Part shown: piece after piece, positions 1-64,000 of the stretch | How the letters are laid out: each line of letters starts with the position of its first letter | How positions within the stretch are numbered: position 1 is the first letter of the stretch | DNA from: Myxococcota bacterium | GTDB taxonomy: Bacteria > Myxococcota_A > UBA796 > GCA-2862545 | Length of the DNA: 64,000 bases | NCBI GenBank assembly: GCA_039208735.1 | Contig: JBCCQY010000038.1 | Coordinates: 1-64,000, forward strand | Direction of reading: 5' to 3' | Position numbers and translations under genes: made by a program | Notes under the pieces: model-generated | Databases searched by the model: none | The model's input: only the letters and a program-made list of their open reading frames with translations | Told to the model about the DNA's origin: nothing

Positions 1-1
1 C

Positions 2-1234
2 TTGCCGGGGCTCCTCCGTCGGCAAGTCGACGTGCGGGTCCACCTCGAAGAGCGGCCTCCGCGCGGGGTGGCGATTCGGGGGGGATTGAAACTCCAGAGT
101 GGACGACAAGAAGCGCTGGTGGGCACAGAGTTGTCCCACGTCAACGCCCTCAAGCGCCTTTGGCGCGTGGTGTTCGACGCTGAAGTCGGCGCGGCGGTCG
201 TGGGCTCAGAGTTGTCGCAGATCGGGTCGCTGCGGCAGCTTCGGACGGGACCCGTTGCCGACGTGGCGCTGGATCTCGTGGTGCCCAACTTGCCGTTTCG
301 CAACGTCGAGACTCGATTCGAACTCGGCTATGAGCACACGATCACCGAAGCGTTCCAAACCGACCGCCCTTCGGTGTCAGCCCTCGCGACGCTGCGACCC
401 GCACCCACGCTCACGCTGTCGGGGGGTTACAAACTCGACTTTGTCGTCTACCGCGACCTGCAGATCGACCCCGCTGAGCTGGCGAGTTTCGGAGCTGCCC
501 CCGACGTGGTTGACGGTCGATATCGCAACGCGGAACTCCAATCACGCATGGTGTGGGACACCCGGAACGATCCGTTTGCCCCCACCCGTGGCCAGGTCGT
601 CGACCTCACCTTGGAGCTGGCAGGAACGTGGCTTGGGGGCACGTCGAACTATGGGGGCGGTCAGCTCGAATTGCGTGGCTACCGGGGCCTGGGCATAGGA
701 GCGGATCGACCGCGACGCGCATTGGGCTTGCGCAGGAACGTGCTTGTCTTTGCCGGTCGCGTGGGCGGTGGACTCTTGGCGCCCTACGGCCCGGCGAATT
801 CCGCGGTTGTGCCCGTCGCCGAGCGGCTCTACCTGGGGGGCACCGGCTCCGTGCGGGGCTGGACCTTCCAGCACCTTGGCCCCTACGTCTGCGCGGTCGA
901 AGAGTCCCCCTGTGTAAGTGAGGCGAACCGACAGGTCGGCGATGGCGTTGACACCGTGCCCATCGGCGGCCGCGTGTCGACGTGGGCCAGTGTCGAAGTT
1001 CGGCGAACCTTTGAAGCCGTTCGCCTCGTTGGGTTCATCGATGCTGGCATGGTGTGGCCCACGTTAGCCGATGTGGTCACCCGGCGACCCTTGCTAAGCA
1101 CCGGGGTGGGCTTGCGGCTGCTCACCCCGATTGGTCCGGTCCGCGCCGATGTGGCGTTTCGCACCGACAATCCGGCTGAGTTTCGTCACTTGCCTCGGTT
1201 CTGGGTCCATCTTGGCCTTGGGGAGGCGTTTTGA
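2..1234 (+). CDS. Omp85/BamA-TamA family outer membrane protein, 5' truncated by window edge
   Basis: Omp85 barrel motifs (WDTRNDPFAPTRG, ERLYLGG-SVRGW, PIGG, GVGLRLLTPIGPVRAD), terminal Phe (GEAF); overlaps a TamB-like gene. Confidence 0.85.
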   Translation: MPGLLRRQVDVRVHLEERPPRGVAIRGGLKLQSGRQEALVGTELSHVNALKRLWRVVFDAEVGAAVVGSELSQIGSLRQLRTGPVADVALDLVVPNLPFRNVETRFELGYEHTITEAFQTDRPSVSALATLRPAPTLTLSGGYKLDFVVYRDLQIDPAELASFGAAPDVVDGRYRNAELQSRMVWDTRNDPFAPTRGQVVDLTLELAGTWLGGTSNYGGGQLELRGYRGLGIGADRPRRALGLRRNVLVFAGRVGGGLLAPYGPANSAVVPVAERLYLGGTGSVRGWTFQHLGPYVCAVEESPCVSEANRQVGDGVDTVPIGGRVSTWASVEVRRTFEAVRLVGFIDAGMVWPTLADVVTRRPLLSTGVGLRLLTPIGPVRADVAFRTDNPAEFRHLPRFWVHLGLGEAF

Positions 1235-4200
1235 GCCCCCGCAGGCTGCTCCGGGCCTTGGGGGTTGGTGCCGTGTCACTGGTCGTGGCGGCGGGGTCGA
1301 TCGGGGGATGGGTGCGGAGCGAGCGGGGGTCGACCTGGTTGGCCAAACGGATCGAGCACCAGCTCGATGGATTCGCCGCGGGCTCGCTGACCCTTGGCAC
1401 AGCACGTGTCGGGCTGTCTCAGCTTGTGGTCGAGGACTTGCGGGTCCACGGACCGAACCATGCCGACCTCCTGGTGGTGCCTCGACTCGAGGCCACCTTT
1501 GACGCCACCGCGCTTTGGCAGCGGCGGCTTGTCGTCCACGACCTTGTCGTCCAGCGCCCACGGGTCCTCCTTCGTCGCACCGACACGGGCTACGACCTGC
1601 CCACGTTCGCTCCGAGCGCCCCGCGCAAGGGAGCCATGCGCTACCTCCCCGAAGGGTGGACGGCCGAAGTTCGGCTCCGCATCGTCGATGCCGAGGTGGC
1701 TTTGCCGGACGACGGGGTTTGTGCTGTTGCAGGTCACCTCGATATGGCGTGGGCGGCGGGTTCCGATCGGTTGGAGCTTCGGCAAGGCTCGGTGGCCACG
1801 ACCCTCGCCGATCCGCCGGTAGGCGAGGTCTCGGCCGAGGTGACCGTCGGTTTCTACGGCTCCGACGTGGTGTCCTCGAAGGTCGACCTGCGGGTGGCCT
1901 CGGGCCTGCGGATGTCGGTGGAAGGGGCCGTCCCGGATGCGCTCGGCGCGGTTCCGGAGATCGATCTAGAGGGCACGGCGTGGAGCCAGCGGGAAGGGTT
2001 GAACACACTGGCAGAGGCCTTGGGAACCCCCTTGCCGGCGTTGGATGTGCGGGGGTTGGGGGTGCGGCTGACCGCTGATGGCCCTCTGTCCACACCGCTC
2101 ATTGGCGTGCAGGCCTTTACCGCCCCCGCTCGAACCGATGCCATCGCTACCGCTCGCGCCGAAGTCGCGGCCTGGCAGCCCCTCGCCGTGAACTTGGCGT
2201 TTGCCGTGCCCGCGCTACGCGAACTCCAGGGTTTTGGCGTGCCCCTCGACAGCGGGACGGCGACCGGTCGGGGCACGCTTCAGGACACCACGCTGCAGAT
2301 CGACGCCGAGGTTCAAGGGCTTGGCGTGGCGGGCATTACGGCCGGACGGCTCATGGCGGATGCCCAGGTTGCGTTGACGTCGCCGCTGCGGACCGAAGTG
2401 CGGGTCACCAGTGACGATGTGGAGTTTGGAGGCCGAGCGTGGCGAGTCCTCGCCGATGGAATTGCGTGGGGTGAAACCCTGCAGCTGGGCCTGGACGTCG
2501 CCGACCGATCCGCGCCGGACCATCGCGTCGAGGCGGTGTTGGACATCGATGTGGCCCATACGCAGGTGCGTGCCGCGGGATTGACGGTGCATGGCGGACC
2601 GAAGGCCGTCTGGGACCAGTTCGACGAAAGCTGGTTCGATTGGAAGGCTGCGTCTGCCCACGCCGATCTGCGTGGATCGGTCGGGCGAATGGCCGTCGAC
2701 GGCCGCTTCCATCGTGCGTGGCCGGAAGTTGCGGTGGTGGTTGACGACCTCGATCTGGGCGCGGCAGCCGACGTTCTCGCCCCCTTCTTTGCCGAACCGC
2801 TGCCCCGAATGGCCGGTCGGCTTTCGGCGCAGCTCGAGGGCCCCGCCTGGTCGTTCGAGGTGGAGGACTTGTCCGTCGAGGACCGTTTGGTCGACGTGGT
2901 GGTGAAAGGGAGGGGCACCCTCACTCCCCAGCAGATGCAAGGTCAGGGAACCCTTGCCGATGCACGAGGGATTGTGGCACAGACCACGCTTCGGCTTCCT
3001 TTGCGGACGTCAGGCGGACCCCAAGCGCTCACGCTGGATTGCGAATCCTCGGATGCGTCGGTCGATCTCGTGGTCCCGAAGCGGGGCTTGAACCACCTCG
3101 TCACGACGTTTCCGGCTCTGAATCGGCTCGACACGGACGTGGAGGTCGCCGCCGACGTCGTGTTGAGGGGTGATCCGTGTGATCCCGTCGTCCAGGCTGA
3201 GTTCACGGGGCGCCCGGACACGCCGGACCTCGACCTCGAGATCCGAATGGAGGTCGCGGATGGTCCCGATCACGTCACGCGGGCCACCCTCGTCGGCACC
3301 TTGGAGGGGGTGGAGCACGCACACGTCGAAGGCACCGCGGTTCATGCGTCTCCGGCCGCGTTGCTCGAGCGAGGACGGGCCGCCGTCGGAGCCGTTTCCG
3401 TGGACCTCGACCTCGACGATTGGCCCACCGTCATGGTGTTGCCCCAGGCTCCGGGTTGGCTGCGTGGGCAGGCCACGTTGACGGGAACGGGGACAAGGTT
3501 GCAACACACCGAGGGACGGATCGTGTATGCGCCGCTGTCGCAAGCCGCGCCATTGCCCACGACCGAACTCCTGCTCTCAACCGAGGCCGATCACGTGGTG
3601 GCGTCGGTGACCCTCGAAGATCGGGAGGGCATTGCGGCTTCTGCTCCCGTTGTGGCCGAGCCTCAAATCGTCGCGTCGGTGAGGCTCGACGCGATGGCTG
3701 AGCAGGGCCTCTCGGCTCCGCTCGACGCCACCATCCAGGAGTTGCGGTTTGCGGTGGCAGACCTGGCCACGTTGGCCGAAGTCGATGCCCGCAAGGCGAT
3801 GGGAGCGTTGTGGATTGATGGGACCGTCGGCGGAACCTTGAGGGACCCGGTCCCCGCGTTGCGCGCGGAACTCGTCGGTGGGGGAGGCGCCCTGCCGGCG
3901 CTCGGCGTTCGGTTCGATGATGCACACGTCGTGGCCGCGCTCAAGGGCCGCACGCTGACCGTCCACGAGGGGAGCCTGCGTTCCCGTCCTCGGTTCCGCA
4001 ACCTTCGCCAGCGGGGCCGGGGCATGACGGTGCGAGGCACCGTGACCCTTGATTCGTCCGGCAAATCCGTGCCCGACCTCCGATTGACCCTGGATCGGAG
4101 TTGGTTGTTGGCCAGCCGTGATGTCACCCTTCAGGCGTCCGGCGAGGTGTCGCTCACCCGCAACGATGCCCGCCTTGCGCTGGGCGGAGAGGTTCGGCTC

Positions 4201-5097
4201 GATGAGGGCCGGGTGCTCCTCGATCGCGCCACGTTCGCCGACGGGGGGTCACGGACCCTGCATCCCGACATTGTGTTTGAGGATGCGGTTCCGGCGACGC
4301 TGGTCCACCAGGTCGAAGCTACCGACGTCTCAGCCCTGCCCGACGTCGACGTCGACCTGGCTATCGACCTTGGCGATGGTGTAGACCTCGAGGCCACGGT
4401 CCCGCTAAGCGAGGAGGCGGATGCCGTAGGCCGCGCCTTTGACGTTGCGATCGACGGGCGGCTCGAAGGTTCGATGCGGGTGACCCAGGTCGATGGTGCG
4501 CTCGATTTACGCGGCCGGCTCAACACCACCGGTCGAGTCGAGTTGATTTCGGCCCGCTTCGACATCACCGAGGGGGTCGTCGCGTTTGCCGGCGGGGATC
4601 TGACTGAGCCGAGCCTCGACGTGTCGCTGGAGCGACCCACCAAGAATTACGGCACTGTAATGGCGCGCGTGCAAGGTTCACCCTCGAACCTGGAGCTTTC
4701 GGATCTCACGTCCGATGAAGCCGCCGACCAGACCGATATTGTGGCAATTCTTTTGTTTGGACGACCCCTTTCAGAGGTCGATCCCCAGAGCGGCGAAGCG
4801 GGAGCGGGGGCCGTGGAGCAGGCGCTGTGGTCACTTGCGGGTCGGCAAGTCGAACAGGTGTTGGGCGGCCGTTTCTTCGACACCGTCAACTACACGGCTG
4901 ACGAGGGCCTCTCGGTAGGGGTGGCGGTCGGCCGGGGAGGCTTCCTTACCGTCTCGGTGGATCCGCTCGCCGACGACGATGAAAACGCGGCTACCGCCCG
5001 ACTCACGTGGCTGCTGACCCGTCGCGTAGAAACGGGTATCGAAAGCGGGGATCAAGGCACGTCATCAGGATGGTTGGTATGGCGGCGACGGTTCTGA
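1231..5097 (+). CDS. TamB-like translocation/assembly module protein (DUF490-like C-terminus)
   Basis: 1288 aa, N-terminal anchor helix, long beta-rich body, C-terminal DUF490-like segment (FDITEGVVAFAGGD..P.LDV, AILLFGRP), ends WRRRF; 4-nt overlap with Omp85 gene. Confidence 0.75.
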   Translation: MSPRRLLRALGVGAVSLVVAAGSIGGWVRSERGSTWLAKRIEHQLDGFAAGSLTLGTARVGLSQLVVEDLRVHGPNHADLLVVPRLEATFDATALWQRRLVVHDLVVQRPRVLLRRTDTGYDLPTFAPSAPRKGAMRYLPEGWTAEVRLRIVDAEVALPDDGVCAVAGHLDMAWAAGSDRLELRQGSVATTLADPPVGEVSAEVTVGFYGSDVVSSKVDLRVASGLRMSVEGAVPDALGAVPEIDLEGTAWSQREGLNTLAEALGTPLPALDVRGLGVRLTADGPLSTPLIGVQAFTAPARTDAIATARAEVAAWQPLAVNLAFAVPALRELQGFGVPLDSGTATGRGTLQDTTLQIDAEVQGLGVAGITAGRLMADAQVALTSPLRTEVRVTSDDVEFGGRAWRVLADGIAWGETLQLGLDVADRSAPDHRVEAVLDIDVAHTQVRAAGLTVHGGPKAVWDQFDESWFDWKAASAHADLRGSVGRMAVDGRFHRAWPEVAVVVDDLDLGAAADVLAPFFAEPLPRMAGRLSAQLEGPAWSFEVEDLSVEDRLVDVVVKGRGTLTPQQMQGQGTLADARGIVAQTTLRLPLRTSGGPQALTLDCESSDASVDLVVPKRGLNHLVTTFPALNRLDTDVEVAADVVLRGDPCDPVVQAEFTGRPDTPDLDLEIRMEVADGPDHVTRATLVGTLEGVEHAHVEGTAVHASPAALLERGRAAVGAVSVDLDLDDWPTVMVLPQAPGWLRGQATLTGTGTRLQHTEGRIVYAPLSQAAPLPTTELLLSTEADHVVASVTLEDREGIAASAPVVAEPQIVASVRLDAMAEQGLSAPLDATIQELRFAVADLATLAEVDARKAMGALWIDGTVGGTLRDPVPALRAELVGGGGALPALGVRFDDAHVVAALKGRTLTVHEGSLRSRPRFRNLRQRGRGMTVRGTVTLDSSGKSVPDLRLTLDRSWLLASRDVTLQASGEVSLTRNDARLALGGEVRLDEGRVLLDRATFADGGSRTLHPDIVFEDAVPATLVHQVEATDVSALPDVDVDLAIDLGDGVDLEATVPLSEEADAVGRAFDVAIDGRLEGSMRVTQVDGALDLRGRLNTTGRVELISARFDITEGVVAFAGGDLTEPSLDVSLERPTKNYGTVMARVQGSPSNLELSDLTSDEAADQTDIVAILLFGRPLSEVDPQSGEAGAGAVEQALWSLAGRQVEQVLGGRFFDTVNYTADEGLSVGVAVGRGGFLTVSVDPLADDDENAATARLTWLLTRRVETGIESGDQGTSSGWLVWRRRF

Positions 5098-5120
5098 AGT
5101 CGGACGGGATAACGGGGCGC

Positions 5121-5807
5121 GTGGTTCAACCCGAGAGCCAGCCTTTGCTCGTGCATCAGCGCCGGCTTATCGAGCGGCGTCGTTGCCCGCATTGCGCCGA
5201 GCTTCAGCCGCGGGTGACCTGGTTTCAGGGAGGCACCTGTCGGTATTGCGGCGGCTCGCTCACCCTGGTGGCGTCCGAAGACCACGTCAAGCTGCTGCTC
5301 GCCCGGCTGAACCGTGACGCTCGGACCACCCGCATCGTGGCGTACGGCGGGGTCTTCATCGCCACCCTCATCGTGGGCTGGGTGCCTGTATTCACCTCGG
5401 TCATCACTGCCGTGGGCATGGTCATCGCGAACCTGTGGTTGGTGCGACGTCCGACCGCCTCCCTGCCCGTGCAGCACCGCATGTTGGTGCGGTTGTTGGT
5501 GCGGGCTTGGTTCGTGGTGATGTTGGCTCTATCTGTCGAGGCGAACCTGATTGCAGCGCCGCTCATTGCGTTTTTAGGATTGGGCATTGCTGTATCGACG
5601 GGCTCACAGGTGCTCGTCACAGGTTTGTACGTCGAGGGCGCCCTGTGGTTGGTCCGCCGTCGGGTGCACCGCGCCGTAGCACGGCCCGACGGGGATTGGG
5701 GGTGGCTTGCGCTGCCCGTCGGCGCGGGCTTGGTCGCGGTGCTGGCATTCCTGGTGGGCATTCCGGTGTTGCAGCAGCTGGTGGGAAGCCTCGATGTCGG
5801 GCCCTGA
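5121..5807 (+). CDS. Hypothetical membrane protein with N-terminal zinc ribbon
   Basis: CPHC...CRYC followed by several hydrophobic helices; start uncertain (track start 5007 overlaps tamB by ~90 nt). Confidence 0.6.
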   Translation: MVQPESQPLLVHQRRLIERRRCPHCAELQPRVTWFQGGTCRYCGGSLTLVASEDHVKLLLARLNRDARTTRIVAYGGVFIATLIVGWVPVFTSVITAVGMVIANLWLVRRPTASLPVQHRMLVRLLVRAWFVVMLALSVEANLIAAPLIAFLGLGIAVSTGSQVLVTGLYVEGALWLVRRRVHRAVARPDGDWGWLALPVGAGLVAVLAFLVGIPVLQQLVGSLDVGP

Positions 5808-6543
5808 ACTCGTCTACAGCTTGATCGTGATGCCGGGAGGGGCGTGGTCGTCATCGCAGGGATTGGTGTTTGCTGCCTTGATGGTGTCGATTGGGATTCT
5901 GGCGACGTCGCGGCCGTTGCTCACCCTGTTTGTGTTGTTTGGCGGCCCTGCATGGAGCTTGCTGTCGCTCGGCGATGCGTTTGGTGGGCGCACCTTCCTG
6001 GTGGTGGTGGTGGCCCTCGGCCTGTTGCTGCTTGAGCATCAACTACGGGCGACCGAGTGGCCCGAGGTGTTCTCATGGGCCTTCGAGCTGCAAGGGGTTT
6101 TGGCGATTGGGGTCGCGTGGGGGTGGTTCGTGGTGGGAAGTACCCCCCAAGGGGTCGTGCTGGACCTTGGCCCCGTTGCCCCTGCACTGTTGCTGCCGTT
6201 ATTCGCTGCGATCCTGGTTCACACCCTGCTGTTTCGGGCTCGAGCTCGGGTGTGGCGGCTGCTGCGCGACATCGGGATGCTGGGCATTGCGACCTTGGCG
6301 GAGACGCTGCTTGTGGGCACGGTCGCCGTTGTGCTGCTGTTTGCACCATTTCTGGCGCTGGGAGCCGCAGGAATCGGGGCCATGCCGGTCGTGCTGGTGG
6401 CGGTGGGGGTGCATGGAGTGGTGCGACTCATCGATCGGCAGTTTCGCTATCCATGCCCGAGCTGCGGCGGGCCGGCGCGGGTTGAGGCGAGTCGTTGTCC
6501 TCATTGTGGCGCGCCGATCGGGGTGCGACGCCCGCTGGGGTGA
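5794..6543 (+). CDS. Hypothetical membrane protein with C-terminal zinc ribbon
   Basis: ATG 5794 overlaps upstream stop region; multiple TM helices; ends CPSC...CPHC. Confidence 0.6.
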   Translation: MSGPELVYSLIVMPGGAWSSSQGLVFAALMVSIGILATSRPLLTLFVLFGGPAWSLLSLGDAFGGRTFLVVVVALGLLLLEHQLRATEWPEVFSWAFELQGVLAIGVAWGWFVVGSTPQGVVLDLGPVAPALLLPLFAAILVHTLLFRARARVWRLLRDIGMLGIATLAETLLVGTVAVVLLFAPFLALGAAGIGAMPVVLVAVGVHGVVRLIDRQFRYPCPSCGGPARVEASRCPHCGAPIGVRRPLG

Positions 6544-6757
6544 GGGTAGACTGAAGGCATTCTTTTCGATGCTGCGGTTCCCGAGTTTCTGGAAACGGTT
6601 GCTTCGGGTGGATTGACGGTGCAATCGGGACCCAAGATTTCGCGAACGGTCGAAGGTCAGGGTTGACCGTACCGTCAGACAAGACTGTGAACGTTGACCC
6701 GCGTCGTGGCTGGCGCGGGCGCGGGCTCCGTGCAAGGTGCAAGCGGGAGGAGAGACC

Positions 6758-9415
6758 GTGGTCACCATGTTGTGGATGCTCGCCGCCGCCCATGCGGGAA
6801 GTGCCGAGTCAACCTGGGCGAAATTTGCTTCGATAGCGAATCTGGAAGCCGAGGCAAGCAGCGTTCGCCCTCTCGAAGCCCCCCTCGAGATTCAGGAAGG
6901 ACCTGCCACGTACCGGTTGACCGGTGGCTACCTGGTGCCGGTTTTTGGAGGACGGGCGGGCTCCACATGGGACCGCGACCGCCGAAAACTTCAACAGCAG
7001 CAGCGAGAAGCTGGCCTCGACGTGCGGGTCCCCACCGAAGAAGAACGTGGTGACCGTGAGTTGGTGGGGGTGCTGTGGACGGGTGGCACGGGCACCCTCA
7101 CGCTCGAATTCCCGGACCGGGCCGATGGTCTGGTTTTGGCGAATCGCATCACGATGGCGGGCCATGCCGCCCCGGGCGCGCTTCGGGACTTGGCCCATGA
7201 CAAGGCTCCGCTACGCGTCAAGGTCACGGAACTGGCTTGGCTATCGGTCGATCCCGCGATCGACGCTGCCTTCGCCGGTCCGAGCCACCTCGATCCGTAC
7301 GAGCTCGTGGTGTTCGGCGCATCGAAAGAGGCAGAGCGTGCCGCTGAAACGGTCATCCGCCGCATCGAGGCGCGTCTCGAACTCCTGCGGCGTCAGCGCA
7401 TTAGCGTGGCCAATCGGGTGGCCTGGGACCGCATGGATCAAGCGTCTGGAGTGGTGGGACCCCAAGGCACGTTCGCGCTGGTCGAAGCCCTAACGGATCA
7501 GCGATTCGCCACGGTTGCTCCCAACCAGACGGGCCCGGCCGACCGTTGGCTGTCAACGGTGCGCGACGAGACCGGCGCCATCGACCTACGGCGCCGGGTT
7601 CGGGTGTCGGCGCGGGGGATTTCGGGGCGGGGTGTGCCCGTCGATGGCACGATTTCTGGCGAGCTATTTCCAAGGATTGACCCCTCCGATCCCACATCGG
7701 CCCCTTTGCCTCCCGTGCGCCCGGTTGGCGTGTCTGTCTTGACGGACTTGGCGACGGTGCCCGAAGGACCTCATGTTCGCGCAGAGATCACCAGCGATCT
7801 TACGTTTCGGGCGCAAGGTGGTCCGCTTTCCCGAATCACCCTTCAGCTGGCTCAGGCGGGGCTGGATCTTGATGCCTTCGAGGTGGTCGATGCCCGCTTG
7901 ATGGACGGCACGCCGCTCCTTGGTCAGCAAGCCCAGACCATCACCGAAACCGCGCCAGCGCCCAAACCGGAGCCCGATCCCGAACCCGACCCGGATCCCG
8001 CTCCGACGCCTCAACCCGACCCAGAACCCCAAGACGCGCCTGACGTGCTTCGCTATGGGCTCATCGATCTGTTGCTGCCTGAGCCGGTGCCTGTGGGCGA
8101 GACCGTCAAGGTGCGCCTTCAGCATCGTGATCTTTGGCCCATTACGCAGACCCAAGCTTCGTACACCGGGCTTCGCGACATGGGACCGTCGAGTGGTCTG
8201 CAATGGCCCCTTCCTACCGTGGTGCCCGGGCCCGTGGGGGGCGAATGGTCGTGGGACATCACGGCGCGCATGCCCACCGATACGAAGTGGACGGCCGCCC
8301 TTCCCGGCGCCACCGTCGGGCAAGATCAGCGTGAAGGATGGACTCGAATTCGGGCCCGAAGCGAGGGAAAGGGACGCTACCCCGGGGTAGTCCTCGGACG
8401 ATTCGATGTGCGCGAGATTCCTGCCCAGGCAGGCATGCCGGCGGTTCGCGTCAACCTCTTTGCCGACCACTACGGTTCCATCGATACGTTCGCGCCCGAA
8501 GTGCGACGCATCGCAAGCTTCTTTCAGGGGTTTTTGCCTAAGTTTCCCGTGACGGAACTCGAGGTCGTCGAGTCGCCTCGCCAGCACGAGGGCTTCGTGT
8601 GGATCGCCCCCCACGGTATGGCCGTAATCCAGCGCATGCTCGTCATGGGCACGATGCGAGAGGGCGGACCCAACATTCGCAACCGATTGCCACGACTCGA
8701 AAGCAGTGTGTTTGCACACGAGTTGGCGCACCAGTACTGGGGGCATCTGGCTCCTGCGGCATCGTCTGAGGACTTTTGGATCTCGGAGACGTTTGCCGAG
8801 GCCTTTTCGTGCATGTACGTCGGAACCGCCTACAAGGCGAAGGACTGCACCAAGCGGATGAAGCTGCATCGCGAAACCTGGACTCGTCGAAAGGAGTCCC
8901 TGATTCGTGCCTCTTTGACGCAAGCCTACGAAACGCCTCTCGAACAGCCAAACATCGTGTACCGCTACGGTCCCGTCACGATGCTGGATGGGCTTCAGCG
9001 GAAGCTCGGCCCACAGGCGTTCTTTGCCGCCCTGGACCTGATGCTTCGCAACCATGCGGGCGAACCCACGACCACCGAACGGCTTCAGCACTACCTTGAA
9101 CAGGCCTCTGGGATCGATCTCGAGGACTGGTTCGCCTATTTCGTACACGGCGGGTACGTCCCGACGCTTTCGGCCAAGTGGCAGGTCGAGCGGAAAACGG
9201 TGAGCGGAACGGTGACGTCAAACGTGCCCTACGGAACCTTCGACGCACTCGTGCGCATCACCACCAAAGATGGGACGGTCACCAATCACTTCGTGCCCGT
9301 CGTGGATGGCCAGGGCCAGTTTTCGGTGCCCGTTTCACAGGCCAAGGTCAAGGTTGAAGTCGATCCGGTGGGCCTCATCGTGATGCGTGGCGGCCGAACC
9401 CGGCAAGTCCGTTAG
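6758..9415 (+). CDS. Secreted M1-family (gluzincin) zinc aminopeptidase-like protein
   Basis: HELAH-x18-E (HELAHQYWG...WISE), downstream VYRYG Tyr motif; GGAGGAG RBS before GTG 6758 (ATG 6767 alternative); signal peptide ending AHA. Confidence 0.8.
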   Translation: MVTMLWMLAAAHAGSAESTWAKFASIANLEAEASSVRPLEAPLEIQEGPATYRLTGGYLVPVFGGRAGSTWDRDRRKLQQQQREAGLDVRVPTEEERGDRELVGVLWTGGTGTLTLEFPDRADGLVLANRITMAGHAAPGALRDLAHDKAPLRVKVTELAWLSVDPAIDAAFAGPSHLDPYELVVFGASKEAERAAETVIRRIEARLELLRRQRISVANRVAWDRMDQASGVVGPQGTFALVEALTDQRFATVAPNQTGPADRWLSTVRDETGAIDLRRRVRVSARGISGRGVPVDGTISGELFPRIDPSDPTSAPLPPVRPVGVSVLTDLATVPEGPHVRAEITSDLTFRAQGGPLSRITLQLAQAGLDLDAFEVVDARLMDGTPLLGQQAQTITETAPAPKPEPDPEPDPDPAPTPQPDPEPQDAPDVLRYGLIDLLLPEPVPVGETVKVRLQHRDLWPITQTQASYTGLRDMGPSSGLQWPLPTVVPGPVGGEWSWDITARMPTDTKWTAALPGATVGQDQREGWTRIRARSEGKGRYPGVVLGRFDVREIPAQAGMPAVRVNLFADHYGSIDTFAPEVRRIASFFQGFLPKFPVTELEVVESPRQHEGFVWIAPHGMAVIQRMLVMGTMREGGPNIRNRLPRLESSVFAHELAHQYWGHLAPAASSEDFWISETFAEAFSCMYVGTAYKAKDCTKRMKLHRETWTRRKESLIRASLTQAYETPLEQPNIVYRYGPVTMLDGLQRKLGPQAFFAALDLMLRNHAGEPTTTERLQHYLEQASGIDLEDWFAYFVHGGYVPTLSAKWQVERKTVSGTVTSNVPYGTFDALVRITTKDGTVTNHFVPVVDGQGQFSVPVSQAKVKVEVDPVGLIVMRGGRTRQVR

Positions 9416-9434
9416 GACAGATTCGTAGCGAATC

Positions 9435-10310
9435 CTATCGAATCGAGGGAACCCCGCTGATGACCTCAATCCGAGTTTCCGGATTTGCATCGTCCCCTGG
9501 GTCATGGAAGTGGCCCGCGCTCACACTCACCGATTGCGCCCGTGTGGCCACGTCGAGGCAGACGTGAACGACGTTGTCCGGATCGTCGTCCGCGAGGGCC
9601 AGCGGGGTCACCGTGCTTCCGTCTTCGAGCGTGACGGTGACGGATGTGCGCTGCGCCTCGCCTAGCTCGGCGCCCTGGGGTCCGGTGACCCCGCCCTGCC
9701 AGGTCAGCTGAACGACCTGCTGGGTGGCGGGGGGGCACTCTCCGGCGAGTCCAGGGGTGGTGGGGCTAAAGCGTTCGGCGAGCAAGAGGCTTGGACCTGC
9801 CGCAAGCGGGGTGATCGTGGTTGTGCGCAACCCTTTGATGGAGGCTCCGTTCGTGGCTTTGAGGTCTCCTACGACCTTCACGGACCGAGGCGGTGCCTCA
9901 GCTGTGCCGAACGTTCCCGCAAGCAGGACCGTGCGGCGCTCGAGTGGTTCATCGGCGGGCAACAGGGTGGCGCACGTTGGGGTCACGGTCTCGCCTGCCG
10001 CCGTCTCGACCGAGAAGTCTTCGGGAGAGAGCGTGTCGCCGTCGAGCCTCACCGAAAAGGTTACCGGCATGCCGTCTTTCCGCACGCTCGGCCCGGGGCA
10101 GATTCGGAGGACCCGGGGAGGCAGGCGATCCAGCCCGTGGTAGGCCGAGAGGATGTGTGCGTTTGAAGGCGGAGCAACCGGCGGCGTATCGGTGTTGGCG
10201 TCCTTTTCGGCATGGGTGTCCGGCGCCTTGGCCTCCGGGGCCACGGTTGGTCCCGAGCAGGCTGGGAGCAGCCCGCCCACCATCGTCATCCACATAAACC
10301 CTCGTGCCAT
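9435..10310 (-). CDS. Hypothetical lipoprotein
   Basis: ATG 10310 with purine-rich RBS; lipobox-like LLPAC; globular sequence; longer track ORF overlaps the AraC gene. Confidence 0.65.
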   Translation of the reverse strand: MARGFMWMTMVGGLLPACSGPTVAPEAKAPDTHAEKDANTDTPPVAPPSNAHILSAYHGLDRLPPRVLRICPGPSVRKDGMPVTFSVRLDGDTLSPEDFSVETAAGETVTPTCATLLPADEPLERRTVLLAGTFGTAEAPPRSVKVVGDLKATNGASIKGLRTTTITPLAAGPSLLLAERFSPTTPGLAGECPPATQQVVQLTWQGGVTGPQGAELGEAQRTSVTVTLEDGSTVTPLALADDDPDNVVHVCLDVATRAQSVSVSAGHFHDPGDDANPETRIEVISGVPSIR

Positions 10311-10375
10311 CCCCTCGCCTCCTCGGTCGCAGAGGAGCGACCCCGTTGCGACGCAGGCATACCACCCGCGTGCGC

Positions 10376-11104
10376 CTAGGAAGGGCTCGAACCAGGCCCG
10401 CCGCGGGCGTAGGTCGCAGGGGTGAGACCGAGCTTCCGCTTCATGTGTCGACCAAGGTGGGACTGGTCGTAGAACCCTGCGCGCATCGCCGCCATCGCAG
10501 GCTCCAGTCCCTGGCGCAGATAGCGCCTCGCTCGAGAGAGGCGCGCCACAATTTGGTACTGGTGGGGCGTGGTTCCGAGTTCCCGTCGAAACATCCTGGT
10601 GAGTTCGTGCGGGTGCGTCCGGGTCTGTTCGGAGAGTTCTCCGACCTGGATCCGAAGGCCTGTCGAACTCCCGAGAACCTCTCGCGCACGTTGCAACTTT
10701 CGGGTGTTGGGCCATCCCGACTCCCCGGCCGGGCTGACCACACAGGGAGGCGTTTCTCCGCGTTCGACCGCATCTGCGCAGCGTTCCGCCAGTTCTTCAT
10801 CGATGAAAAAGGGGGCTCCCGCTTCCAGTGGCGCCGCGAGCTGAATCTCCTGCCACTGGGCTTGCTCGGTCAGCACCAGACGAGCGACGTACAGGTTGCC
10901 GGCAATCACAACGGATTGTCCAGCCTGCATCTCAACGAAGTGTTTGGGAGGCCCAAGCCCAAGTCGACCGCTCCTCAGACGCAGGATCGTTGAAATCCCA
11001 GATCCGTGGTCGGTTTGACCGCGACTGCTCTCGATGGTGAGCAGTTCACAGACGTCGTGAGGGATGGGGCGTACGATTTGGGCAGACATGCTGGCGTAAG
11101 GCAT
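10376..11104 (-). CDS. AraC/XylS family transcriptional regulator
   Basis: C-terminal AraC signature (FRRELGTTPHQY...GFYDQSHLGRHMKRKLGLTPATY); start 11104 or 11089. Confidence 0.8.
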   Translation of the reverse strand: MPYASMSAQIVRPIPHDVCELLTIESSRGQTDHGSGISTILRLRSGRLGLGPPKHFVEMQAGQSVVIAGNLYVARLVLTEQAQWQEIQLAAPLEAGAPFFIDEELAERCADAVERGETPPCVVSPAGESGWPNTRKLQRAREVLGSSTGLRIQVGELSEQTRTHPHELTRMFRRELGTTPHQYQIVARLSRARRYLRQGLEPAMAAMRAGFYDQSHLGRHMKRKLGLTPATYARGGPGSSPS

Positions 11105-11186
11105 GTGGCAAGCATCGCGAAGTGCCCATTCATCGTCTTGGACCGCGCCGTTGCACTCCGCTGCCGGCCTTTGTACACACCTGAAC

Positions 11187-11996
11187 ATGGTAGACCAACC
11201 GGACCACCAGCTCCATCGACGGCGCCTCCTTACCGCCGAGGGCGTCGAACTCCTTCGGGTCGAGCCGACGGGACCTTCGGTGGCCTTTCGTACGGCTGAG
11301 TGGACGTTGCTGAGCATAGCGGCAGACCACCCGCAGTCCCGGCTGCGCGTCACGGCAGGCCAGAGAACAGCGGAGGCTCCCTGCGCTGCTGGGGTGTTGG
11401 TCCTCCTCCCTCCGCATCAACGTTGTCGCCTGGAGTCCGACGCCGCTCTGACGCTGGACCTCTTGCTGTTCTCGCGGTTCGCGGTTGAACGAGCCACCAA
11501 GTCGTTTGGGGCCCTGGCCGAGATTCCTCGCCCGTCGTTCGATCCTCGGGGGGCGACCTGGGTGACGCGCCTATGGCACGATGAGGAGCCCGACGGTCAT
11601 GTGCCGTGTCTCCTGCGGTGGCTTGCCCACCGGTCCACGCTTGCCACGTCGCTACCCAACCCGGCCGATTCCATCGGTCCGGGCACCCTTCGGGCCTTGG
11701 AAGCGCAGCTGGAAGAGCAGATTGCTCGGCCGCTCGATTTCGCCGCATTGGCGGAGACTGCAGGGCTACCGCGCGAGCCGTTTTCCCGCGCCTTCAAGGC
11801 AGTCTTGGGTCTTGCGCCCACCCGCTACTTCACCCGACTCCGGGTCGAGTTGGCGGCCCATCGCCTGCACCATCGTGGGTCCATCAACCTCGACCGCATC
11901 GCTCTTGACATGGGGTTCTACGACCAAAGCCATATGAATCGGCAATTCAAACGCCTGCTCGGCATCACGCCGGGGGAATATCGACGCCAGATCTGA
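11187..11996 (+). CDS. AraC/XylS family transcriptional regulator
   Basis: FSRAFKAVLGLAP...GFYDQSHMNRQFKRLLGITPGEY; divergent from the other AraC gene; start approximate. Confidence 0.8.
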   Translation: MVDQPDHQLHRRRLLTAEGVELLRVEPTGPSVAFRTAEWTLLSIAADHPQSRLRVTAGQRTAEAPCAAGVLVLLPPHQRCRLESDAALTLDLLLFSRFAVERATKSFGALAEIPRPSFDPRGATWVTRLWHDEEPDGHVPCLLRWLAHRSTLATSLPNPADSIGPGTLRALEAQLEEQIARPLDFAALAETAGLPREPFSRAFKAVLGLAPTRYFTRLRVELAAHRLHHRGSINLDRIALDMGFYDQSHMNRQFKRLLGITPGEYRRQI

Positions 11997-12060
11997 AGTT
12001 CGTTGGGTTCGTCCCAGACCGGCCACCATTGCCGAGCGAAGAGCAGGGTGGAGGTTGACG

Positions 12061-13446
12061 ATGGACGGACGGAGTCAACAGGCGTTGGGGTTGCTTTGTG
12101 CGGCCCAGTTCATGCTCGTGCTCGATGCGTCGATCGTTGCCGTTGCGTTGCCGAGCTTGCAGCTCGGGCTTGAGATTCCAGACCGGGACTTGCAGTACAC
12201 GATCACGCTGTATGCGTTGACCTACGGCGGGTTTTTAGTCCTCGGAGGCCGTATTGCAGACCGTTGGGGCCGCCGGCGTACCTTTATGACCGGGCTTGCG
12301 GCGTTCGGTCTCGCCTCGCTGGGTTGTGGGCTCGCCCCGAGTGCGACTGCGCTCCTGGTCGCCCGGGCGGTGCAAGGCGCAGGTGCGGCACTGACCTCGC
12401 CCGCGGCCTTGGCGCTCCTGCTCGATCGGTTTGGTCAGCCGGACGAACGCACCGCCGCCATTGGCGCCTGGGGTGCGGTGTCCGCGGCGGGTGGGGCGGC
12501 CGGTCTGGTGGCCGGTGGCGTGCTCACCGACACCCTTGGGTGGCGATCGGTGTTTCTCATCAACGTTCCCGTCTGCCTCGTCGGCATCTCGCTGGCCCCC
12601 CGGTGGCTCCAGGAGGCCCGAGGTCCTCGTGAACCCCTCGACCTACTGGGGGCAGTGCTCGTCACGGCGGGGCTTGCCAGCTTGCTCTTCGGTCTGACGG
12701 CGCTGGAATCGCAAGGCCTCGACGCAGGGTCGAGTGGGGGGGCCTTGCTTGCGGCCAGTGTTCTGCTCACCGCATTCGCGGCTCGGCTCATCAGCGCGCG
12801 CCACCCGCTTGTGCCGTTGGCCTTGTTTCGGCGGGGTCGCGTCACGGCCGCGAACCTCACTGCGGCGACGTTGGCGGCGCTCATTGCCGCGCAAAACTTC
12901 TTCGGATCATTGACCCTGCAGCGGGTGTTCGGTTTGTCGGCACTGCTCACGGGCTTGGCCATCCTCCCCGTCACCCTGTTCGCCTTCGCGGGCTCGGCCA
13001 TGGCAGGAACGGTCGAACGGCGGCTTGGGCGGCCTTTGGCGCTTGCGGGGTCACTCGCCGGAATGGGCGTTGGGTTCGCGTTGTTGTCTGGATTGTCCGC
13101 CCAGAGCAGCCCATGGAGCGTCGTTCCAGGGTTTTCGGCCTTTGGGTTGGGCCTTGGGGTGGGCTTCGTCCTGGTCACGGAAGCCGCAACCGAGGGCGTG
13201 GATGCCAACCTTCGGGGCTTGGCCTCGGGAATGGTGAATACCTAGAATCAGATTGGCTTTGCGCTGGGGCTGGCCGGGTTCACCGCCATCACCGCCATCG
13301 CAAGCCCCGAGCCGAGTTCCCCCTCAGCGTTGTTCGATGGCTATCGCGCGGCATTCGTGGGGGGAGCCGTGCTCGCCTGGATCGGCGCCTTTACCCTGCC
13401 CTTCGCCATCGGAGGGCACAACCCGTCATCAGGAGGTTCACCGTGA
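12061..13446 (+). pseudogene. DHA2 (EmrB/QacA-like) MFS transporter interrupted by in-frame TAG at 13243-13245
   Basis: MFS motifs (LDASIVAVALP, GGRIADRWGRRR, LGWRSVFLINVP); frame continues past TAG as NQIGFALGLAG...DGYRAAF to TGA 13444-13446, which overlaps the next GTG start. Confidence 0.75.
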
Positions 13447-14537
13447 ACATCAGCAAGTTCTCCATTCAGGTCGATGGTTCCGTGTTGGACGACCTCGAGC
13501 AGCGACTCCGTGCGACCCGGTTTCCGGACAGCGTCGAAACAGGCTGGGGCTATGGAATGGATGCCGAGGTCCTCAAGTCGTTCATCGAGGATTGGATCGT
13601 GTTTGATTTTCGTACCGTCGAGGAGGAACTCAACCGCCTCCCGCACTTTACGGCGACCGTGGACGGCACAACGATCCATTTCATCCACCTGCGGGGAGAG
13701 AGCGCTTCTCCCCGTCCCGCGTTGATGCTGTTGCACGGTTGGCCGGCGTCGTTTGTGCAAATGCTGCCCATCCTCGATCGACTCGCGGACCGATTTGATT
13801 TGATCGTTCCCTCGCTGCCCGGGTTTGGCTTTTCCCAGCGACCCACCGCGCCGGGGATGAACGTGGGCCGCATGGGGGAACTCCTCCACGAACTCGTCAC
13901 CGTGGGCCTTGGCTATGCGCGCTTCGGCTTGCGGTCCAGCGATCTCGGTGCGGGAGTGGCCAGCGCGATTTGCCTCGCTCATCCCGAGTCGGTCATCGGC
14001 TCACACGAGTCAGGCACCAATCCCTTCCTGCCCAGTATCCCCGAGGACTTGTCGGCCGAGGAAGCCACGTTCGTGGAACAGGCCCAGCAATGGATGCAAA
14101 CCGAAATGGCCTACGCCATGGTGCACAGTTCCAAGCCCCAAACCCTGGCGGCCTCGCTCAACGACTCGCCAGCCGGACTGGCGGCGTGGATGCTCGAGAA
14201 GTTCGAGCGATGGAGCGATGGAGGCCTTGCGGCCTACGATCGAACGGAGTTACTGACGAACCTCACTCTGTATTGGGTCACCGAGACGATCGGTTCGTCG
14301 ATTCGGTTGTACGCCGAGACGGTGAGGGCGGGGGGGCCCTGGGGTCGTGTAGAGGTGCCTCGCGGGTTCGCCATGCTTCCCGCGGACATGTTCCCCACCC
14401 CACGAAGCTGGATCGAGCGAAATTCACGGGTTGATCACTGGACCGAACTCCCCCGTGGCGGTCACTTCGGCGAGTGGGAGGTTCCCGACCTGCTGGCCCG
14501 CTACATCCATGCATTCTTCGACGCTATTCCGAAGTAG
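13443..14537 (+). CDS. Epoxide hydrolase (microsomal-type alpha/beta hydrolase)
   Basis: LDDLEQRLRATRFP N-terminus, HGWP oxyanion motif, nucleophile SSDLG, PQTLAASLNDSPAG, GGHF; AGGAGG RBS before GTG 13443. Confidence 0.9.
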   Translation: MNISKFSIQVDGSVLDDLEQRLRATRFPDSVETGWGYGMDAEVLKSFIEDWIVFDFRTVEEELNRLPHFTATVDGTTIHFIHLRGESASPRPALMLLHGWPASFVQMLPILDRLADRFDLIVPSLPGFGFSQRPTAPGMNVGRMGELLHELVTVGLGYARFGLRSSDLGAGVASAICLAHPESVIGSHESGTNPFLPSIPEDLSAEEATFVEQAQQWMQTEMAYAMVHSSKPQTLAASLNDSPAGLAAWMLEKFERWSDGGLAAYDRTELLTNLTLYWVTETIGSSIRLYAETVRAGGPWGRVEVPRGFAMLPADMFPTPRSWIERNSRVDHWTELPRGGHFGEWEVPDLLARYIHAFFDAIPK

Positions 14538-15104
14538 TTATCCCCAGTGCACCGAGAGCGAGGGCAAAGGGTCGGGGCTCCGCAGCACGAACACGGGGTT
14601 GCCGTCTTGGATCGCAAATCGGGTGAATCCGCACTTCTCGACGACCCGCAGGCTCGCGTGGTTCTCGGGGTGTACACCGAGGCCCACCCCCTTTGCGGAC
14701 AACGCCCCGAACGCGAAACGTAAGAGTGCGTTGCAGGCTTCGGTCGCGATTCCTTGGCCGTGTTGCGACGTTCGGGTCCAGTAGCCGATCGAGAACTTTC
14801 GCCGTCTCCAATCGATCTTGTACAGTCCGACGTTGCCGACAAGCCGTCCGGCGTGGTCCGTCACCTTCAACTCAAGCGCATCTTGCTGCCACCACGTCGC
14901 GATTCGATTTGCGCTCGCCTGAACGCGTCGGCGGCAGTGCTCGACCGACGTCTGTCGCGCTCGGTCCACAAGCCAGTTCAGCCAGCGCGACATGGACTCC
15001 CAGCTCTCGTCAAGGACCTCGGCGAGCGCCCGTTCGTCGCCCTGCTGATACGCCGCCAGCCGTAGGCGCGGGGTCGTGATGGGGAGCGGCAGCGATGCGG
15101 TCAT
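14538..15104 (-). CDS. RimJ/RimL-like GNAT N-acetyltransferase
   Basis: ITTPRLRL, IGYW...GQGIATEA, PENHASLRVVEKCGF. Confidence 0.8.
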   Translation of the reverse strand: MTASLPLPITTPRLRLAAYQQGDERALAEVLDESWESMSRWLNWLVDRARQTSVEHCRRRVQASANRIATWWQQDALELKVTDHAGRLVGNVGLYKIDWRRRKFSIGYWTRTSQHGQGIATEACNALLRFAFGALSAKGVGLGVHPENHASLRVVEKCGFTRFAIQDGNPVFVLRSPDPLPSLSVHWG

Positions 15105-15183
15105 CCATGGTGCTTAACGTAGGTCATTGTCTGGACCGCAGGTAGTACCAAGATAACGGCCAGGCCCGCATGACCCAACTCGA

Positions 15184-15747
15184 CTACTCCGCGGCGACGT
15201 TGGGGTCCGCGGTCCGGATCTGGCCGTTGGACTTGACCCGGCCGTCTTCGTCTCGGCCAGGAACCAGGACCAGATCGGCATCGACGATGCGGACCTGTCC
15301 TCCTTCGACTTCGAGCGTACCCTCCAGGGCACGCAAGAGACCGAGCTGGCCATTCAGGACCTCGATCTCGCCTCCGAGCACGTCGATCAGATCTGCGTGG
15401 TTGTTGATGATTGCGCTCAGGTCTCGCATGGAGGCTTCGAGCGCCTGCAGTGCCCTGGCCTGCTCGTCGAAGTCCGACTCCAACACGCCCAGCGCCTCGT
15501 CCACATCCCGCGCGATGTCCTTTACGGCCTCGACCTCGCTCCGTCGGGCTGGCTCGTGCGTGGTCAGCTGGGGCCCACGCGGACGAGACGCCTGGATCTT
15601 GATGACGCCCCCCGGAGGGGCCTCGGAGAGGGCTTCCAGATCGGCGCGTAGGGCGGCGATCTCCCGCTTCGCCGCTTCGAGTTCCGAGCGCAGGGCTTGG
15701 TCGTCGTTCCCCCATCCACACGCGAGCAACCAGAGCAGGACCACCAT
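15184..15747 (-). CDS. Hypothetical coiled-coil lipoprotein
   Basis: GGAGG RBS, LLAC lipobox-like motif, heptad-rich helical sequence. Confidence 0.6.
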   Translation of the reverse strand: MVVLLWLLACGWGNDDQALRSELEAAKREIAALRADLEALSEAPPGGVIKIQASRPRGPQLTTHEPARRSEVEAVKDIARDVDEALGVLESDFDEQARALQALEASMRDLSAIINNHADLIDVLGGEIEVLNGQLGLLRALEGTLEVEGGQVRIVDADLVLVPGRDEDGRVKSNGQIRTADPNVAAE

Positions 15748-15839
15748 TCTCCACCTCCGATCGACCCTTATTGAGCCGGCCGACCACCGTGAGGAGACTT
15801 CACCGTCTCGTCGACGCGCGGGGGACAGTCGGATAGAGA

Positions 15840-15864
15840 CTGACCGAATCGGTCAGGCTATACT
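15840..15864 (+). promoter_or_regulatory. Perfect palindrome CTGACCGA-A-TCGGTCAG (candidate TetR operator) adjacent to a -10-like TATACT
   Basis: 8-1-8 inverted repeat at 15840-15856, TATACT at 15859-15864, just upstream of the TetR start. Confidence 0.65.
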
Positions 15865-15889
15865 CCAAGTGTCCCAAGGAGCCATCGAC

Positions 15890-16546
15890 GTGCCCATCCA
15901 CGCGCCGGCCGTCCCGCCCGCCACCTGGGCCCGCATTCGCGACGCCGGCCATCACGTGTTCGCCACCAACGCGTGGCCCAAAGCGTCCATGTCGGCCATC
16001 GCCAAGCGCGCAGGGGTCTCGAAGGCGCTGCTGTTCTACCATTTCGAGACCAAGCAGGCGCTCTACCTGAGCCTCTTCCACGATGCCCTCGAGTTCTTAC
16101 ACGAACGCAAGTTGGCGTGGAACCTTGACGAAGAGCAAGACCTCTTCGCGGCAGTCGAGCGGACGATCGAGTTCCGAATCGCGATGATGGCTGAAGTCCC
16201 TCACCTCTTTCGATTCCTTGCCGCGGCATACCGAGAGACGCACGAGGAGGTGCGGGCGCCTCTGGACGCCGCCAGGAAGCAGGTAGAGATCGACACCTTC
16301 GATCGGTTGACGCACACCCTTGACCGAGCCCGGCTCCGTCACCCCGACGAGTTGCCCACCTTGCTTCGCATCATCACGTTGGCGGCCGAGGGCTTCGTCC
16401 AGCGGCACGAGGCCGCGATCTTCGATGACGGAATCGCAGCTCTCGCCACGTTTCGCGCCATTCTGGACTCTTTGAAGCGTCACTATTACCGGCCAGACTT
16501 CCTGGAACCTGGTCCGCCCTCGAAAACGCTACCGGAGGCGCCATGA
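15890..16546 (+). CDS. TetR/AcrR family transcriptional regulator
   Basis: HTH ASMSAIAKRAGVSKALLFYHFETKQALY; AAGGAG RBS before GTG 15890. Confidence 0.85.
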   Translation: MPIHAPAVPPATWARIRDAGHHVFATNAWPKASMSAIAKRAGVSKALLFYHFETKQALYLSLFHDALEFLHERKLAWNLDEEQDLFAAVERTIEFRIAMMAEVPHLFRFLAAAYRETHEEVRAPLDAARKQVEIDTFDRLTHTLDRARLRHPDELPTLLRIITLAAEGFVQRHEAAIFDDGIAALATFRAILDSLKRHYYRPDFLEPGPPSKTLPEAP

Positions 16547-17358
16547 GACACGGATACGTGCAATCTGCGCGCGGCACGACCCATTACTGGACGAATGACC
16601 CCCGACCAGCCGATACCGCGCCGTGTCTGGTCTTCTGCCATGGTCTGACCGCTGATCACACGCTCTTCGACATGCAGGTGGCCTTCTGGGAACACAGGTG
16701 TCGCATCCTCACCTGGGATTGGCCGCTGCACGGTGACTCGCGGCCCTACGACGACTTCACGTTTGATCACGTTGCTGAGGAACTCCGGACGATTCTGACC
16801 GCGGAACAGATCCGGTCGATCGTGTTGGTCGGACAGTCCGCTGGCGGCTACATCGGTCAGGCCATATACCAGGCGTTTCCCGACGATGTAGCGGGATTCG
16901 TGGGAATCGGAACCACCCCATTTGGGATCTCGAGGTACTACAAGTCTTCCGATCTGTTCTGGATCCGCCACTTCGCGCCAATCGCGAGCCTCTTTCCGTT
17001 TTGGTACTACCGAACCGCTGCCGCTCGGGCGGTCGCGCGCACCGAGCCTGCCCAGACGAACATGCGCGAAAGCCTGGAGCGCCTGGGTCGGAAAGGCATG
17101 CTAATGGCCTCTAAGGCGGTTTATGACGAGTTTCTGCGACGCGAGGAGCCCGTCGATTTCCGGTGCCCCGTGCTCCTGACGCATGGTCAGCACGACAAGA
17201 CGGGCTTCGTGGCCAGCTACAATCGCGCTTGGGCCGCCGATCGTGGTTACTCGCTCCAGCTCGTTCCGGACGCAGCTCACAACGCGAACTATGACAACCA
17301 CCAAGCGTTCAACGAGATGCTGGCGGCGTTTCTCGCTAAGGCGGGCCTGGTTGAATGA
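16543..17358 (+). CDS. Alpha/beta hydrolase
   Basis: HG motif, GQSAG nucleophile elbow, G.HD acid, AAH catalytic His; ATGA overlap with TetR. Confidence 0.85.
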   Translation: MRHGYVQSARGTTHYWTNDPRPADTAPCLVFCHGLTADHTLFDMQVAFWEHRCRILTWDWPLHGDSRPYDDFTFDHVAEELRTILTAEQIRSIVLVGQSAGGYIGQAIYQAFPDDVAGFVGIGTTPFGISRYYKSSDLFWIRHFAPIASLFPFWYYRTAAARAVARTEPAQTNMRESLERLGRKGMLMASKAVYDEFLRREEPVDFRCPVLLTHGQHDKTGFVASYNRAWAADRGYSLQLVPDAAHNANYDNHQAFNEMLAAFLAKAGLVE

Positions 17359-17396
17359 AGACCCCTTCTCCACGATGAGCTGTACGCTCAAGGTTT

Positions 17397-19163
17397 CTAC
17401 GACACTTTGTCGCCGATGCGTGCGATGCGGGCTGGCGTTGGGGCCACCGGTTCACCCCGCAGCTCGGCCAGCGCTTCGGTGGGTAGGGGGAACCATCGGA
17501 GCGCTTCGACGTCGGGGTTGAGGTGCGGCGGCTCGATGCCTGGCACTTCCGAACAGCGGTCGGGGATCTGCTGCAGCATGCGTCGCGCCTCGTCGAGGTA
17601 GCCTTTGAGTGCCGCCTCGGGTTCGGTGCGGTGGAGGCTGCGGTACTCCATGCGGCCTGTGTCATAGAAGACGTCGGTGAGCCGCATGGCGGGGTCAGGA
17701 CGTCCATCCCGATGGCGCCACAGACCCGTCTGGGGTTCGAATCGATAGTAGGGAAGTAGCTTCCAACCCTCTTCAGCCACCAGCTCGACCGCATCGAGGA
17801 TGAACTCAAAAGCCAGGTCGCTAATGAAGTAGTTGAAGTTCACCCGCACCCAGCCGGGCTTGACACCCTCACAGCCGCGGTTGATCTCGCGCTCGAAGTC
17901 TTGGCTTGTGTCGAGGTCGATCTGCAGCAACCGGTGGCCGTAAGGGCCGGCACACGAGCATCCCCCGCGGGCCTGAATGCCGAGCAGGTCGTTGAGGACG
18001 GCAACCACGAAGTTGTGGTGCAGGTGACGCGAACCGTGGCGCACGACGAACGACACGATCGACAATCGCCACGCGTCGTGGTTGCCGAGGATGTGGAGAT
18101 TGTTGTGCCGGCTCCAGCGCTCGATGGCTCGGCGAATGAACCGCTCTTCGCGGGCCCGGATAACGTGGGCACCAACGGCCTCTTTGAGCTGAAACACGAG
18201 CCCGGCGCGGATGGCTCCCACGATGTCAGGGGTGCCACCCTCTTCGCGATGCTCGGCATCGGTAATGTAGGTGTGGGCGTCGCTCGAGACGTAGCTGACC
18301 GTTCCCCCGCCGGGCACAGACGGAACCCGGTTGTTCAGCAGATCTCGCTTGACCACCAAGATGCCGGGCGTGCCCGGACCGCCGATGAACTTGTGCGGAG
18401 ACAGGAAGATGGCGTCCTTGTACTGCAGGTGCCCCCGGGGACCGTCGTCGCGCAGGTTCATCTCGATTTGGACGTACGGCCCGGCCGCCGCAAAGTCCCA
18501 GAACACCACGCCGTTGTGCTTGTGCATGAGTGTCGAGATCTCACGAATCTTCGAGCCAATCCCGGTGACGTTGCTCGCCGCTGAGAAGCTGCCGATCTTG
18601 AGCGGTCGGTCCGCGTGGGCTTCGAGGGCGCGCCGCAACCACTCGAGGTCGATGAGCCCGTTGTGGTCTTCGTCGATGACGACGACATCCGCGATCGATT
18701 CCCGCCAGGGGATCTCGTTGCTGTGATGCTCGTAGGGCCCGATGAACACCACGGGTCGTTCTTCAGGCGGCACGTACTGATCGAGCTGGTAGCGGTCCCT
18801 CAAGTCGGCGGGAATCCGAAGGTTGAGGATGTCGATCATCTTCATGATGGCGCCCGTCGCCCCAGACCCACAGAAGATGACGGCGTCGCGTTCATCGCCC
18901 CCAACCGCATCGCGGATGATGCGGCGTGCGTCCTCTCGAAACCGCGTCGTTTGCAACCCCGTTCCGCTGGTCTCGGTGTGGGTGTTGGCGTAGAAGGGCA
19001 GCACCTGCGTGCGAATGAAATCCTCGATGAACGACAGGGAACGCCCCGACGCGGTGTAGTCCGCGTAGGTGAGTCGACGGGGACCGTAAGGCCCGTCGAT
19101 CGCGGTCTCGTCACCAAGGATGTGGTTTCGGATCTGCTCGATCAACCGTTCGCTCGAGGTCAC
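17397..19163 (-). CDS. Class V PLP-dependent aminotransferase / cysteine desulfurase-like protein
   Basis: YADYTASGR, EHHSN, SAASNVTG, SPHKFIGGPG (PLP Lys), GGCSCAG. Confidence 0.85.
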   Translation of the reverse strand: MTSSERLIEQIRNHILGDETAIDGPYGPRRLTYADYTASGRSLSFIEDFIRTQVLPFYANTHTETSGTGLQTTRFREDARRIIRDAVGGDERDAVIFCGSGATGAIMKMIDILNLRIPADLRDRYQLDQYVPPEERPVVFIGPYEHHSNEIPWRESIADVVVIDEDHNGLIDLEWLRRALEAHADRPLKIGSFSAASNVTGIGSKIREISTLMHKHNGVVFWDFAAAGPYVQIEMNLRDDGPRGHLQYKDAIFLSPHKFIGGPGTPGILVVKRDLLNNRVPSVPGGGTVSYVSSDAHTYITDAEHREEGGTPDIVGAIRAGLVFQLKEAVGAHVIRAREERFIRRAIERWSRHNNLHILGNHDAWRLSIVSFVVRHGSRHLHHNFVVAVLNDLLGIQARGGCSCAGPYGHRLLQIDLDTSQDFEREINRGCEGVKPGWVRVNFNYFISDLAFEFILDAVELVAEEGWKLLPYYRFEPQTGLWRHRDGRPDPAMRLTDVFYDTGRMEYRSLHRTEPEAALKGYLDEARRMLQQIPDRCSEVPGIEPPHLNPDVEALRWFPLPTEALAELRGEPVAPTPARIARIGDKVS

Positions 19164-19217
19164 CGAAGTCCTCCAGTTTTCCCAACCTATCGGTCGGTCA
19201 AGGTACGAATTCGCGTT

Positions 19218-20477
19218 TCACTTCTTGCGGCTCCGACGGCGGTCCCGCGCCTCGTCCCGCCAGTGTAGCCACAAGGCTCCGAAGCCCACAAACGTAGCGA
19301 GCAGCCACACCACCGTACCCACAAATTGGGGAATGGCAGAGAGGACGACGAGGGGCACCAGTCCGGTGGCGAGGGCGGCGAAGTCACCTGTGCCGAGGCT
19401 CGGGAAAAACCGACGGTTCATGGCATGGCCGAGGGCCGAAGCGGCGAAGAGCTGCACAATGTAGAGCCCAACCCCGTACAGCGCGAGTGCGATGACGCCC
19501 AACGGAATGGTCACGAAGAGCAGGATGGCGATCGAAGCTGCCACCGGCGTGACGATGGCCGCTACGAACCCGAGGGCCGCTGACATTACTGGCTGCTCGG
19601 CGGCCACCTTCGAGGGACCCCTCACGAAGGGCGAAGCAAATGCCAGCATGATTGCGCCAACGGCGATGAGCCCGACGTAGCTGCGGATGATGCCCACGAC
19701 CCACCACAACAGGCTCTGCAACATGCCGAGTGGGTCGGTGGGGTCCACGTCGACGTCGAAGTCGCCGAGCTTGAAGCTCACGTCGCCCTTCGTAATGCCA
19801 TCGAACGAGTTGCTGGGTCGCGGTGCGACGTAGTTCAGGTTGCCGTCCACGCGAGCGTTATCGCCCACTTTAACCGTAGCAAACCGGAAGCTCGTGTCGC
19901 TGTGGAGGACGCCCGACATCTCGATTTCACGCGCCGATGCTTCGACCTCGCCGTAAATGTCTGAGGCGATCATGACGCGGTTGCCCGCGGTGTAGAGCGT
20001 GCCGTAGATCGGCGCATCCACCCGAATCTCCTCGCCCACCGCGTACACGTCTCCGCGGACCGGAGCCTTGATGCGGACCGACTGGCCCATCACGAGCACA
20101 TCGCCCTGGACCTCTTCGCTCACCTCAACGGTTTGCCCGAGCAGAAACCCATTGTCAGGGAGAGGGCCCGTGATGTTCACGATGCGGGCCGTCGCAAATA
20201 CGTCGCCTTCGGCCTTGGGGACTTCGATCTGATCGCCCGCAAGGAAGGTGGGACTTCCCGTTTGCGGAAGCGGTGGTGGCTCGGGTTCGGCACGCGCGGC
20301 CGGGGCAGGTTCGTCGCTCGCCTGGCCTGTGTCCGCCGGTTCGGCGGGTTCGGACGGCTCGGCCTCGGCGCCTTCGACCTGTTCGGTCGGCTCGACGTCG
20401 ACATCCTCCGTGCCAACGTCGCGCGGCAACGGTGCTGCTGCCGCCAACCATGCCCATGCCCAAACGAACGCGCTCAT
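19218..20477 (-). CDS. Membrane protein with bactofilin-like (polymer-forming) beta-helical repeats
   Basis: Signal peptide, acidic Pro-rich linker, repeated V-x-G-D-V-x-x-x-G units, several C-terminal TM helices. Confidence 0.65.
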   Translation of the reverse strand: MSAFVWAWAWLAAAAPLPRDVGTEDVDVEPTEQVEGAEAEPSEPAEPADTGQASDEPAPAARAEPEPPPLPQTGSPTFLAGDQIEVPKAEGDVFATARIVNITGPLPDNGFLLGQTVEVSEEVQGDVLVMGQSVRIKAPVRGDVYAVGEEIRVDAPIYGTLYTAGNRVMIASDIYGEVEASAREIEMSGVLHSDTSFRFATVKVGDNARVDGNLNYVAPRPSNSFDGITKGDVSFKLGDFDVDVDPTDPLGMLQSLLWWVVGIIRSYVGLIAVGAIMLAFASPFVRGPSKVAAEQPVMSAALGFVAAIVTPVAASIAILLFVTIPLGVIALALYGVGLYIVQLFAASALGHAMNRRFFPSLGTGDFAALATGLVPLVVLSAIPQFVGTVVWLLATFVGFGALWLHWRDEARDRRRSRKK

Positions 20478-20558
20478 GTGGCCACCTCGGTCGTGCGCGC
20501 CCAGTGGCGTCGCCGACGCGACCGCCTATTCCGCACGGTCGTCGCCGTCGACGGCGCC

Positions 20559-21443
20559 TTACTCGTCGGTCACTCCGGAAAGGTCGTCATCCGGCGCTTC
20601 GCGAGCATCGCGATTGGCGGGAGGCGGACGCCCTTCGACGGCCAGTTCGCCCTCGATGACATCCACGTTGATCTTGTCGAACTTCCGCTTCTTGGCGTCG
20701 GTTGCGTGCTGGATGCGCATCTCCGACAAGAATTGCTCGTCGTTGAGGCGACCGAGGGCATATCGGCGGAAGGCCGGTGTGGGCACGATGAACCGGAAGA
20801 TCTCCGTCTGGTTGGACTTGCGTACGTTCGGATCTTCGGATTCGACGTCGACCTCGATCACCGCGCCGTCCACCTCCGGCAATCCGTCGAGCAACGGTGC
20901 GAGTCGGGCCGCGTAATCGGCGACGAAGGAACGGTACGCCTTGGTCGCCCGGGCGTTGACGTCGACCTGCACGGGATGCAGGACCTTGGGAACGCGTTTG
21001 CGGGGCAAGCGCACCCAGGCCGAACCGTCGATGTCGTCGATGGGCACGTCCTCGGGGCTGCCCTCCCCCAAGACGGTCAGCAGCTTGACGATCTGCAAGG
21101 CCCGATCGGCGTCGAGCTTGGGGTAAACCGATTCTGGCGCTCCAGGCAGCAAGACGACGATGTCGAATTTGACGCGACTGGCACTGACGTTGGGACCCGC
21201 CACCCGTTGACGGCACTCGGTGACCGGGTTGCCCTCGGAGTCCTTGGTCACCAACGCTTGCAGAACGATCGCTCCCAACGGCGCTTGCTTGAAGGCGTGA
21301 GTGACCGCACCGGGGCAATCGTCGCCGATTGCCTTGCCCTTCACGGTCAGGACCTCGGCCTTGACCGGCAAGGTGATTTCAGTCGGAATTGGCAGCTCGA
21401 CCGGCACGGGAGCTGCGTGCGCGAGCACCGTCCACCACCACAT
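20559..21443 (-). CDS. Hypothetical exported protein
   Basis: ATG 1 nt after kinase stop; short signal ending AHA; globular composition. Confidence 0.6.
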   Translation of the reverse strand: MWWWTVLAHAAPVPVELPIPTEITLPVKAEVLTVKGKAIGDDCPGAVTHAFKQAPLGAIVLQALVTKDSEGNPVTECRQRVAGPNVSASRVKFDIVVLLPGAPESVYPKLDADRALQIVKLLTVLGEGSPEDVPIDDIDGSAWVRLPRKRVPKVLHPVQVDVNARATKAYRSFVADYAARLAPLLDGLPEVDGAVIEVDVESEDPNVRKSNQTEIFRFIVPTPAFRRYALGRLNDEQFLSEMRIQHATDAKKRKFDKINVDVIEGELAVEGRPPPANRDAREAPDDDLSGVTDE

Positions 21444-21444
21444 A

Positions 21445-23160
21445 CTAAGGCTCCCCCTCTCGTTCGCAGGTGGGGGTGGTGACCTCGAGAGCGAGGGCCC
21501 ACCGTCCCGCGAAACCCGCGCAGATGGCTTCGCAATCCATCCAGGTCTGCACGAACGCGTCGCGCGCGACCCGGACTCGATCGAGCCGCTGTCTAACGAG
21601 TCTCGCTTCGTGGCGGTCGGATTCTGACACGGTTCGGGCCAACCGGCTTGCCTCGTCGACGAAGGAGAGGGCCGCCATGGCCTTTGCGCGAGGATCCGGT
21701 TCCGATTCGATGGTCCCCATCGCCGCTTCCAACGGGCTGGAATCGAGGCCAAGTCCAGCTAGTTCCTCGATTAAGGGTGAAGCTTCCACGACGCGAGACG
21801 CAAGCGTTCCTGCCGCGGTGTCAATGGCGTCTCCAGCTGCTGCGATCCGGACGCCTGCCGACAGCACGAACGCAAACCCCGCGATCAGCACCAGAAGTCC
21901 CAAGGCCACTGGGGTGGCGACGACCAGCGCGACCGCCGCGGCCACCCGGCCACTGGTGCGTTCGCGTCGTCCCACGCTGCTCGCATCGTCATCGCGGCCT
22001 GTGATGGTCTCCGGCCCGAGCCTTGCCGGGGCTTGTTCAACGCCCACCAGGTAGGCGGGAATGGAGTCGTCCCGGGCGCGAAGCCGCTCGTGGGCCGGGG
22101 GCAGGCTCTCATCGGGCCGCGGCAGATCGGATCGCGAAGGAAACGACAACGGCAACACCGGCGCCTTCTTAGAATCCTTTGGTACAGGTGGATCGCTCGG
22201 ATGAATCGTCGGCGTGGGGGTTCGCTCCACGTGTTCCAAGATCTCGCGGAACGTCGCCTCGGGATTGCTCGTGATTTCGGGGGGCTCGATCTCCAGGGGA
22301 AGCGGCGGCGCATCGGGTGGATCCTCGGGGAGGTCGGCGAGCCGTCCATCGAGAATGTCCACGACGTCCTGCGCGCTCGCGTAGCGTTGGTCGCGTTCGT
22401 AGGCGAGGCAGGTCCGCAGCACGTCGTGGAGGGGTTCCGGCACGCCCTGCATGCGGTCCGCCCGGTCGTCGAGGCGGAAGAGGTCCTTGGGCTTCCGGGC
22501 GGTGATCATCGTCCACAACGTCGCGCCCACCGCATACAGGTCGGAGCGAGCGTCCACCGACTTGGCGTCATGCAGCTGCTCGGGACTCATGTAGCCAAGC
22601 GTGCCCATGGCCAGCCCCGTGCGCGTTTCGCCCGAGGCCGCGAACCGGGCGATTCCAAAGTCGGTGAGCTTGATTCCACCGTCCCAGTTGATCAGGACGT
22701 TCCGAGGTTTGACGTCGCGGTGCACGATGTCCGCCTCGTGGACCACGGCGAGTCCTCGGCACAGCTGCATGGTGGCTTCGACGGCCATGCGGGCGGGCAT
22801 GGGGCCGTGATGCTCTCGCCATCCGTACAACGACCCTGCATGCACCAGTTCCATGACGAGGTACGGCAGGTCGTCCTGCCGACCTACCTCCAACACACGC
22901 ACGAGGTGAGGGCTTTGCAGCGTCATCATCGTGCGGCCCTCGTTCTCAAACCGCTGTGACAGCCCTCGATTTCGGGCGTGCTTGGGAAACAGGACCTTGA
23001 TGGCCCGCCACTCGTCGTGTTCGACGTCCCAGGCCGCGTACACCCCTGCCATTCCGCCTTCACCCAGGCGAGAAAGCAGCACGTACCGGCCTTCGGCAAG
23101 CCGGGGGACCCAATCGGGCAAGGCAGTGGGTGGGGGCAGCATCTGGCTGGACGATAGCAC
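21445..23160 (-). CDS. Membrane-anchored Hanks-type Ser/Thr protein kinase
   Basis: LGEGGMAGV, AIK, HRDVKPRN, DFG, GTLGYMSPEQ, Pro-rich linker, TM helix; start may be 23142. Confidence 0.9.
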   Translation of the reverse strand: MLSSSQMLPPPTALPDWVPRLAEGRYVLLSRLGEGGMAGVYAAWDVEHDEWRAIKVLFPKHARNRGLSQRFENEGRTMMTLQSPHLVRVLEVGRQDDLPYLVMELVHAGSLYGWREHHGPMPARMAVEATMQLCRGLAVVHEADIVHRDVKPRNVLINWDGGIKLTDFGIARFAASGETRTGLAMGTLGYMSPEQLHDAKSVDARSDLYAVGATLWTMITARKPKDLFRLDDRADRMQGVPEPLHDVLRTCLAYERDQRYASAQDVVDILDGRLADLPEDPPDAPPLPLEIEPPEITSNPEATFREILEHVERTPTPTIHPSDPPVPKDSKKAPVLPLSFPSRSDLPRPDESLPPAHERLRARDDSIPAYLVGVEQAPARLGPETITGRDDDASSVGRRERTSGRVAAAVALVVATPVALGLLVLIAGFAFVLSAGVRIAAAGDAIDTAAGTLASRVVEASPLIEELAGLGLDSSPLEAAMGTIESEPDPRAKAMAALSFVDEASRLARTVSESDRHEARLVRQRLDRVRVARDAFVQTWMDCEAICAGFAGRWALALEVTTPTCEREGEP

Positions 23161-23190
23161 CCGCAGCGCAGTCGTGAGCCCCCTCGAGGT

Positions 23191-23997
23191 TTAGGTCGCG
23201 GCGAGCCGGCGCACGCGATCACTCGTGGGCGGGTGTGAACGGAGCCAGACCGGAACTTCCCTCGGCATTACGCCAAAGCGACGGGCGCGGCGGGTGCCGG
23301 TGGCCTCGATGCGCCGAAGCGCGGTCGCCAGGGCCTGGGGATCGCCTGTGATTTCGGCCGCGAGCTGGTCGGCGGCAAACTCTCGGGTTCGGGACACCGC
23401 GAGGGTGAGGAGCTGGGCCAGGGCGGGCCCTGCGAGCAACACGAGCCCCACCAGCGTGAGTTGAGGCGCACCAAACAACAAGCCAAGCGGAGTCAGGAAC
23501 AGACCCAATGGACCCATGCGGCTCGTGATGCTGGCAAAGGACTGGGCGAGAGCCAAGGTGCGCAAGTCCCGGTGGGCGATGTGGCTCACCTCGTGGGCCA
23601 AAACACCAATGATCTCACGCTCGGGGAGCGACTGCAGGAGCCCCCGCGTTACCGCGACCACCGGCTCATCGGGAGAGCCCACGGTCAGCGCATTGAGGTC
23701 GGGGGATTCGATGAGCGCCAGGCGAGGTACGCGGGGAAGAGAAGCACGGCGGGATAGCGTTTCCACGACTCGGTGGAGCCACGGCGCTTGCCATGGACCC
23801 ACCGGGCGCGCCCCCAACATGCGCAGCGCGGCCCATGCCGGCATTCGGCTGGCTCCAGCGGCAAAGATGGCGCCCATGGTCAGGGCAAAGCCGACGCCCA
23901 CCGTGCCGGCGAGCAGCCAGCCCACCAACCCTGCCTGAAGAACGAGGATGGTGAGCAGGCCCAGCGTCTGAAGCTGGTTCGTGAGGTGAGGTTTCAT
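23191..23997 (-). CDS. HtpX-like M48 zinc metalloprotease
   Basis: NALTVG, VAVTRGLL, HEVSH, SRTREFAAD, SHPPT. Confidence 0.85.
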   Translation of the reverse strand: MKPHLTNQLQTLGLLTILVLQAGLVGWLLAGTVGVGFALTMGAIFAAGASRMPAWAALRMLGARPVGPWQAPWLHRVVETLSRRASLPRVPRLALIESPDLNALTVGSPDEPVVAVTRGLLQSLPEREIIGVLAHEVSHIAHRDLRTLALAQSFASITSRMGPLGLFLTPLGLLFGAPQLTLVGLVLLAGPALAQLLTLAVSRTREFAADQLAAEITGDPQALATALRRIEATGTRRARRFGVMPREVPVWLRSHPPTSDRVRRLAAT

Positions 23998-24043
23998 GGT
24001 GGAAACCTACACACCATCGGACGGTTGGCAATCCGCGCGGAGC

Positions 24044-25624
<1,581 letters not shown>

Positions 25625-25643
25625 GCGTTCTCCGATCCTGCAG

Positions 25644-26393
25644 TCAGGAAGGCCCTCCGTCGGAATCCGGGTCCGTCGCGGGAGGGAAAGGGGCTAGGGT
25701 CAATGTGACTTGGCGATCGCGGCGAACGATGTCGATGCCGCCGCGACGAAACCTGTGCAACCCCCGTACCCGACGGGCCCGGAATGGCTCACGACGCAGC
25801 TCACAGACCTCTCGGGCGAGCTTAACGAAGAGACGAGCGGCTTGTTCCGGGGTCTCGAGTTCGAGGGTGCGCGTTCCGGGACCACCGGGGGCGGTCAGCG
25901 CCACGCGAAGCAATTCGGGCACATCGAGGCCCGAGTCTTGAGGAAGCTCCGTGGCCCAAGGGGGCTCGACGCCAAGCGAGCGGAGCCACGCGACTCCCCA
26001 GCGTACCAGAGCATCGTGCCGGTACCCATTCCAGCGGGATTGTTCCTTGGGCCACGCCGCAAGCAGGACCTCGAACTTCCGAAACGCCTCGTGGCCCGTC
26101 AGTGCCGTGTCGAGGAGCCTGGCCAGATCGTCGTCTTCGACGAGGTCCACAAAGTCCTGCATGAGGCGGAACTGGCGAGTGTAGCGCGGCACCTCGGCGT
26201 AGCGCTCGGGCTCTTGATCGATGCGCGTCCAAGTGGCCTCATTCGTTCGGCCGGTCACGGCCGGATCGAAGAGCCGGACGAGTTCACCGGTCTGCAAATC
26301 CACAAAAGTGGCCAAGAGTCCCTCGTCACGCGCGATCAGCGCTGCGACGAGGACCGGCTCGTCGATGGGCACGGTCCGTCGGTCGCCACTCAT
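25644..26393 (-). CDS. UPF0158-like protein
   Basis: [27 protein letters not shown]...W pattern. Confidence 0.6.
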
Positions 26394-26431
26394 GCTGTGA
26401 TGAGGGGGGCGCGCCGGATCATGAGGGGGGC

Positions 26432-27193
26432 TTAACCACCCGCACCTTCGGGGGTGACGTCGACTTCGAGGCCCACATGATCCGAGGGCAACGCTTCGAT
26501 CCCCGGACCCGGACGTTCTCCGATTCGAGCGAACCGGTCGAGCCGCATTTGCTGAAGATAAATGCGGTCAAAGCGGGCTCCTCCTCCCTTGGAGGTTTGC
26601 CAAGGCCGAGGGGAACTGGGCCAGGTGACGCGATCTGCGGCAGGCGATCCCGCTGCCTCGAAGGCGTCGGTGACGTGGGCCAACTCGGGCACCTTCCGCT
26701 CCTCGGCGACCCGTAGATTGAGATCGCCTCCGAACACGGCAGGGCCAGGGCGTTCGCCCATTCGGGTCAGGGCGTGGCGGAGCTGTTGGACGCGAACGTC
26801 TGACACGTCCTTCCCGCTTTCGAGGTGTGCAGTGGCAATCCAGATCCGGGGCGCGTCCGGCCCCTTCGAAACCTCGACCGCAAGAACGCCTCGGCCCATG
26901 ACGGTTCGGGGCAGTGGCTCGAACGTGGCCTCGTGGATCGTCCAGGTGTTTCGAACGAACAGGACGACGAAGTACTCGTGTGAGGATTGGGTAGGGTCTG
27001 GGGGAATCGCCCGGTAGCCGGCTGCGGCAAAGTGGTGGCGCAGGTGGCCGTGCCAGCTTCGGCGAACCACCTCCTGGAGCAGCACGACGTCAGGCGCGTC
27101 TGGGCGGAGCAACACCCGCAAGCAGGCCGCCTCGGTTCGCTCATCGAGCAGGTCGTCGTCAAGACCGTTGAGGTTCCAGGTGGTAATGCGCAA
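26432..27193 (-). CDS. Endonuclease/exonuclease/phosphatase family protein, TDP2-like
   Basis: TWNLNGL, LQEV, TAHLES, GDLNLR, RFDRI, PSDH motifs; TTG start. Confidence 0.8.
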   Translation of the reverse strand: MRITTWNLNGLDDDLLDERTEAACLRVLLRPDAPDVVLLQEVVRRSWHGHLRHHFAAAGYRAIPPDPTQSSHEYFVVLFVRNTWTIHEATFEPLPRTVMGRGVLAVEVSKGPDAPRIWIATAHLESGKDVSDVRVQQLRHALTRMGERPGPAVFGGDLNLRVAEERKVPELAHVTDAFEAAGSPAADRVTWPSSPRPWQTSKGGGARFDRIYLQQMRLDRFARIGERPGPGIEALPSDHVGLEVDVTPEGAGG

Positions 27194-27199
27194 GGGGTC

Positions 27200-27331
27200 T
27201 CACCGTTGGTTGAGGTGGGCCTCGACGAACCATGTGTCCTTGTCGACGCTTCGGGAGATCTCCGTGAAGAGATCGGCCGTACGCTCCGGTTCAGCTCGCG
27301 ATCGCGTATCGACCCCTGACCCGGAAAACAC
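27200..27331 (-). pseudogene. C-terminal remnant of a Dps (DNA protection during starvation) gene
   Basis: Manual translation gives ...ERTADLFTEISRSVDKDTWFVEAHLNQR*, matching the Dps final helix (TAD...SR..DK..WF.E); ~43 codons, no N-terminal ferroxidase helices. Confidence 0.7.
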
Positions 27332-27365
27332 AAACGCCGTTCCCGAGGGTTCGGGAACGGCGTTT
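27326..27365 (-). terminator. Rho-independent terminator downstream of lipoprotein gene
   Basis: 15-bp perfect stem AAACGCCGTTCCCGA (27332-27346) / TCGGGAACGGCGTTT (27351-27365), 4-nt loop, T-rich tail on minus strand. Confidence 0.8.
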
Positions 27366-27385
27366 TAGAGCCAGAGGCTCGAAGA

Positions 27386-27952
27386 TCAGTAGGTCAGCGC
27401 GAGGTCGGTGCCGCAGCTGTCGAAGTCTTCGGGGGTCGTGACGTTCGTCGGCACGGCCGACTGGCCACCGGCGTCCTTGATGAACGCTTCGGCGGCGTCG
27501 TTTTCCGAAGCCACGTTGCAGGCCGCGAGGGTGCCTTCGCTGTAGACGCGGACCGCGTAGGACATGACGGCGCTGTCCATCACGAAGTGTGCGGGGCAGG
27601 TGAAGATGGTGTTGGTGCCGGGCACGAAGCCCGGGGTGCCCGGATCGGCCTCGTTCACGGCGAGGGTCAGCGGGTCGATGTTGCCATCGGTGAACTCGAA
27701 GTTGTGCTCTTCGATGAACGAATTCGGGATGTTGGCGTAGTCCTCGGAGTTGAGGAGGGCTTCGTCGAACATGCCCGTCGTGGTGGCCGTGAAGGTGACT
27801 TCGGTACCGTCGGCGTTGCAGGCGACGTTAAGGCCGGTGACCGCGATGGGATCGGGGGTCACGACAGTGGTTTCGGCGGTGTCGCCGGTACCGGTGTCAT
27901 CACCTTCGCAAGCAACGACAAACACAGCGGCAAGAAGCGCAAAACGATGCAT
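27386..27952 (-). CDS. Hypothetical acidic lipoprotein
   Basis: MHRFALLAAVFVVAC lipobox, GGGAG RBS, four further Cys, own terminator. Confidence 0.75.
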   Translation of the reverse strand: MHRFALLAAVFVVACEGDDTGTGDTAETTVVTPDPIAVTGLNVACNADGTEVTFTATTTGMFDEALLNSEDYANIPNSFIEEHNFEFTDGNIDPLTLAVNEADPGTPGFVPGTNTIFTCPAHFVMDSAVMSYAVRVYSEGTLAACNVASENDAAEAFIKDAGGQSAVPTNVTTPEDFDSCGTDLALTY

Positions 27953-28103
27953 GGGTGGTCTCCCTATGTGACCGATCGCCCATTCAATTTGAACGAAACG
28001 TTCGGTAAAGCTCTTGAACGAGGTCTCGGACCCTTGTAGAACAAGGGGTCTCCTCCGAGCCCCGGGACACGTAATCTTTGCAGAGCGGCCTGTCGACGGC
28101 AGG

Positions 28104-29129
28104 CTACTTGGTTGAGTACTCGTCTGAAATTCGCGCGGCCGTGTTTTCCGAGAAGAACTCGGCTGGCGTTCGCACGGCCGTAACGGGAAGGTGTGCGAGT
28201 CGGGCTACCCATTCGGCCTGCGTGTGCTTGCGGAAGGTTCGGGCCAGGACCGTTTTCAGGATCGGGCTCCCCAACGCGCGAGCCGGCAGGCTCCAATCGG
28301 CGAAGCGAGGCAGATCGAGGGCCTCGCACAGCCCACGCCAGAAATGCCCTTCGGTCACGATGCCCAGTGCGATGTGGCGGCCGTCGCGGCAGCGGTACAC
28401 GCCATAGTGGGGCAGGGCGTGCAATCCGATGCGCGCAATGCGTCGCAAGGTGGGTTGGGCAAGCGGTTTGGCCCACGAGGGGATGCGATCGCCCGACGCC
28501 CCGACGAGATCGACGAGCGACCAGACGTGGCTCCACGCCCCGACTTCCTCGGTCATGGCGATGTCGAGGGTGGTGCCTTGGCCGTCATTTCGTTCACGGG
28601 CGTACAGGGCGGCGCAGATGAACGCAACGGCTCGGCTTGCCGCGGCGAAGTCTGCGACGGGCAGGGCCAGACCGTCGGGATGGTCGCGGGCGTCCCGATT
28701 GAGGTGACAGACGCCGGTGAGGGCCTGGATGTTGAGGTCGTGGGCGGGTTGCTCGCGTTGCGGACTCGTTTGCCCGAACGCACTGATGGAGCAGTAGATC
28801 AGCCGTGGATTCCGGACGCGAGCCACCTTGGGGCCGCAGCCGAGTCGGTCCATCACCCCAGGTCGAAACCCCTCGACCAACACGTCGACGGTCTCGACGA
28901 GTTCAAGGAGCCGAGCTTGATCCTCGGGTTGTTGCAGGTCGAGGGTCTGGCACTGTTTGCGGTGGTTCAACGCTTCGAACAGTGGGGGCATGCCCCGGGC
29001 TGGATCCCCCTTTGGAGGCTCGATTTTGATGACATCGGCTCCCAGCTGTGCGAGCTGGTCGGTCGCGTAGGGTCCCGGAAGATTCCAGGTCAGGTCGAGG
29101 ACACGGATGTTGGTGAGCGGCGCGTTCAC
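28104..29129 (-). CDS. Family III (CaiB/BaiF) CoA transferase
   Basis: PLTNIRVLDLT, LPGP, LGADVIKIEPP.GD, EGFRPGVMDRLG, HD.N, PVAD; AGGAG RBS before GTG 29129. Confidence 0.85.
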   Translation of the reverse strand: MNAPLTNIRVLDLTWNLPGPYATDQLAQLGADVIKIEPPKGDPARGMPPLFEALNHRKQCQTLDLQQPEDQARLLELVETVDVLVEGFRPGVMDRLGCGPKVARVRNPRLIYCSISAFGQTSPQREQPAHDLNIQALTGVCHLNRDARDHPDGLALPVADFAAASRAVAFICAALYARERNDGQGTTLDIAMTEEVGAWSHVWSLVDLVGASGDRIPSWAKPLAQPTLRRIARIGLHALPHYGVYRCRDGRHIALGIVTEGHFWRGLCEALDLPRFADWSLPARALGSPILKTVLARTFRKHTQAEWVARLAHLPVTAVRTPAEFFSENTAARISDEYSTK

Positions 29130-29179
29130 GAAGTCTCCTGGCGGCCATGATAAGTCGCCCGACTGACGTTGGAGGCGCG

Positions 29180-30979
29180 ATGTTGTACGTCTGGGCCGTG
29201 CTGTGGGGATGTCCGAAATCCACGACGGTGGCGGAGCTGGAGCCGGAGCCGGAGCCGGTGTCGCCCTTGGCCGCCGATGCGGTCCGTGGCATCGATACGC
29301 CTGTGCTGCGAACGCTGGTGGCTGACCATTGGAATTCAATGATGGCGCGGTATCCGCAGTGGGCCAATGACCTCGGGGATTCACGCTTCGCCGAGTTGCT
29401 CTACGATGATTCGCCCGAAGCCCAGAACGCCTGGCTCAGGAAGGAGCGGGATTGGGTCGTCAAGCTCGCCGCGTTCCCGGATGCCGTGCTTACGCCGAGA
29501 GATCGCCTGACGAGAGATCTGCTCCAACGCGACCTTCAGTCCTCATTGGCGGCGGTGGTCTGCCAGTTTTCGGAGTGGTCGCTTTCGGCGCGGTCCAATG
29601 CGCTGGTCTCCGCCAACTCGATGGCGGACAATCCGCGGTTGGATACCGCGGCCGATGCCCAGGCCCTGCTTGCTCGCTACCGGGCGTTGCCCCAGTCGAT
29701 TCGTCAGCAAACCGCGAACCTGAAGCGGGGGTTTGCCGAAGGTCGGGTGGGCATCGGGGCGTCGATGAAGCAGGTCGTTTCGATGTTGGACGAGCAAATC
29801 GGCCTTCCCGCAGACGAGTGGCCCATGGCCGATGCCCTGGATGCGGCGCCGACCTTTGAGGGCCGAGCGGCGTGGCGCGACGCGGTGTTGGCCACGCTCG
29901 ATCAAGACGTTCGCCAGGCTTTCGTCGATTACCGCGACTTGATTCGCGACGAACTGATGCCGAGCGGCCGGTCGGGTGACCGCGTTGGGTTGCATGCGCT
30001 GCCCGACGGAGCCGCCTGCTACGAGGCGCAGATCCAGGGCCACACCACGCTCGCGCGCACGGCCGATGAGCTTCACGAACTCGGCCTTGCCGAACTCAAG
30101 TCGATCCATGCGGAGTTTCGGACGCTGGGCAAGACGGTGCTGGGGACCGACGAGCTCGCCGCAATTTTCGAACGGTTGCGTACCGATGAAGCACTTCGTT
30201 TCAAGACATCCGAGGAGGTCCAGAAAACCGCGGAAGACGCGCTGGATCGGGCTCGTGCGGCGATGGACAAGTACTTCGGGCGGGTGCCCCAAGCGGAGTG
30301 CGTTGTGCAGCCGGTGCCGGATTACCTGGCTCCCCACACGACGATCGCCTATTACCAACGCCCGCGGCCCGATGGCTCGCGACCCGGCATCTACTACGTG
30401 AATGTCTACGCGCCCGAGACCCGTCCGCGCTTTGAAGCGGAAGTCCTGGCCTTCCACGAGTCGATTCCAGGTCACCACCTGCAGATCGCGATCGCCCAAG
30501 AGGTCGACGAGTTGCCCGCATTCCGGCGGTATGGCTCCTTCACCGCCTTTATTGAAGGATGGGCGCTGTACACCGAACGCCTCGCTGACGAAATGGAGCT
30601 CTACAGCGGAGATGCGGACCGGCTGGGGGTGCTGTCGTTCGACGCGTGGCGCGCCTCACGGCTTGTGGTCGACACGGGGCTGCACGCCAAGAGGTGGTCT
30701 CGTGAGCAAGCCGAGACGTTCATGGCCGAGAATACGCCGCTCGCCCTGAACAACATTGCGAATGAGGTCGACCGGTACATCAACACCCCAGGCCAGGCGC
30801 TGGCCTACAAGGTAGGCCAGATCGAGATTGCCAAGCTTCGCGACGAGGCTCGGGAGCGATTGGGCGAAGCGTTTGCCTACCCGGAGTTCCACGATCAGGT
30901 TCTCGAGGCGGGAGCGCTTCCTCTTCCGGTGCTTGCAGACCGCATCGAACAGTGGCTGGAGCAGACTGCATCGAATTGA
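29180..30979 (+). CDS. DUF885 family lipoprotein (putative metallopeptidase)
   Basis: LWGC lipobox-like; HESIPGHHLQ, EGWALYTE, RLVVDTGLH, EVDRY..PGQALAYKVG; GGAGG RBS. Confidence 0.85.
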   Translation: MLYVWAVLWGCPKSTTVAELEPEPEPVSPLAADAVRGIDTPVLRTLVADHWNSMMARYPQWANDLGDSRFAELLYDDSPEAQNAWLRKERDWVVKLAAFPDAVLTPRDRLTRDLLQRDLQSSLAAVVCQFSEWSLSARSNALVSANSMADNPRLDTAADAQALLARYRALPQSIRQQTANLKRGFAEGRVGIGASMKQVVSMLDEQIGLPADEWPMADALDAAPTFEGRAAWRDAVLATLDQDVRQAFVDYRDLIRDELMPSGRSGDRVGLHALPDGAACYEAQIQGHTTLARTADELHELGLAELKSIHAEFRTLGKTVLGTDELAAIFERLRTDEALRFKTSEEVQKTAEDALDRARAAMDKYFGRVPQAECVVQPVPDYLAPHTTIAYYQRPRPDGSRPGIYYVNVYAPETRPRFEAEVLAFHESIPGHHLQIAIAQEVDELPAFRRYGSFTAFIEGWALYTERLADEMELYSGDADRLGVLSFDAWRASRLVVDTGLHAKRWSREQAETFMAENTPLALNNIANEVDRYINTPGQALAYKVGQIEIAKLRDEARERLGEAFAYPEFHDQVLEAGALPLPVLADRIEQWLEQTASN

Positions 30980-31064
30980 GGCAGTCCGAACGCGTGCCTG
31001 GTCGAGCGGCCAGCGGACCTTCCGTTATGGGGCCGACATAGGCAAGGCACCCGGAGGCCGCCAG

Positions 31065-33980
31065 GTGATTTCCGACAGTCTACTGAGCGGAGAGAACGCT
31101 CCGTTTCTCGATGAGCTGTACACACGCTGGCTCGAGGACCCGAGCAGCGTTGAGCCAAGATGGCAAGCGTACTTCGAGTCGCTTCCCGCCGAGCGCACCA
31201 ATGGTGTACCGGTGGGTGAGCCGGCCCCTTACGCCCCTTCGATCTTCCACGGAAGCGGGGGAACGGGACTGGATTCAGCGGGCTCAAACCGCCAGGCGAA
31301 GGTGGTCCAGCTCATCAATGCGTACCGAGTCCGGGCTCATCTCGATGCCAAGATCGACCCCCTCGACCATCGCGAACGCCACGCGCATCCTGAACTCACC
31401 CTCGACTTCTACGGATTGTCGAACCAGGATCTCGACGCCGAAGTCGAGACGGCACCCGCCTTCGGACTTCCCGCTCGCGTGTCGCTGCGCAAGCTGATCG
31501 AACATCTGCAGCGGAGTTACTGCGGCGCGATCGGGGCAGAGTTCATGAACATCATGGACAATGCTCAAAAGCAGTGGATCCAACGCTCGCTCGAGACGTT
31601 GCCGAACTCGGCCGTGCTCAGCGAGGCCGCAGAACGGCGCGTCTTCCGAAAGCTCTGCGATGCCGAGAACTTTGAGCGGATGCTGCACAATCGTTTCCCG
31701 GGTACGAAGCGGTTCTCGCTTGAGGGCGGCGAAACGCTGATTCCTCTGCTCGACCTCGTGGTGAACTACGCGTCGCTTGAGGGGGTCGATGAGATCGTCA
31801 TCGGAATGGCGCACCGGGGTCGTCTAAACGCGCTGGTGAACATTCTCGGCAAGCCCGCCCACATCGTGGTGCGCGAGTTCGAAGGGGTGTACGGCACCAC
31901 TCAGGGCTCGGGCGATGTGAAGTATCATCTTGGTTACTCGTCGGACCAGGTCACCTTGGTGGACCGACCGATGCACATCTCACTAACGCCGAATCCTTCG
32001 CACCTTGAAGTGGTCAATTCCGTGGTGGAAGGGCGAGTGAGGGCCAAGCAACGCCGCGCTGGCGATACCGAACGGCGTCGGGTTTTGCCCGTCCTGATTC
32101 ATGGCGATGCAGCCTTTTCAGGTCAGGGTTCCGTGATGGAAGTGCTGAACCTCTCGGAACTCGACGGGTACGAGACCGGAGGCACCGTCCACATCATCGT
32201 GAACAATCAGATCGGGTTCACGACGCCTCCGGCCGAAGGGCGGTCGACCGAGTACGCCACCGATGCGGCTCGCATGCTGTCCATCCCTATCTTCCACGTC
32301 AACGGGGAGGTTCCCCGCGACGTCGCCGCGGTCACGCGGATGGCCATTGATTACCGTCAGCGATTCCGCCGTGACGTGGTGATCGACATGCTTTGCTACC
32401 GGAAGCATGGTCACAACGAAGGGGATGAGCCGTCCTTCACCCAGCCAAAGATGTATGAAGTCATTCGCAACAAGCCGAACCCGCGTCAGGTCTATGCGCA
32501 ACACCTGCAGAAGATCGGCACGTTGACCGAGGCGGATTGCGAACAGATTTACCAAGAATCCTTCGACGCCATGCAACGCGCTGCGGAACGTGCGGCGACG
32601 CCGGTGCCGGGCGAGCGGTCCACGGTCGACATGAAGCCCGGGGACCCCGACGAAGCGACCTACTCAAGGCCCACCAGCGGCCCCACCGTCGAGACCGACC
32701 CCACGGTACACAAGGCCGCGATGATGCGGGTGATGTGGTCGCGGTACCTCACGGGCAAGCTGACCGACGAAGTCGACACGCGCTTCGATAAGGACCGGCT
32801 GATCGAGCTTTTGCGGGTAGCCAATACGGTGCCGGAAGGGTTCGCGGCGCATGCCAAGATCAAGCGTTTGTTCAAGCAGCGTCAGGCCATGATCGCGGGG
32901 GAACGCCCCGTGGACTGGGCCGTGGGCGAACAAGCGGCGTTCGTCTCGTTGCTCGATGACGGCATCGGGGTTCGACTGTCTGGGCAAGACTCGGGCCGAG
33001 GCACGTTCTCTCATCGTCACGCGGTCATCACCGACATCGAGACGGGCGACGAGCGCTATCTGCTTTCAGAGCTTGATTACCGACCGATTTCTCCTGCCGC
33101 ACGGTCCGAGAACAACGGTGAACACAACTCCCGGCTGGCCGAGTTCTCGGCCATCGACAGTTCGCTGTCCGAGTTTGCGGTGCTGGGATTCGAGGTCGGC
33201 TACGCGTTCGATACGCCTGAACAACTGGTCCTTTGGGAAGCGCAGTTCGGAGACTTCGCCAATGGCGCGCAGGTCATCATCGACCAGTACATCGCCTCGT
33301 CCGAGCAGAAGTGGAATCGGTACTGTGGGCTCGTGATGTTGCTGCCGCACGGCTACGAAGGCCAGGGCCCCGAGCACTCCAGCGCCCGGCTCGAGCGGTT
33401 CTTGCAATTGTGTGCGGAAGACAACATGCAGGTCGCGAACTGCACGACTCCAGCAAGCTTCTATCACCTCTTGCGCCGGCAGATGCTGAGGTCGGTCCGC
33501 AAGCCGCTCATCGTGATGACGCCGAAGTCCCTGCTGCGGCACCCTCAGGCCACCTCGACCCTCGATGAGCTGGCCGACGGCACCTTTCAGCCGGTCATCG
33601 ATGATTCCGAGCCGCCCAAGAAGGCACGTCGCGTGGTCTTGTGTAGCGGCAAGGTCTACTATGAGTTGTTGTCCCACCGGCAGGAACACGACATCAAGAA
33701 CGTAGCGCTGGTGCGGGTCGAGGAACTCTACCCCTTCCCCAAAGCGTCGATGGACGCCATCCTCGCCAAGTACCCGAAGGCCAATGTCGTTTGGTGCCAG
33801 GAGGAGCCCCAAAACATGGGGGCGTGGCCGTACTGGCTCCAAACGTGGATCGAGATGTACCCCGACCGGAAGTTCCCTCGCTACGTGGGTCGCAAGGCCG
33901 CGGCAAGTCCGGCGACGGGGTCTCACCAACAACACCTGCGCGAGCAGAAGAAGCTCGTTGCTGACGCGTTCGCCGACTGA
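31065..33980 (+). CDS. sucA: 2-oxoglutarate dehydrogenase E1 component
   Basis: [74 protein letters not shown] before GTG 31065. Confidence 0.96.
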
Positions 33981-33997
33981 ATCGTCAAGGAGTCGCC

Positions 33998-35164
33998 ATG
34001 GTCGACGTGACCATTCCTCAGATTGGGGAATCGATTACCACCGTCTTCATCGCCCGTTGGATCAAGAAGCCCGGTGAGGCCGTCGCGGTGGGCGACGCCA
34101 TCGTCGAATTGGACTCTGACAAGGCCTCGATGGAGGTCCCGTCCCCGTCGGCCGGTGTGCTCACCGAAACGCTGGTGGAAGAGGGCGACGAGGTCGATAT
34201 CGGCAGCATCATCGCGCGGATCGACGAGACGGCAGAGGTGCCCCGTGCGCCCGCGCCGAGCGAGGAGCCGGCCGCCGCAGAGGATGCGAGTTCGGTGCGT
34301 GCGGGCCCTGCCGCCCGTCAGCAGGCCCGTCAGTCGGGCGTAGATCTCGGCGGGGTCGAAGGGACCGGTCCGCGAGGGCGCGTGACCAGCGGTGATGTGC
34401 GAGGCACCGCCACGGCCCAGGCTCCTAAGAGCGTTCGGGCGCCCAATGCCCCCTCGAGCACCCCGGGGGGAGTGGAGCGTCGCAAGATGACGCCCCTACG
34501 GCGCACCATTGCACGTCGTCTCGTCGAAGCTCAGCACAACGCAGCCATGCTCACGACGTTCAACGAGATCGACATGAGCCGGGTGATTGCCCTGCGCAAG
34601 CGCTACCAAGAGGAATTCAAGGCCAAGCACGGCATCAAGCTTGGATTCATGAGCTTCTTCGTCAAGGCAGCGATCGAAGGACTTAAAGAATTCCCAGCGG
34701 TCAACGCCGAAATTGATGGCGATGAGATCGTCTACAAGCACTACTTCAACATTGGTGTAGCGGTGAGCGGGCCCAAGGGCCTGGTCGTCCCCGTGGTGCG
34801 CAATGCGGATCGGTTGTCCTTTGCCGAGGTGGAGCTTGCCATCGCCGAGTTGGGGGCCCGCGCGCGCGACAACAAGCTGCAGCCCGATGACTTCAAGGAC
34901 GGCACCTTTACGCTGTCCAACGGAGGGATCTTTGGCTCGCTGATGTCGACGCCGATCCTCAACCCTCCGCAGTCGGGGATCCTTGGCATGCACACGATCC
35001 AGGAGCGTCCCGTGGGGGTCGACGGTCAGATCGAGTTGCGTCCCATGATGTACGTCGCGCTGTCCTACGACCACCGAATCATCGACGGTCGCGAGGCCGT
35101 GTCGTTCCTCGTCCGCATCAAGCGAGGCGTGGAGAACCCCGAGCGAATCTTGCTAGAAGTGTGA
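33998..35164 (+). CDS. sucB: Dihydrolipoamide succinyltransferase (E2)
   Basis: Lipoyl DKA motif, E3-binding [28 protein letters not shown]. Confidence 0.95.
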
Positions 35165-35219
35165 GCTTCAGCTCAAGTGCGGGGGATCTTCGTCCGATCG
35201 GACAGTCGAGGAGAGACCC

Positions 35220-35423
35220 ATGGTGCCCGACGACGATCTCAATCCGTTTTATCCCCCGATTTTTACGGCGCGTCCTCGACTTCCAGTACGGATGCGTCAT
35301 GTGGCGACACCCTTGAATCAGGCACGTCGACCCATAGGGATCGCGTCCGCTGATTCGAAGTTGGAGCCCGAGGAATCCCCGCCGCCTAAGTCGCCGGAAG
35401 GACCGACGTCCTCCACCTCCTGA
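35220..35423 (+). CDS. Small hypothetical protein (67 aa)
   Basis: GAGGAG RBS and ATG; fills gap between sucB and the OmpA gene; no recognisable motif. Confidence 0.3.
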   Translation: MVPDDDLNPFYPPIFTARPRLPVRMRHVATPLNQARRPIGIASADSKLEPEESPPPKSPEGPTSSTS

Positions 35424-35571
35424 GGTTCCGGGGACAGACCCGCGGGTTTGCCGTGCCATCGAAAGATGAAGGCGACCCTTCCTGGCGGGCATGGGGAGCC
35501 GGAGCGGCCAGTGCGGCTGTTGGTTATACAGCCGGGCCGTGTTTGGTCTCCCCGTTCAGTCAGGAGTGGAC

Positions 35572-37188
35572 GTGTCCCACAAGCCTTCATCCATCGTGAT
35601 CCGTGCTGCTTGGGCAGCCGGCGCCACCGCTGCGGTCGGCGTGGCGCAACCCGCGCTCGCCCAGACGGAGGACACCGCAGGTGGGGAATCCATCGACATC
35701 GAGCTGATTCGGCCCTCGTTTGGGCATGAGTCGTTCGCCAGCGTCGACGTCCCTCGGACCGCACGGCAGAACATTGCCCTGCGGGCGGGTCTGGTCATGC
35801 AGTACCAGCAGGCGCCGCTCACGCTTTACGATGCAGCGAGCAACGAGGAACTCGGCTCGGTCGTCGCCAACCGGTTCTCGGGCATCGTCGGGGCCTCGCT
35901 CGACATTGACCGGGTGACCTTCGGCCTCATCGTGCCCACCGCGTTCAACTTCGGAAACACCGATACGCCACAGTACGAAGCCGACGGGTTCGGCCTGGGC
36001 GACGTCGGGCTGACGGGTCGCGTCACGTGGCTCCGGACCACGAGTGACCGGTTCAACCTGGGTACGCGCGCGGGCATCGTTCTGCCGACCGGCCGCAACT
36101 TTGCCTACATGAGCGACGAAGCGCTCCGGTTCTCGGTGGGTCAGCTCGTCGCGGTCCGCGCCGGTCCCCTCACCGTTGCGACCGACATTGGCCTGTTCAC
36201 GCGACAGCGGAACGCGACCGACGAAGACTTCGTCGCGAGCACCGAGGTCACCTGGAACAGTGCCGTCCGGTTTGCGCTGCCCCAGGCGACGCGACTGTCC
36301 GTCAATGGCCAGCTCCTCGCGCGCGCCGGCCTCGACCGTTTCCTCTCGGGTCCTGCCGAAAATGGGCTTGAGCTGCTCGGTGGGGTCGACTTCTACCCGT
36401 CGCGGACCACCACGTTTGGCGTGGCCGCAGGCCGAGGGCTCTCCGCGGGCGTGGGGACGACCGACTTCCGCCTGCTCGGCAACCTGCTGGTTCAGGTGCC
36501 CGAGCGTCGCGAGCCCTACGTCTACAACCCCGAGCCGCCGCCGCCGCCGCCCCCCGCCATCGATGCCGAGGTCGAGACGATCAAGGAGATCACCGACCCC
36601 ATCATCGAGGTTGACGACAAGGGCATCACGGTCATCCGGATTCCGGAGCAGCCCAAGTTCGTGGTGGGTGAGAACATCATCCTCGAAGAGAGCCGGGGCA
36701 TCGTCACCGCAGTGGCGAACCTCATCAACACAGAGCCCGAAGTGGCGTTCGTCAAGATTGTGGGGCACGCCTCGCAGGAAGGCGACTTCGACTACAACTA
36801 CCGCCTGGCCGAGAGCCGCGCGCGGGCCATCTACGAGGCTCTGCTCGAAGACGGCGTGGCCGAACAGCGGTTGGGCTACTCGGGTCGCGGTGAGGTCAAC
36901 CCCCTCAAGGGTGGCTTCAACTACCAGGGTGACGACGAAGAAATCCTTCAGGCCAACCGCCGGGTGGAGTTCATCGTTGAGCGGCAGTTCGGGCCGGCGG
37001 ACGACATTCCCGGGCCATGCGCCGAGGGCGTGACGGTTGGCAAGGATTGCTACCCAACCAAGCAGTACCTGCCCTGGAACGGTGAAGTTGTGGATGTCGT
37101 GATTCCGTCGCAGGCGGGCCTCGACACGACGGATGTGGAAGAGGAAGGCGACGAGTTCGACGACGACTTCGACCTCGGGGAGGAGTGA
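35572..37188 (+). CDS. Outer-membrane beta-barrel + OmpA peptidoglycan-binding domain protein (TraB-like, without TSP3 repeats)
   Basis: Signal peptide (ALA-Q), amphipathic strand region, poly-Pro linker, OmpA motifs [34 protein letters not shown] before GTG 35572. Confidence 0.85.
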
Positions 37189-39539
37189 TGTTCCGCACTG
37201 CACTAGCCGCGCTCGGCCTTTTCGCGGCCGCGCCCGCGTTCGGGCAAGATGCGTTGGTCATTCACGCGACTGAGAATCCCACCATCGACGTCTCGACGGT
37301 GTGTGACTCACTTGCGAACTTCGGGTTCTTCGTGCGGTGGAGCCGTTTCGACGGCGCCGCGGGCACGCCTCCCGAGCAGCAACTGGCCGACAACCACGTG
37401 GTGCTCTTGTGGAGCGACGGCACGCGATTCGCCGAGCCCGAGCTTCTCGGGGACCGCCTTGCGGCCATGATTGGCAACGGTGGCGGCGTGGTCTTCATGG
37501 GGGGCACGCTGGCCAACGGCAGCACGCCCACGGGCGAAGCCTGGGACGCGGTGTCGCCCATTGTGCCCGGCACGCGATCCCGTACCGATACGGCCACGTT
37601 CGCCCTGCAGGCGCCGGGCTACCAGTGGTTGCAAGCGAGCCCCAACTACATTGAAGGGCACCAGAGCGTTTACGGGTTCAACAACTTCTGTGGCCGTCCC
37701 AACTGGGACCCCACAAGCCCGACCTTTGGGCAATGTACGGCCCCTGAAGGCGTGTTCCGCGTTTCGAACCTGGTTCGGAAGCAAGGCACGTTTGTGCCTG
37801 CCATCTGGGACGACAATTATCCATTGTCCATCGCGCGTGGCGCCTCGGTGCCCGGTGAAGGCCGCGTGGTCGCCCTCAACATGAACCACATGCCGTTCAC
37901 GTTGGACCTCAACGGCGACTTCATCCCGGACTACCACCCCGATGGGTGGACAGGCGATGGCTATCGACTCGTGCTTGAGTCCATGTTGTGGGCGGCGCGG
38001 TTTGAAAAGCCCCTCGCATCGCTTGAAAACCTGACGTATTTCCAGGATTACGACTGCGACCTGACCGACGTTGCACTCGATGAGCCGGTCGACCCGGATG
38101 CGCCGATCTACGGGGCCTGGGTGGACACCGATGGTGACGGTGTCAACGAAACCCGCGAGATCATTGGTACGTGCCAGGATCGTCTGAATCCCGACACGGG
38201 GACGTTCTACCCGACCGACGACAACTTCTACGACTACGAGTCGCACGGTTGCACCTACTTGGTGTCGCGCCTTGACGAGCAGGATTCGGCGTTCCACGCT
38301 CCCTTCATCGGCGATGGCCTTATCGGGCCCAACCCCTTAGGCGGGATCGCGGACCCCTTCACCGGGCTGATGCGTCCGCCGGGTGTCGTGCCCATCACGG
38401 GCCCCGATGGGCAGGGGGTTTCCTCGGCCACGCTCGAGTGCGACAACTGTACGTTCGTCTGGAACCCCGACCAGCTCGACATCGACGGCGATGACGCAGG
38501 CGACCTCTGCGACAACTGCCCGTTCCTGCCGAACCCCGACCAGAACAACATCTGTCCGGCCACCGGTTTCCCCGACGGGGACAACATCGGTGTGGTCTGC
38601 GACAACTGCATCTGTGTCCCCAATCCCAAGCAGGAAGATGCCGACATCGACGATGTGGGTGACCCCTGCGACAACTGCCCCTTCACCTTCAACCCGAATC
38701 AGGCCGACAGCGACACCTGCCCGCCGTTTGGGCTGCCCGATGGCTTGGGTGATGCGTGCGACAACTGCCCGTTTGAATGCAACCCAACGCAGAGCGACGT
38801 CGACCAGGATGGCGTGGGTGACCTTTGCGACAACTGCCCGCAGACGCCCAACCCCGACCAGCTCAACAGCGATGAAGCGTCGGAGCCCGACAACTTCGTC
38901 GAAGGGGACGCCTGTGACCCTTGCCCGTTCGATGGCAAGCTGAACTCCGAGAACACGGACGACGAGGACCAGGACGGCGTGGGCGACCCGTGTGACGTGT
39001 GCCCACAGGTGGCCGATCCGGACCAGGCGGACCGCGACAGCGACAACAATGGCGACGCCTGCGACAACTGCCCGAGCTTCTTCAACCCGGTGCAGGAAGA
39101 TTCCGATGCGGATGGCTTCGGCGATGCCTGCGACGTGTGCCCCGACATTGCGAACCCTGACCAGGCGGACCGCGATGGTGACACGGTGGGCGATGCGTGC
39201 GACGGCTGCCCGGACATCGCCGATGGCGGGGCCCCCGATGCCGACGGAGACGGATTCTCGGACCGCTGCGACCTCTGCCTGTTCGTGGCCTCCGAGACCA
39301 ACAACGACCGTGACGAAGATGGCGTGGGCGACGCGTGCGACAACTGCCCCGCCGATCCGAACCCCTCGCAGCTCGACCGTGACGGTGACGGCATCGGTGA
39401 CCCGTGCGACCCGTTCGTGCTCCGTGGGGGTGGCGCTCCCGAGCAGGGCCTCGGCTGCCAGACGGCACCGTGGTCGATGTCGGGCTTTGGTCTCGTGGCG
39501 CTCGCCGCGCTCCTCCGTCGTCGGCGGAACCGCGCGTGA
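37185..39539 (+). CDS. Surface protein paralogue 1: head domain + 13 TSP3-like repeats + MYXO-CTERM-like tail
   Basis: Signal peptide; CDNCP..N..Q.D.D.DG.GD repeats; ends LRGGG...GCQT-hydrophobic-RRRRNRA; overlaps OmpA stop (start 37185 or 37188). Confidence 0.85.
38439..39410 (+). repeat. 13 thrombospondin type-3-like Ca-binding repeats (paralogue 1)
   Basis: 13 CDxC-led acidic units counted by hand plus a closing CD. Confidence 0.85.
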
Positions 39540-41617
39540 GCTTCGCTGTGCCATCACTCCTCGCTCTGTGGCCGGGCGGACTCTTCGTGAGTGCCGCCGA
39601 GGCGCAAGAGATTGTGGTGCTGGGGTCGACCTCGCAGGTCGGCACCAACGCGCTGCGCGAGGATTTGATGTGCACGGGTGAGTTTGAAGCGGTCGATTTC
39701 ATCGACCTCACTGTACGTACGCCGACTCTCGATGAGCTTCGGCAGTACCACGGCGTCCTCGCCTTCTCCGACCTTCCTTTGGTCGACCCCGTGGGGGTGG
39801 GGAACCGCCTCGCCGACTACGTGTCATTGGGCGGCGGGTTGGTGCTCGCCGCGGGCGCCTTTTCGAGCGACACGGGACCCGCGGGTCGCTTGCGGAACGA
39901 CGATTTCATTCCGGTGGCAGATGCTCCGGTGGGTCCGGTTGCCCCCGGCAATCAGTCCATCGAGGCGACCAACGGATTTGCCTGGCTGCCCGGCGAGTTG
40001 GGACATCCCACCACCCAGGGCGTCAACGACTTCGATGGGGGCGCGGCGAGCTACCACGCCATCACCGCTGCCGCACCGGATGCCATCGTCACCGCACGAT
40101 GGGATGACGGCAATCCGGCCATCGTGCTTGCGCCAGGGTCCACGGGCGGAGTGGAGGGCGGTCGCCTTGCGGTCGTCAACGTCTACCCATTGTCCGCGCG
40201 CGTCGATCCCAACTCCTGGACGGAAGAATCCGACGGGGGGCGCCTGTTCGCCAACGCGCTGTTGTGGGCGATTCGCTACCAGCGACCTCCCGAGACGTGC
40301 GTGAACGAGGTCATCGTCCAAGATCTGGACTGTGACACGGTCGATGCGTCCGATGAGCCTCCGGTCGACTTCAGTGACCCGGTGTGTGCATCGACGCCCA
40401 CGCCCTCCGATCCCTATCCGAACGACGACTTCTACATCGATGCTGGTTCGTTTGGATGCAGCATTGAGTCTGCGCAGTTCGACATCGACGGTGACCTCAT
40501 CTCAGGCACTGGCCAGCCGCTATCGATTCCCGATCCGACCGATCCCAACATCATCTTGGTCTTTGAGTTGGGATGCGACAACTGCCCCGCAGAGTTCAAC
40601 CCCTACCAGTCCGACCTCGACTGTGACCGCATTGGCGACCTCTGCGACAACTGCCTGTACACGCCGAACGGAGCTGAGGGCACCACCAACTTCGACGAAG
40701 ACTGTTTCCCCAACGCGTGCGACAACTGCGACTTCGTCGACAACCCGCTGCAGGACGACGAAGACGGCGATGGGGCCGGTGATGCGTGTGACAACTGCCT
40801 CACTGTCTTCAACCCTGGTCAGGCTGACGCGGACGGCGATTTCGCCGGCACTGAGTGTGACAACTGCCCAGGCACGCCAAACCCCTTCCAAGAAGATGAC
40901 GACCTCGACTTGGTGGGCAGCGTTTGCGACAACTGCCCGTTCATCTTCAACCCCGACCAGTCCGATCGCGACGGTGATGGCGTGGGGGATGCCTGCGATC
41001 TGTGCCCCGACCTGGCCACGTCGAACCAGGGCGACGCCGATGCCGATTTTGTGGGCGATGCTTGCGACAATTGCCCGCTCATTAGCAACGCCGATCAAGA
41101 AGACGCCGATCGCGACGACGTAGGCGATGCCTGCGACAACTGCCCGATCTTCCTCAACCCGAACCAGGAAGATCGCGACGGTGACCTTGTGGGCGACGTG
41201 TGTGACCTCTGCCCCGAGGATGAGGATCCCCAGCAGCTCAACGTCGATGGCGACACGCTGGGCGATGCCTGTGACCCTTGCCCGACTGCATTTGATGAGA
41301 CCTTCGCCGACGCCGATGGCGATGGGATTTTCAACACGTGCGACTTGTGCACGTTCGTCGCCGACGAAACCAATGCCGATGCCGATTTCGACGGCGTTGG
41401 CGACGTCTGCGACAACTGTGTCGAACAAGCCAATCCCACCCAGGCGGACTTCGACAACGATGGTATCGGCGACCCTTGTGACCCCTTCGTCCTCCGTGGA
41501 GGCGGGGCGCCTGCTCAAGGCTGCTCCAACCTTCCGGCGACGTCCCCGGTCGGTGTGATCTGGCTGGGGTTGGCCCTTTTCCTCCTCCGCAATCGAACCG
41601 AGCGAGTTCAACGATGA
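39536..41617 (+). CDS. Surface protein paralogue 2: head domain + 13 TSP3-like repeats + MYXO-CTERM-like tail
   Basis: GTGA overlap with paralogue 1 stop; signal peptide ending AEA-Q; ends [26 protein letters not shown]. Confidence 0.85.
40574..41482 (+). repeat. 13 TSP3-like repeats (paralogue 2)
   Basis: 13 CDxC-led units counted by hand plus a closing CD. Confidence 0.85.
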
Positions 41618-44283
41618 TCGACCTCTTGAAGACAGTGAAATGGCCAGGCTTAGGGGCCTTGCTAGGGATGACGCTGCTTTCGTCGGGTACCGCCGAGGCA
41701 CAGGTCGTGGACCCAGAGTTGCTCGGGTACCGCGTTGCACTCCTCGGAGCGGCGTCCGATCCCTCATTCAACGAGGACATTCGCGACAACGTCATGTTGG
41801 GAAGCCGCGGGGTTGCTGGGGTCTACCAGATCGTCCAGGTCACGCCCTTAGGTGTGGTGTTCATCCCGAACCCGCTGGACTCCCGGCCCGGCTATGAAAT
41901 CGCGGGCGTCGACATCTTCGATGTGACCGTCGATGTCCCGCAGGTCGACGACATTCAGTCCTACGATGCCCTGCTGGTCTACAACGACGTCGCGTTCGTG
42001 AGCCCCGATGCCGTGGGTGACCTGGCGGCTGCGATGGTGGAGTTGGGCAAGCCGGTCATCTTGACGGGTGCGGCCACGGACGAAACCCTCGGGGTTCGAG
42101 GCCGGTTCGATACCCAGTCGATGTCGCCCGTTACCTACGGCTCGATCGTCAGCCCCGGAGGGAACCTCGGGGTCGTGCCCATCTCGGAAGACGACACCTG
42201 GACGACCGATACGTCCGACAACGCCATTACGGGTCCAAACATCGGGAGCTTGGTCGACTATGGCACCCAGCAGCTCGGCAACGTCGAGTTCCGGTTGCTC
42301 GGCGGCAACTCCAGCACCCACGTGCAGGGGCTGTTGCTGCGAGACCAGGCCTTCCAGGTGCACCAGTGGACCAACGGCGAGCCCGCCAACGTGTTCCTCC
42401 CGCCCGTGATCGACGGTCAGGGGGCCACCGCGGTGGCGAACTGGAATCCAGTTTCGGACGCGGTCGACGGCACGGGTTGGATTCGGCAGACCTCGGGCGG
42501 GCGGCTCCTCGCCAACGTGATCCTCGAGGCGGTGGTGCTTTCGCGCAATCCCGCCCCCGGCGACATCTACCAGCGCCCCTCCGGCTTTTGCTTCGTGGTT
42601 GATCCCGTTGCGGGACCCATTCCGTTCCAGACCGAAGGGTTCCTCGGCCAGGTGGGGGCCGACTTCTTCACCACCTGCGACTACGCGAAGCCCCAGATTG
42701 GCGGCACCCCGTTTGGCACGTTGGTTCGTTGTGCAGACGATAACTTCTGTGTCGACGCCACGGGCGATGCCACGGCATTCTGCCCCATCGTGCAGAACCG
42801 CTCGATCGAGCAGGACCTCAACTGCAATGGACTCGACGTTTCGCTCCGCAAGCAGGACGGCGATTTCTTCGAAACGCGGTTCGACCCCTTTGGCGACGAT
42901 GTCGACGACATGTGCCAGAACAACATCGACCCGCTCACCGGCCAGCCCTTCGACAACGCCGATGTGTACTTCGATTACTTCACCTTCGAGTGCGACTACT
43001 TCACGGGTGACTTCGACGTCGACGGTGACGGCCTTTCGTCGGGCACCATTACCCTGCAGCTGACGCCGGACCCCCTCACCTGGGAAACCGTCCAGCTCTC
43101 TTGCGACAACTGCCCCGACTACTTCAACCCGAACCAGTTTGACTGGGACCAGGATGGCGTGGGCGACGTCTGCGACAACTGCCCCTACGTCTTCCAGGAC
43201 CCGATGGCTCCCGGCATGCGGGAAGACTCCGATGGTGACGGCTTCGGGAATGCCTGCGACAACTGCTTCCTGGTACCCAACCCCGATCTGAACGACTCCG
43301 ACAACGATGGGTACGGCGACGCATGCGACAACTGCCCCGACCAGTTCAACAACATCTGTGGCCTCGACCAGACGCGTCCGGACTTCCTCGAACAGGAAGA
43401 TGACGACGTCGATGGCGCGGGTGACGCCTGCGACAACTGCCTGATCCGCGATGTGGACGGCGATGGGCAGGACGAAACGCCCTACATGTACCTGAACAAT
43501 CCCGACAGCGACTTCTTCATGGAGCCGCCGACGTTCGACACGCCGAACCCCTCGCAGGACGACACCGACCGCGATGGCTGGGGCGATGCTTGCGATGTAT
43601 GTCCCAATGTCATCGACCGCGATCAGGAAGACGCAGACCTCGACGGTGTGGGTGATGCGTGCGACAACTGCCCCGGCCTTTCGACGACGGTGCGGGCCGA
43701 TAGCGACCAGGATGGTCGCGGTGATGCCTGCGACAACTGCGACGACGTGAAGAACCTCGACCAGTTCGATCTCGACTTCGACGGCATTGGCGATGCTTGC
43801 GACAACTGCATCAGTGTCTCGAACGAAGAGCAGTTCGACAGCGATGAAGATGGTGTCGGTGACTTCTGCGACAACTGCCAGTTCGATGCGAACCCGGCGC
43901 AGGGCGATGCCGATGGCGATGGCTTTGGCGACATGTGTGACAACTGCCCCACGGTCTTCGACACCGATCCGCAAGACCGCGATGGTGACGGGTTCGGTGA
44001 TGCCTGCGACTTCTGCATTGACGAGGCCTCCGACGAAAACCTCGACACCGATGGTGACGGTGCGGGCGATGTCTGCGACAACTGCCCCACGGTGCCGAAC
44101 TTCGATCAGACCGATTCGGACGGCGACGACATTGGCGATGCCTGTGACCTCGTGGCCTTCCGGGGCGGCGGCGAGCTGGCCCCTGAAGTGGCGAGCTGCT
44201 CGCACACCGGTTCGGGACTCGGATTTGCCGGGTTCTTGGCATCGCTTGCCGTGGTGGGCTTGCGTCGCCGGCGAAGCGCCTAG
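41614..44283 (+). CDS. Surface protein paralogue 3: head domain + Cys-rich insert + 13 TSP3-like repeats + MYXO-CTERM-like tail
   Basis: ATGA overlap; signal peptide ending AEA-Q; ends FRGGG...SCSH-hydrophobic-RRRRSA. Confidence 0.85.
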   Translation: MIDLLKTVKWPGLGALLGMTLLSSGTAEAQVVDPELLGYRVALLGAASDPSFNEDIRDNVMLGSRGVAGVYQIVQVTPLGVVFIPNPLDSRPGYEIAGVDIFDVTVDVPQVDDIQSYDALLVYNDVAFVSPDAVGDLAAAMVELGKPVILTGAATDETLGVRGRFDTQSMSPVTYGSIVSPGGNLGVVPISEDDTWTTDTSDNAITGPNIGSLVDYGTQQLGNVEFRLLGGNSSTHVQGLLLRDQAFQVHQWTNGEPANVFLPPVIDGQGATAVANWNPVSDAVDGTGWIRQTSGGRLLANVILEAVVLSRNPAPGDIYQRPSGFCFVVDPVAGPIPFQTEGFLGQVGADFFTTCDYAKPQIGGTPFGTLVRCADDNFCVDATGDATAFCPIVQNRSIEQDLNCNGLDVSLRKQDGDFFETRFDPFGDDVDDMCQNNIDPLTGQPFDNADVYFDYFTFECDYFTGDFDVDGDGLSSGTITLQLTPDPLTWETVQLSCDNCPDYFNPNQFDWDQDGVGDVCDNCPYVFQDPMAPGMREDSDGDGFGNACDNCFLVPNPDLNDSDNDGYGDACDNCPDQFNNICGLDQTRPDFLEQEDDDVDGAGDACDNCLIRDVDGDGQDETPYMYLNNPDSDFFMEPPTFDTPNPSQDDTDRDGWGDACDVCPNVIDRDQEDADLDGVGDACDNCPGLSTTVRADSDQDGRGDACDNCDDVKNLDQFDLDFDGIGDACDNCISVSNEEQFDSDEDGVGDFCDNCQFDANPAQGDADGDGFGDMCDNCPTVFDTDPQDRDGDGFGDACDFCIDEASDENLDTDGDGAGDVCDNCPTVPNFDQTDSDGDDIGDACDLVAFRGGGELAPEVASCSHTGSGLGFAGFLASLAVVGLRRRRSA
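43102..44148 (+). repeat. 13 TSP3-like repeats (paralogue 3)
   Basis: 13 CDxC-led units counted by hand plus a closing CD; insertions in units 2, 4 and 5. Confidence 0.85.
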
Positions 44284-44293
44284 CGATCGTCCC

Positions 44294-44387
44294 GGCGAAG
44301 CCGTGCTTCGCCAGGGATGCGACGGTTATCGTTCGTGACCAGCAGACCGCCGAGCCCGAGGGTATCTTCGCCCATGGGCTCGGCGGT
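44294..44387. other. Two GC-rich intergenic hairpins
   Basis: GGCGAAGC/GCTTCGCC (44294-44312) and ACCGCCGAGCCC/GGGCTCGGCGGT (44346-44387); no clear U-tract. Confidence 0.55.
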
Positions 44388-44419
44388 TCACCGAGACTGG
44401 GAACTCCACGGAGGTTGCC

Positions 44420-46552
44420 GTGACAAGCGTGTTCGTGATGGGAGCGCTGTCGGTCGCGTGGAGCCAGCCTTATGAGGTCGCCCTCGTTGGTGCGGCCAAC
44501 GCGGACCAGCTGGAAGATGTTCGGGACCGCATCATGTGTGCGGACCGGGGGCTTGGCTACAACGACATCGTGACCCGAACCCCACGGGTGAACCATGGCA
44601 TTGAACGTATCGATCTCTTCGATGCGGCCGTCTCGACACCCACGATTGACGAGCTGGCCGACTACGACGCCATGTTGGTGTTCAGTGACTTGGCGTTTGC
44701 CGACGCGGTGTTGCTAGGCGACGTTGTGTCGCTTTTCGTGGAGTCGGGCCGTGGCGTAGTGGTCGGGGGCCGCGCGTTTGCCGATGGCTTCGCGCTACAG
44801 GGCCGCTTTCTCACCCAGGGCATGAGCCCCTTCGACACCACGGGGGTCTTGGCGCAACCTGGGGGCGACTTGCCCATTGACCCGGTGGCTGCGATCTGGG
44901 ACCGCGGACCCGAACGGGGCCACCCGATCCTCTGGGGATTCAGCGTCTTTCGAGGCGGCACCGCCAGTTTGCACACGCAAGGCGTGCTGCCTAAGGCCCA
45001 AGCCGTCGAAATCGCCCGGTGGGGCAACGGCGAGACGGCCGTGGTCGCCCTCAGTGCCCCCATTGCGGGCCAAGGGCGCATCGTGGGCTTGAATTTCAAC
45101 TTGCCCTCGGGTGAGGTCGATGCCACCTCCTGGAGCATCCAGGGGAGTGGTGGGGATCTGATGGCCCAGTCGGTGCGATGGGTCATCGGCGATGAACCAA
45201 CCGGCCTTTGCGAAAACGAAAGCCTCGGTCAGGATCTGAACTGCAACGGCATCGACTTGACCAACGAAGCGTTCATCGACATTTCGAGCGATGAGTGTCA
45301 ATCGAACGTCGATCCAGTCAGCAACGAACCCTACGATCGCAACGACTACTACTACAACTACTTGAACTTCGACTGTGAGTTTCCTGTCGTCGACTTCGAC
45401 GATGACCGCGATGGGTTTTCGTTTGGCACCATCGATTTGTTCCTGCCGGGATCGTCCATTCCCTGGGACACCGTCATCTTCGAGTGCGACAACTGCCCCG
45501 GTGCGTTCAATCCTTCCCAGATCGATCTGGGGTGTGATGAGATTGGCGACCTGTGCGATCGATGCCCTGGCGACAATGAGCCCGCCGCCGCCCAGCCCTT
45601 TTCCCAGAACGATGGGGACGGTGATTGCTTTGGCGACACCTGCGACAACTGCCCCGAGATAGCCAACAGCGATCAGCTTGATGCCGACTTCGATCTGGTT
45701 GGCGACGCCTGTGACAACTGCCCTGACGTGCCCAACCCCCCCGTGCTCGATGAACGGCTTGAACTCGTCCAGCTCGACGAAGATGGCGACATGGCGGGCG
45801 ATGCGTGCGACAACTGCCCGGGGCTCTTCAACTCCCAAGCCGACAACGATGAGGATGGCCTGGGGAACGCCTGCGACAATTGCCCCGATGTGGCGAACAT
45901 CGACCAGGCCGACGAGGACCAAGACGGCGTCGGTGATGCCTGTGACAATTGCCCAGGAATCGCCTCTTCGAATCCCTTCGACCTCGATGAGGACGGGTTT
46001 GGCGACGATTGCGACAACTGCCCGCTGGTCCGCAATGTCGACCAATTCGACGTCGACATTGATGGCGTGGGTGATGCCTGCGACAACTGCCCCACGTTTA
46101 GCAACACCGAACAGGTCGACACCGATGGCGACGGTGTGGGCGACGCTTGCGACACGTGTCCCATGGACTTCGATCCGGATCAGGACGACATCGATGGTGA
46201 CCGAGTGGGCGACCTCTGCGACAATTGCCCCTTCCAGCCGAACCAAGACCAGCGAAACTTCGACGAAGACACCTACGGCGACCGCTGCGATGCGTGCTTT
46301 GACGTAGCCAGTGAGAACAACGCCGATTTCGACAATGATGGGCTAGGCGACATCTGTGACAACTGTCGGTTTGTGGTCAACGTCGATCAGGCGGATGATG
46401 ACGAAGATGGCTTCGGCAATGCCTGTGATACCCAGGCGTTTCGCGGAGGCGGCCAGATCCGCTCCCCCTTCCGCGGGTGCGCCACCGCACCGCTCGGAGG
46501 AGCGCTGACCCTTGCTATGGGCGTGCTGTTGATTGGCTACCGGCGTCGCTAA
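44420..46552 (+). CDS. Surface protein paralogue 4: head domain + 13 TSP3-like repeats + MYXO-CTERM-like tail
   Basis: GGAGG RBS before GTG; short signal ending AWS-Q; ends FRGGG...GCAT-hydrophobic-RRR. Confidence 0.85.
45485..46429 (+). repeat. 13 TSP3-like repeats (paralogue 4)
   Basis: 13 CDxC-led units counted by hand plus a closing CD. Confidence 0.85.
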
Positions 46553-46970
46553 GCCACACCATCCGTACGTGCGGCCCAACGAGGGGTACCTCAAAGCGTT
46601 CACTTTGAACCGTCCATCCGTGCCGTTCGTAAAACGCCACCGCGTGCAGGCGGGCATTGCACCAGAGTGCTTTATGAACGTCCTGAATTCCGCGTAGCAA
46701 GGTGCTGCCGAGTCCCTGACCCTGGTGGTCAGGGTCAACCGCCATGCCTCGAAGTTGGGCGGTAGGGGTGGATCGATCGGGAAAGGGAGCCGCCATTACA
46801 CTAGCGATGGCGAGAACCCGGTCGCTGAGCGTCAGCGCATAGTGTTTCGTGGACGCGGCGTCGTCGCCCTCCCAGATCGCCGTTTCCCGCGGTCGCCCTT
46901 CGCGCAGCACGCGATGACGCAGGTCGATGACCGCCGAGGCTGGGACTTCGGTGACGAGAGGTCCACTCAC
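46515..46970 (-). CDS. GNAT family N-acetyltransferase
   Basis: [41 protein letters not shown]; 38-nt convergent overlap with paralogue 4. Confidence 0.8.
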
Positions 46971-47554
46971 TGCAGCGACCGCACGTTGAGCATGCGATCG
47001 TCACGAAAGTCCCGCTCGCGAACGGGTCGACCTTCCGGATCGAACTCCACCCACTTTCCTTCGCGTTCGCCTAGCTCGTAGCGCCCTTCGGTACGGGTTT
47101 GAGCGCTGGGGTCCCAAAAGATCCAATCACCGTCTCGCGAACCGGCCACAAAGGAACCTTCAGCCGTGCGTCGTCCGCTTGAATCGTAGGTGGTCCAAAT
47201 GCCTTGCTTTTCATCCGCACTGTAGGCCCCCTGCTCTGAAAGCTGAGCGTTGGGGTGCCAAAAGAGCCAGGGTCCTGTGCGCAGGCCCGCTTCCCAGGAC
47301 CCTTGAGACGCCTTTTCGCCGTTGGTGTGCCAGGTGAGGCTGGGGCCGACGCGGAGCACGGGGCCTACTTGCACGGGCTTCTCGCACCACGCCTCGTGAC
47401 CTTGGGGGGGCGCCAGACCGGCCGCGACCGTGCCGGCGGGGCATTGGAGGTCCGGATGGACAGGGGCTTGGCGCACTTCGGTGGGAGGAACCGGTTTGGC
47501 ACAGCCGATCGCGAGCCCACCCAAAAGCCAGACCACGCCTCGACTCGTTGCCAT
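46967..47554 (-). CDS. MORN-variant repeat (YwqK-like) lipoprotein
   Basis: AIGC lipobox-like; repeated G.W..W..NG.....G.Y..G...G.W units. Confidence 0.75.
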   Translation of the reverse strand: MATSRGVVWLLGGLAIGCAKPVPPTEVRQAPVHPDLQCPAGTVAAGLAPPQGHEAWCEKPVQVGPVLRVGPSLTWHTNGEKASQGSWEAGLRTGPWLFWHPNAQLSEQGAYSADEKQGIWTTYDSSGRRTAEGSFVAGSRDGDWIFWDPSAQTRTEGRYELGEREGKWVEFDPEGRPVRERDFRDDRMLNVRSLQ

Positions 47555-47637
47555 CTCGACCTCCCGATGAGCGCCTCCATAGCAGGGTGCAAGGCCAGTT
47601 GAAGCCAGCTACCATTGCGGACCAGTCTGGAGGGTCG

Positions 47638-49011
47638 ATGGTGGGGTGGTTGTGGGCATGCTTGGGGGCCACGGCGTGGGCCGGCGACGCCGATCCCCCA
47701 AAAGGCTTTGAACGCGTAGAGCCTGAAGTAACCGTCGAATCCTCCGCATTCGTACTTGAAGGCGCCATGGTGTGGACCGGCGACGGGGCCCGGTATGCGA
47801 CGGGCTACGTCGCCGTCGATCAAGGTCGAATCACCGCCGTGGGCGGAGGCACGGCTCCCGACAGTTTGCCAGGGACTCGACTCGATGTCTCGGGCGAACA
47901 CGTGACGCCCGGTGTCATCGACACCCACTCTCACCTTGGCGTGTACGCTTCCCCAGGTGCTCGTGCACACCGCGATGGCAACGAGGCGACGGCGCCCACG
48001 ACGGCCGGCGTGTGGGCCGAACATTCGACCTGGCCGCAAGACCCAGGATTCTATCGGGCCATCGCAGGTGGCGTGACCACGCTGCAGATCCTTCCCGGCT
48101 CGGCCAATCTCATCGGAGGACGGGGAGTCGTCATGCGCCCCATTCCCGGTCGAGGCAGTCGCGCCATGCGGTTTCCCGGGGCCCCCGAGACGGTCAAGAT
48201 CGCGTGTGGTGAGAACCCCAAGCGGGTCTATGGAGACCGGGGAGGCCCGAGCACGCGCATGGGCAACCTGCGGGGCATTCGTCAGAAGTTCGCCGATGTG
48301 GCGGAAGACATGCCCAAGGACGACGGCAAGAAAAAGAAAAAGAAGAAGAACGAGGAGGACGATGGCTTTACGCCGTCGAGTGACCTTGCCGTAGCCACCA
48401 TCCAGGGCGTACTGCGAGGCGAGATCATGCCGCACGTCCACTGTTACCGAGCCGACGACATGCTCGCGATGCTGCAGGTCGCAAAGGAGTTCGGCTTTCA
48501 GATCCGGTCGTTTCACCACGCGACCGAGGCCTACAAGATCCGCGACATCTTGGCCAAAGAGAACGTGGGCGCTTCCGTGTGGGCGGATTGGTGGGGATTC
48601 AAGCTTGAAGCTTATGATGCCGTGCCCGCTGGGGCGGCAATGTTCGCGGCCGCCGGGGGCAAAACGATCGTTCACTCCGACTCGGCGAAAGGGATTCAGC
48701 GGCTCAATCAGGAGTCCGCGAAAGCCTTACGGGCGGGGCGGGAACTGGGCCTTGCGGTGACCGAAGACGACGCCATCACCTGGATCACCCTGAATCCGGC
48801 ATGGGCACTGGGTCTCGAAGAGGAGACCGGGTCGCTCACCAAGGGCAAGCGGGCGGACATCGTGGTGTGGGATGCGGAGCCGCTGTCGGTCTACGCGAAG
48901 GCCCGGTTGGTGTTTGTGGATGGGGTGTTGCGCTACGACGCAGACCGCCCGCAGGTGTGGTCGGACTTCGAGGTTGGACAGGCACTCGACGAAGAGGGAG
49001 GTGACCGATGA
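47638..49011 (+). CDS. Secreted amidohydrolase family protein (metal ligands intact)
   Basis: TPGVIDTHSH, KIACGENPK, HVH, FHH, HSD, GSL..GK.ADIVVW; GGAGG RBS before ATG 47638. Confidence 0.85.
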   Translation: MVGWLWACLGATAWAGDADPPKGFERVEPEVTVESSAFVLEGAMVWTGDGARYATGYVAVDQGRITAVGGGTAPDSLPGTRLDVSGEHVTPGVIDTHSHLGVYASPGARAHRDGNEATAPTTAGVWAEHSTWPQDPGFYRAIAGGVTTLQILPGSANLIGGRGVVMRPIPGRGSRAMRFPGAPETVKIACGENPKRVYGDRGGPSTRMGNLRGIRQKFADVAEDMPKDDGKKKKKKKNEEDDGFTPSSDLAVATIQGVLRGEIMPHVHCYRADDMLAMLQVAKEFGFQIRSFHHATEAYKIRDILAKENVGASVWADWWGFKLEAYDAVPAGAAMFAAAGGKTIVHSDSAKGIQRLNQESAKALRAGRELGLAVTEDDAITWITLNPAWALGLEEETGSLTKGKRADIVVWDAEPLSVYAKARLVFVDGVLRYDADRPQVWSDFEVGQALDEEGGDR

Positions 49012-50288
49012 TCGGTTGGCTGTTGGCGGCTGCCGCGCACGCGGCGTGTACGGTGATCTCGGGGGCTTCCGTCCATGCACCAACGGGTCTCGAACGTGGA
49101 CTGACCGTCGTCATCGTCGACGACAAAATCGCCGCGTTGGGTCGCGGCATGCGCGACGTGAAGCTCAGCATGGACGCCGAGCAGCGGGTCTCGGGAGCGC
49201 GCTACCGCGATGAACGGTGCCGGTTCGTCCAGGGAGCCGGCAAGCACCTGACCGCGGGCTTCGTGGCTGTGCCGGCGAAGCTTGGCGTCGTCGAGATTTC
49301 GCTCGAGTCGTCGACGCGGGACGATGACGCAAAGACCGATGACGATGTCCGGGCGGCATTGCAGGTGGTCGACGCCTACGATCCGCGCTCTTCGCTCATT
49401 CGCGTAAGTCGGGCCGAAGGCATCACCTCGGCGGTCGTGGTGCCTGAAGGGGCGTTCATTCCTGGGTTTGCGGGCTTCGTGAAGCTTGCCGGAGATACCC
49501 AAGCCGACGCGGTGGTTTCACGTCGGGCCGCGTTGCCGGTTGAGCGTTGGTCGGGTTCGATGGCCGAAGACCTCTTGCGGATCCGCGAACTCGTCGAAGA
49601 TACCCGAGCCTTTGGGCGGAATCGCAGCAGCTTCGATTCGAACCGGCCCTATGTGGAGGGAGCCAGCCGGCTCGATCTTGCAGCCCTGCAGCCGGTTGTC
49701 GCCAAGCAGATTCCGATGGTCATCTACGCGGATCGGGCGAGCGACATCGAAGCGGTGTTGCGCCTCAAGCATGAGCTCAACCTCAACGTGGTGATCATGG
49801 GGGCCGCAGAGGGGTGGCGACACGCACGAGCGCTGGCCTCGGCAAAGGTGCCGGTGATCGTCGATCCGATGGTCTACGGTCCGGGGTCATTCGACCAGCG
49901 TGAGGGTCGAGCTGACAATCCGGCGCTCCTCGCCAAGGCTGGCGTTGGCGTCATCGTGACCGCGGGCTTCGACGAACCGCACAACGCGCGGGTGCTTCGC
50001 CAGGCGGCGGGCAATGCGGTGCGGGGCGGCATGACGCAGGCCCAGGCGATTCGTGCGATCACCGAAACCCCCGCCCGCGTCTTTGGCGAATCCGACCGCG
50101 GTCGGGTGGCGGCGGGGACCCAGGCCGACTTGGCCTTGTGGTCGGGTGACCCGCTCGAGCTGTCGACTTCCCTCGTCGAGCTTTGGATCGACGGCGCTTC
50201 GGTGGACCTGCGGACCCGTCAAACCGAACTCGCAAAGAAGTACCTCGACCTTCCTGCGACTCCGCCACCTGCGCTCTCGCTCCCTTAG
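49008..50288 (+). CDS. Amidohydrolase-fold partner protein, probably non-catalytic
   Basis: Same fold motifs (AEGITSA, AITETPA, G...AG..ADLALWSGDPL) but HxH replaced by VPA; ATGA overlap. Confidence 0.75.
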   Translation: MIGWLLAAAAHAACTVISGASVHAPTGLERGLTVVIVDDKIAALGRGMRDVKLSMDAEQRVSGARYRDERCRFVQGAGKHLTAGFVAVPAKLGVVEISLESSTRDDDAKTDDDVRAALQVVDAYDPRSSLIRVSRAEGITSAVVVPEGAFIPGFAGFVKLAGDTQADAVVSRRAALPVERWSGSMAEDLLRIRELVEDTRAFGRNRSSFDSNRPYVEGASRLDLAALQPVVAKQIPMVIYADRASDIEAVLRLKHELNLNVVIMGAAEGWRHARALASAKVPVIVDPMVYGPGSFDQREGRADNPALLAKAGVGVIVTAGFDEPHNARVLRQAAGNAVRGGMTQAQAIRAITETPARVFGESDRGRVAAGTQADLALWSGDPLELSTSLVELWIDGASVDLRTRQTELAKKYLDLPATPPPALSLP

Positions 50289-50752
50289 ATCCGGAACCAC
50301 GGACGCGGGGCCAGACTGAATGGCCACGGGACGGCGAAGACCACCAACAGCAGGAACACCGCGACCGAAATCGTCGCGGCCCGGTGCCGGCGTGCATCGT
50401 CGAGCCTTCGGACCCGCATCCGACCGAGGTGAGCGGTGACCAACGCCAGGGCCATCATCGTGATGTGCTCAAGCCCGAAAAACCGGAGTTCGCGGATGCC
50501 CATCGTTTCTGCGGGGTTCGCGAGGAATGCCTGCGACAGCGGACTGAGCCCGAAATAGAGCGCCAACCCTAGCGTCACCTGAATGTCCACCAGTCCGACG
50601 AACGTGAGATGAAGCCGGTCGTGGGCCGTGGTCCATGGGCTCTGGCGTTGCCAGCCGAAAACAGAGGCGGCACCGAGCCCCAACGCGGCAAGCAGCACCG
50701 CCCAGCGCGTCCACGAGTGGGCGAACAGGGTGATCGTGTAGATGTCGGGCAT
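50285..50752 (-). CDS. Four-TM membrane protein (HSWxRW / EH family, sometimes annotated cytochrome b-like)
   Basis: AGGAG RBS; HSWTRW, D.Q..LG, RFF..EH..MM, C-terminal PW..RP. Confidence 0.65.
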   Translation of the reverse strand: MPDIYTITLFAHSWTRWAVLLAALGLGAASVFGWQRQSPWTTAHDRLHLTFVGLVDIQVTLGLALYFGLSPLSQAFLANPAETMGIRELRFFGLEHITMMALALVTAHLGRMRVRRLDDARRHRAATISVAVFLLLVVFAVPWPFSLAPRPWFRI

Positions 50753-50856
50753 CGCTCCTCCTGTGCGGAAGGCTAGAGCGATACCCATCGCCAAGACAGT
50801 GGCTGAACAGACAACGTTCGATGGAATTCTGCCACCTCCCCGTTGACGCCGATCGC

Positions 50857-51465
50857 TCAACCCAACCACCGTGTGGTTGGCCGAACGGGTCCCTCGTGGC
50901 CCGTAGATCGACGAATGGCTGCGACCAACGCTTCCCATACATCGGTCGCATGGGCAGGTCCTGACGTGATCCGGCCGAAGCTCGCTTGACCAACCGCCCG
51001 GGCCAATCCGCCAACCGTTGACGCAACGGGTTGCTCGGCCCGGTGAAGTAAAATCGGAATGCCCAACCAAGCAAGCATCCCTGGCCACCCGACCATGAGG
51101 GGCGCTGTTGCGCACACTCCCAACAACATGAACCGCCACAGGGGCAACGGACCGGTCGGAAACCGAAGGCCCGTTCGCGCCGCCATGGTCCGTCGCCAGC
51201 GCCCGTACCCTTCGGGTCCTACAATCGAGCGCAGGGCAACGTCAGGAGTGAATCCGGGGCGGTCGACCACCGCTCGCATGCGAAAGAACGCGGCGGCGGT
51301 GCTGCAATGGCGCGGTCCCACAGGGCGCTCGGCGAGCCGATACAAATCGCCCACCGTCGGGGACTGCGCGAGGTCCTCGGCCGTAAGCGAGATGCCGAAG
51401 GTCGCCTCGATCTCTTGGATGAGTTCCACTTCGTCGCCGTCGCCCGCAAGTCCCAGGTCATTCAT
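50857..51465 (-). CDS. Hypothetical protein with acyl-carrier-like N-terminal domain and TM hairpin
   Basis: DEVELIQEIEATFGISL...TVGDL; ATGA overlap with oxoprolinase stop, GGAGGG RBS. Confidence 0.65.
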   Translation of the reverse strand: MNDLGLAGDGDEVELIQEIEATFGISLTAEDLAQSPTVGDLYRLAERPVGPRHCSTAAAFFRMRAVVDRPGFTPDVALRSIVGPEGYGRWRRTMAARTGLRFPTGPLPLWRFMLLGVCATAPLMVGWPGMLAWLGIPILLHRAEQPVASTVGGLARAVGQASFGRITSGPAHATDVWEALVAAIRRSTGHEGPVRPTTRWLG

Positions 51466-54400
51466 CGCCACCCTCCGCCGCCAGGGGTGACGATGCGTAC
51501 CCGATCTCCCGGTTCCAGATCCACGGCGGACCCGTCCCAGGGCGTGGTGGGTTGGCCCTGTCGAATGAGCTGGTCCGCTCCTGGTGCGGCTGCGTGTCCG
51601 CCGCCTACCGAAGGGGCGCCCCGGTCCCGTCGGCTCGCCAGCAGCGCCGCGGTGGCTGGCGTCAGTACCTCGATCTCCCGTACGAGGCCCTCTCCACCGG
51701 GGTGGGCCCCCTCCCCGCCGCTGCCCCGACGCAACGCAAACCGTCGCAACCGAACCGGAACCCGTTGCTCCAGCACCTCGGGATCCGTCGCGCGGGTGTT
51801 GGTCATGTGGAGCTGCCGACCCGAGGGTCCGGCACGTCGCGCGGTGGCGCCTTGTCCCCCGCCCACCGTTTCGTACAGCGACCAAACCGCCGCTCCCCGA
51901 GATCCAAGGGTGACATTGGACATCGTCCCTGCCGAAGGAGCAGCAAAGCGCGCGGCTGTGAGCACGAGATCCACGAGCCGTTGACTGGTCTCTACATTGC
52001 CTCCCGCCACCGCCGCGCCGGCTGGTGCATCCAGGATCGAAGCGGGATTGGTGAGGATGTTGACCCGTCGCAGGACCCCCTCATTCAGAGGGATCTCACT
52101 GCCTGCGAGCACGCGCAACGCAAACAGCACGGCCGCACGCACGACCGCCGACGGTGCGTTCAGATTGCCTGCGTGCACCCCGTGGGAGTCCCGGAAGTCC
52201 ATGGTCATCGCTTTCGAGGCCCGGTCGACGGACAACGTGAGGGCCAGTCGGCAGCCGTCCAGCTCGTCGCTCGCTTGGCCATCGTGCAAGTTCGGCAGAA
52301 GGTTTTCGATGGTTTCGGCGGCCGCATCCTTCAAGTGGGCCATCCAAGCGGCGATCTGGTCCCCGGAACCCAGGTCTTTCAACCGGTGCGCCGCCATCGA
52401 ATTGGCGGCGATTTGTGCTTGAAGGTCGGCCAACACGGTGTCGGGCTGACGAGCGCCCACCAGATGGTCCCGCACCCCATCGTCGAACCGGTCGCCATCG
52501 AGCAACGGCAGATGTCGAAGTACGAAGCCTTCTTCTGCGAGGGTCTGGGAGGACGGTGGCATCGATCCGGGGGTCCGTCCCCCCACGTCCACATGGTGAC
52601 CGCGGTTCGCGACAAAGAACCGTCGACCGTCCAGCATCACAGGATGAATCACGGTGAGATCGGGAAGGTGCGATCCTCCCGCCTGAGGATCGTTGCACAC
52701 GTAGTGCTGTTCGGGATCGGGATCGGGCACGCGAGCGAGTAGATCTCGGACGGTCATGCCCATGGCGCCGAGGTGCACGGGGATGTGCGGCGCGTTGGCC
52801 ACCAGTTCGCCTGCCTCATCGAAGACCGCGCATGAAAAGTCTCGACGTTCCCGAATGTTGACGGAGCGCGCAGTCCGTTCGAGAACGGCCCCCGCTTCGC
52901 TCGCGACGGCCATGAAACGAGCCCCCCAGAGCGCGACCCCGTAGGGCGTTCGGGTGGTTTCGAAGCGATGTTCCGAGCGTTCGGGGATCGCGGATTGGAG
53001 CATCAGCAAGCCGTGTTCAACCGTGGCTTGCCAGCCCTCGGGCACCCAGACGGACGTGGTCGGACTGTCGAGCCGACATGGACCGGTCACTACGCGGTCG
53101 CCAAGACCGAAGGGATCGGTTGGCAAGGCAGGCATGTTCGGTGCGGCGGCGAGGCGGGTCAGGCGAACGTCAACGATCTCGATGGGGTAGTCGCGATCGA
53201 AGCCGTAGCGCCTTTGGTGGGCGGCTCTAAACTGCTGTCGTGCTGCCTTGGCCGTCGAGGCAATGACCTCGATCGCATGGTCGGTGCCTTGGTGCCGTAA
53301 GGTGAGTGAAGCGAGGGTCTCATCGAGGTCGGGGAGCGAATCACCGAGCGTTTGCCAGGTGGTTTCGACGTCACCCCAGTGCCCTTCCAATGGGCGCCAC
53401 AGGGCCCGGGTGGCCGTCTCGGAACGACGCGCCAGGGCTTGACCCCACGCCGAGAGCACCGAAGCACAGGGATGCACGAGGACGGTCCGGATCTGAAGCG
53501 ATTCCGCCACCGCGGCGGCATGCTGGCCGGCCGCCCCGCCAAACGCAACCAAGGCGTGGTCACGAAGGTCGACGCCGCGTCGCGCGGCGAGGCGTCGAAT
53601 GGCCGCGGCCATGGCATCACGTGCAACCGTGACGAACGCTTCGGCGGAGCCGGGCAGGTCGATGACGTTCGGGTCGAGAGGTGGATCGAAGGCGTCGATG
53701 TCGACGAGGCCGAGCGCCACCGCTGCGTCGGTCACCGTCGGAGGGCCGCCTCGGCCGTAGCACTGCGGTCCGGGGTCGGCGCCTGCGCTTTGGGGGCCCA
53801 CAAATAGCTGTACGCCGTCGTTGGTGAGAATCGAGCCGCCACCCGCGGCAATGGTGTCGATCTCGAGGGTGGGGCGTCGCAACCGTACGCCGCCCACGAC
53901 GACATCGGTTTCTCGACGAGGCAGCGCGCGGCCCGACACCAGGCACACATCGGTGCTGGTGCCGCCCATGTCGAGTCCCACCACATGGTCGAAGCCCGCG
54001 AGCTGTGCCGTAGCGGCCACTGCGACGACGCCCCCGGCGGGCCCTGAAAGCACGGCGTCAGGGGCCCGCAGGTGCTGAGCTTCGACCAACCCCCCGTCCG
54101 ACCGCATCGCGAGTGTCCCTGGAGGGACCTTGTCTTTGGTGCGTGCGCGGTCGAGCACCGGTGTGATGGCAGCGTCGACAAGCGTGGTTTCGATGCGGGC
54201 GAGGTACCCCACTTCAGGCGAGACGGCGTGGCCCACACTCACGAACAGCTCCGGGTGGCTACGCCGGACGAAGTTGGCCACGGCTCGTTCATGGATGGGA
54301 TTGCGCGCACCGTGAAGCAACACCACGGCGACGGCCTCGATGCCCTCCCAGTCGATGGCGTCCGGAAGCACCAGCGGCTCCAGTTCCGTTCCGTCTGGGG

Positions 54401-54746
54401 TGAGTCGGCCTCGTACCTCGACCACTCGTGTGCATAGGGGGGCGGGCCACCGCTCCTCGACGGCGAACAAGTCCGGGCGTGTCATGTCCCGAATCCTCGG
54501 CAGATCGGCGAACCCCTCGGTGACGAAGAGCAGCGTGGAGACACCGTTTCGCTCAAGGAGCGCGTTCGTCGCGACCGTGGTGCCATAGGTGAGGGCGCCC
54601 TCCGCGAGCTCACCAATCACCGCAACGTCCGATCGAACCTTTGCAACATGGGTTTGGCCATGGGCATCGATCTTCACGACGTCGGTGAAGGTGCCTCCGC
54701 GATCAATGCAGGTCCGTTCGATTGGGGTGCGGGGCGGGGTCGGCAA
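51462..54746 (-). CDS. Fused hydantoinase A/B - 5-oxoprolinase (ATP-hydrolysing)
   Basis: [85 protein letters not shown]. Confidence 0.9.
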
Positions 54747-54779
54747 GGCTACCTCGATTCAAGCACGGAGATTCATGCC

Positions 54780-55355
54780 TTGGCTCGCATATTGCTCGGC
54801 GTCACGGGTGGCATTGCTGCCTTCAAAGCGGTCCTCGTCCTTCGGGAGCTGATGCAGCGCGGCCACGAGGTCAAAGTCGTGCTCACCGAGGCGGCCCAGC
54901 ACTTTGTGGGACCGATCACCTTTGGAGCGCTCACCGGTGATGCACCGGTCACGAACCTATGGGATGCCCGTTACAACGGCGAAATCCACGTGGAGTTGGC
55001 CGACTGGGCGGAGGCCATGGTCATCGTTCCCGCCACGGCCAACACCATGGCGAAGGTGGTTCATGGGCTGGCGGACGACGCCTTGCTCGCCACCTGGCTC
55101 TGCTTTGATCAGGTTCGCGTGATGGCGCCCGCCATGCATCATCGCATGTGGGCCCAAGCTTCGACGCAGCGCAACGTGGCTCAGTTACTGGCCGATGGGG
55201 TGATCTTGGCGGGCCCGGTGGTGGGCCGACTCGCCAACGGCGCCGAAGGCAACGGACGGATGCTTGAGCCCGTTGAAATCGTGGACGTCGTCGAAGCCTG
55301 TCTCAACCCGACTCCCGCGGTTCGCCCTCCCGCCGGCGAAGTCTGGCCGTCGTAG
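54780..55355 (+). CDS. Stand-alone CoaC-like flavoprotein (phosphopantothenoylcysteine decarboxylase domain)
   Basis: LGVTGGIAAFK, HVELA.WA, PATAN, GLADD, APAMH..MW, G.GRM.EP; no CoaB domain follows; GGAG RBS before TTG 54780. Confidence 0.75.
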   Translation: MARILLGVTGGIAAFKAVLVLRELMQRGHEVKVVLTEAAQHFVGPITFGALTGDAPVTNLWDARYNGEIHVELADWAEAMVIVPATANTMAKVVHGLADDALLATWLCFDQVRVMAPAMHHRMWAQASTQRNVAQLLADGVILAGPVVGRLANGAEGNGRMLEPVEIVDVVEACLNPTPAVRPPAGEVWPS

Positions 55356-55359
55356 CGGT

Positions 55360-56316
55360 CTATCCCCGTTCGACATCGCGATACCAGCGGATGAACCGGT
55401 CTAAACCGGTTCGAAGGTCCATGCGCGGCCGAAAGGCCGTGAGCCGCTCGAGTTCGTCGGTGCCGGCCCAAGAGTCGACCACTTCGCTGGGCGGCCGCGC
55501 GACGGCCTGGGTGATCGCTTTGCGCTCGAGAAGGCGCTCGAGTTCCGCCACCAACGTATCGAGCGACACCGGGACACCTCGCCCCACATTCACGGTGTGC
55601 GCACCTTCGAGGTCGCGCGCCAACAAACGAACGACGGCTTCCACGGCATCGTCGATGTAGGTGAGGTCACGGGTCATCCGGCCATGGTTGCGTAGTTGCA
55701 ACGGCTCCGATCGGAGGATCTGCTCCGTGAACCGGTAGACCGCCATGTCGGGTCGTCCAAACGGGCCGTAGACATTGAAGAACCGCACGGCAACCACCGG
55801 CAAGTCGTGCTGCGCAGCGTAGCTCATGGCGAGCGCTTCGTTCGCCACCTTGGTGGCGGCATACAGCGACTGCGGCGGTGCGAGAGGTAAGGTTGTGGTG
55901 AGAGGCGGGGTCTGCGGCCCGTAGACCGATGAGGAGGAGGCGAAGAGCAGCGGGACGTCTCGCACCCGGCACGCTTCGAGCACGTTGGTGAATCCAACGA
56001 GGTTGGCGCGGAGGTAGCGTTCCGGTTCGCGCGCCGAGGCGAGTACGCTTGGATGGGCGGCCAGGTGGACCACGCGATCGAGGGGACCCGATGGGTTTAG
56101 GGCGTCGTCTAGCTCGGTGGCTTCTGCCACATCGGCCCGCACAAAGGTGAAGCCCGTGCGACCGATCAATCGATCGCGACGTCGCTCCTTGTGGTGGACC
56201 GGGTAGAAAGCGTTGAGGTCGTCGATCCCGAGGACCGAATAGCCCTCGTCGAGGAGGCGTGCGGCGAGGTGGTAGCCGATGAAGCCGGCCGCGCCGGTGA
56301 TCACGATGTGGGCCAT
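55360..56316 (-). CDS. NAD-dependent epimerase/dehydratase (UDP-glucuronate 4-epimerase-like)
   Basis: TGAAGFIG, ASSSSVYG, YAATK, RFFNVYGP.GRPDMA, RD.TYIDD. Confidence 0.85.
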   Translation of the reverse strand: MAHIVITGAAGFIGYHLAARLLDEGYSVLGIDDLNAFYPVHHKERRRDRLIGRTGFTFVRADVAEATELDDALNPSGPLDRVVHLAAHPSVLASAREPERYLRANLVGFTNVLEACRVRDVPLLFASSSSVYGPQTPPLTTTLPLAPPQSLYAATKVANEALAMSYAAQHDLPVVAVRFFNVYGPFGRPDMAVYRFTEQILRSEPLQLRNHGRMTRDLTYIDDAVEAVVRLLARDLEGAHTVNVGRGVPVSLDTLVAELERLLERKAITQAVARPPSEVVDSWAGTDELERLTAFRPRMDLRTGLDRFIRWYRDVERG

Positions 56317-56348
56317 GCCCCAACCTTACGCGCCCTTCGGATGCCGAC

Positions 56349-57254
56349 ATGCTGATCTGGCTGATGACGTTGCTTTCGTGCGATTGGCTTGCTTACCGTC
56401 CCACCGCCCCACCCGCCCCACCGCCTGCTCCCGCTGGGCCTCTCATCGTCACCGCGGTCGACGGGAGCGCACAGTCGCTTCCGGATCCTGAACGCATCGT
56501 GATCGTTGAGGCGATTCGGTCGCTCGATTGGTGCGTGTACTGTGTCGCCCAGATGCGGGCATGGCAGGAGGCGATGCCCCAGGTCCACGCCATGGGCGCG
56601 CGCCTGGTGGTGCTTTCGCCCGATGAGCCCGAGTTGCTCAAGCGCATGGTGGCCAAGCGTGGACTGTCGGACGTGATGGTCGTTCCGGCCACGCCCGAGC
56701 TGTTCGAGCGGCTCGACATTCCGATGGACCGCAACCGGCCAGAGCTGCCTCAGCCGACGACCCTGGTTCTGGATCCGGCGGCGGGGGAGCGGGTCCGAAT
56801 CTCGGATGCCAATTTTCGGACGCGGGCCGACCCGACGGCGACGCTGGAGACCCTGACCCAAGGACGGGCGTCCAAGACGACCCCTTCGCCGGACTGGGAT
56901 GGTGCGGCCACATTGGCCCTGGTCCGGGACGGCGATGTTTTGGCGCTCGAGGCCGTGCTTTCGGACGGCTTTCACCTCTACGGCGCCAACGAGACCACCA
57001 GCATTCCGGTAGCGTTGCGCCTGGATGATGGAACCGAAGCCGAGGTGCCACCCGGCACCCGCACTGAACGCGGGGGGCTCGTGTCTTGGCTCCTCGAAGG
57101 GGCGATTCGCATCACGGTTCCTGCGCCTCGCGAGGAAGAAGTGTCGGGTCGTGTGAGCTGGCAGCTCTGCAACGATCAGAGCTGTTCTGCACCCCGTGAC
57201 GAAGCGTTCGTGCTCGCGCCCGAGGCGGGTCGGATCATTCGGCCCGCGGACTGA
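56349..57254 (+). CDS. Redoxin (AhpC/TSA-like) lipoprotein fused to a DsbD-N-like domain
   Basis: LLSC lipobox-like, WCVYC, LSPD, PQPTT; C-terminal GFHLY...WQLCNDQSCSAP. Confidence 0.65.
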   Translation: MLIWLMTLLSCDWLAYRPTAPPAPPPAPAGPLIVTAVDGSAQSLPDPERIVIVEAIRSLDWCVYCVAQMRAWQEAMPQVHAMGARLVVLSPDEPELLKRMVAKRGLSDVMVVPATPELFERLDIPMDRNRPELPQPTTLVLDPAAGERVRISDANFRTRADPTATLETLTQGRASKTTPSPDWDGAATLALVRDGDVLALEAVLSDGFHLYGANETTSIPVALRLDDGTEAEVPPGTRTERGGLVSWLLEGAIRITVPAPREEEVSGRVSWQLCNDQSCSAPRDEAFVLAPEAGRIIRPAD

Positions 57255-58026
57255 CGATCAAGGTCTGGGCGCTTCGCCCACACGATCCCTGCATGTCGCG
57301 GATCAGGGATTCGGACAAGCCCACGCCGTGGGGCCGTGCTGTCGATCGGATGTCGAAGCCCACCCATTCGCCCTTGGGCATGCGGTCGAGCATGACCGTG
57401 AGATCGGGGTTGGCGAAGGCATACTGCAGCGGGTCAACCGGCACGCCCATGCCGCTTTGCGCGTCGGCCGCCAAGACCGTGTGCTCGATGGCGGTCAGGG
57501 AGCGTCCAGCCACAAGGGGCACCCGCGGTCGCGTCCACACCCGCAATGGCGTGGACCCCCAGGTTCCCCCCACGATTCGGAGTTCGACGGCTTTGTTGTA
57601 AGCGACGTCGTGTTGAAAGAAATCCAAGACCGTGGGCTCGACACTGTCGGGCGCCGGCCACGGAGGAATCGGCGGTTCGGCGTCAGGACCGTCGGTCCGT
57701 GTGCGTACGCGCAGTCCCTGCGCTTCGAGCACGACGCGATCCTCGTGAAGAAGGGAGGCCCGAAGCCGTTGGGTGGTGCGGCCGAGGTGGATGGGTTCGA
57801 CCGCGATGGAGAGTCGGTCGATGGGGACCCCCCGGCGAAAGTCGATGTTGAGCCGCGTCAATACGAACGCGTCGTCGCCTTCAGGGTAGTCCGCGAGGGC
57901 CTGTGCGAGCAGTGCGGAGGGCGGTCCGCCGTGTTGGAGTCGAGTGTCCCAGGGGCCTCGGGTCAACGGGGTGGCCATGAATGCGGTACCGTCGGGTTCG
58001 TAGAACCCTGCGAATCCTTCAACCAT
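57235..58026 (-). CDS. Double hot-dog thioesterase family protein
   Basis: TRGPW....HGGPP, LAAD, N.DLTV...R.P.GEW, G.G.... Confidence 0.75.
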   Translation of the reverse strand: MVEGFAGFYEPDGTAFMATPLTRGPWDTRLQHGGPPSALLAQALADYPEGDDAFVLTRLNIDFRRGVPIDRLSIAVEPIHLGRTTQRLRASLLHEDRVVLEAQGLRVRTRTDGPDAEPPIPPWPAPDSVEPTVLDFFQHDVAYNKAVELRIVGGTWGSTPLRVWTRPRVPLVAGRSLTAIEHTVLAADAQSGMGVPVDPLQYAFANPDLTVMLDRMPKGEWVGFDIRSTARPHGVGLSESLIRDMQGSCGRSAQTLIVSPRAE

Positions 58027-58861
58027 GGGTTTGACGTTGCGCTTTTAGCGCGGCCTTCCGACGTCGACCCTGGGCTTCGAGACGAGGCTTCAAGAGTCGG
58101 CGTAGCCCGGGGAACAAGTAGGCCACGGTCCCGAGCGCGCCGCCGACGCGGGGCCACTGGCGCTCGCGTTGACCATCGCGCGCGCTCGTGAGGACCATGT
58201 CTGCCACATGCTCGGCGGTACAGACGGGCTGGCTGAAGGTGATGTCCGACACCTCGTCGATGTCGTCCATGATGAAGCCCGTGTCGATGGGTCCAGGGCT
58301 CACCACCGAAACCGAGATGCGGTCACCGCGCAGCTCCTCCGCCAGGGCAAAGCTGAATGCGCGAAGGCCAAACTTCGTGGCCGAATACGTCGCTGAGCCG
58401 TCCAGAGGTACGGTGCCCGCAAGGCTGGCGAGCTGCACCACGAATGACTTCGGCCCGGTCGTGCCCGCCGTTGCACGCAAATGCGGAAGAGCGAGGGTGG
58501 TAATCGCGATGGGCGCCCGGAGGTTGACGTCGACCATCGTGGCCAGTTCTTGGGCCTTCCGGGTTTCGACGAGTCCTCGATGGTGCAACCCGGCATTGTT
58601 CACGATGCCGTCCAGACCTCCAAATCGGGCCACCGTGTCATCGAGCGCCTTCGCCATGGCGTCGAGGTCCGACACATCGGCGGCCACGGTCATGACACGC
58701 TCGGGGTCTCCCAAGGCTTGGGCCGCTTCTTCGAGGGGGCCGCTGCGTCGGGCCAGCAAGACCACGTTTGCGCCTTCGCGATGAAACGCCTCGGCTCACG
58801 CCTTGCCGACGCCAAGGGACGCTCCCGTGATGAAGACCGTCCTTCCTTCGAAGCCCGCCAC
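58019..58861 (-). pseudogene. Short-chain dehydrogenase/reductase with in-frame TGA at 58796-58798
   Basis: Upstream of the track ORF the same frame reads VAGFEGRTVFITGASLGVGKA*AEAFHREGANVVLLARR; NNAG, S and YSATK intact; GGAGGT RBS before GTG 58861. Confidence 0.75.
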
Positions 58862-58989
58862 CGCCACCTCCGGACGGCGTCGTAACCTGCCGCAAGGCCC
58901 CTCTTGATTGGCTCGGTCATGCACCGTACGCTCCCCTCATGAGCGTGATCGACATCCTGGTTTCTTTCTTTTCGCAGACGGCCTAGCGC

Positions 58990-60948
58990 ATGTCGGAACT
59001 CGTGCAGGCCATCGAATTGTGGCGGCAATCCCGCCACCCTGATCTGCCGCATGTGATTCGGTCGCTCGCAAAGAAGGAGGGACCGACTCCTGAACCGAAG
59101 GCGCCAAGCCAGAGGCAAGGTCGAGGTGTGACGCGGGTTGTGCAAGCGGAGTGGATCGCAAAGGCGGTTGCGGTCACTCCCGAAGGGCTGGGACGGCTTC
59201 TTGCAACCACCACCGACGGTTACGCGCCCCACGCCGTGGCTCGCTTGCGGGCGCTCATGGAACACGGGCCCGATCCCCGAATCGCGGACGCTGCGATGAA
59301 CTGGTGCCTCCAGCACGTCTACGTGAGTCGACCCCGGACCGATCCCTGGTGGGTGGCGATTCGTGAGGTGCTTACCCAATGGCTTCCTCACGACTTTTCC
59401 TTTGCTGATTTCGCGGCAGAAGTATGGAAGCCGGGTTCACACGAAACCGTCAATGTCGTGCGTCTGGCGCGGTGGTTGGCCAGGCTCACATCCACCGCCC
59501 CTGCACCTAAAACCCTTGATGAAGTGCAGCAGGCCCGGCTTGACGCTTGGTTGGTGGCCCACCCGTTGCCGGTCAGGCCGCCAAAACGTACGGCGCTTCT
59601 GCCAATCGAGCGCCTGACACCACTCTTGGATGCGGTTTACGACGATCCAGACGCGGAGGCCCCACGACGGGTCCTGCTCGATCGGTTGACCGAAGCGGGA
59701 GACCCTTGGGGGCGGTTTTTGGGGCTTCAGCTCGAGAAGGCGGCCCAAGGAACGCCGGACGCGGTGGTGGATAGCGAACGCCGAGACGAGACCGAAGAGG
59801 CGCAGCTCCTGGAGGAACATGGTGCTCGCTGGTCGGGCCGCTCGTTTCACAACATCGTCCGGGCCTATTATGAGCGAGGCTTCCCGGTGAAGGCCGAGCT
59901 TCACCAACGGTGGTCCGATCTTCCAAAAGCATTCGAAGAGCCTGGGTTCGCTACGGTCCGAGAGCTGGCCTTGTTGGACCCGGATGCGAAGGTTCCACAC
60001 AAGGCGTGGCTTTCACTGCTTCGAAGCAAACGAGCCCAACACTTGCGCACTCTCATTGACCTTCCGGTGCGGGTGCTTGCGCACCTTCCTACGTTTGCGG
60101 CGGTGCCTGACTGCGTCGCCTTTCACCTGGATGCCGGTGCGGTACCCAAGGGACTGGCCCAAGCCCTGGCCTCGGTTCATCGGCTCGAAATTGTACTGGC
60201 TGACGGTCCAGTCGATCGCTTGCGGTCCTTTGCGGTCTCAGAACTGCAGGTCCGATTCAGCAGCGAGCGCTACCCGCTGGCCCAAGTGTTGGCCAATGTG
60301 TCGCCGACCGTAACGCGGTTTGTGGCCGTGGATTCTGACGTTCAGCTCCTATTTGTACGCGATGGGGAGGGCGTGCTTCGGCCAACGCTGATCCCGGACC
60401 CCAAACAGGCCCAGGCTGCAGTGCCGCTCACGTGGCTTGCGGAAATGGACACGCAGCATCTGTCTTCGATCGACCGTCGCGTGCGGTACGTCCTGCGCGA
60501 CGAGAATCCGGAGTCATTGCGTCTGCTCGAGACCCTCCCTCCGGGGCCTCTGCACGTGTCTTACGCGGGGTTTGTCGACGATCCCGCCGCGCTCATCGCC
60601 GCGATGCCCGAACTCCCCGAGCTATCGCTCGATCATATCGAAGACTTGGTGTGGCTTCCGCTCGTTGAGGACGCACCCCAGCTGCAGCAAGTCCGATGTA
60701 CGGGGAACGGCGATTGGCTTGTCCTCGAACGTGGGAGTCACGGACGCTTCGCCATTGCCCACGTGGGGGGGCCGGCGTCGAACGCTCGCTCCGGCCCACG
60801 CCAATGGCTTGATGTGCTGTGGCACAGATTAGCGCGCGTTCAGGTCGATCGAGCCTCCCTTGCTCGCGGGTCATGGTTCCGCGATTCGCCATCGCCCGAT
60901 GGGCCCGAGATCGTGGATGCGCCATTTCCGATGTGGCCCCCATCTTGA
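58990..60948 (+). CDS. Hypothetical protein with internal TIGR02996-like domain
   Basis: LLDAVYDDPDAEAPRRVLLDRLTEAGDPWGRFLGLQ followed by YERGFP and LRR-like segments; N-terminal DPRIA motif. Confidence 0.6.
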   Translation: MSELVQAIELWRQSRHPDLPHVIRSLAKKEGPTPEPKAPSQRQGRGVTRVVQAEWIAKAVAVTPEGLGRLLATTTDGYAPHAVARLRALMEHGPDPRIADAAMNWCLQHVYVSRPRTDPWWVAIREVLTQWLPHDFSFADFAAEVWKPGSHETVNVVRLARWLARLTSTAPAPKTLDEVQQARLDAWLVAHPLPVRPPKRTALLPIERLTPLLDAVYDDPDAEAPRRVLLDRLTEAGDPWGRFLGLQLEKAAQGTPDAVVDSERRDETEEAQLLEEHGARWSGRSFHNIVRAYYERGFPVKAELHQRWSDLPKAFEEPGFATVRELALLDPDAKVPHKAWLSLLRSKRAQHLRTLIDLPVRVLAHLPTFAAVPDCVAFHLDAGAVPKGLAQALASVHRLEIVLADGPVDRLRSFAVSELQVRFSSERYPLAQVLANVSPTVTRFVAVDSDVQLLFVRDGEGVLRPTLIPDPKQAQAAVPLTWLAEMDTQHLSSIDRRVRYVLRDENPESLRLLETLPPGPLHVSYAGFVDDPAALIAAMPELPELSLDHIEDLVWLPLVEDAPQLQQVRCTGNGDWLVLERGSHGRFAIAHVGGPASNARSGPRQWLDVLWHRLARVQVDRASLARGSWFRDSPSPDGPEIVDAPFPMWPPS

Positions 60949-61138
60949 GGCAGTCCAGGTCGTCGGTACCGGAAGCTGAAGGTGACTCGAATTCACCAAG
61001 CAGAGGGGCTACACCGCCGTACCTCCACGACGCGAGGACCGTACGATCTGCCTCGTCTTTGCGTGACTGTCCAATCGGCTGTGCCGTCGTGCGATAGACA
61101 TCCTCTTCCCGAGGGCCATAGGGTCCGATGGGGGGCGT

Positions 61139-62752
61139 GTGGCGGATTCGACCGAGGCGCTAGAAAACCGGATGATCCGGCAGACCCTGACGTTGGGTCT
61201 GATTGCCGATCTCACCGCGATGGTGCTCTATCTTATCGATCCCAACACCATTCTAAGAACGGCCCTTCTCGTAGGGAGCCCGTCCATCGGCTTAGTGATT
61301 GCCCTGACGTTTCACCGGTTCGGCTACCCCAGGATCGCGGGGTGGATCGGGGTCGCCATGGCGACGATCGGCGTCATCGGGGTTTTTTCTCACTTTTGGG
61401 GCATCAACGAGCACCAAGGTGTCTTTCTTGCGGTGGGCATCGTGTGCTCGGGGCTCATCATGGGTCCTCGCGCAAGCTTGGTCGCCACAGTGTTGACGCT
61501 CGCCTACGCCATGCTGGACTATCTCTACGGGCCCATGTCCTGGGTTGCGGTGAGCTATGAACCTTCCCGCCTGGAACGCGCCACAGACCTAGGTATTGCG
61601 CTCATCCTGACCGGGATCCTCTCGGGCATTGGCATGGACCGGGTTCACCGACTGTTGCGCGAACAGACCCGGGAACAGGCCTTTCGGACTGCATTGTTGC
61701 AGGAGAGCCCCACCCCGACGTTGGTGGTTGATGCGAGGGACAGCATTGTCGACGCGAACGCAGCGGCGGCGGAACTCTGCGGCCAGCCAGCGGCCAATCT
61801 GGCGGGCACGCCACTGTCGCGCTGGCTTCAAGTGGACGAATTCGGAGGGGCGACGCTGTACGCTGCGACGGGAACCGTACCGGTTCGGTTCCGAGTGGCC
61901 CGGGTCGACAGCATGGGTCGAGAGCGAAAAGTCGTGGTGCTCGTCGACCTGCGGCCGGAACGCGAGGTGATGCAGAAGCAAACCGAAGCCGTGAGGTTGG
62001 CGCAAGAGGCGAGTCACGCAAAATCAGCCTTTCTCGCCAGCATGAGCCATGAGCTGCGCACCCCTCTGAACGCCATCATTGGCTATGCTGAGCTGCTCGA
62101 CGAAGAATCGGCGAACGACCAGCAACAAGCCGATTTGGGACGCATCTTGGCGGCGGGTCGCCATCTGCTCGAACTGGTGGACGACGTTCTCGACATGTCG
62201 AAAATCGAGGCCGGCAAGACGGAAGTCCAATGGGAGTATTTCGACTTAGCGGAGATCCTTCACGAGGCGGTGGGCGCGGTCGAAGGGGAGGCCATTCGGC
62301 ACCGCGTGCGCCTTGAGCTGCGTTGTCCCACCACGGTTTTTGTGCGCGCAGATCGCCTTCGCTGTCGCCAGGTGGTCCTCAACTTGCTGTCCAATGCACT
62401 GCGGTTCGCCCGGTCTACCGTGATTCTCGACGTGGCCGACGTCGACGACATGGTGCGCATCACCTGCTCGGACGACGGGGAAGGGGTTCCGAAAGACCTG
62501 GCTCCACGGCTGTTTCAGCCTTTTGTACGGGGCAATACTTCAGCGTCGCGCACCGGCCTTGGGCTGGCTCTGTCGCGGGAACTGGCCGATCGGATGGGCG
62601 GTAGCTTGCAGTTGGGTGGAGAGAGCACGCTCCCGGGAGCGTGCTTTGTGTTCGAGCTGCAGAGCCGCGATGAACCCACCACCGGGGCGTTTGCCGTGCC
62701 CCGACGGAAGCGAAACCCTAGTTCTCTGCCTCCCGGTGGCCTTACGAAGTAG
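61139..62752 (+). CDS. Membrane sensor histidine kinase with PAS domain
   Basis: Several TM helices, PAS-like IVDANAAA, H-box MSHELRTPLNAIIG, N-box NLLSNA, D.G.G, GLGL; start may be 61172. Confidence 0.9.
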   Translation: MADSTEALENRMIRQTLTLGLIADLTAMVLYLIDPNTILRTALLVGSPSIGLVIALTFHRFGYPRIAGWIGVAMATIGVIGVFSHFWGINEHQGVFLAVGIVCSGLIMGPRASLVATVLTLAYAMLDYLYGPMSWVAVSYEPSRLERATDLGIALILTGILSGIGMDRVHRLLREQTREQAFRTALLQESPTPTLVVDARDSIVDANAAAAELCGQPAANLAGTPLSRWLQVDEFGGATLYAATGTVPVRFRVARVDSMGRERKVVVLVDLRPEREVMQKQTEAVRLAQEASHAKSAFLASMSHELRTPLNAIIGYAELLDEESANDQQQADLGRILAAGRHLLELVDDVLDMSKIEAGKTEVQWEYFDLAEILHEAVGAVEGEAIRHRVRLELRCPTTVFVRADRLRCRQVVLNLLSNALRFARSTVILDVADVDDMVRITCSDDGEGVPKDLAPRLFQPFVRGNTSASRTGLGLALSRELADRMGGSLQLGGESTLPGACFVFELQSRDEPTTGAFAVPRRKRNPSSLPPGGLTK

Positions 62753-62966
62753 CGCGCACCCGTTCGAGGAGGGCGCGAGCGGTGGTGCTCAAGCCTTGAG
62801 GATCGAGGCTCGCTTCGAGGGCCCGTTGTTGTTCGGTCGCTTCGAACGCCAGCTTGCGGTCGACTTCGTCGAGATCATGGAACGCGGGAGCGGAACGGAT
62901 CCGGCCATCGGCGTCGCGGGCTCGAAAGGCATTGACGACCTGCTCGATGAGGGCTTCACGGTCCAT
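62742..62966 (-). CDS. Small hypothetical helical protein (74 aa)
   Basis: ATG with GGAG RBS overlapping ECF gene end; protein-like amphipathic sequence. Confidence 0.6.
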   Translation of the reverse strand: MDREALIEQVVNAFRARDADGRIRSAPAFHDLDEVDRKLAFEATEQQRALEASLDPQGLSTTARALLERVRATS

Positions 62967-63507
62967 GGGGGCTCCAGGCCACGCCAGCGGCGGTCAGACA
63001 GGCCACGAGCAGCGCTCGCGCCCGCCCCACGTTCTTCAGGAAGGTGTTTAGGCGCATGCCGACCTGTTCGGCAAGGGCGCGGTCATCGGTTCCGCCGCGG
63101 GCCTGCAAGCGGGCTTCAAGGGCGGCAGCGGGCTGCTTCGGCAGATTGGCGCGGCAGCGTTCGATGTGCTCTCGGAGCAGCGGGTCGGGCAAGGCCGGTT
63201 CGATCCCTTCGACGGGCATCTCCTCGACGAACTCCACCCGGTTGCGACGGGTCTCGTCGATGGCTGCATTGCGGGCCACGCGCTGTGCGAAGCGGAGCAG
63301 GGCGTTAGGGCGGCCGTCGGGCTTGACGCGGGGGGCGACCTGCCAAACGCGCAGCAGAGCCTCTTGAAGGACCGCCTCGGTGTCCACCGCGGTGGCGAAG
63401 GACCGAAGGCTTCGCCGAACAGGCGCTTCGGCTCCGGCAAGCCAGGCGGCGAACGCGTCGGGATCGCCGAAGGCGATCGCTTCGAGGTGGACATCGAGGT
63501 CGATCAT
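62956..63507 (-). CDS. ECF-type sigma-70 factor-like protein
   Basis: GDPDAF, E.VLQEALLRVWQ, RVARNAAIDETRR (region 2); LAEQVGMRLNT...RAR..L (region 4); ATGA overlap with upstream gene. Confidence 0.7.
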   Translation of the reverse strand: MIDLDVHLEAIAFGDPDAFAAWLAGAEAPVRRSLRSFATAVDTEAVLQEALLRVWQVAPRVKPDGRPNALLRFAQRVARNAAIDETRRNRVEFVEEMPVEGIEPALPDPLLREHIERCRANLPKQPAAALEARLQARGGTDDRALAEQVGMRLNTFLKNVGRARALLVACLTAAGVAWSPHGP

Positions 63508-63998
63508 GCGACGGGCACCCGCCAGTCCCCAACCTGCACGTGGCTTGGCAGGTCTCCTTCCCATTCCACCACGATGGTCGCCGTCTGACCGGTCGTCAGC
63601 CGACTAGGAGCGGTGGTCGCAGCCGGGTCGGAAGACACGCGGTGGTCGGTGCCGTTGACCGCGAGCAGAATAGAGGTGGCGTCCCAGTCAATGTCGAAGG
63701 CGATGGGAACCCGGATCACGAGTCGGTTGCCGATTCGCTGCACGGATCCCGGTCGATGCGGTGTCACGGTCGGCATCGGTTCGGCGGCTTTGTCGAACTC
63801 CTCAAACCCCTCAAACTCCTCGCGTACGATTTCAGAGGGCGCAGGGGCCTTCGGGGCCGATCCAAGCTCCTGGAACTTCGCCCTCACCTTTCGGCGCTTC
63901 TTCGGTGCGCCCGACCGGAGCGCCATCGAGGGACTTGCGGCGCGTCGGGACCGGCCTCGAAGCCCCACCCCCTCGGCGGACATGCCATACGGCAGAAC
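63504..63998 (-). CDS. 3' end of a gene extending beyond the window (hypothetical)
   Basis: Frame open to the window edge; stop overlaps ECF start. Confidence 0.55.
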   Translation of the reverse strand, partial: VLPYGMSAEGVGLRGRSRRAASPSMALRSGAPKKRRKVRAKFQELGSAPKAPAPSEIVREEFEGFEEFDKAAEPMPTVTPHRPGSVQRIGNRLVIRVPIAFDIDWDATSILLAVNGTDHRVSSDPAATTAPSRLTTGQTATIVVEWEGDLPSHVQVGDWRVPVA

Positions 63999-64000
63999 CT

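Follow-up and report, generated by a model that had tools for sequence, protein, structure and literature searches.

Five genes lying in the same orientation in an uncultured marine myxobacterium (here g1–g5; the window is the whole 64,000-nt stretch analysed, from contig JBCCQY010000038.1) raise the question of whether one barrel protein and four paralogous stalked proteins make up a cell-surface adhesion system. The natural reference is TraA/TraB, the outer-membrane-exchange pair of Myxococcus xanthus, on which social myxobacteria depend to recognise kin and to share membrane material; it is, to our knowledge, the only well-studied bacterial system of such a design. Overall, the cassette emerged as a real, unstudied variant of the TraAB-type adhesin-plus-anchor design, in which a lipid-tagged stalked receptor and its barrel/OmpA partner appear to be rebuilt with other parts: the head is predicted to be ThuA-like, the calcium stalk is of the animal type and strictly constant in length, and each anchor has more than one receptor gene. 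For the architecture, adhesin role and OmpA-dependent function of TraA/TraB, the comparison relies on the relevant sections of three reports (PMC12045341, PMC6372800, PMC3325183).

Gene layout and the barrel protein

According to the list of open reading frames and their translations, all five genes are on the + strand. Direct reading of the sequence located the stop/start overlaps of the first four genes, proposed in the preliminary description, at 37185-37188 (GTGA), 39536-39539 (GTGA) and 41614-41617 (ATGA). The g4/g5 junction has no overlap but a spacer of 136 nt (44284..44419, + strand) with two strong hairpins; the RNA fold of 44281-44425 had an energy of -77.6 kcal/mol and a z of -4.97, equalled by none of 200 shuffled sequences. 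Promoter and terminator scans over 35000-47200 gave no excess over shuffles (1 vs 1.6 and 8 vs 8.1). As in traA-traB, the genes form an overlapping operon with a barrel + OmpA gene, although the gene order is reversed and several receptor genes accompany each barrel instead of one.

The first gene, g1 (35572..37188), encodes a signal peptide, a predicted 12-strand outer-membrane beta-barrel (35692..36531, approximately residues 41-320 of the 538-aa form), a poly-Pro linker, an OmpA-like peptidoglycan-binding domain (36601..36987), a conserved PWNGE motif and an acidic tail. All parts initially ascribed to it are present, but its start is not unique: both ATG 35491 and GTG 35572 are possible, with the signal peptide starting at 35572. 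The OmpA domain was found by Pfam (PF00691, 44.4 bits against a cut-off of 27.2), and in the structural model (pLDDT 70-90) 12 long beta strands at residues 68-309 precede it, while residues 344-472 form an alpha/beta domain.

The TraB model NF033763 scored 111.6 bits on g1 (E 2.4e-32), far below its curated cut-off of 700, in two segments at positions 8-334 (55 bits) and 388-512 (55.7 bits), with 335-387 skipped. Moreover, g1 can be aligned over its full length and in the same domain order to a TraB-type protein of a different Myxococcota genome (476 columns, 24% identity, E 2e-18); the sole large gap in this alignment is the TSP3 segment of the partner (DxDxDG), opposite which g1 has its poly-Pro linker. 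Judged from these alignments, the homology of g1 to TraB-type proteins spans the entire protein, and the initial proposal of a TraAB-like parts list was right. The same is true for the proposed shift of TSP3 from barrel to receptors: Pfam found no TSP_3 in g1, and the partner proteins carry it. The identity of the locus as a true TraAB pair was rejected, as g1 is under the TraB cut-off and lacks TSP3, and the heads of its partners are not PA14. The source genome contained no TraB match at or above the NF033763 cut-off, and a family scan of four of its other MYXO-CTERM proteins gave no match to any family named TraA. A search for related loci with g1 as the sole query returned none.

Stalks, sorting tails and heads of the paralogues

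The four downstream genes follow the common plan that had been claimed for them, each encoding a signal peptide, a head, a QD..C linker with a Cys-rich neck, 13 TSP3 repeats and a Cys/TM/Arg sorting tail. In g2 (p1 type, 37185..39539), the head lies at 37242-38018, the neck at 38019-38438, the repeats at 38439-39422 and the tail at 39423-39536. The corresponding positions in g3 (p2 type, 39536..41617, with a longer frame possible from 39404) are 39602-40294, 40295-40573, 40574-41494 and 41495-41614. Next, g4 (p3 type, 41614..44283) has its head at 41725-42561, a long neck at 42562-43101, repeats at 43102-44160 and a tail at 44161-44280, and g5 (p4 type, 44420..46552), with a short signal peptide, has them at 44468-45205, 45206-45484, 45485-46441 and 46442-46549. 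This plan of exported protein, distal head, disulfide-rich stalk and Cys/TM/Arg tail is that of Myxococcus xanthus TraA, with a stalk of TSP3 instead of Cys-rich repeats.

The stalk assignment is clear, the TSP_3 family (PF02412, cut-off 25) scoring 61.0, 86.6, 74.6 and 89.3 bits in g2, g3, g4 and g5, respectively. Each of the four proteins has exactly 13 CDxC motifs, a number repeated in 39 of 46 complete relatives, and their alignment includes an invariant QD..C linker, an RGGG motif, a single tail Cys and a terminal Arg. The g5 stalk, which keeps the DxDxDG..D.CD.C pattern of thrombospondin/COMP type 3 repeats (PDB 3fby, 1yo8, 2rhp), matched COMP 3fby with E 2e-34 and thrombospondin-2 with E ~3e-33, both solved as Ca-bound repeats. 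In contrast to these animal proteins, the bacterial ones are predicted to be lipid-anchored and have no C-terminal lectin-like domain.

Among NCBIfam models, the best match of g2-g5 was MtsC (NF047638; MXAN_1334), likewise a protein with TSP3-type repeats and a MYXO-CTERM tail, to which the sections of two reports devoted to it assign a role in cell-cell cohesion (PMC11980579, PMC12475490). The scores of 163.8-203 bits were, however, well below the cut-off of 350 and came from repeated matches to model positions ~60-130 only. True MtsC has approximately 455 aa, is headless and contains a single CDxC, and its loci (L048 and L049) have three genes of ~720 aa downstream and no adjoining barrel. 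MtsC orthology was therefore rejected on the score, the repeat-only matches and the different locus; no true MtsC was found in the 13 sampled genomes of the source family.

The sorting tails were scanned alone, with cut-offs of 20 for TIGR03901 and 15.85 for TIGR03382. That of g4 reached both (20.0 and 17.0) and that of g5 the second (16.2), while the g2 tail stayed just under the first (19.4), and the g3 tail gave no MYXO-CTERM HMM match, yet aligns with the other three. Thus, of the MYXO-CTERM signal attributed to all four paralogues, the tripartite form (invariant Cys, hydrophobic helix, basic end) is present in every one and in relatives, but only g4 and g5 reach an HMM cut-off. The source genome has 25 TIGR03901 matches at or above the cut-off and a myxosortase gene (Mrt_core NF040914, 121.2 bits against a cut-off of 100; G000:C62:36705-37013).

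As initially proposed, the heads are homologous, with tblastn E-values between heads ranging from 3.8e-37 (g5/g4) to 2.5e-7 (g5/g2). The model of the g5 head (pLDDT ~90 over residues 17-260) aligned with 3rht (Z 21.0), 2gk3 (Z 20.4), 3soz (Z 19.9) and the ThuA-like 1t0b (Z 19.0) over ~200 residues with an rmsd of 2.3-2.7 A at 14-16% sequence identity. On the evidence of this model, the head has a GATase1/ThuA-like fold, in agreement with the proposal that it is not the PA14-like variable head of TraA; Pfam found no PA14 in the heads even at E up to 10. In contrast to the ThuA-like and GATase1-like proteins of the same fold, this head is predicted to be extracellular and stalk-mounted and is devoid of conserved catalytic residues: the only invariant columns in 31 aligned heads are four Gly and one Asn, and neither a Cys/His/Glu catalytic triad nor a conserved Cys is present among them. 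The Pfam ThuA family (PF06283) matched g3 only, with 12.6 bits against a cut-off of 33.4 (E 0.16). A profile search of the PDB with the head as query placed nanobodies on top (E 0.005-0.2), which were read as chance Gly-rich matches, with 3rht at E 0.14; the top score in the ESM Atlas, 0.78, was under the usable level.

The head belongs to a large extracellular domain family brought to light here, with 2959 representatives at E<=1e-10 and no Pfam annotation, some of them in giant secreted multidomain proteins with Ig-like domains, S8 or C25 peptidases and T9SS tails. Between two congeners, the heads were 65-67% identical vs 78-82% for the remainder of the proteins, which suggests that they evolve only moderately faster than the rest and are not hypervariable or strongly polymorphic.

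Conservation of the cassette and its variants

In 15 of the 18 relatives with a head match, a barrel gene immediately precedes 1-4 head genes, and 22 of 31 species-representative loci share this arrangement; all carriers are uncultured Myxococcota-type MAGs. The gene sucB precedes the cassette in L001, L002, L006 and L007 and is absent from this position in L003 and L008-L010; that the surrounding genes vary among lineages shows the cassette to be retained as a block. This synteny, recurring across genera, bears out the proposed co-occurrence of OmpA-barrel and paralogue genes and excludes chance clustering. The proposed number of four receptors per anchor is correct for the source genus, while elsewhere it varies from two to four. 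The conserved cassette includes neither transporter genes nor genes of catabolism. Literature searches turned up no characterised operon of such composition, as had been anticipated. The suggestion of an undescribed system was partly borne out: the cassette is real and unstudied, but its design is not of a new kind, since pairs of a MYXO-CTERM protein and a TraB-like barrel are common in the source genome.

In the phylogenetic tree, the heads fell into four position-conserved clades with strong support, and a deeper split into two head types (A and B) received weak support (79/89). Three genomes (G000:C2, G001:C9 and G002:C233) encode a p2-type and a p4-type module in one frame, with the sorting tag in the middle of the protein and a second signal peptide directly after it; an assembly artefact was rejected as the cause because the frame is present in all three. 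The paralogue genes of the window itself are separate and unfused. Such fusions argue for paired action of the two types, and together with the position-conserved clades they give indirect support to a heteromeric arrangement, as far as this can be read from sequences. The source genome has four further head modules, two at G000 C2 and one each at C48 and C173, with no adjoining g1-like barrel; hence, the barrel is not needed beside every copy. Headless variants also exist (L034 and L039), marking the head as a separable, selected addition.

Proposed function and competing explanations

The reading placed first, to which we give about an even chance, is that g1-g5 encode a TraA/TraB-like cell-surface adhesion module; its adhesion, recognition, Ca dependence in vivo, surface display and binding of barrel to stalks are what we infer from the parts. 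All five proteins would be exported by Sec. The g1 protein would insert into the outer membrane, with its OmpA domain likely gripping peptidoglycan across the proline-rich linker. The paralogues would probably be cut by myxosortase at the tail Cys with lipidation and then reach the cell surface through the type II system, the path published for M. xanthus TraA; the sections of PMC11980579 on sorting describe this myxosortase and T2SS route for MYXO-CTERM proteins. Thirteen Ca-loaded, disulfide-braced TSP3 repeats might then keep a non-catalytic head at a constant height above the membrane, where the heads, probably acting as pairs of two paralogue types, could engage a ligand displayed by neighbouring cells or present in the matrix, be it a glycan or another head. 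Through the barrel, the lipid-anchored stalks would be linked to the cell wall, the part that TraB is proposed to play for TraA. Weighing against this reading are the low TraB and MtsC scores, the reversed gene order, the two tails that fall short of a MYXO-CTERM cut-off, the modest divergence of the heads, the head modules that have no barrel beside them, the likeness of the barrel to channels and an exporter, and the weak support for the split into two head types.

A more far-reaching version, which we regard as tentative, sees in the cassette a second, independent recognition system of the TraAB type. Its A and B receptors would carry novel extracellular ThuA-like heads, paired on 13-repeat Ca stalks and tied to the wall by the TraB-like barrel, and would determine how far apart cells stand or which partners they choose in an uncultured family of marine myxobacteria that has no canonical TraB. 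If this version is true, the A-B precursors would make junctions of sorting tag and signal peptide a general route to surface proteins in a fixed ratio.

The closest solved folds of the g1 barrel are channels and a polypeptide exporter, so other roles of the barrel also fit. Foldseek matched it to the COG4313 channel 4rl8 (E 1.6e-9, TMt 0.70) and to FapF (5o68; E 2.5e-9 to 5e-9, TMt up to 0.71), both 12-strand barrels of similar size and topology; g1 differs from them in its additional Pro-rich linker and OmpA domain, and the identity is 11-14%. The likeness to 4rl8, along with a weak match to Phenol_MetA_deg (PF13557, 17.6 bits against a cut-off of 22), would suit surface nutrient capture, with stalked ThuA-like heads serving as enzymes or sugar-binding modules and the barrel as the uptake channel for the products. 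The fold of the head itself, the occurrence of related domains together with S8 and C25 peptidases, and the many predicted hydrolases that the part of PMC11980579 on this group counts among MYXO-CTERM proteins point in the same direction. We nevertheless consider nutrient capture unlikely: a single Asn is the only invariant polar residue in the 31 heads, there is no Cys nucleophile, and the Pfam ThuA match is limited to g3 and lies below the cut-off. Moreover, the conserved cassette has no transporter or catabolic genes, and neither an OmpA domain nor a fixed 13-repeat stalk is expected for simple uptake.

The likeness to FapF could also mean that g1 is a translocon and not an anchor, threading the unfolded acidic stalk proteins outward as FapF does with amyloid subunits. 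The barrel gene is the first of the cassette and translationally coupled to the putative cargo genes, and the strict co-occurrence in most relatives agrees with dedicated export. This role is nonetheless quite improbable, given that the head modules at three other loci of the same genome have no g1-like barrel nearby and that the OmpA domain would be left unexplained. Furthermore, MYXO-CTERM proteins are described as leaving through the T2SS (PMC11980579, as far as its sorting sections go), and the homologue TraB is dispensable for TraA to reach the outer membrane (in the relevant section of PMC12045341). Least probable of all, and very doubtful in our view, is an envelope scaffold in which the stalk proteins form a Ca-binding surface layer or spacer stabilising the outer membrane with no specific ligand: Asp accounting for approximately one-quarter of stalk residues, the 13 repeats per protein, the constant stalk length and the 84 TSP3 repeat matches in the genome are consistent with it, but folded heads conserved in position-specific clades, the A-B fusion conserved across three genomes and the headless variants are not.

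If adhesion or recognition by the TraA/TraB-like module is confirmed, the cassette would offer a handle on the social behaviour of uncultured marine Myxococcota, and the natural A-B fusions are usable for studying how internal sorting tags are processed. In layout, these two-module frames resemble the MXAN_5598-type fusions, where an internal MYXO-CTERM is likewise followed by a further exported module; in the latter, however, an adhesin is joined to its barrel, whereas here two adhesin modules are joined to each other.

The barrel–OmpA gene and the locus

The five-gene locus is located on contig C38 of the myxococcotal assembly GCA_039208735.1 (9.4 Mb, 288 contigs), flanked by sucA/sucB (30828–35164) and by a MORN-repeat gene with two amidohydrolase genes. 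Open reading frames and their translations placed all five genes, co-oriented as stated in the preliminary description, on the plus strand: g1, the barrel–OmpA gene (35572–37188, with an alternative in-frame ATG start at 35491), and the four paralogous stalk genes g2 (37185–39539), g3 (39536–41617), g4 (41614–44283) and g5 (44420–46552). The stop/start overlaps reported there were recovered at identical coordinates as GTGA, GTGA and ATGA. The 136-nt spacer between g4 and g5 (44284–44419) folds into two strong RNA hairpins (−77.6 kcal/mol, z −4.97) without a T-run, which may represent an RNA-stability or attenuation element. A consensus scan of 35000–47200 gave promoter-like and terminator-like sites not above the level of shuffled sequence.

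The assignment of g1 as a beta-barrel plus OmpA protein was borne out by a Pfam OmpA match (44.4 bits, cut-off 27.2) and by an AlphaFold model (11 orthologues in the alignment, mean pLDDT 72.7) with 12 long antiparallel strands at residues 68–309, followed by a proline-rich linker, an alpha/beta OmpA-like domain and a low-confidence acidic tail. A Phenol_MetA_deg match was below the Pfam threshold. According to Foldseek, the barrel fold was closest to the COG4313 channel 4rl8 (E 1.6e-9, TMt 0.70) and FapF. The best NCBIfam match of g1 was TraB (111.6 bits; cut-off 700), and the genome search resolved it into two pieces (model positions 8–334 and 388–512) skipping the TSP3 segment of TraB. In pairwise BLAST with a TraB-type protein of another Myxococcota genome, itself scoring 612 bits to the TraB model, g1 had 24% identity over 476 columns (E 2e-18). 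Between the first conserved motif and the OmpA C-terminal boundary this alignment was colinear throughout, with the poly-Pro linker of g1 lying opposite the DxDxDG repeats of the TraB-type protein, and it identifies g1, as judged from sequence, as a TraB homologue without the TSP3 linker, albeit not TraB by the family cut-off. Past the OmpA domain (37000–37185), all 11 aligned orthologues conserve an invariant motif, P-W-x-G, as well as a tail that is strongly acidic.

Stalks, tails and the head domain

The alignment of g2–g5 contained all the elements listed in the preliminary description. In order, it shows a signal peptide, a homologous but divergent head (tblastn E 3.8e-37 to 2.5e-7 between paralogues), a Cys-rich neck with an invariant QD..C linker and a repeat stalk. 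The tail begins with RGGG and a single Cys, both invariant, and continues through a hydrophobic stretch to terminal Arg residues. TSP_3 matches in Pfam were at 61–89 bits, and each protein had exactly 13 CDxC motifs with a period of about 23 residues. The g5 stalk was similar to type 3 repeats whose structures were solved with bound Ca, those of COMP (E 2e-34) and thrombospondin-2, and the conserved motif of these repeats allows a strong inference that the predicted TSP3 stalks bind calcium. With the tails scanned on their own against the MYXO-CTERM models (cut-offs 20 for TIGR03901 and 15.85 for TIGR03382), g4 reached both cut-offs (20.0 and 17.0) and g5 that of TIGR03382 (16.2; TIGR03901, 13.0); g2 was below both (19.4 and 15.2), and g3 matched neither model. 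A gene for the myxosortase core is present in the genome (121 bits, cut-off 100), as are 25 MYXO-CTERM matches that exceed the cut-off. Matches of g2–g5 to the NCBIfam model MtsC reached 164–203 bits against a cut-off of 350 and came solely from its repeat region, which was hit several times over.

The best Pfam matches of the heads were DUF4350 (E 0.057) and ThuA (E 0.16), both in g3 alone, and an Atlas search with the head gave nothing usable. The model of g5 residues 1–360, built on a 17-row alignment, had high confidence at residues 17–260 (pLDDT about 90) and low confidence in the neck. The head has a class I glutamine amidotransferase-like fold, with ThuA-like and GATase1-like proteins as the nearest structures (Foldseek, VIA-align): 3rht (Z 21.0, rmsd 2.3 Å over 202 residues), 2gk3 (Z 20.4), 3soz (Z 19.9) and the ThuA-like 1t0b (Z 19.0), the classical amidotransferases being at Z of about 15. 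The early impression that the head is not PA14-like is in agreement with this fold. Across 31 aligned heads, the only invariant columns were four Gly and one Asn; since there is no conserved Cys, the amidotransferase triad is absent.

A word-indexed search returned 14 matches besides the query itself, an apparent rarity that reflects the limit of that method. The head profile run against 1.84 billion representative proteins retrieved 4037 at E≤0.001, 2959 at E≤1e-10 and 820 at E≤1e-30, many of them with several domain copies. Domain content was checked in 17 of 150 listed proteins (P0021–P0170), picked for varied length. Several were multidomain, with ASH/HYDIN-type Ig-like domains, S8 or C25 peptidases, CARDB, Laminin_G_3 or a T9SS tail, whereby their head-like parts gave just weak ThuA, DUF7408 or DUF4350 matches; 5 of the 17 had no Pfam family whatever. 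Taken together, the profile matches and domain scans identify the head as belonging to a large family of extracellular domains, largely uncovered by Pfam. Among the proteins listed, the domain was often present in multiple copies inside giant secreted proteins.

Distribution of the cassette and paralogue types

A head match was found in 18 of 40 relatives (17/24 of the same family and 1/16 of the order's other families). In 15 of these 18, a g1-like barrel gene immediately preceded a tandem run of one to four head genes, sharing their contig and strand; the remaining three were one highly fragmented genome and two with weak matches only. At ten loci (L001–L010), the barrel–OmpA gene was followed by 2–4 genes with a head, 12–13 repeats and a Cys/TM/Arg tail, with sucB upstream in four and other flanks in six. 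A barrel-alignment scan of species-representative genomes gave 31 loci, a set not independent of the ten since some loci are identical places. At least one head gene was immediately downstream of the barrel in 22 of the 31, a contig end interrupted five, and four had no head despite enough downstream DNA. The co-occurrence of OmpA and paralogue genes was supported by these two overlapping surveys. Exactly 13 CDxC motifs were present in 39 of the 46 complete head proteins of the 31-locus set. Its record titles were mostly MAGs of Myxococcota, Myxococcales, Deltaproteobacteria or Proteobacteria, with a few other labels and one not marked as MAG. The titles of some cassette loci (L011, L013, L025, L032, L034 and L035) name Enterobacteriaceae, Enterobacterales or Klebsiella, which looks wrong from gene content and genome kinship. 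In two of the four loci lacking a head (L034:8881–14969 and L039:6266–12252), a more distant g1-like barrel is followed by two or three genes whose products, about 440 aa long, have TSP3 repeats (9–11 CDxC) and a MYXO-CTERM-like tail but are headless, so the head looks like a modular addition.

In a maximum-likelihood tree of 35 heads, four well-supported clades corresponded to gene positions 1–4 (types p1–p4) in this genome (G000) and its congeners G001 and G002, and partly in another relative, G016. The deeper split of positions 1 and 2 from 3 and 4 had weak support (79/89). In two two-gene cassettes, the first genes grouped with positions 1/2 and the second with 3/4, and a second lineage (L003, L008–L010) had its own two position-specific head types.

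Four further head modules were found in G000 beyond the window: a p1-type module on C48, one on C173 and two on C2. The p3-type head gene at C173:17202–20019 (L059), cut by the contig end, has a head 64% identical to that of g4; upstream of this gene, at a distance of about 120 nt, is a FadL/TodX-type barrel gene (PF03349, E 1.5e-17). At G000:C2:154748–158959 (L056:749–4960), a single 1403-aa open frame contains a pair of complete modules, each with a head, 13 repeats and a tail; the tail of module one (RGGG, Cys, hydrophobic stretch, RARRS) abuts the second signal peptide. The same layout was repeated in G001:C9 (1388 aa; L061:1006–5172) and G002:C233 (1646 aa; L062:456–5396), and in the fused frames of all three genomes of the genus, module one was closest to p2 and module two to p4. 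This conserved fusion is indirect evidence that p2-type and p4-type modules would act together. At G000:C93:517–6746 (L057), a g1 paralogue (31% identity) precedes a TSP3-repeat protein of 1637 aa whose end is not MYXO-CTERM-like.

Relation to TraA/TraB and possible functions

As described in PMC3325183, PMC6372800 and PMC12045341, TraA combines a signal peptide with a variable, PA14-like head, a stalk of Cys-rich repeats and a MYXO-CTERM tail, and TraB joins a barrel to TSP3 repeats and an OmpA domain. The two genes form an operon in which they overlap; adhesion and exchange require both proteins, and the TraB OmpA domain is required for exchange but dispensable for adhesion. PMC11980579 describes the processing of MYXO-CTERM tags by myxosortase and MXAN_5598 with an internal tag followed by a barrel–OmpA part; it also cites a role of MtsC in cell-cell cohesion, S motility and development. 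Of 201 sampled Myxococcota genomes, 17 had true MtsC matches, with 0/13 in the family of G000. In contrast to g2–g5, these proteins are headless, about 455 aa long, with one CDxC motif, and their genes are followed by three large genes and no barrel. No TraB match above cut-off was obtained in G000 or among the 201 genomes. Membership in the TraA, TraB or MtsC families was ruled out by the TraB and MtsC scores and the GATase1/ThuA-like head fold.

The chances that g1–g5 form a TraAB-like adhesion module, in which we infer every functional step, are about even. The suggested rearrangement of TraA/TraB parts stood as regards the TraB homology of g1 and the TSP3 repeats, found on the g2–g5 stalks and not in g1. 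Against the adhesion reading, head divergence is only moderately above that of the other parts (G000 vs G001 identity: heads 65–67%, stalks 78–81%, barrel 82%, sucB 79%). Also counted against this reading were the low scores to TraB and MtsC, two of four tails below the curated cut-offs, other head genes in G000 without a g1-like barrel, and channels as the nearest solved folds of the g1 barrel. Those channel folds would suit a device for enzymatic action or binding at the surface, with the g1 barrel as uptake channel, an improbable alternative against which the absence of a catalytic triad in the heads counts. Somewhat less probable again is the g1 barrel as a dedicated FapF-like exporter for the stalk proteins: FapF among the nearest folds speaks for it, and the T2SS-dependent surface localisation of tagged proteins (PMC11980579) against it. 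A Ca-binding envelope scaffold, consistent with the stalks, is the least probable of the three.

Overall, the preliminary observation was borne out and its interpretation supported in part. The cassette is real, conserved and unstudied, a TraAB-type adhesin-plus-anchor design in new form and not a categorically new system; a literature search found no published description of the g1–g5 composition. In G000, four other MYXO-CTERM genes each overlap a TraB-like barrel gene next to them, in traA–traB order (C47:56431–59543; C9:67182–71563; C72:38138–41919, minus strand; C1:14853–17770), so the general design of a MYXO-CTERM protein plus a TraB-like barrel is known and common. Two of the tailed proteins of these pairs had sub-threshold matches to the CglD and MtsD repeat regions.
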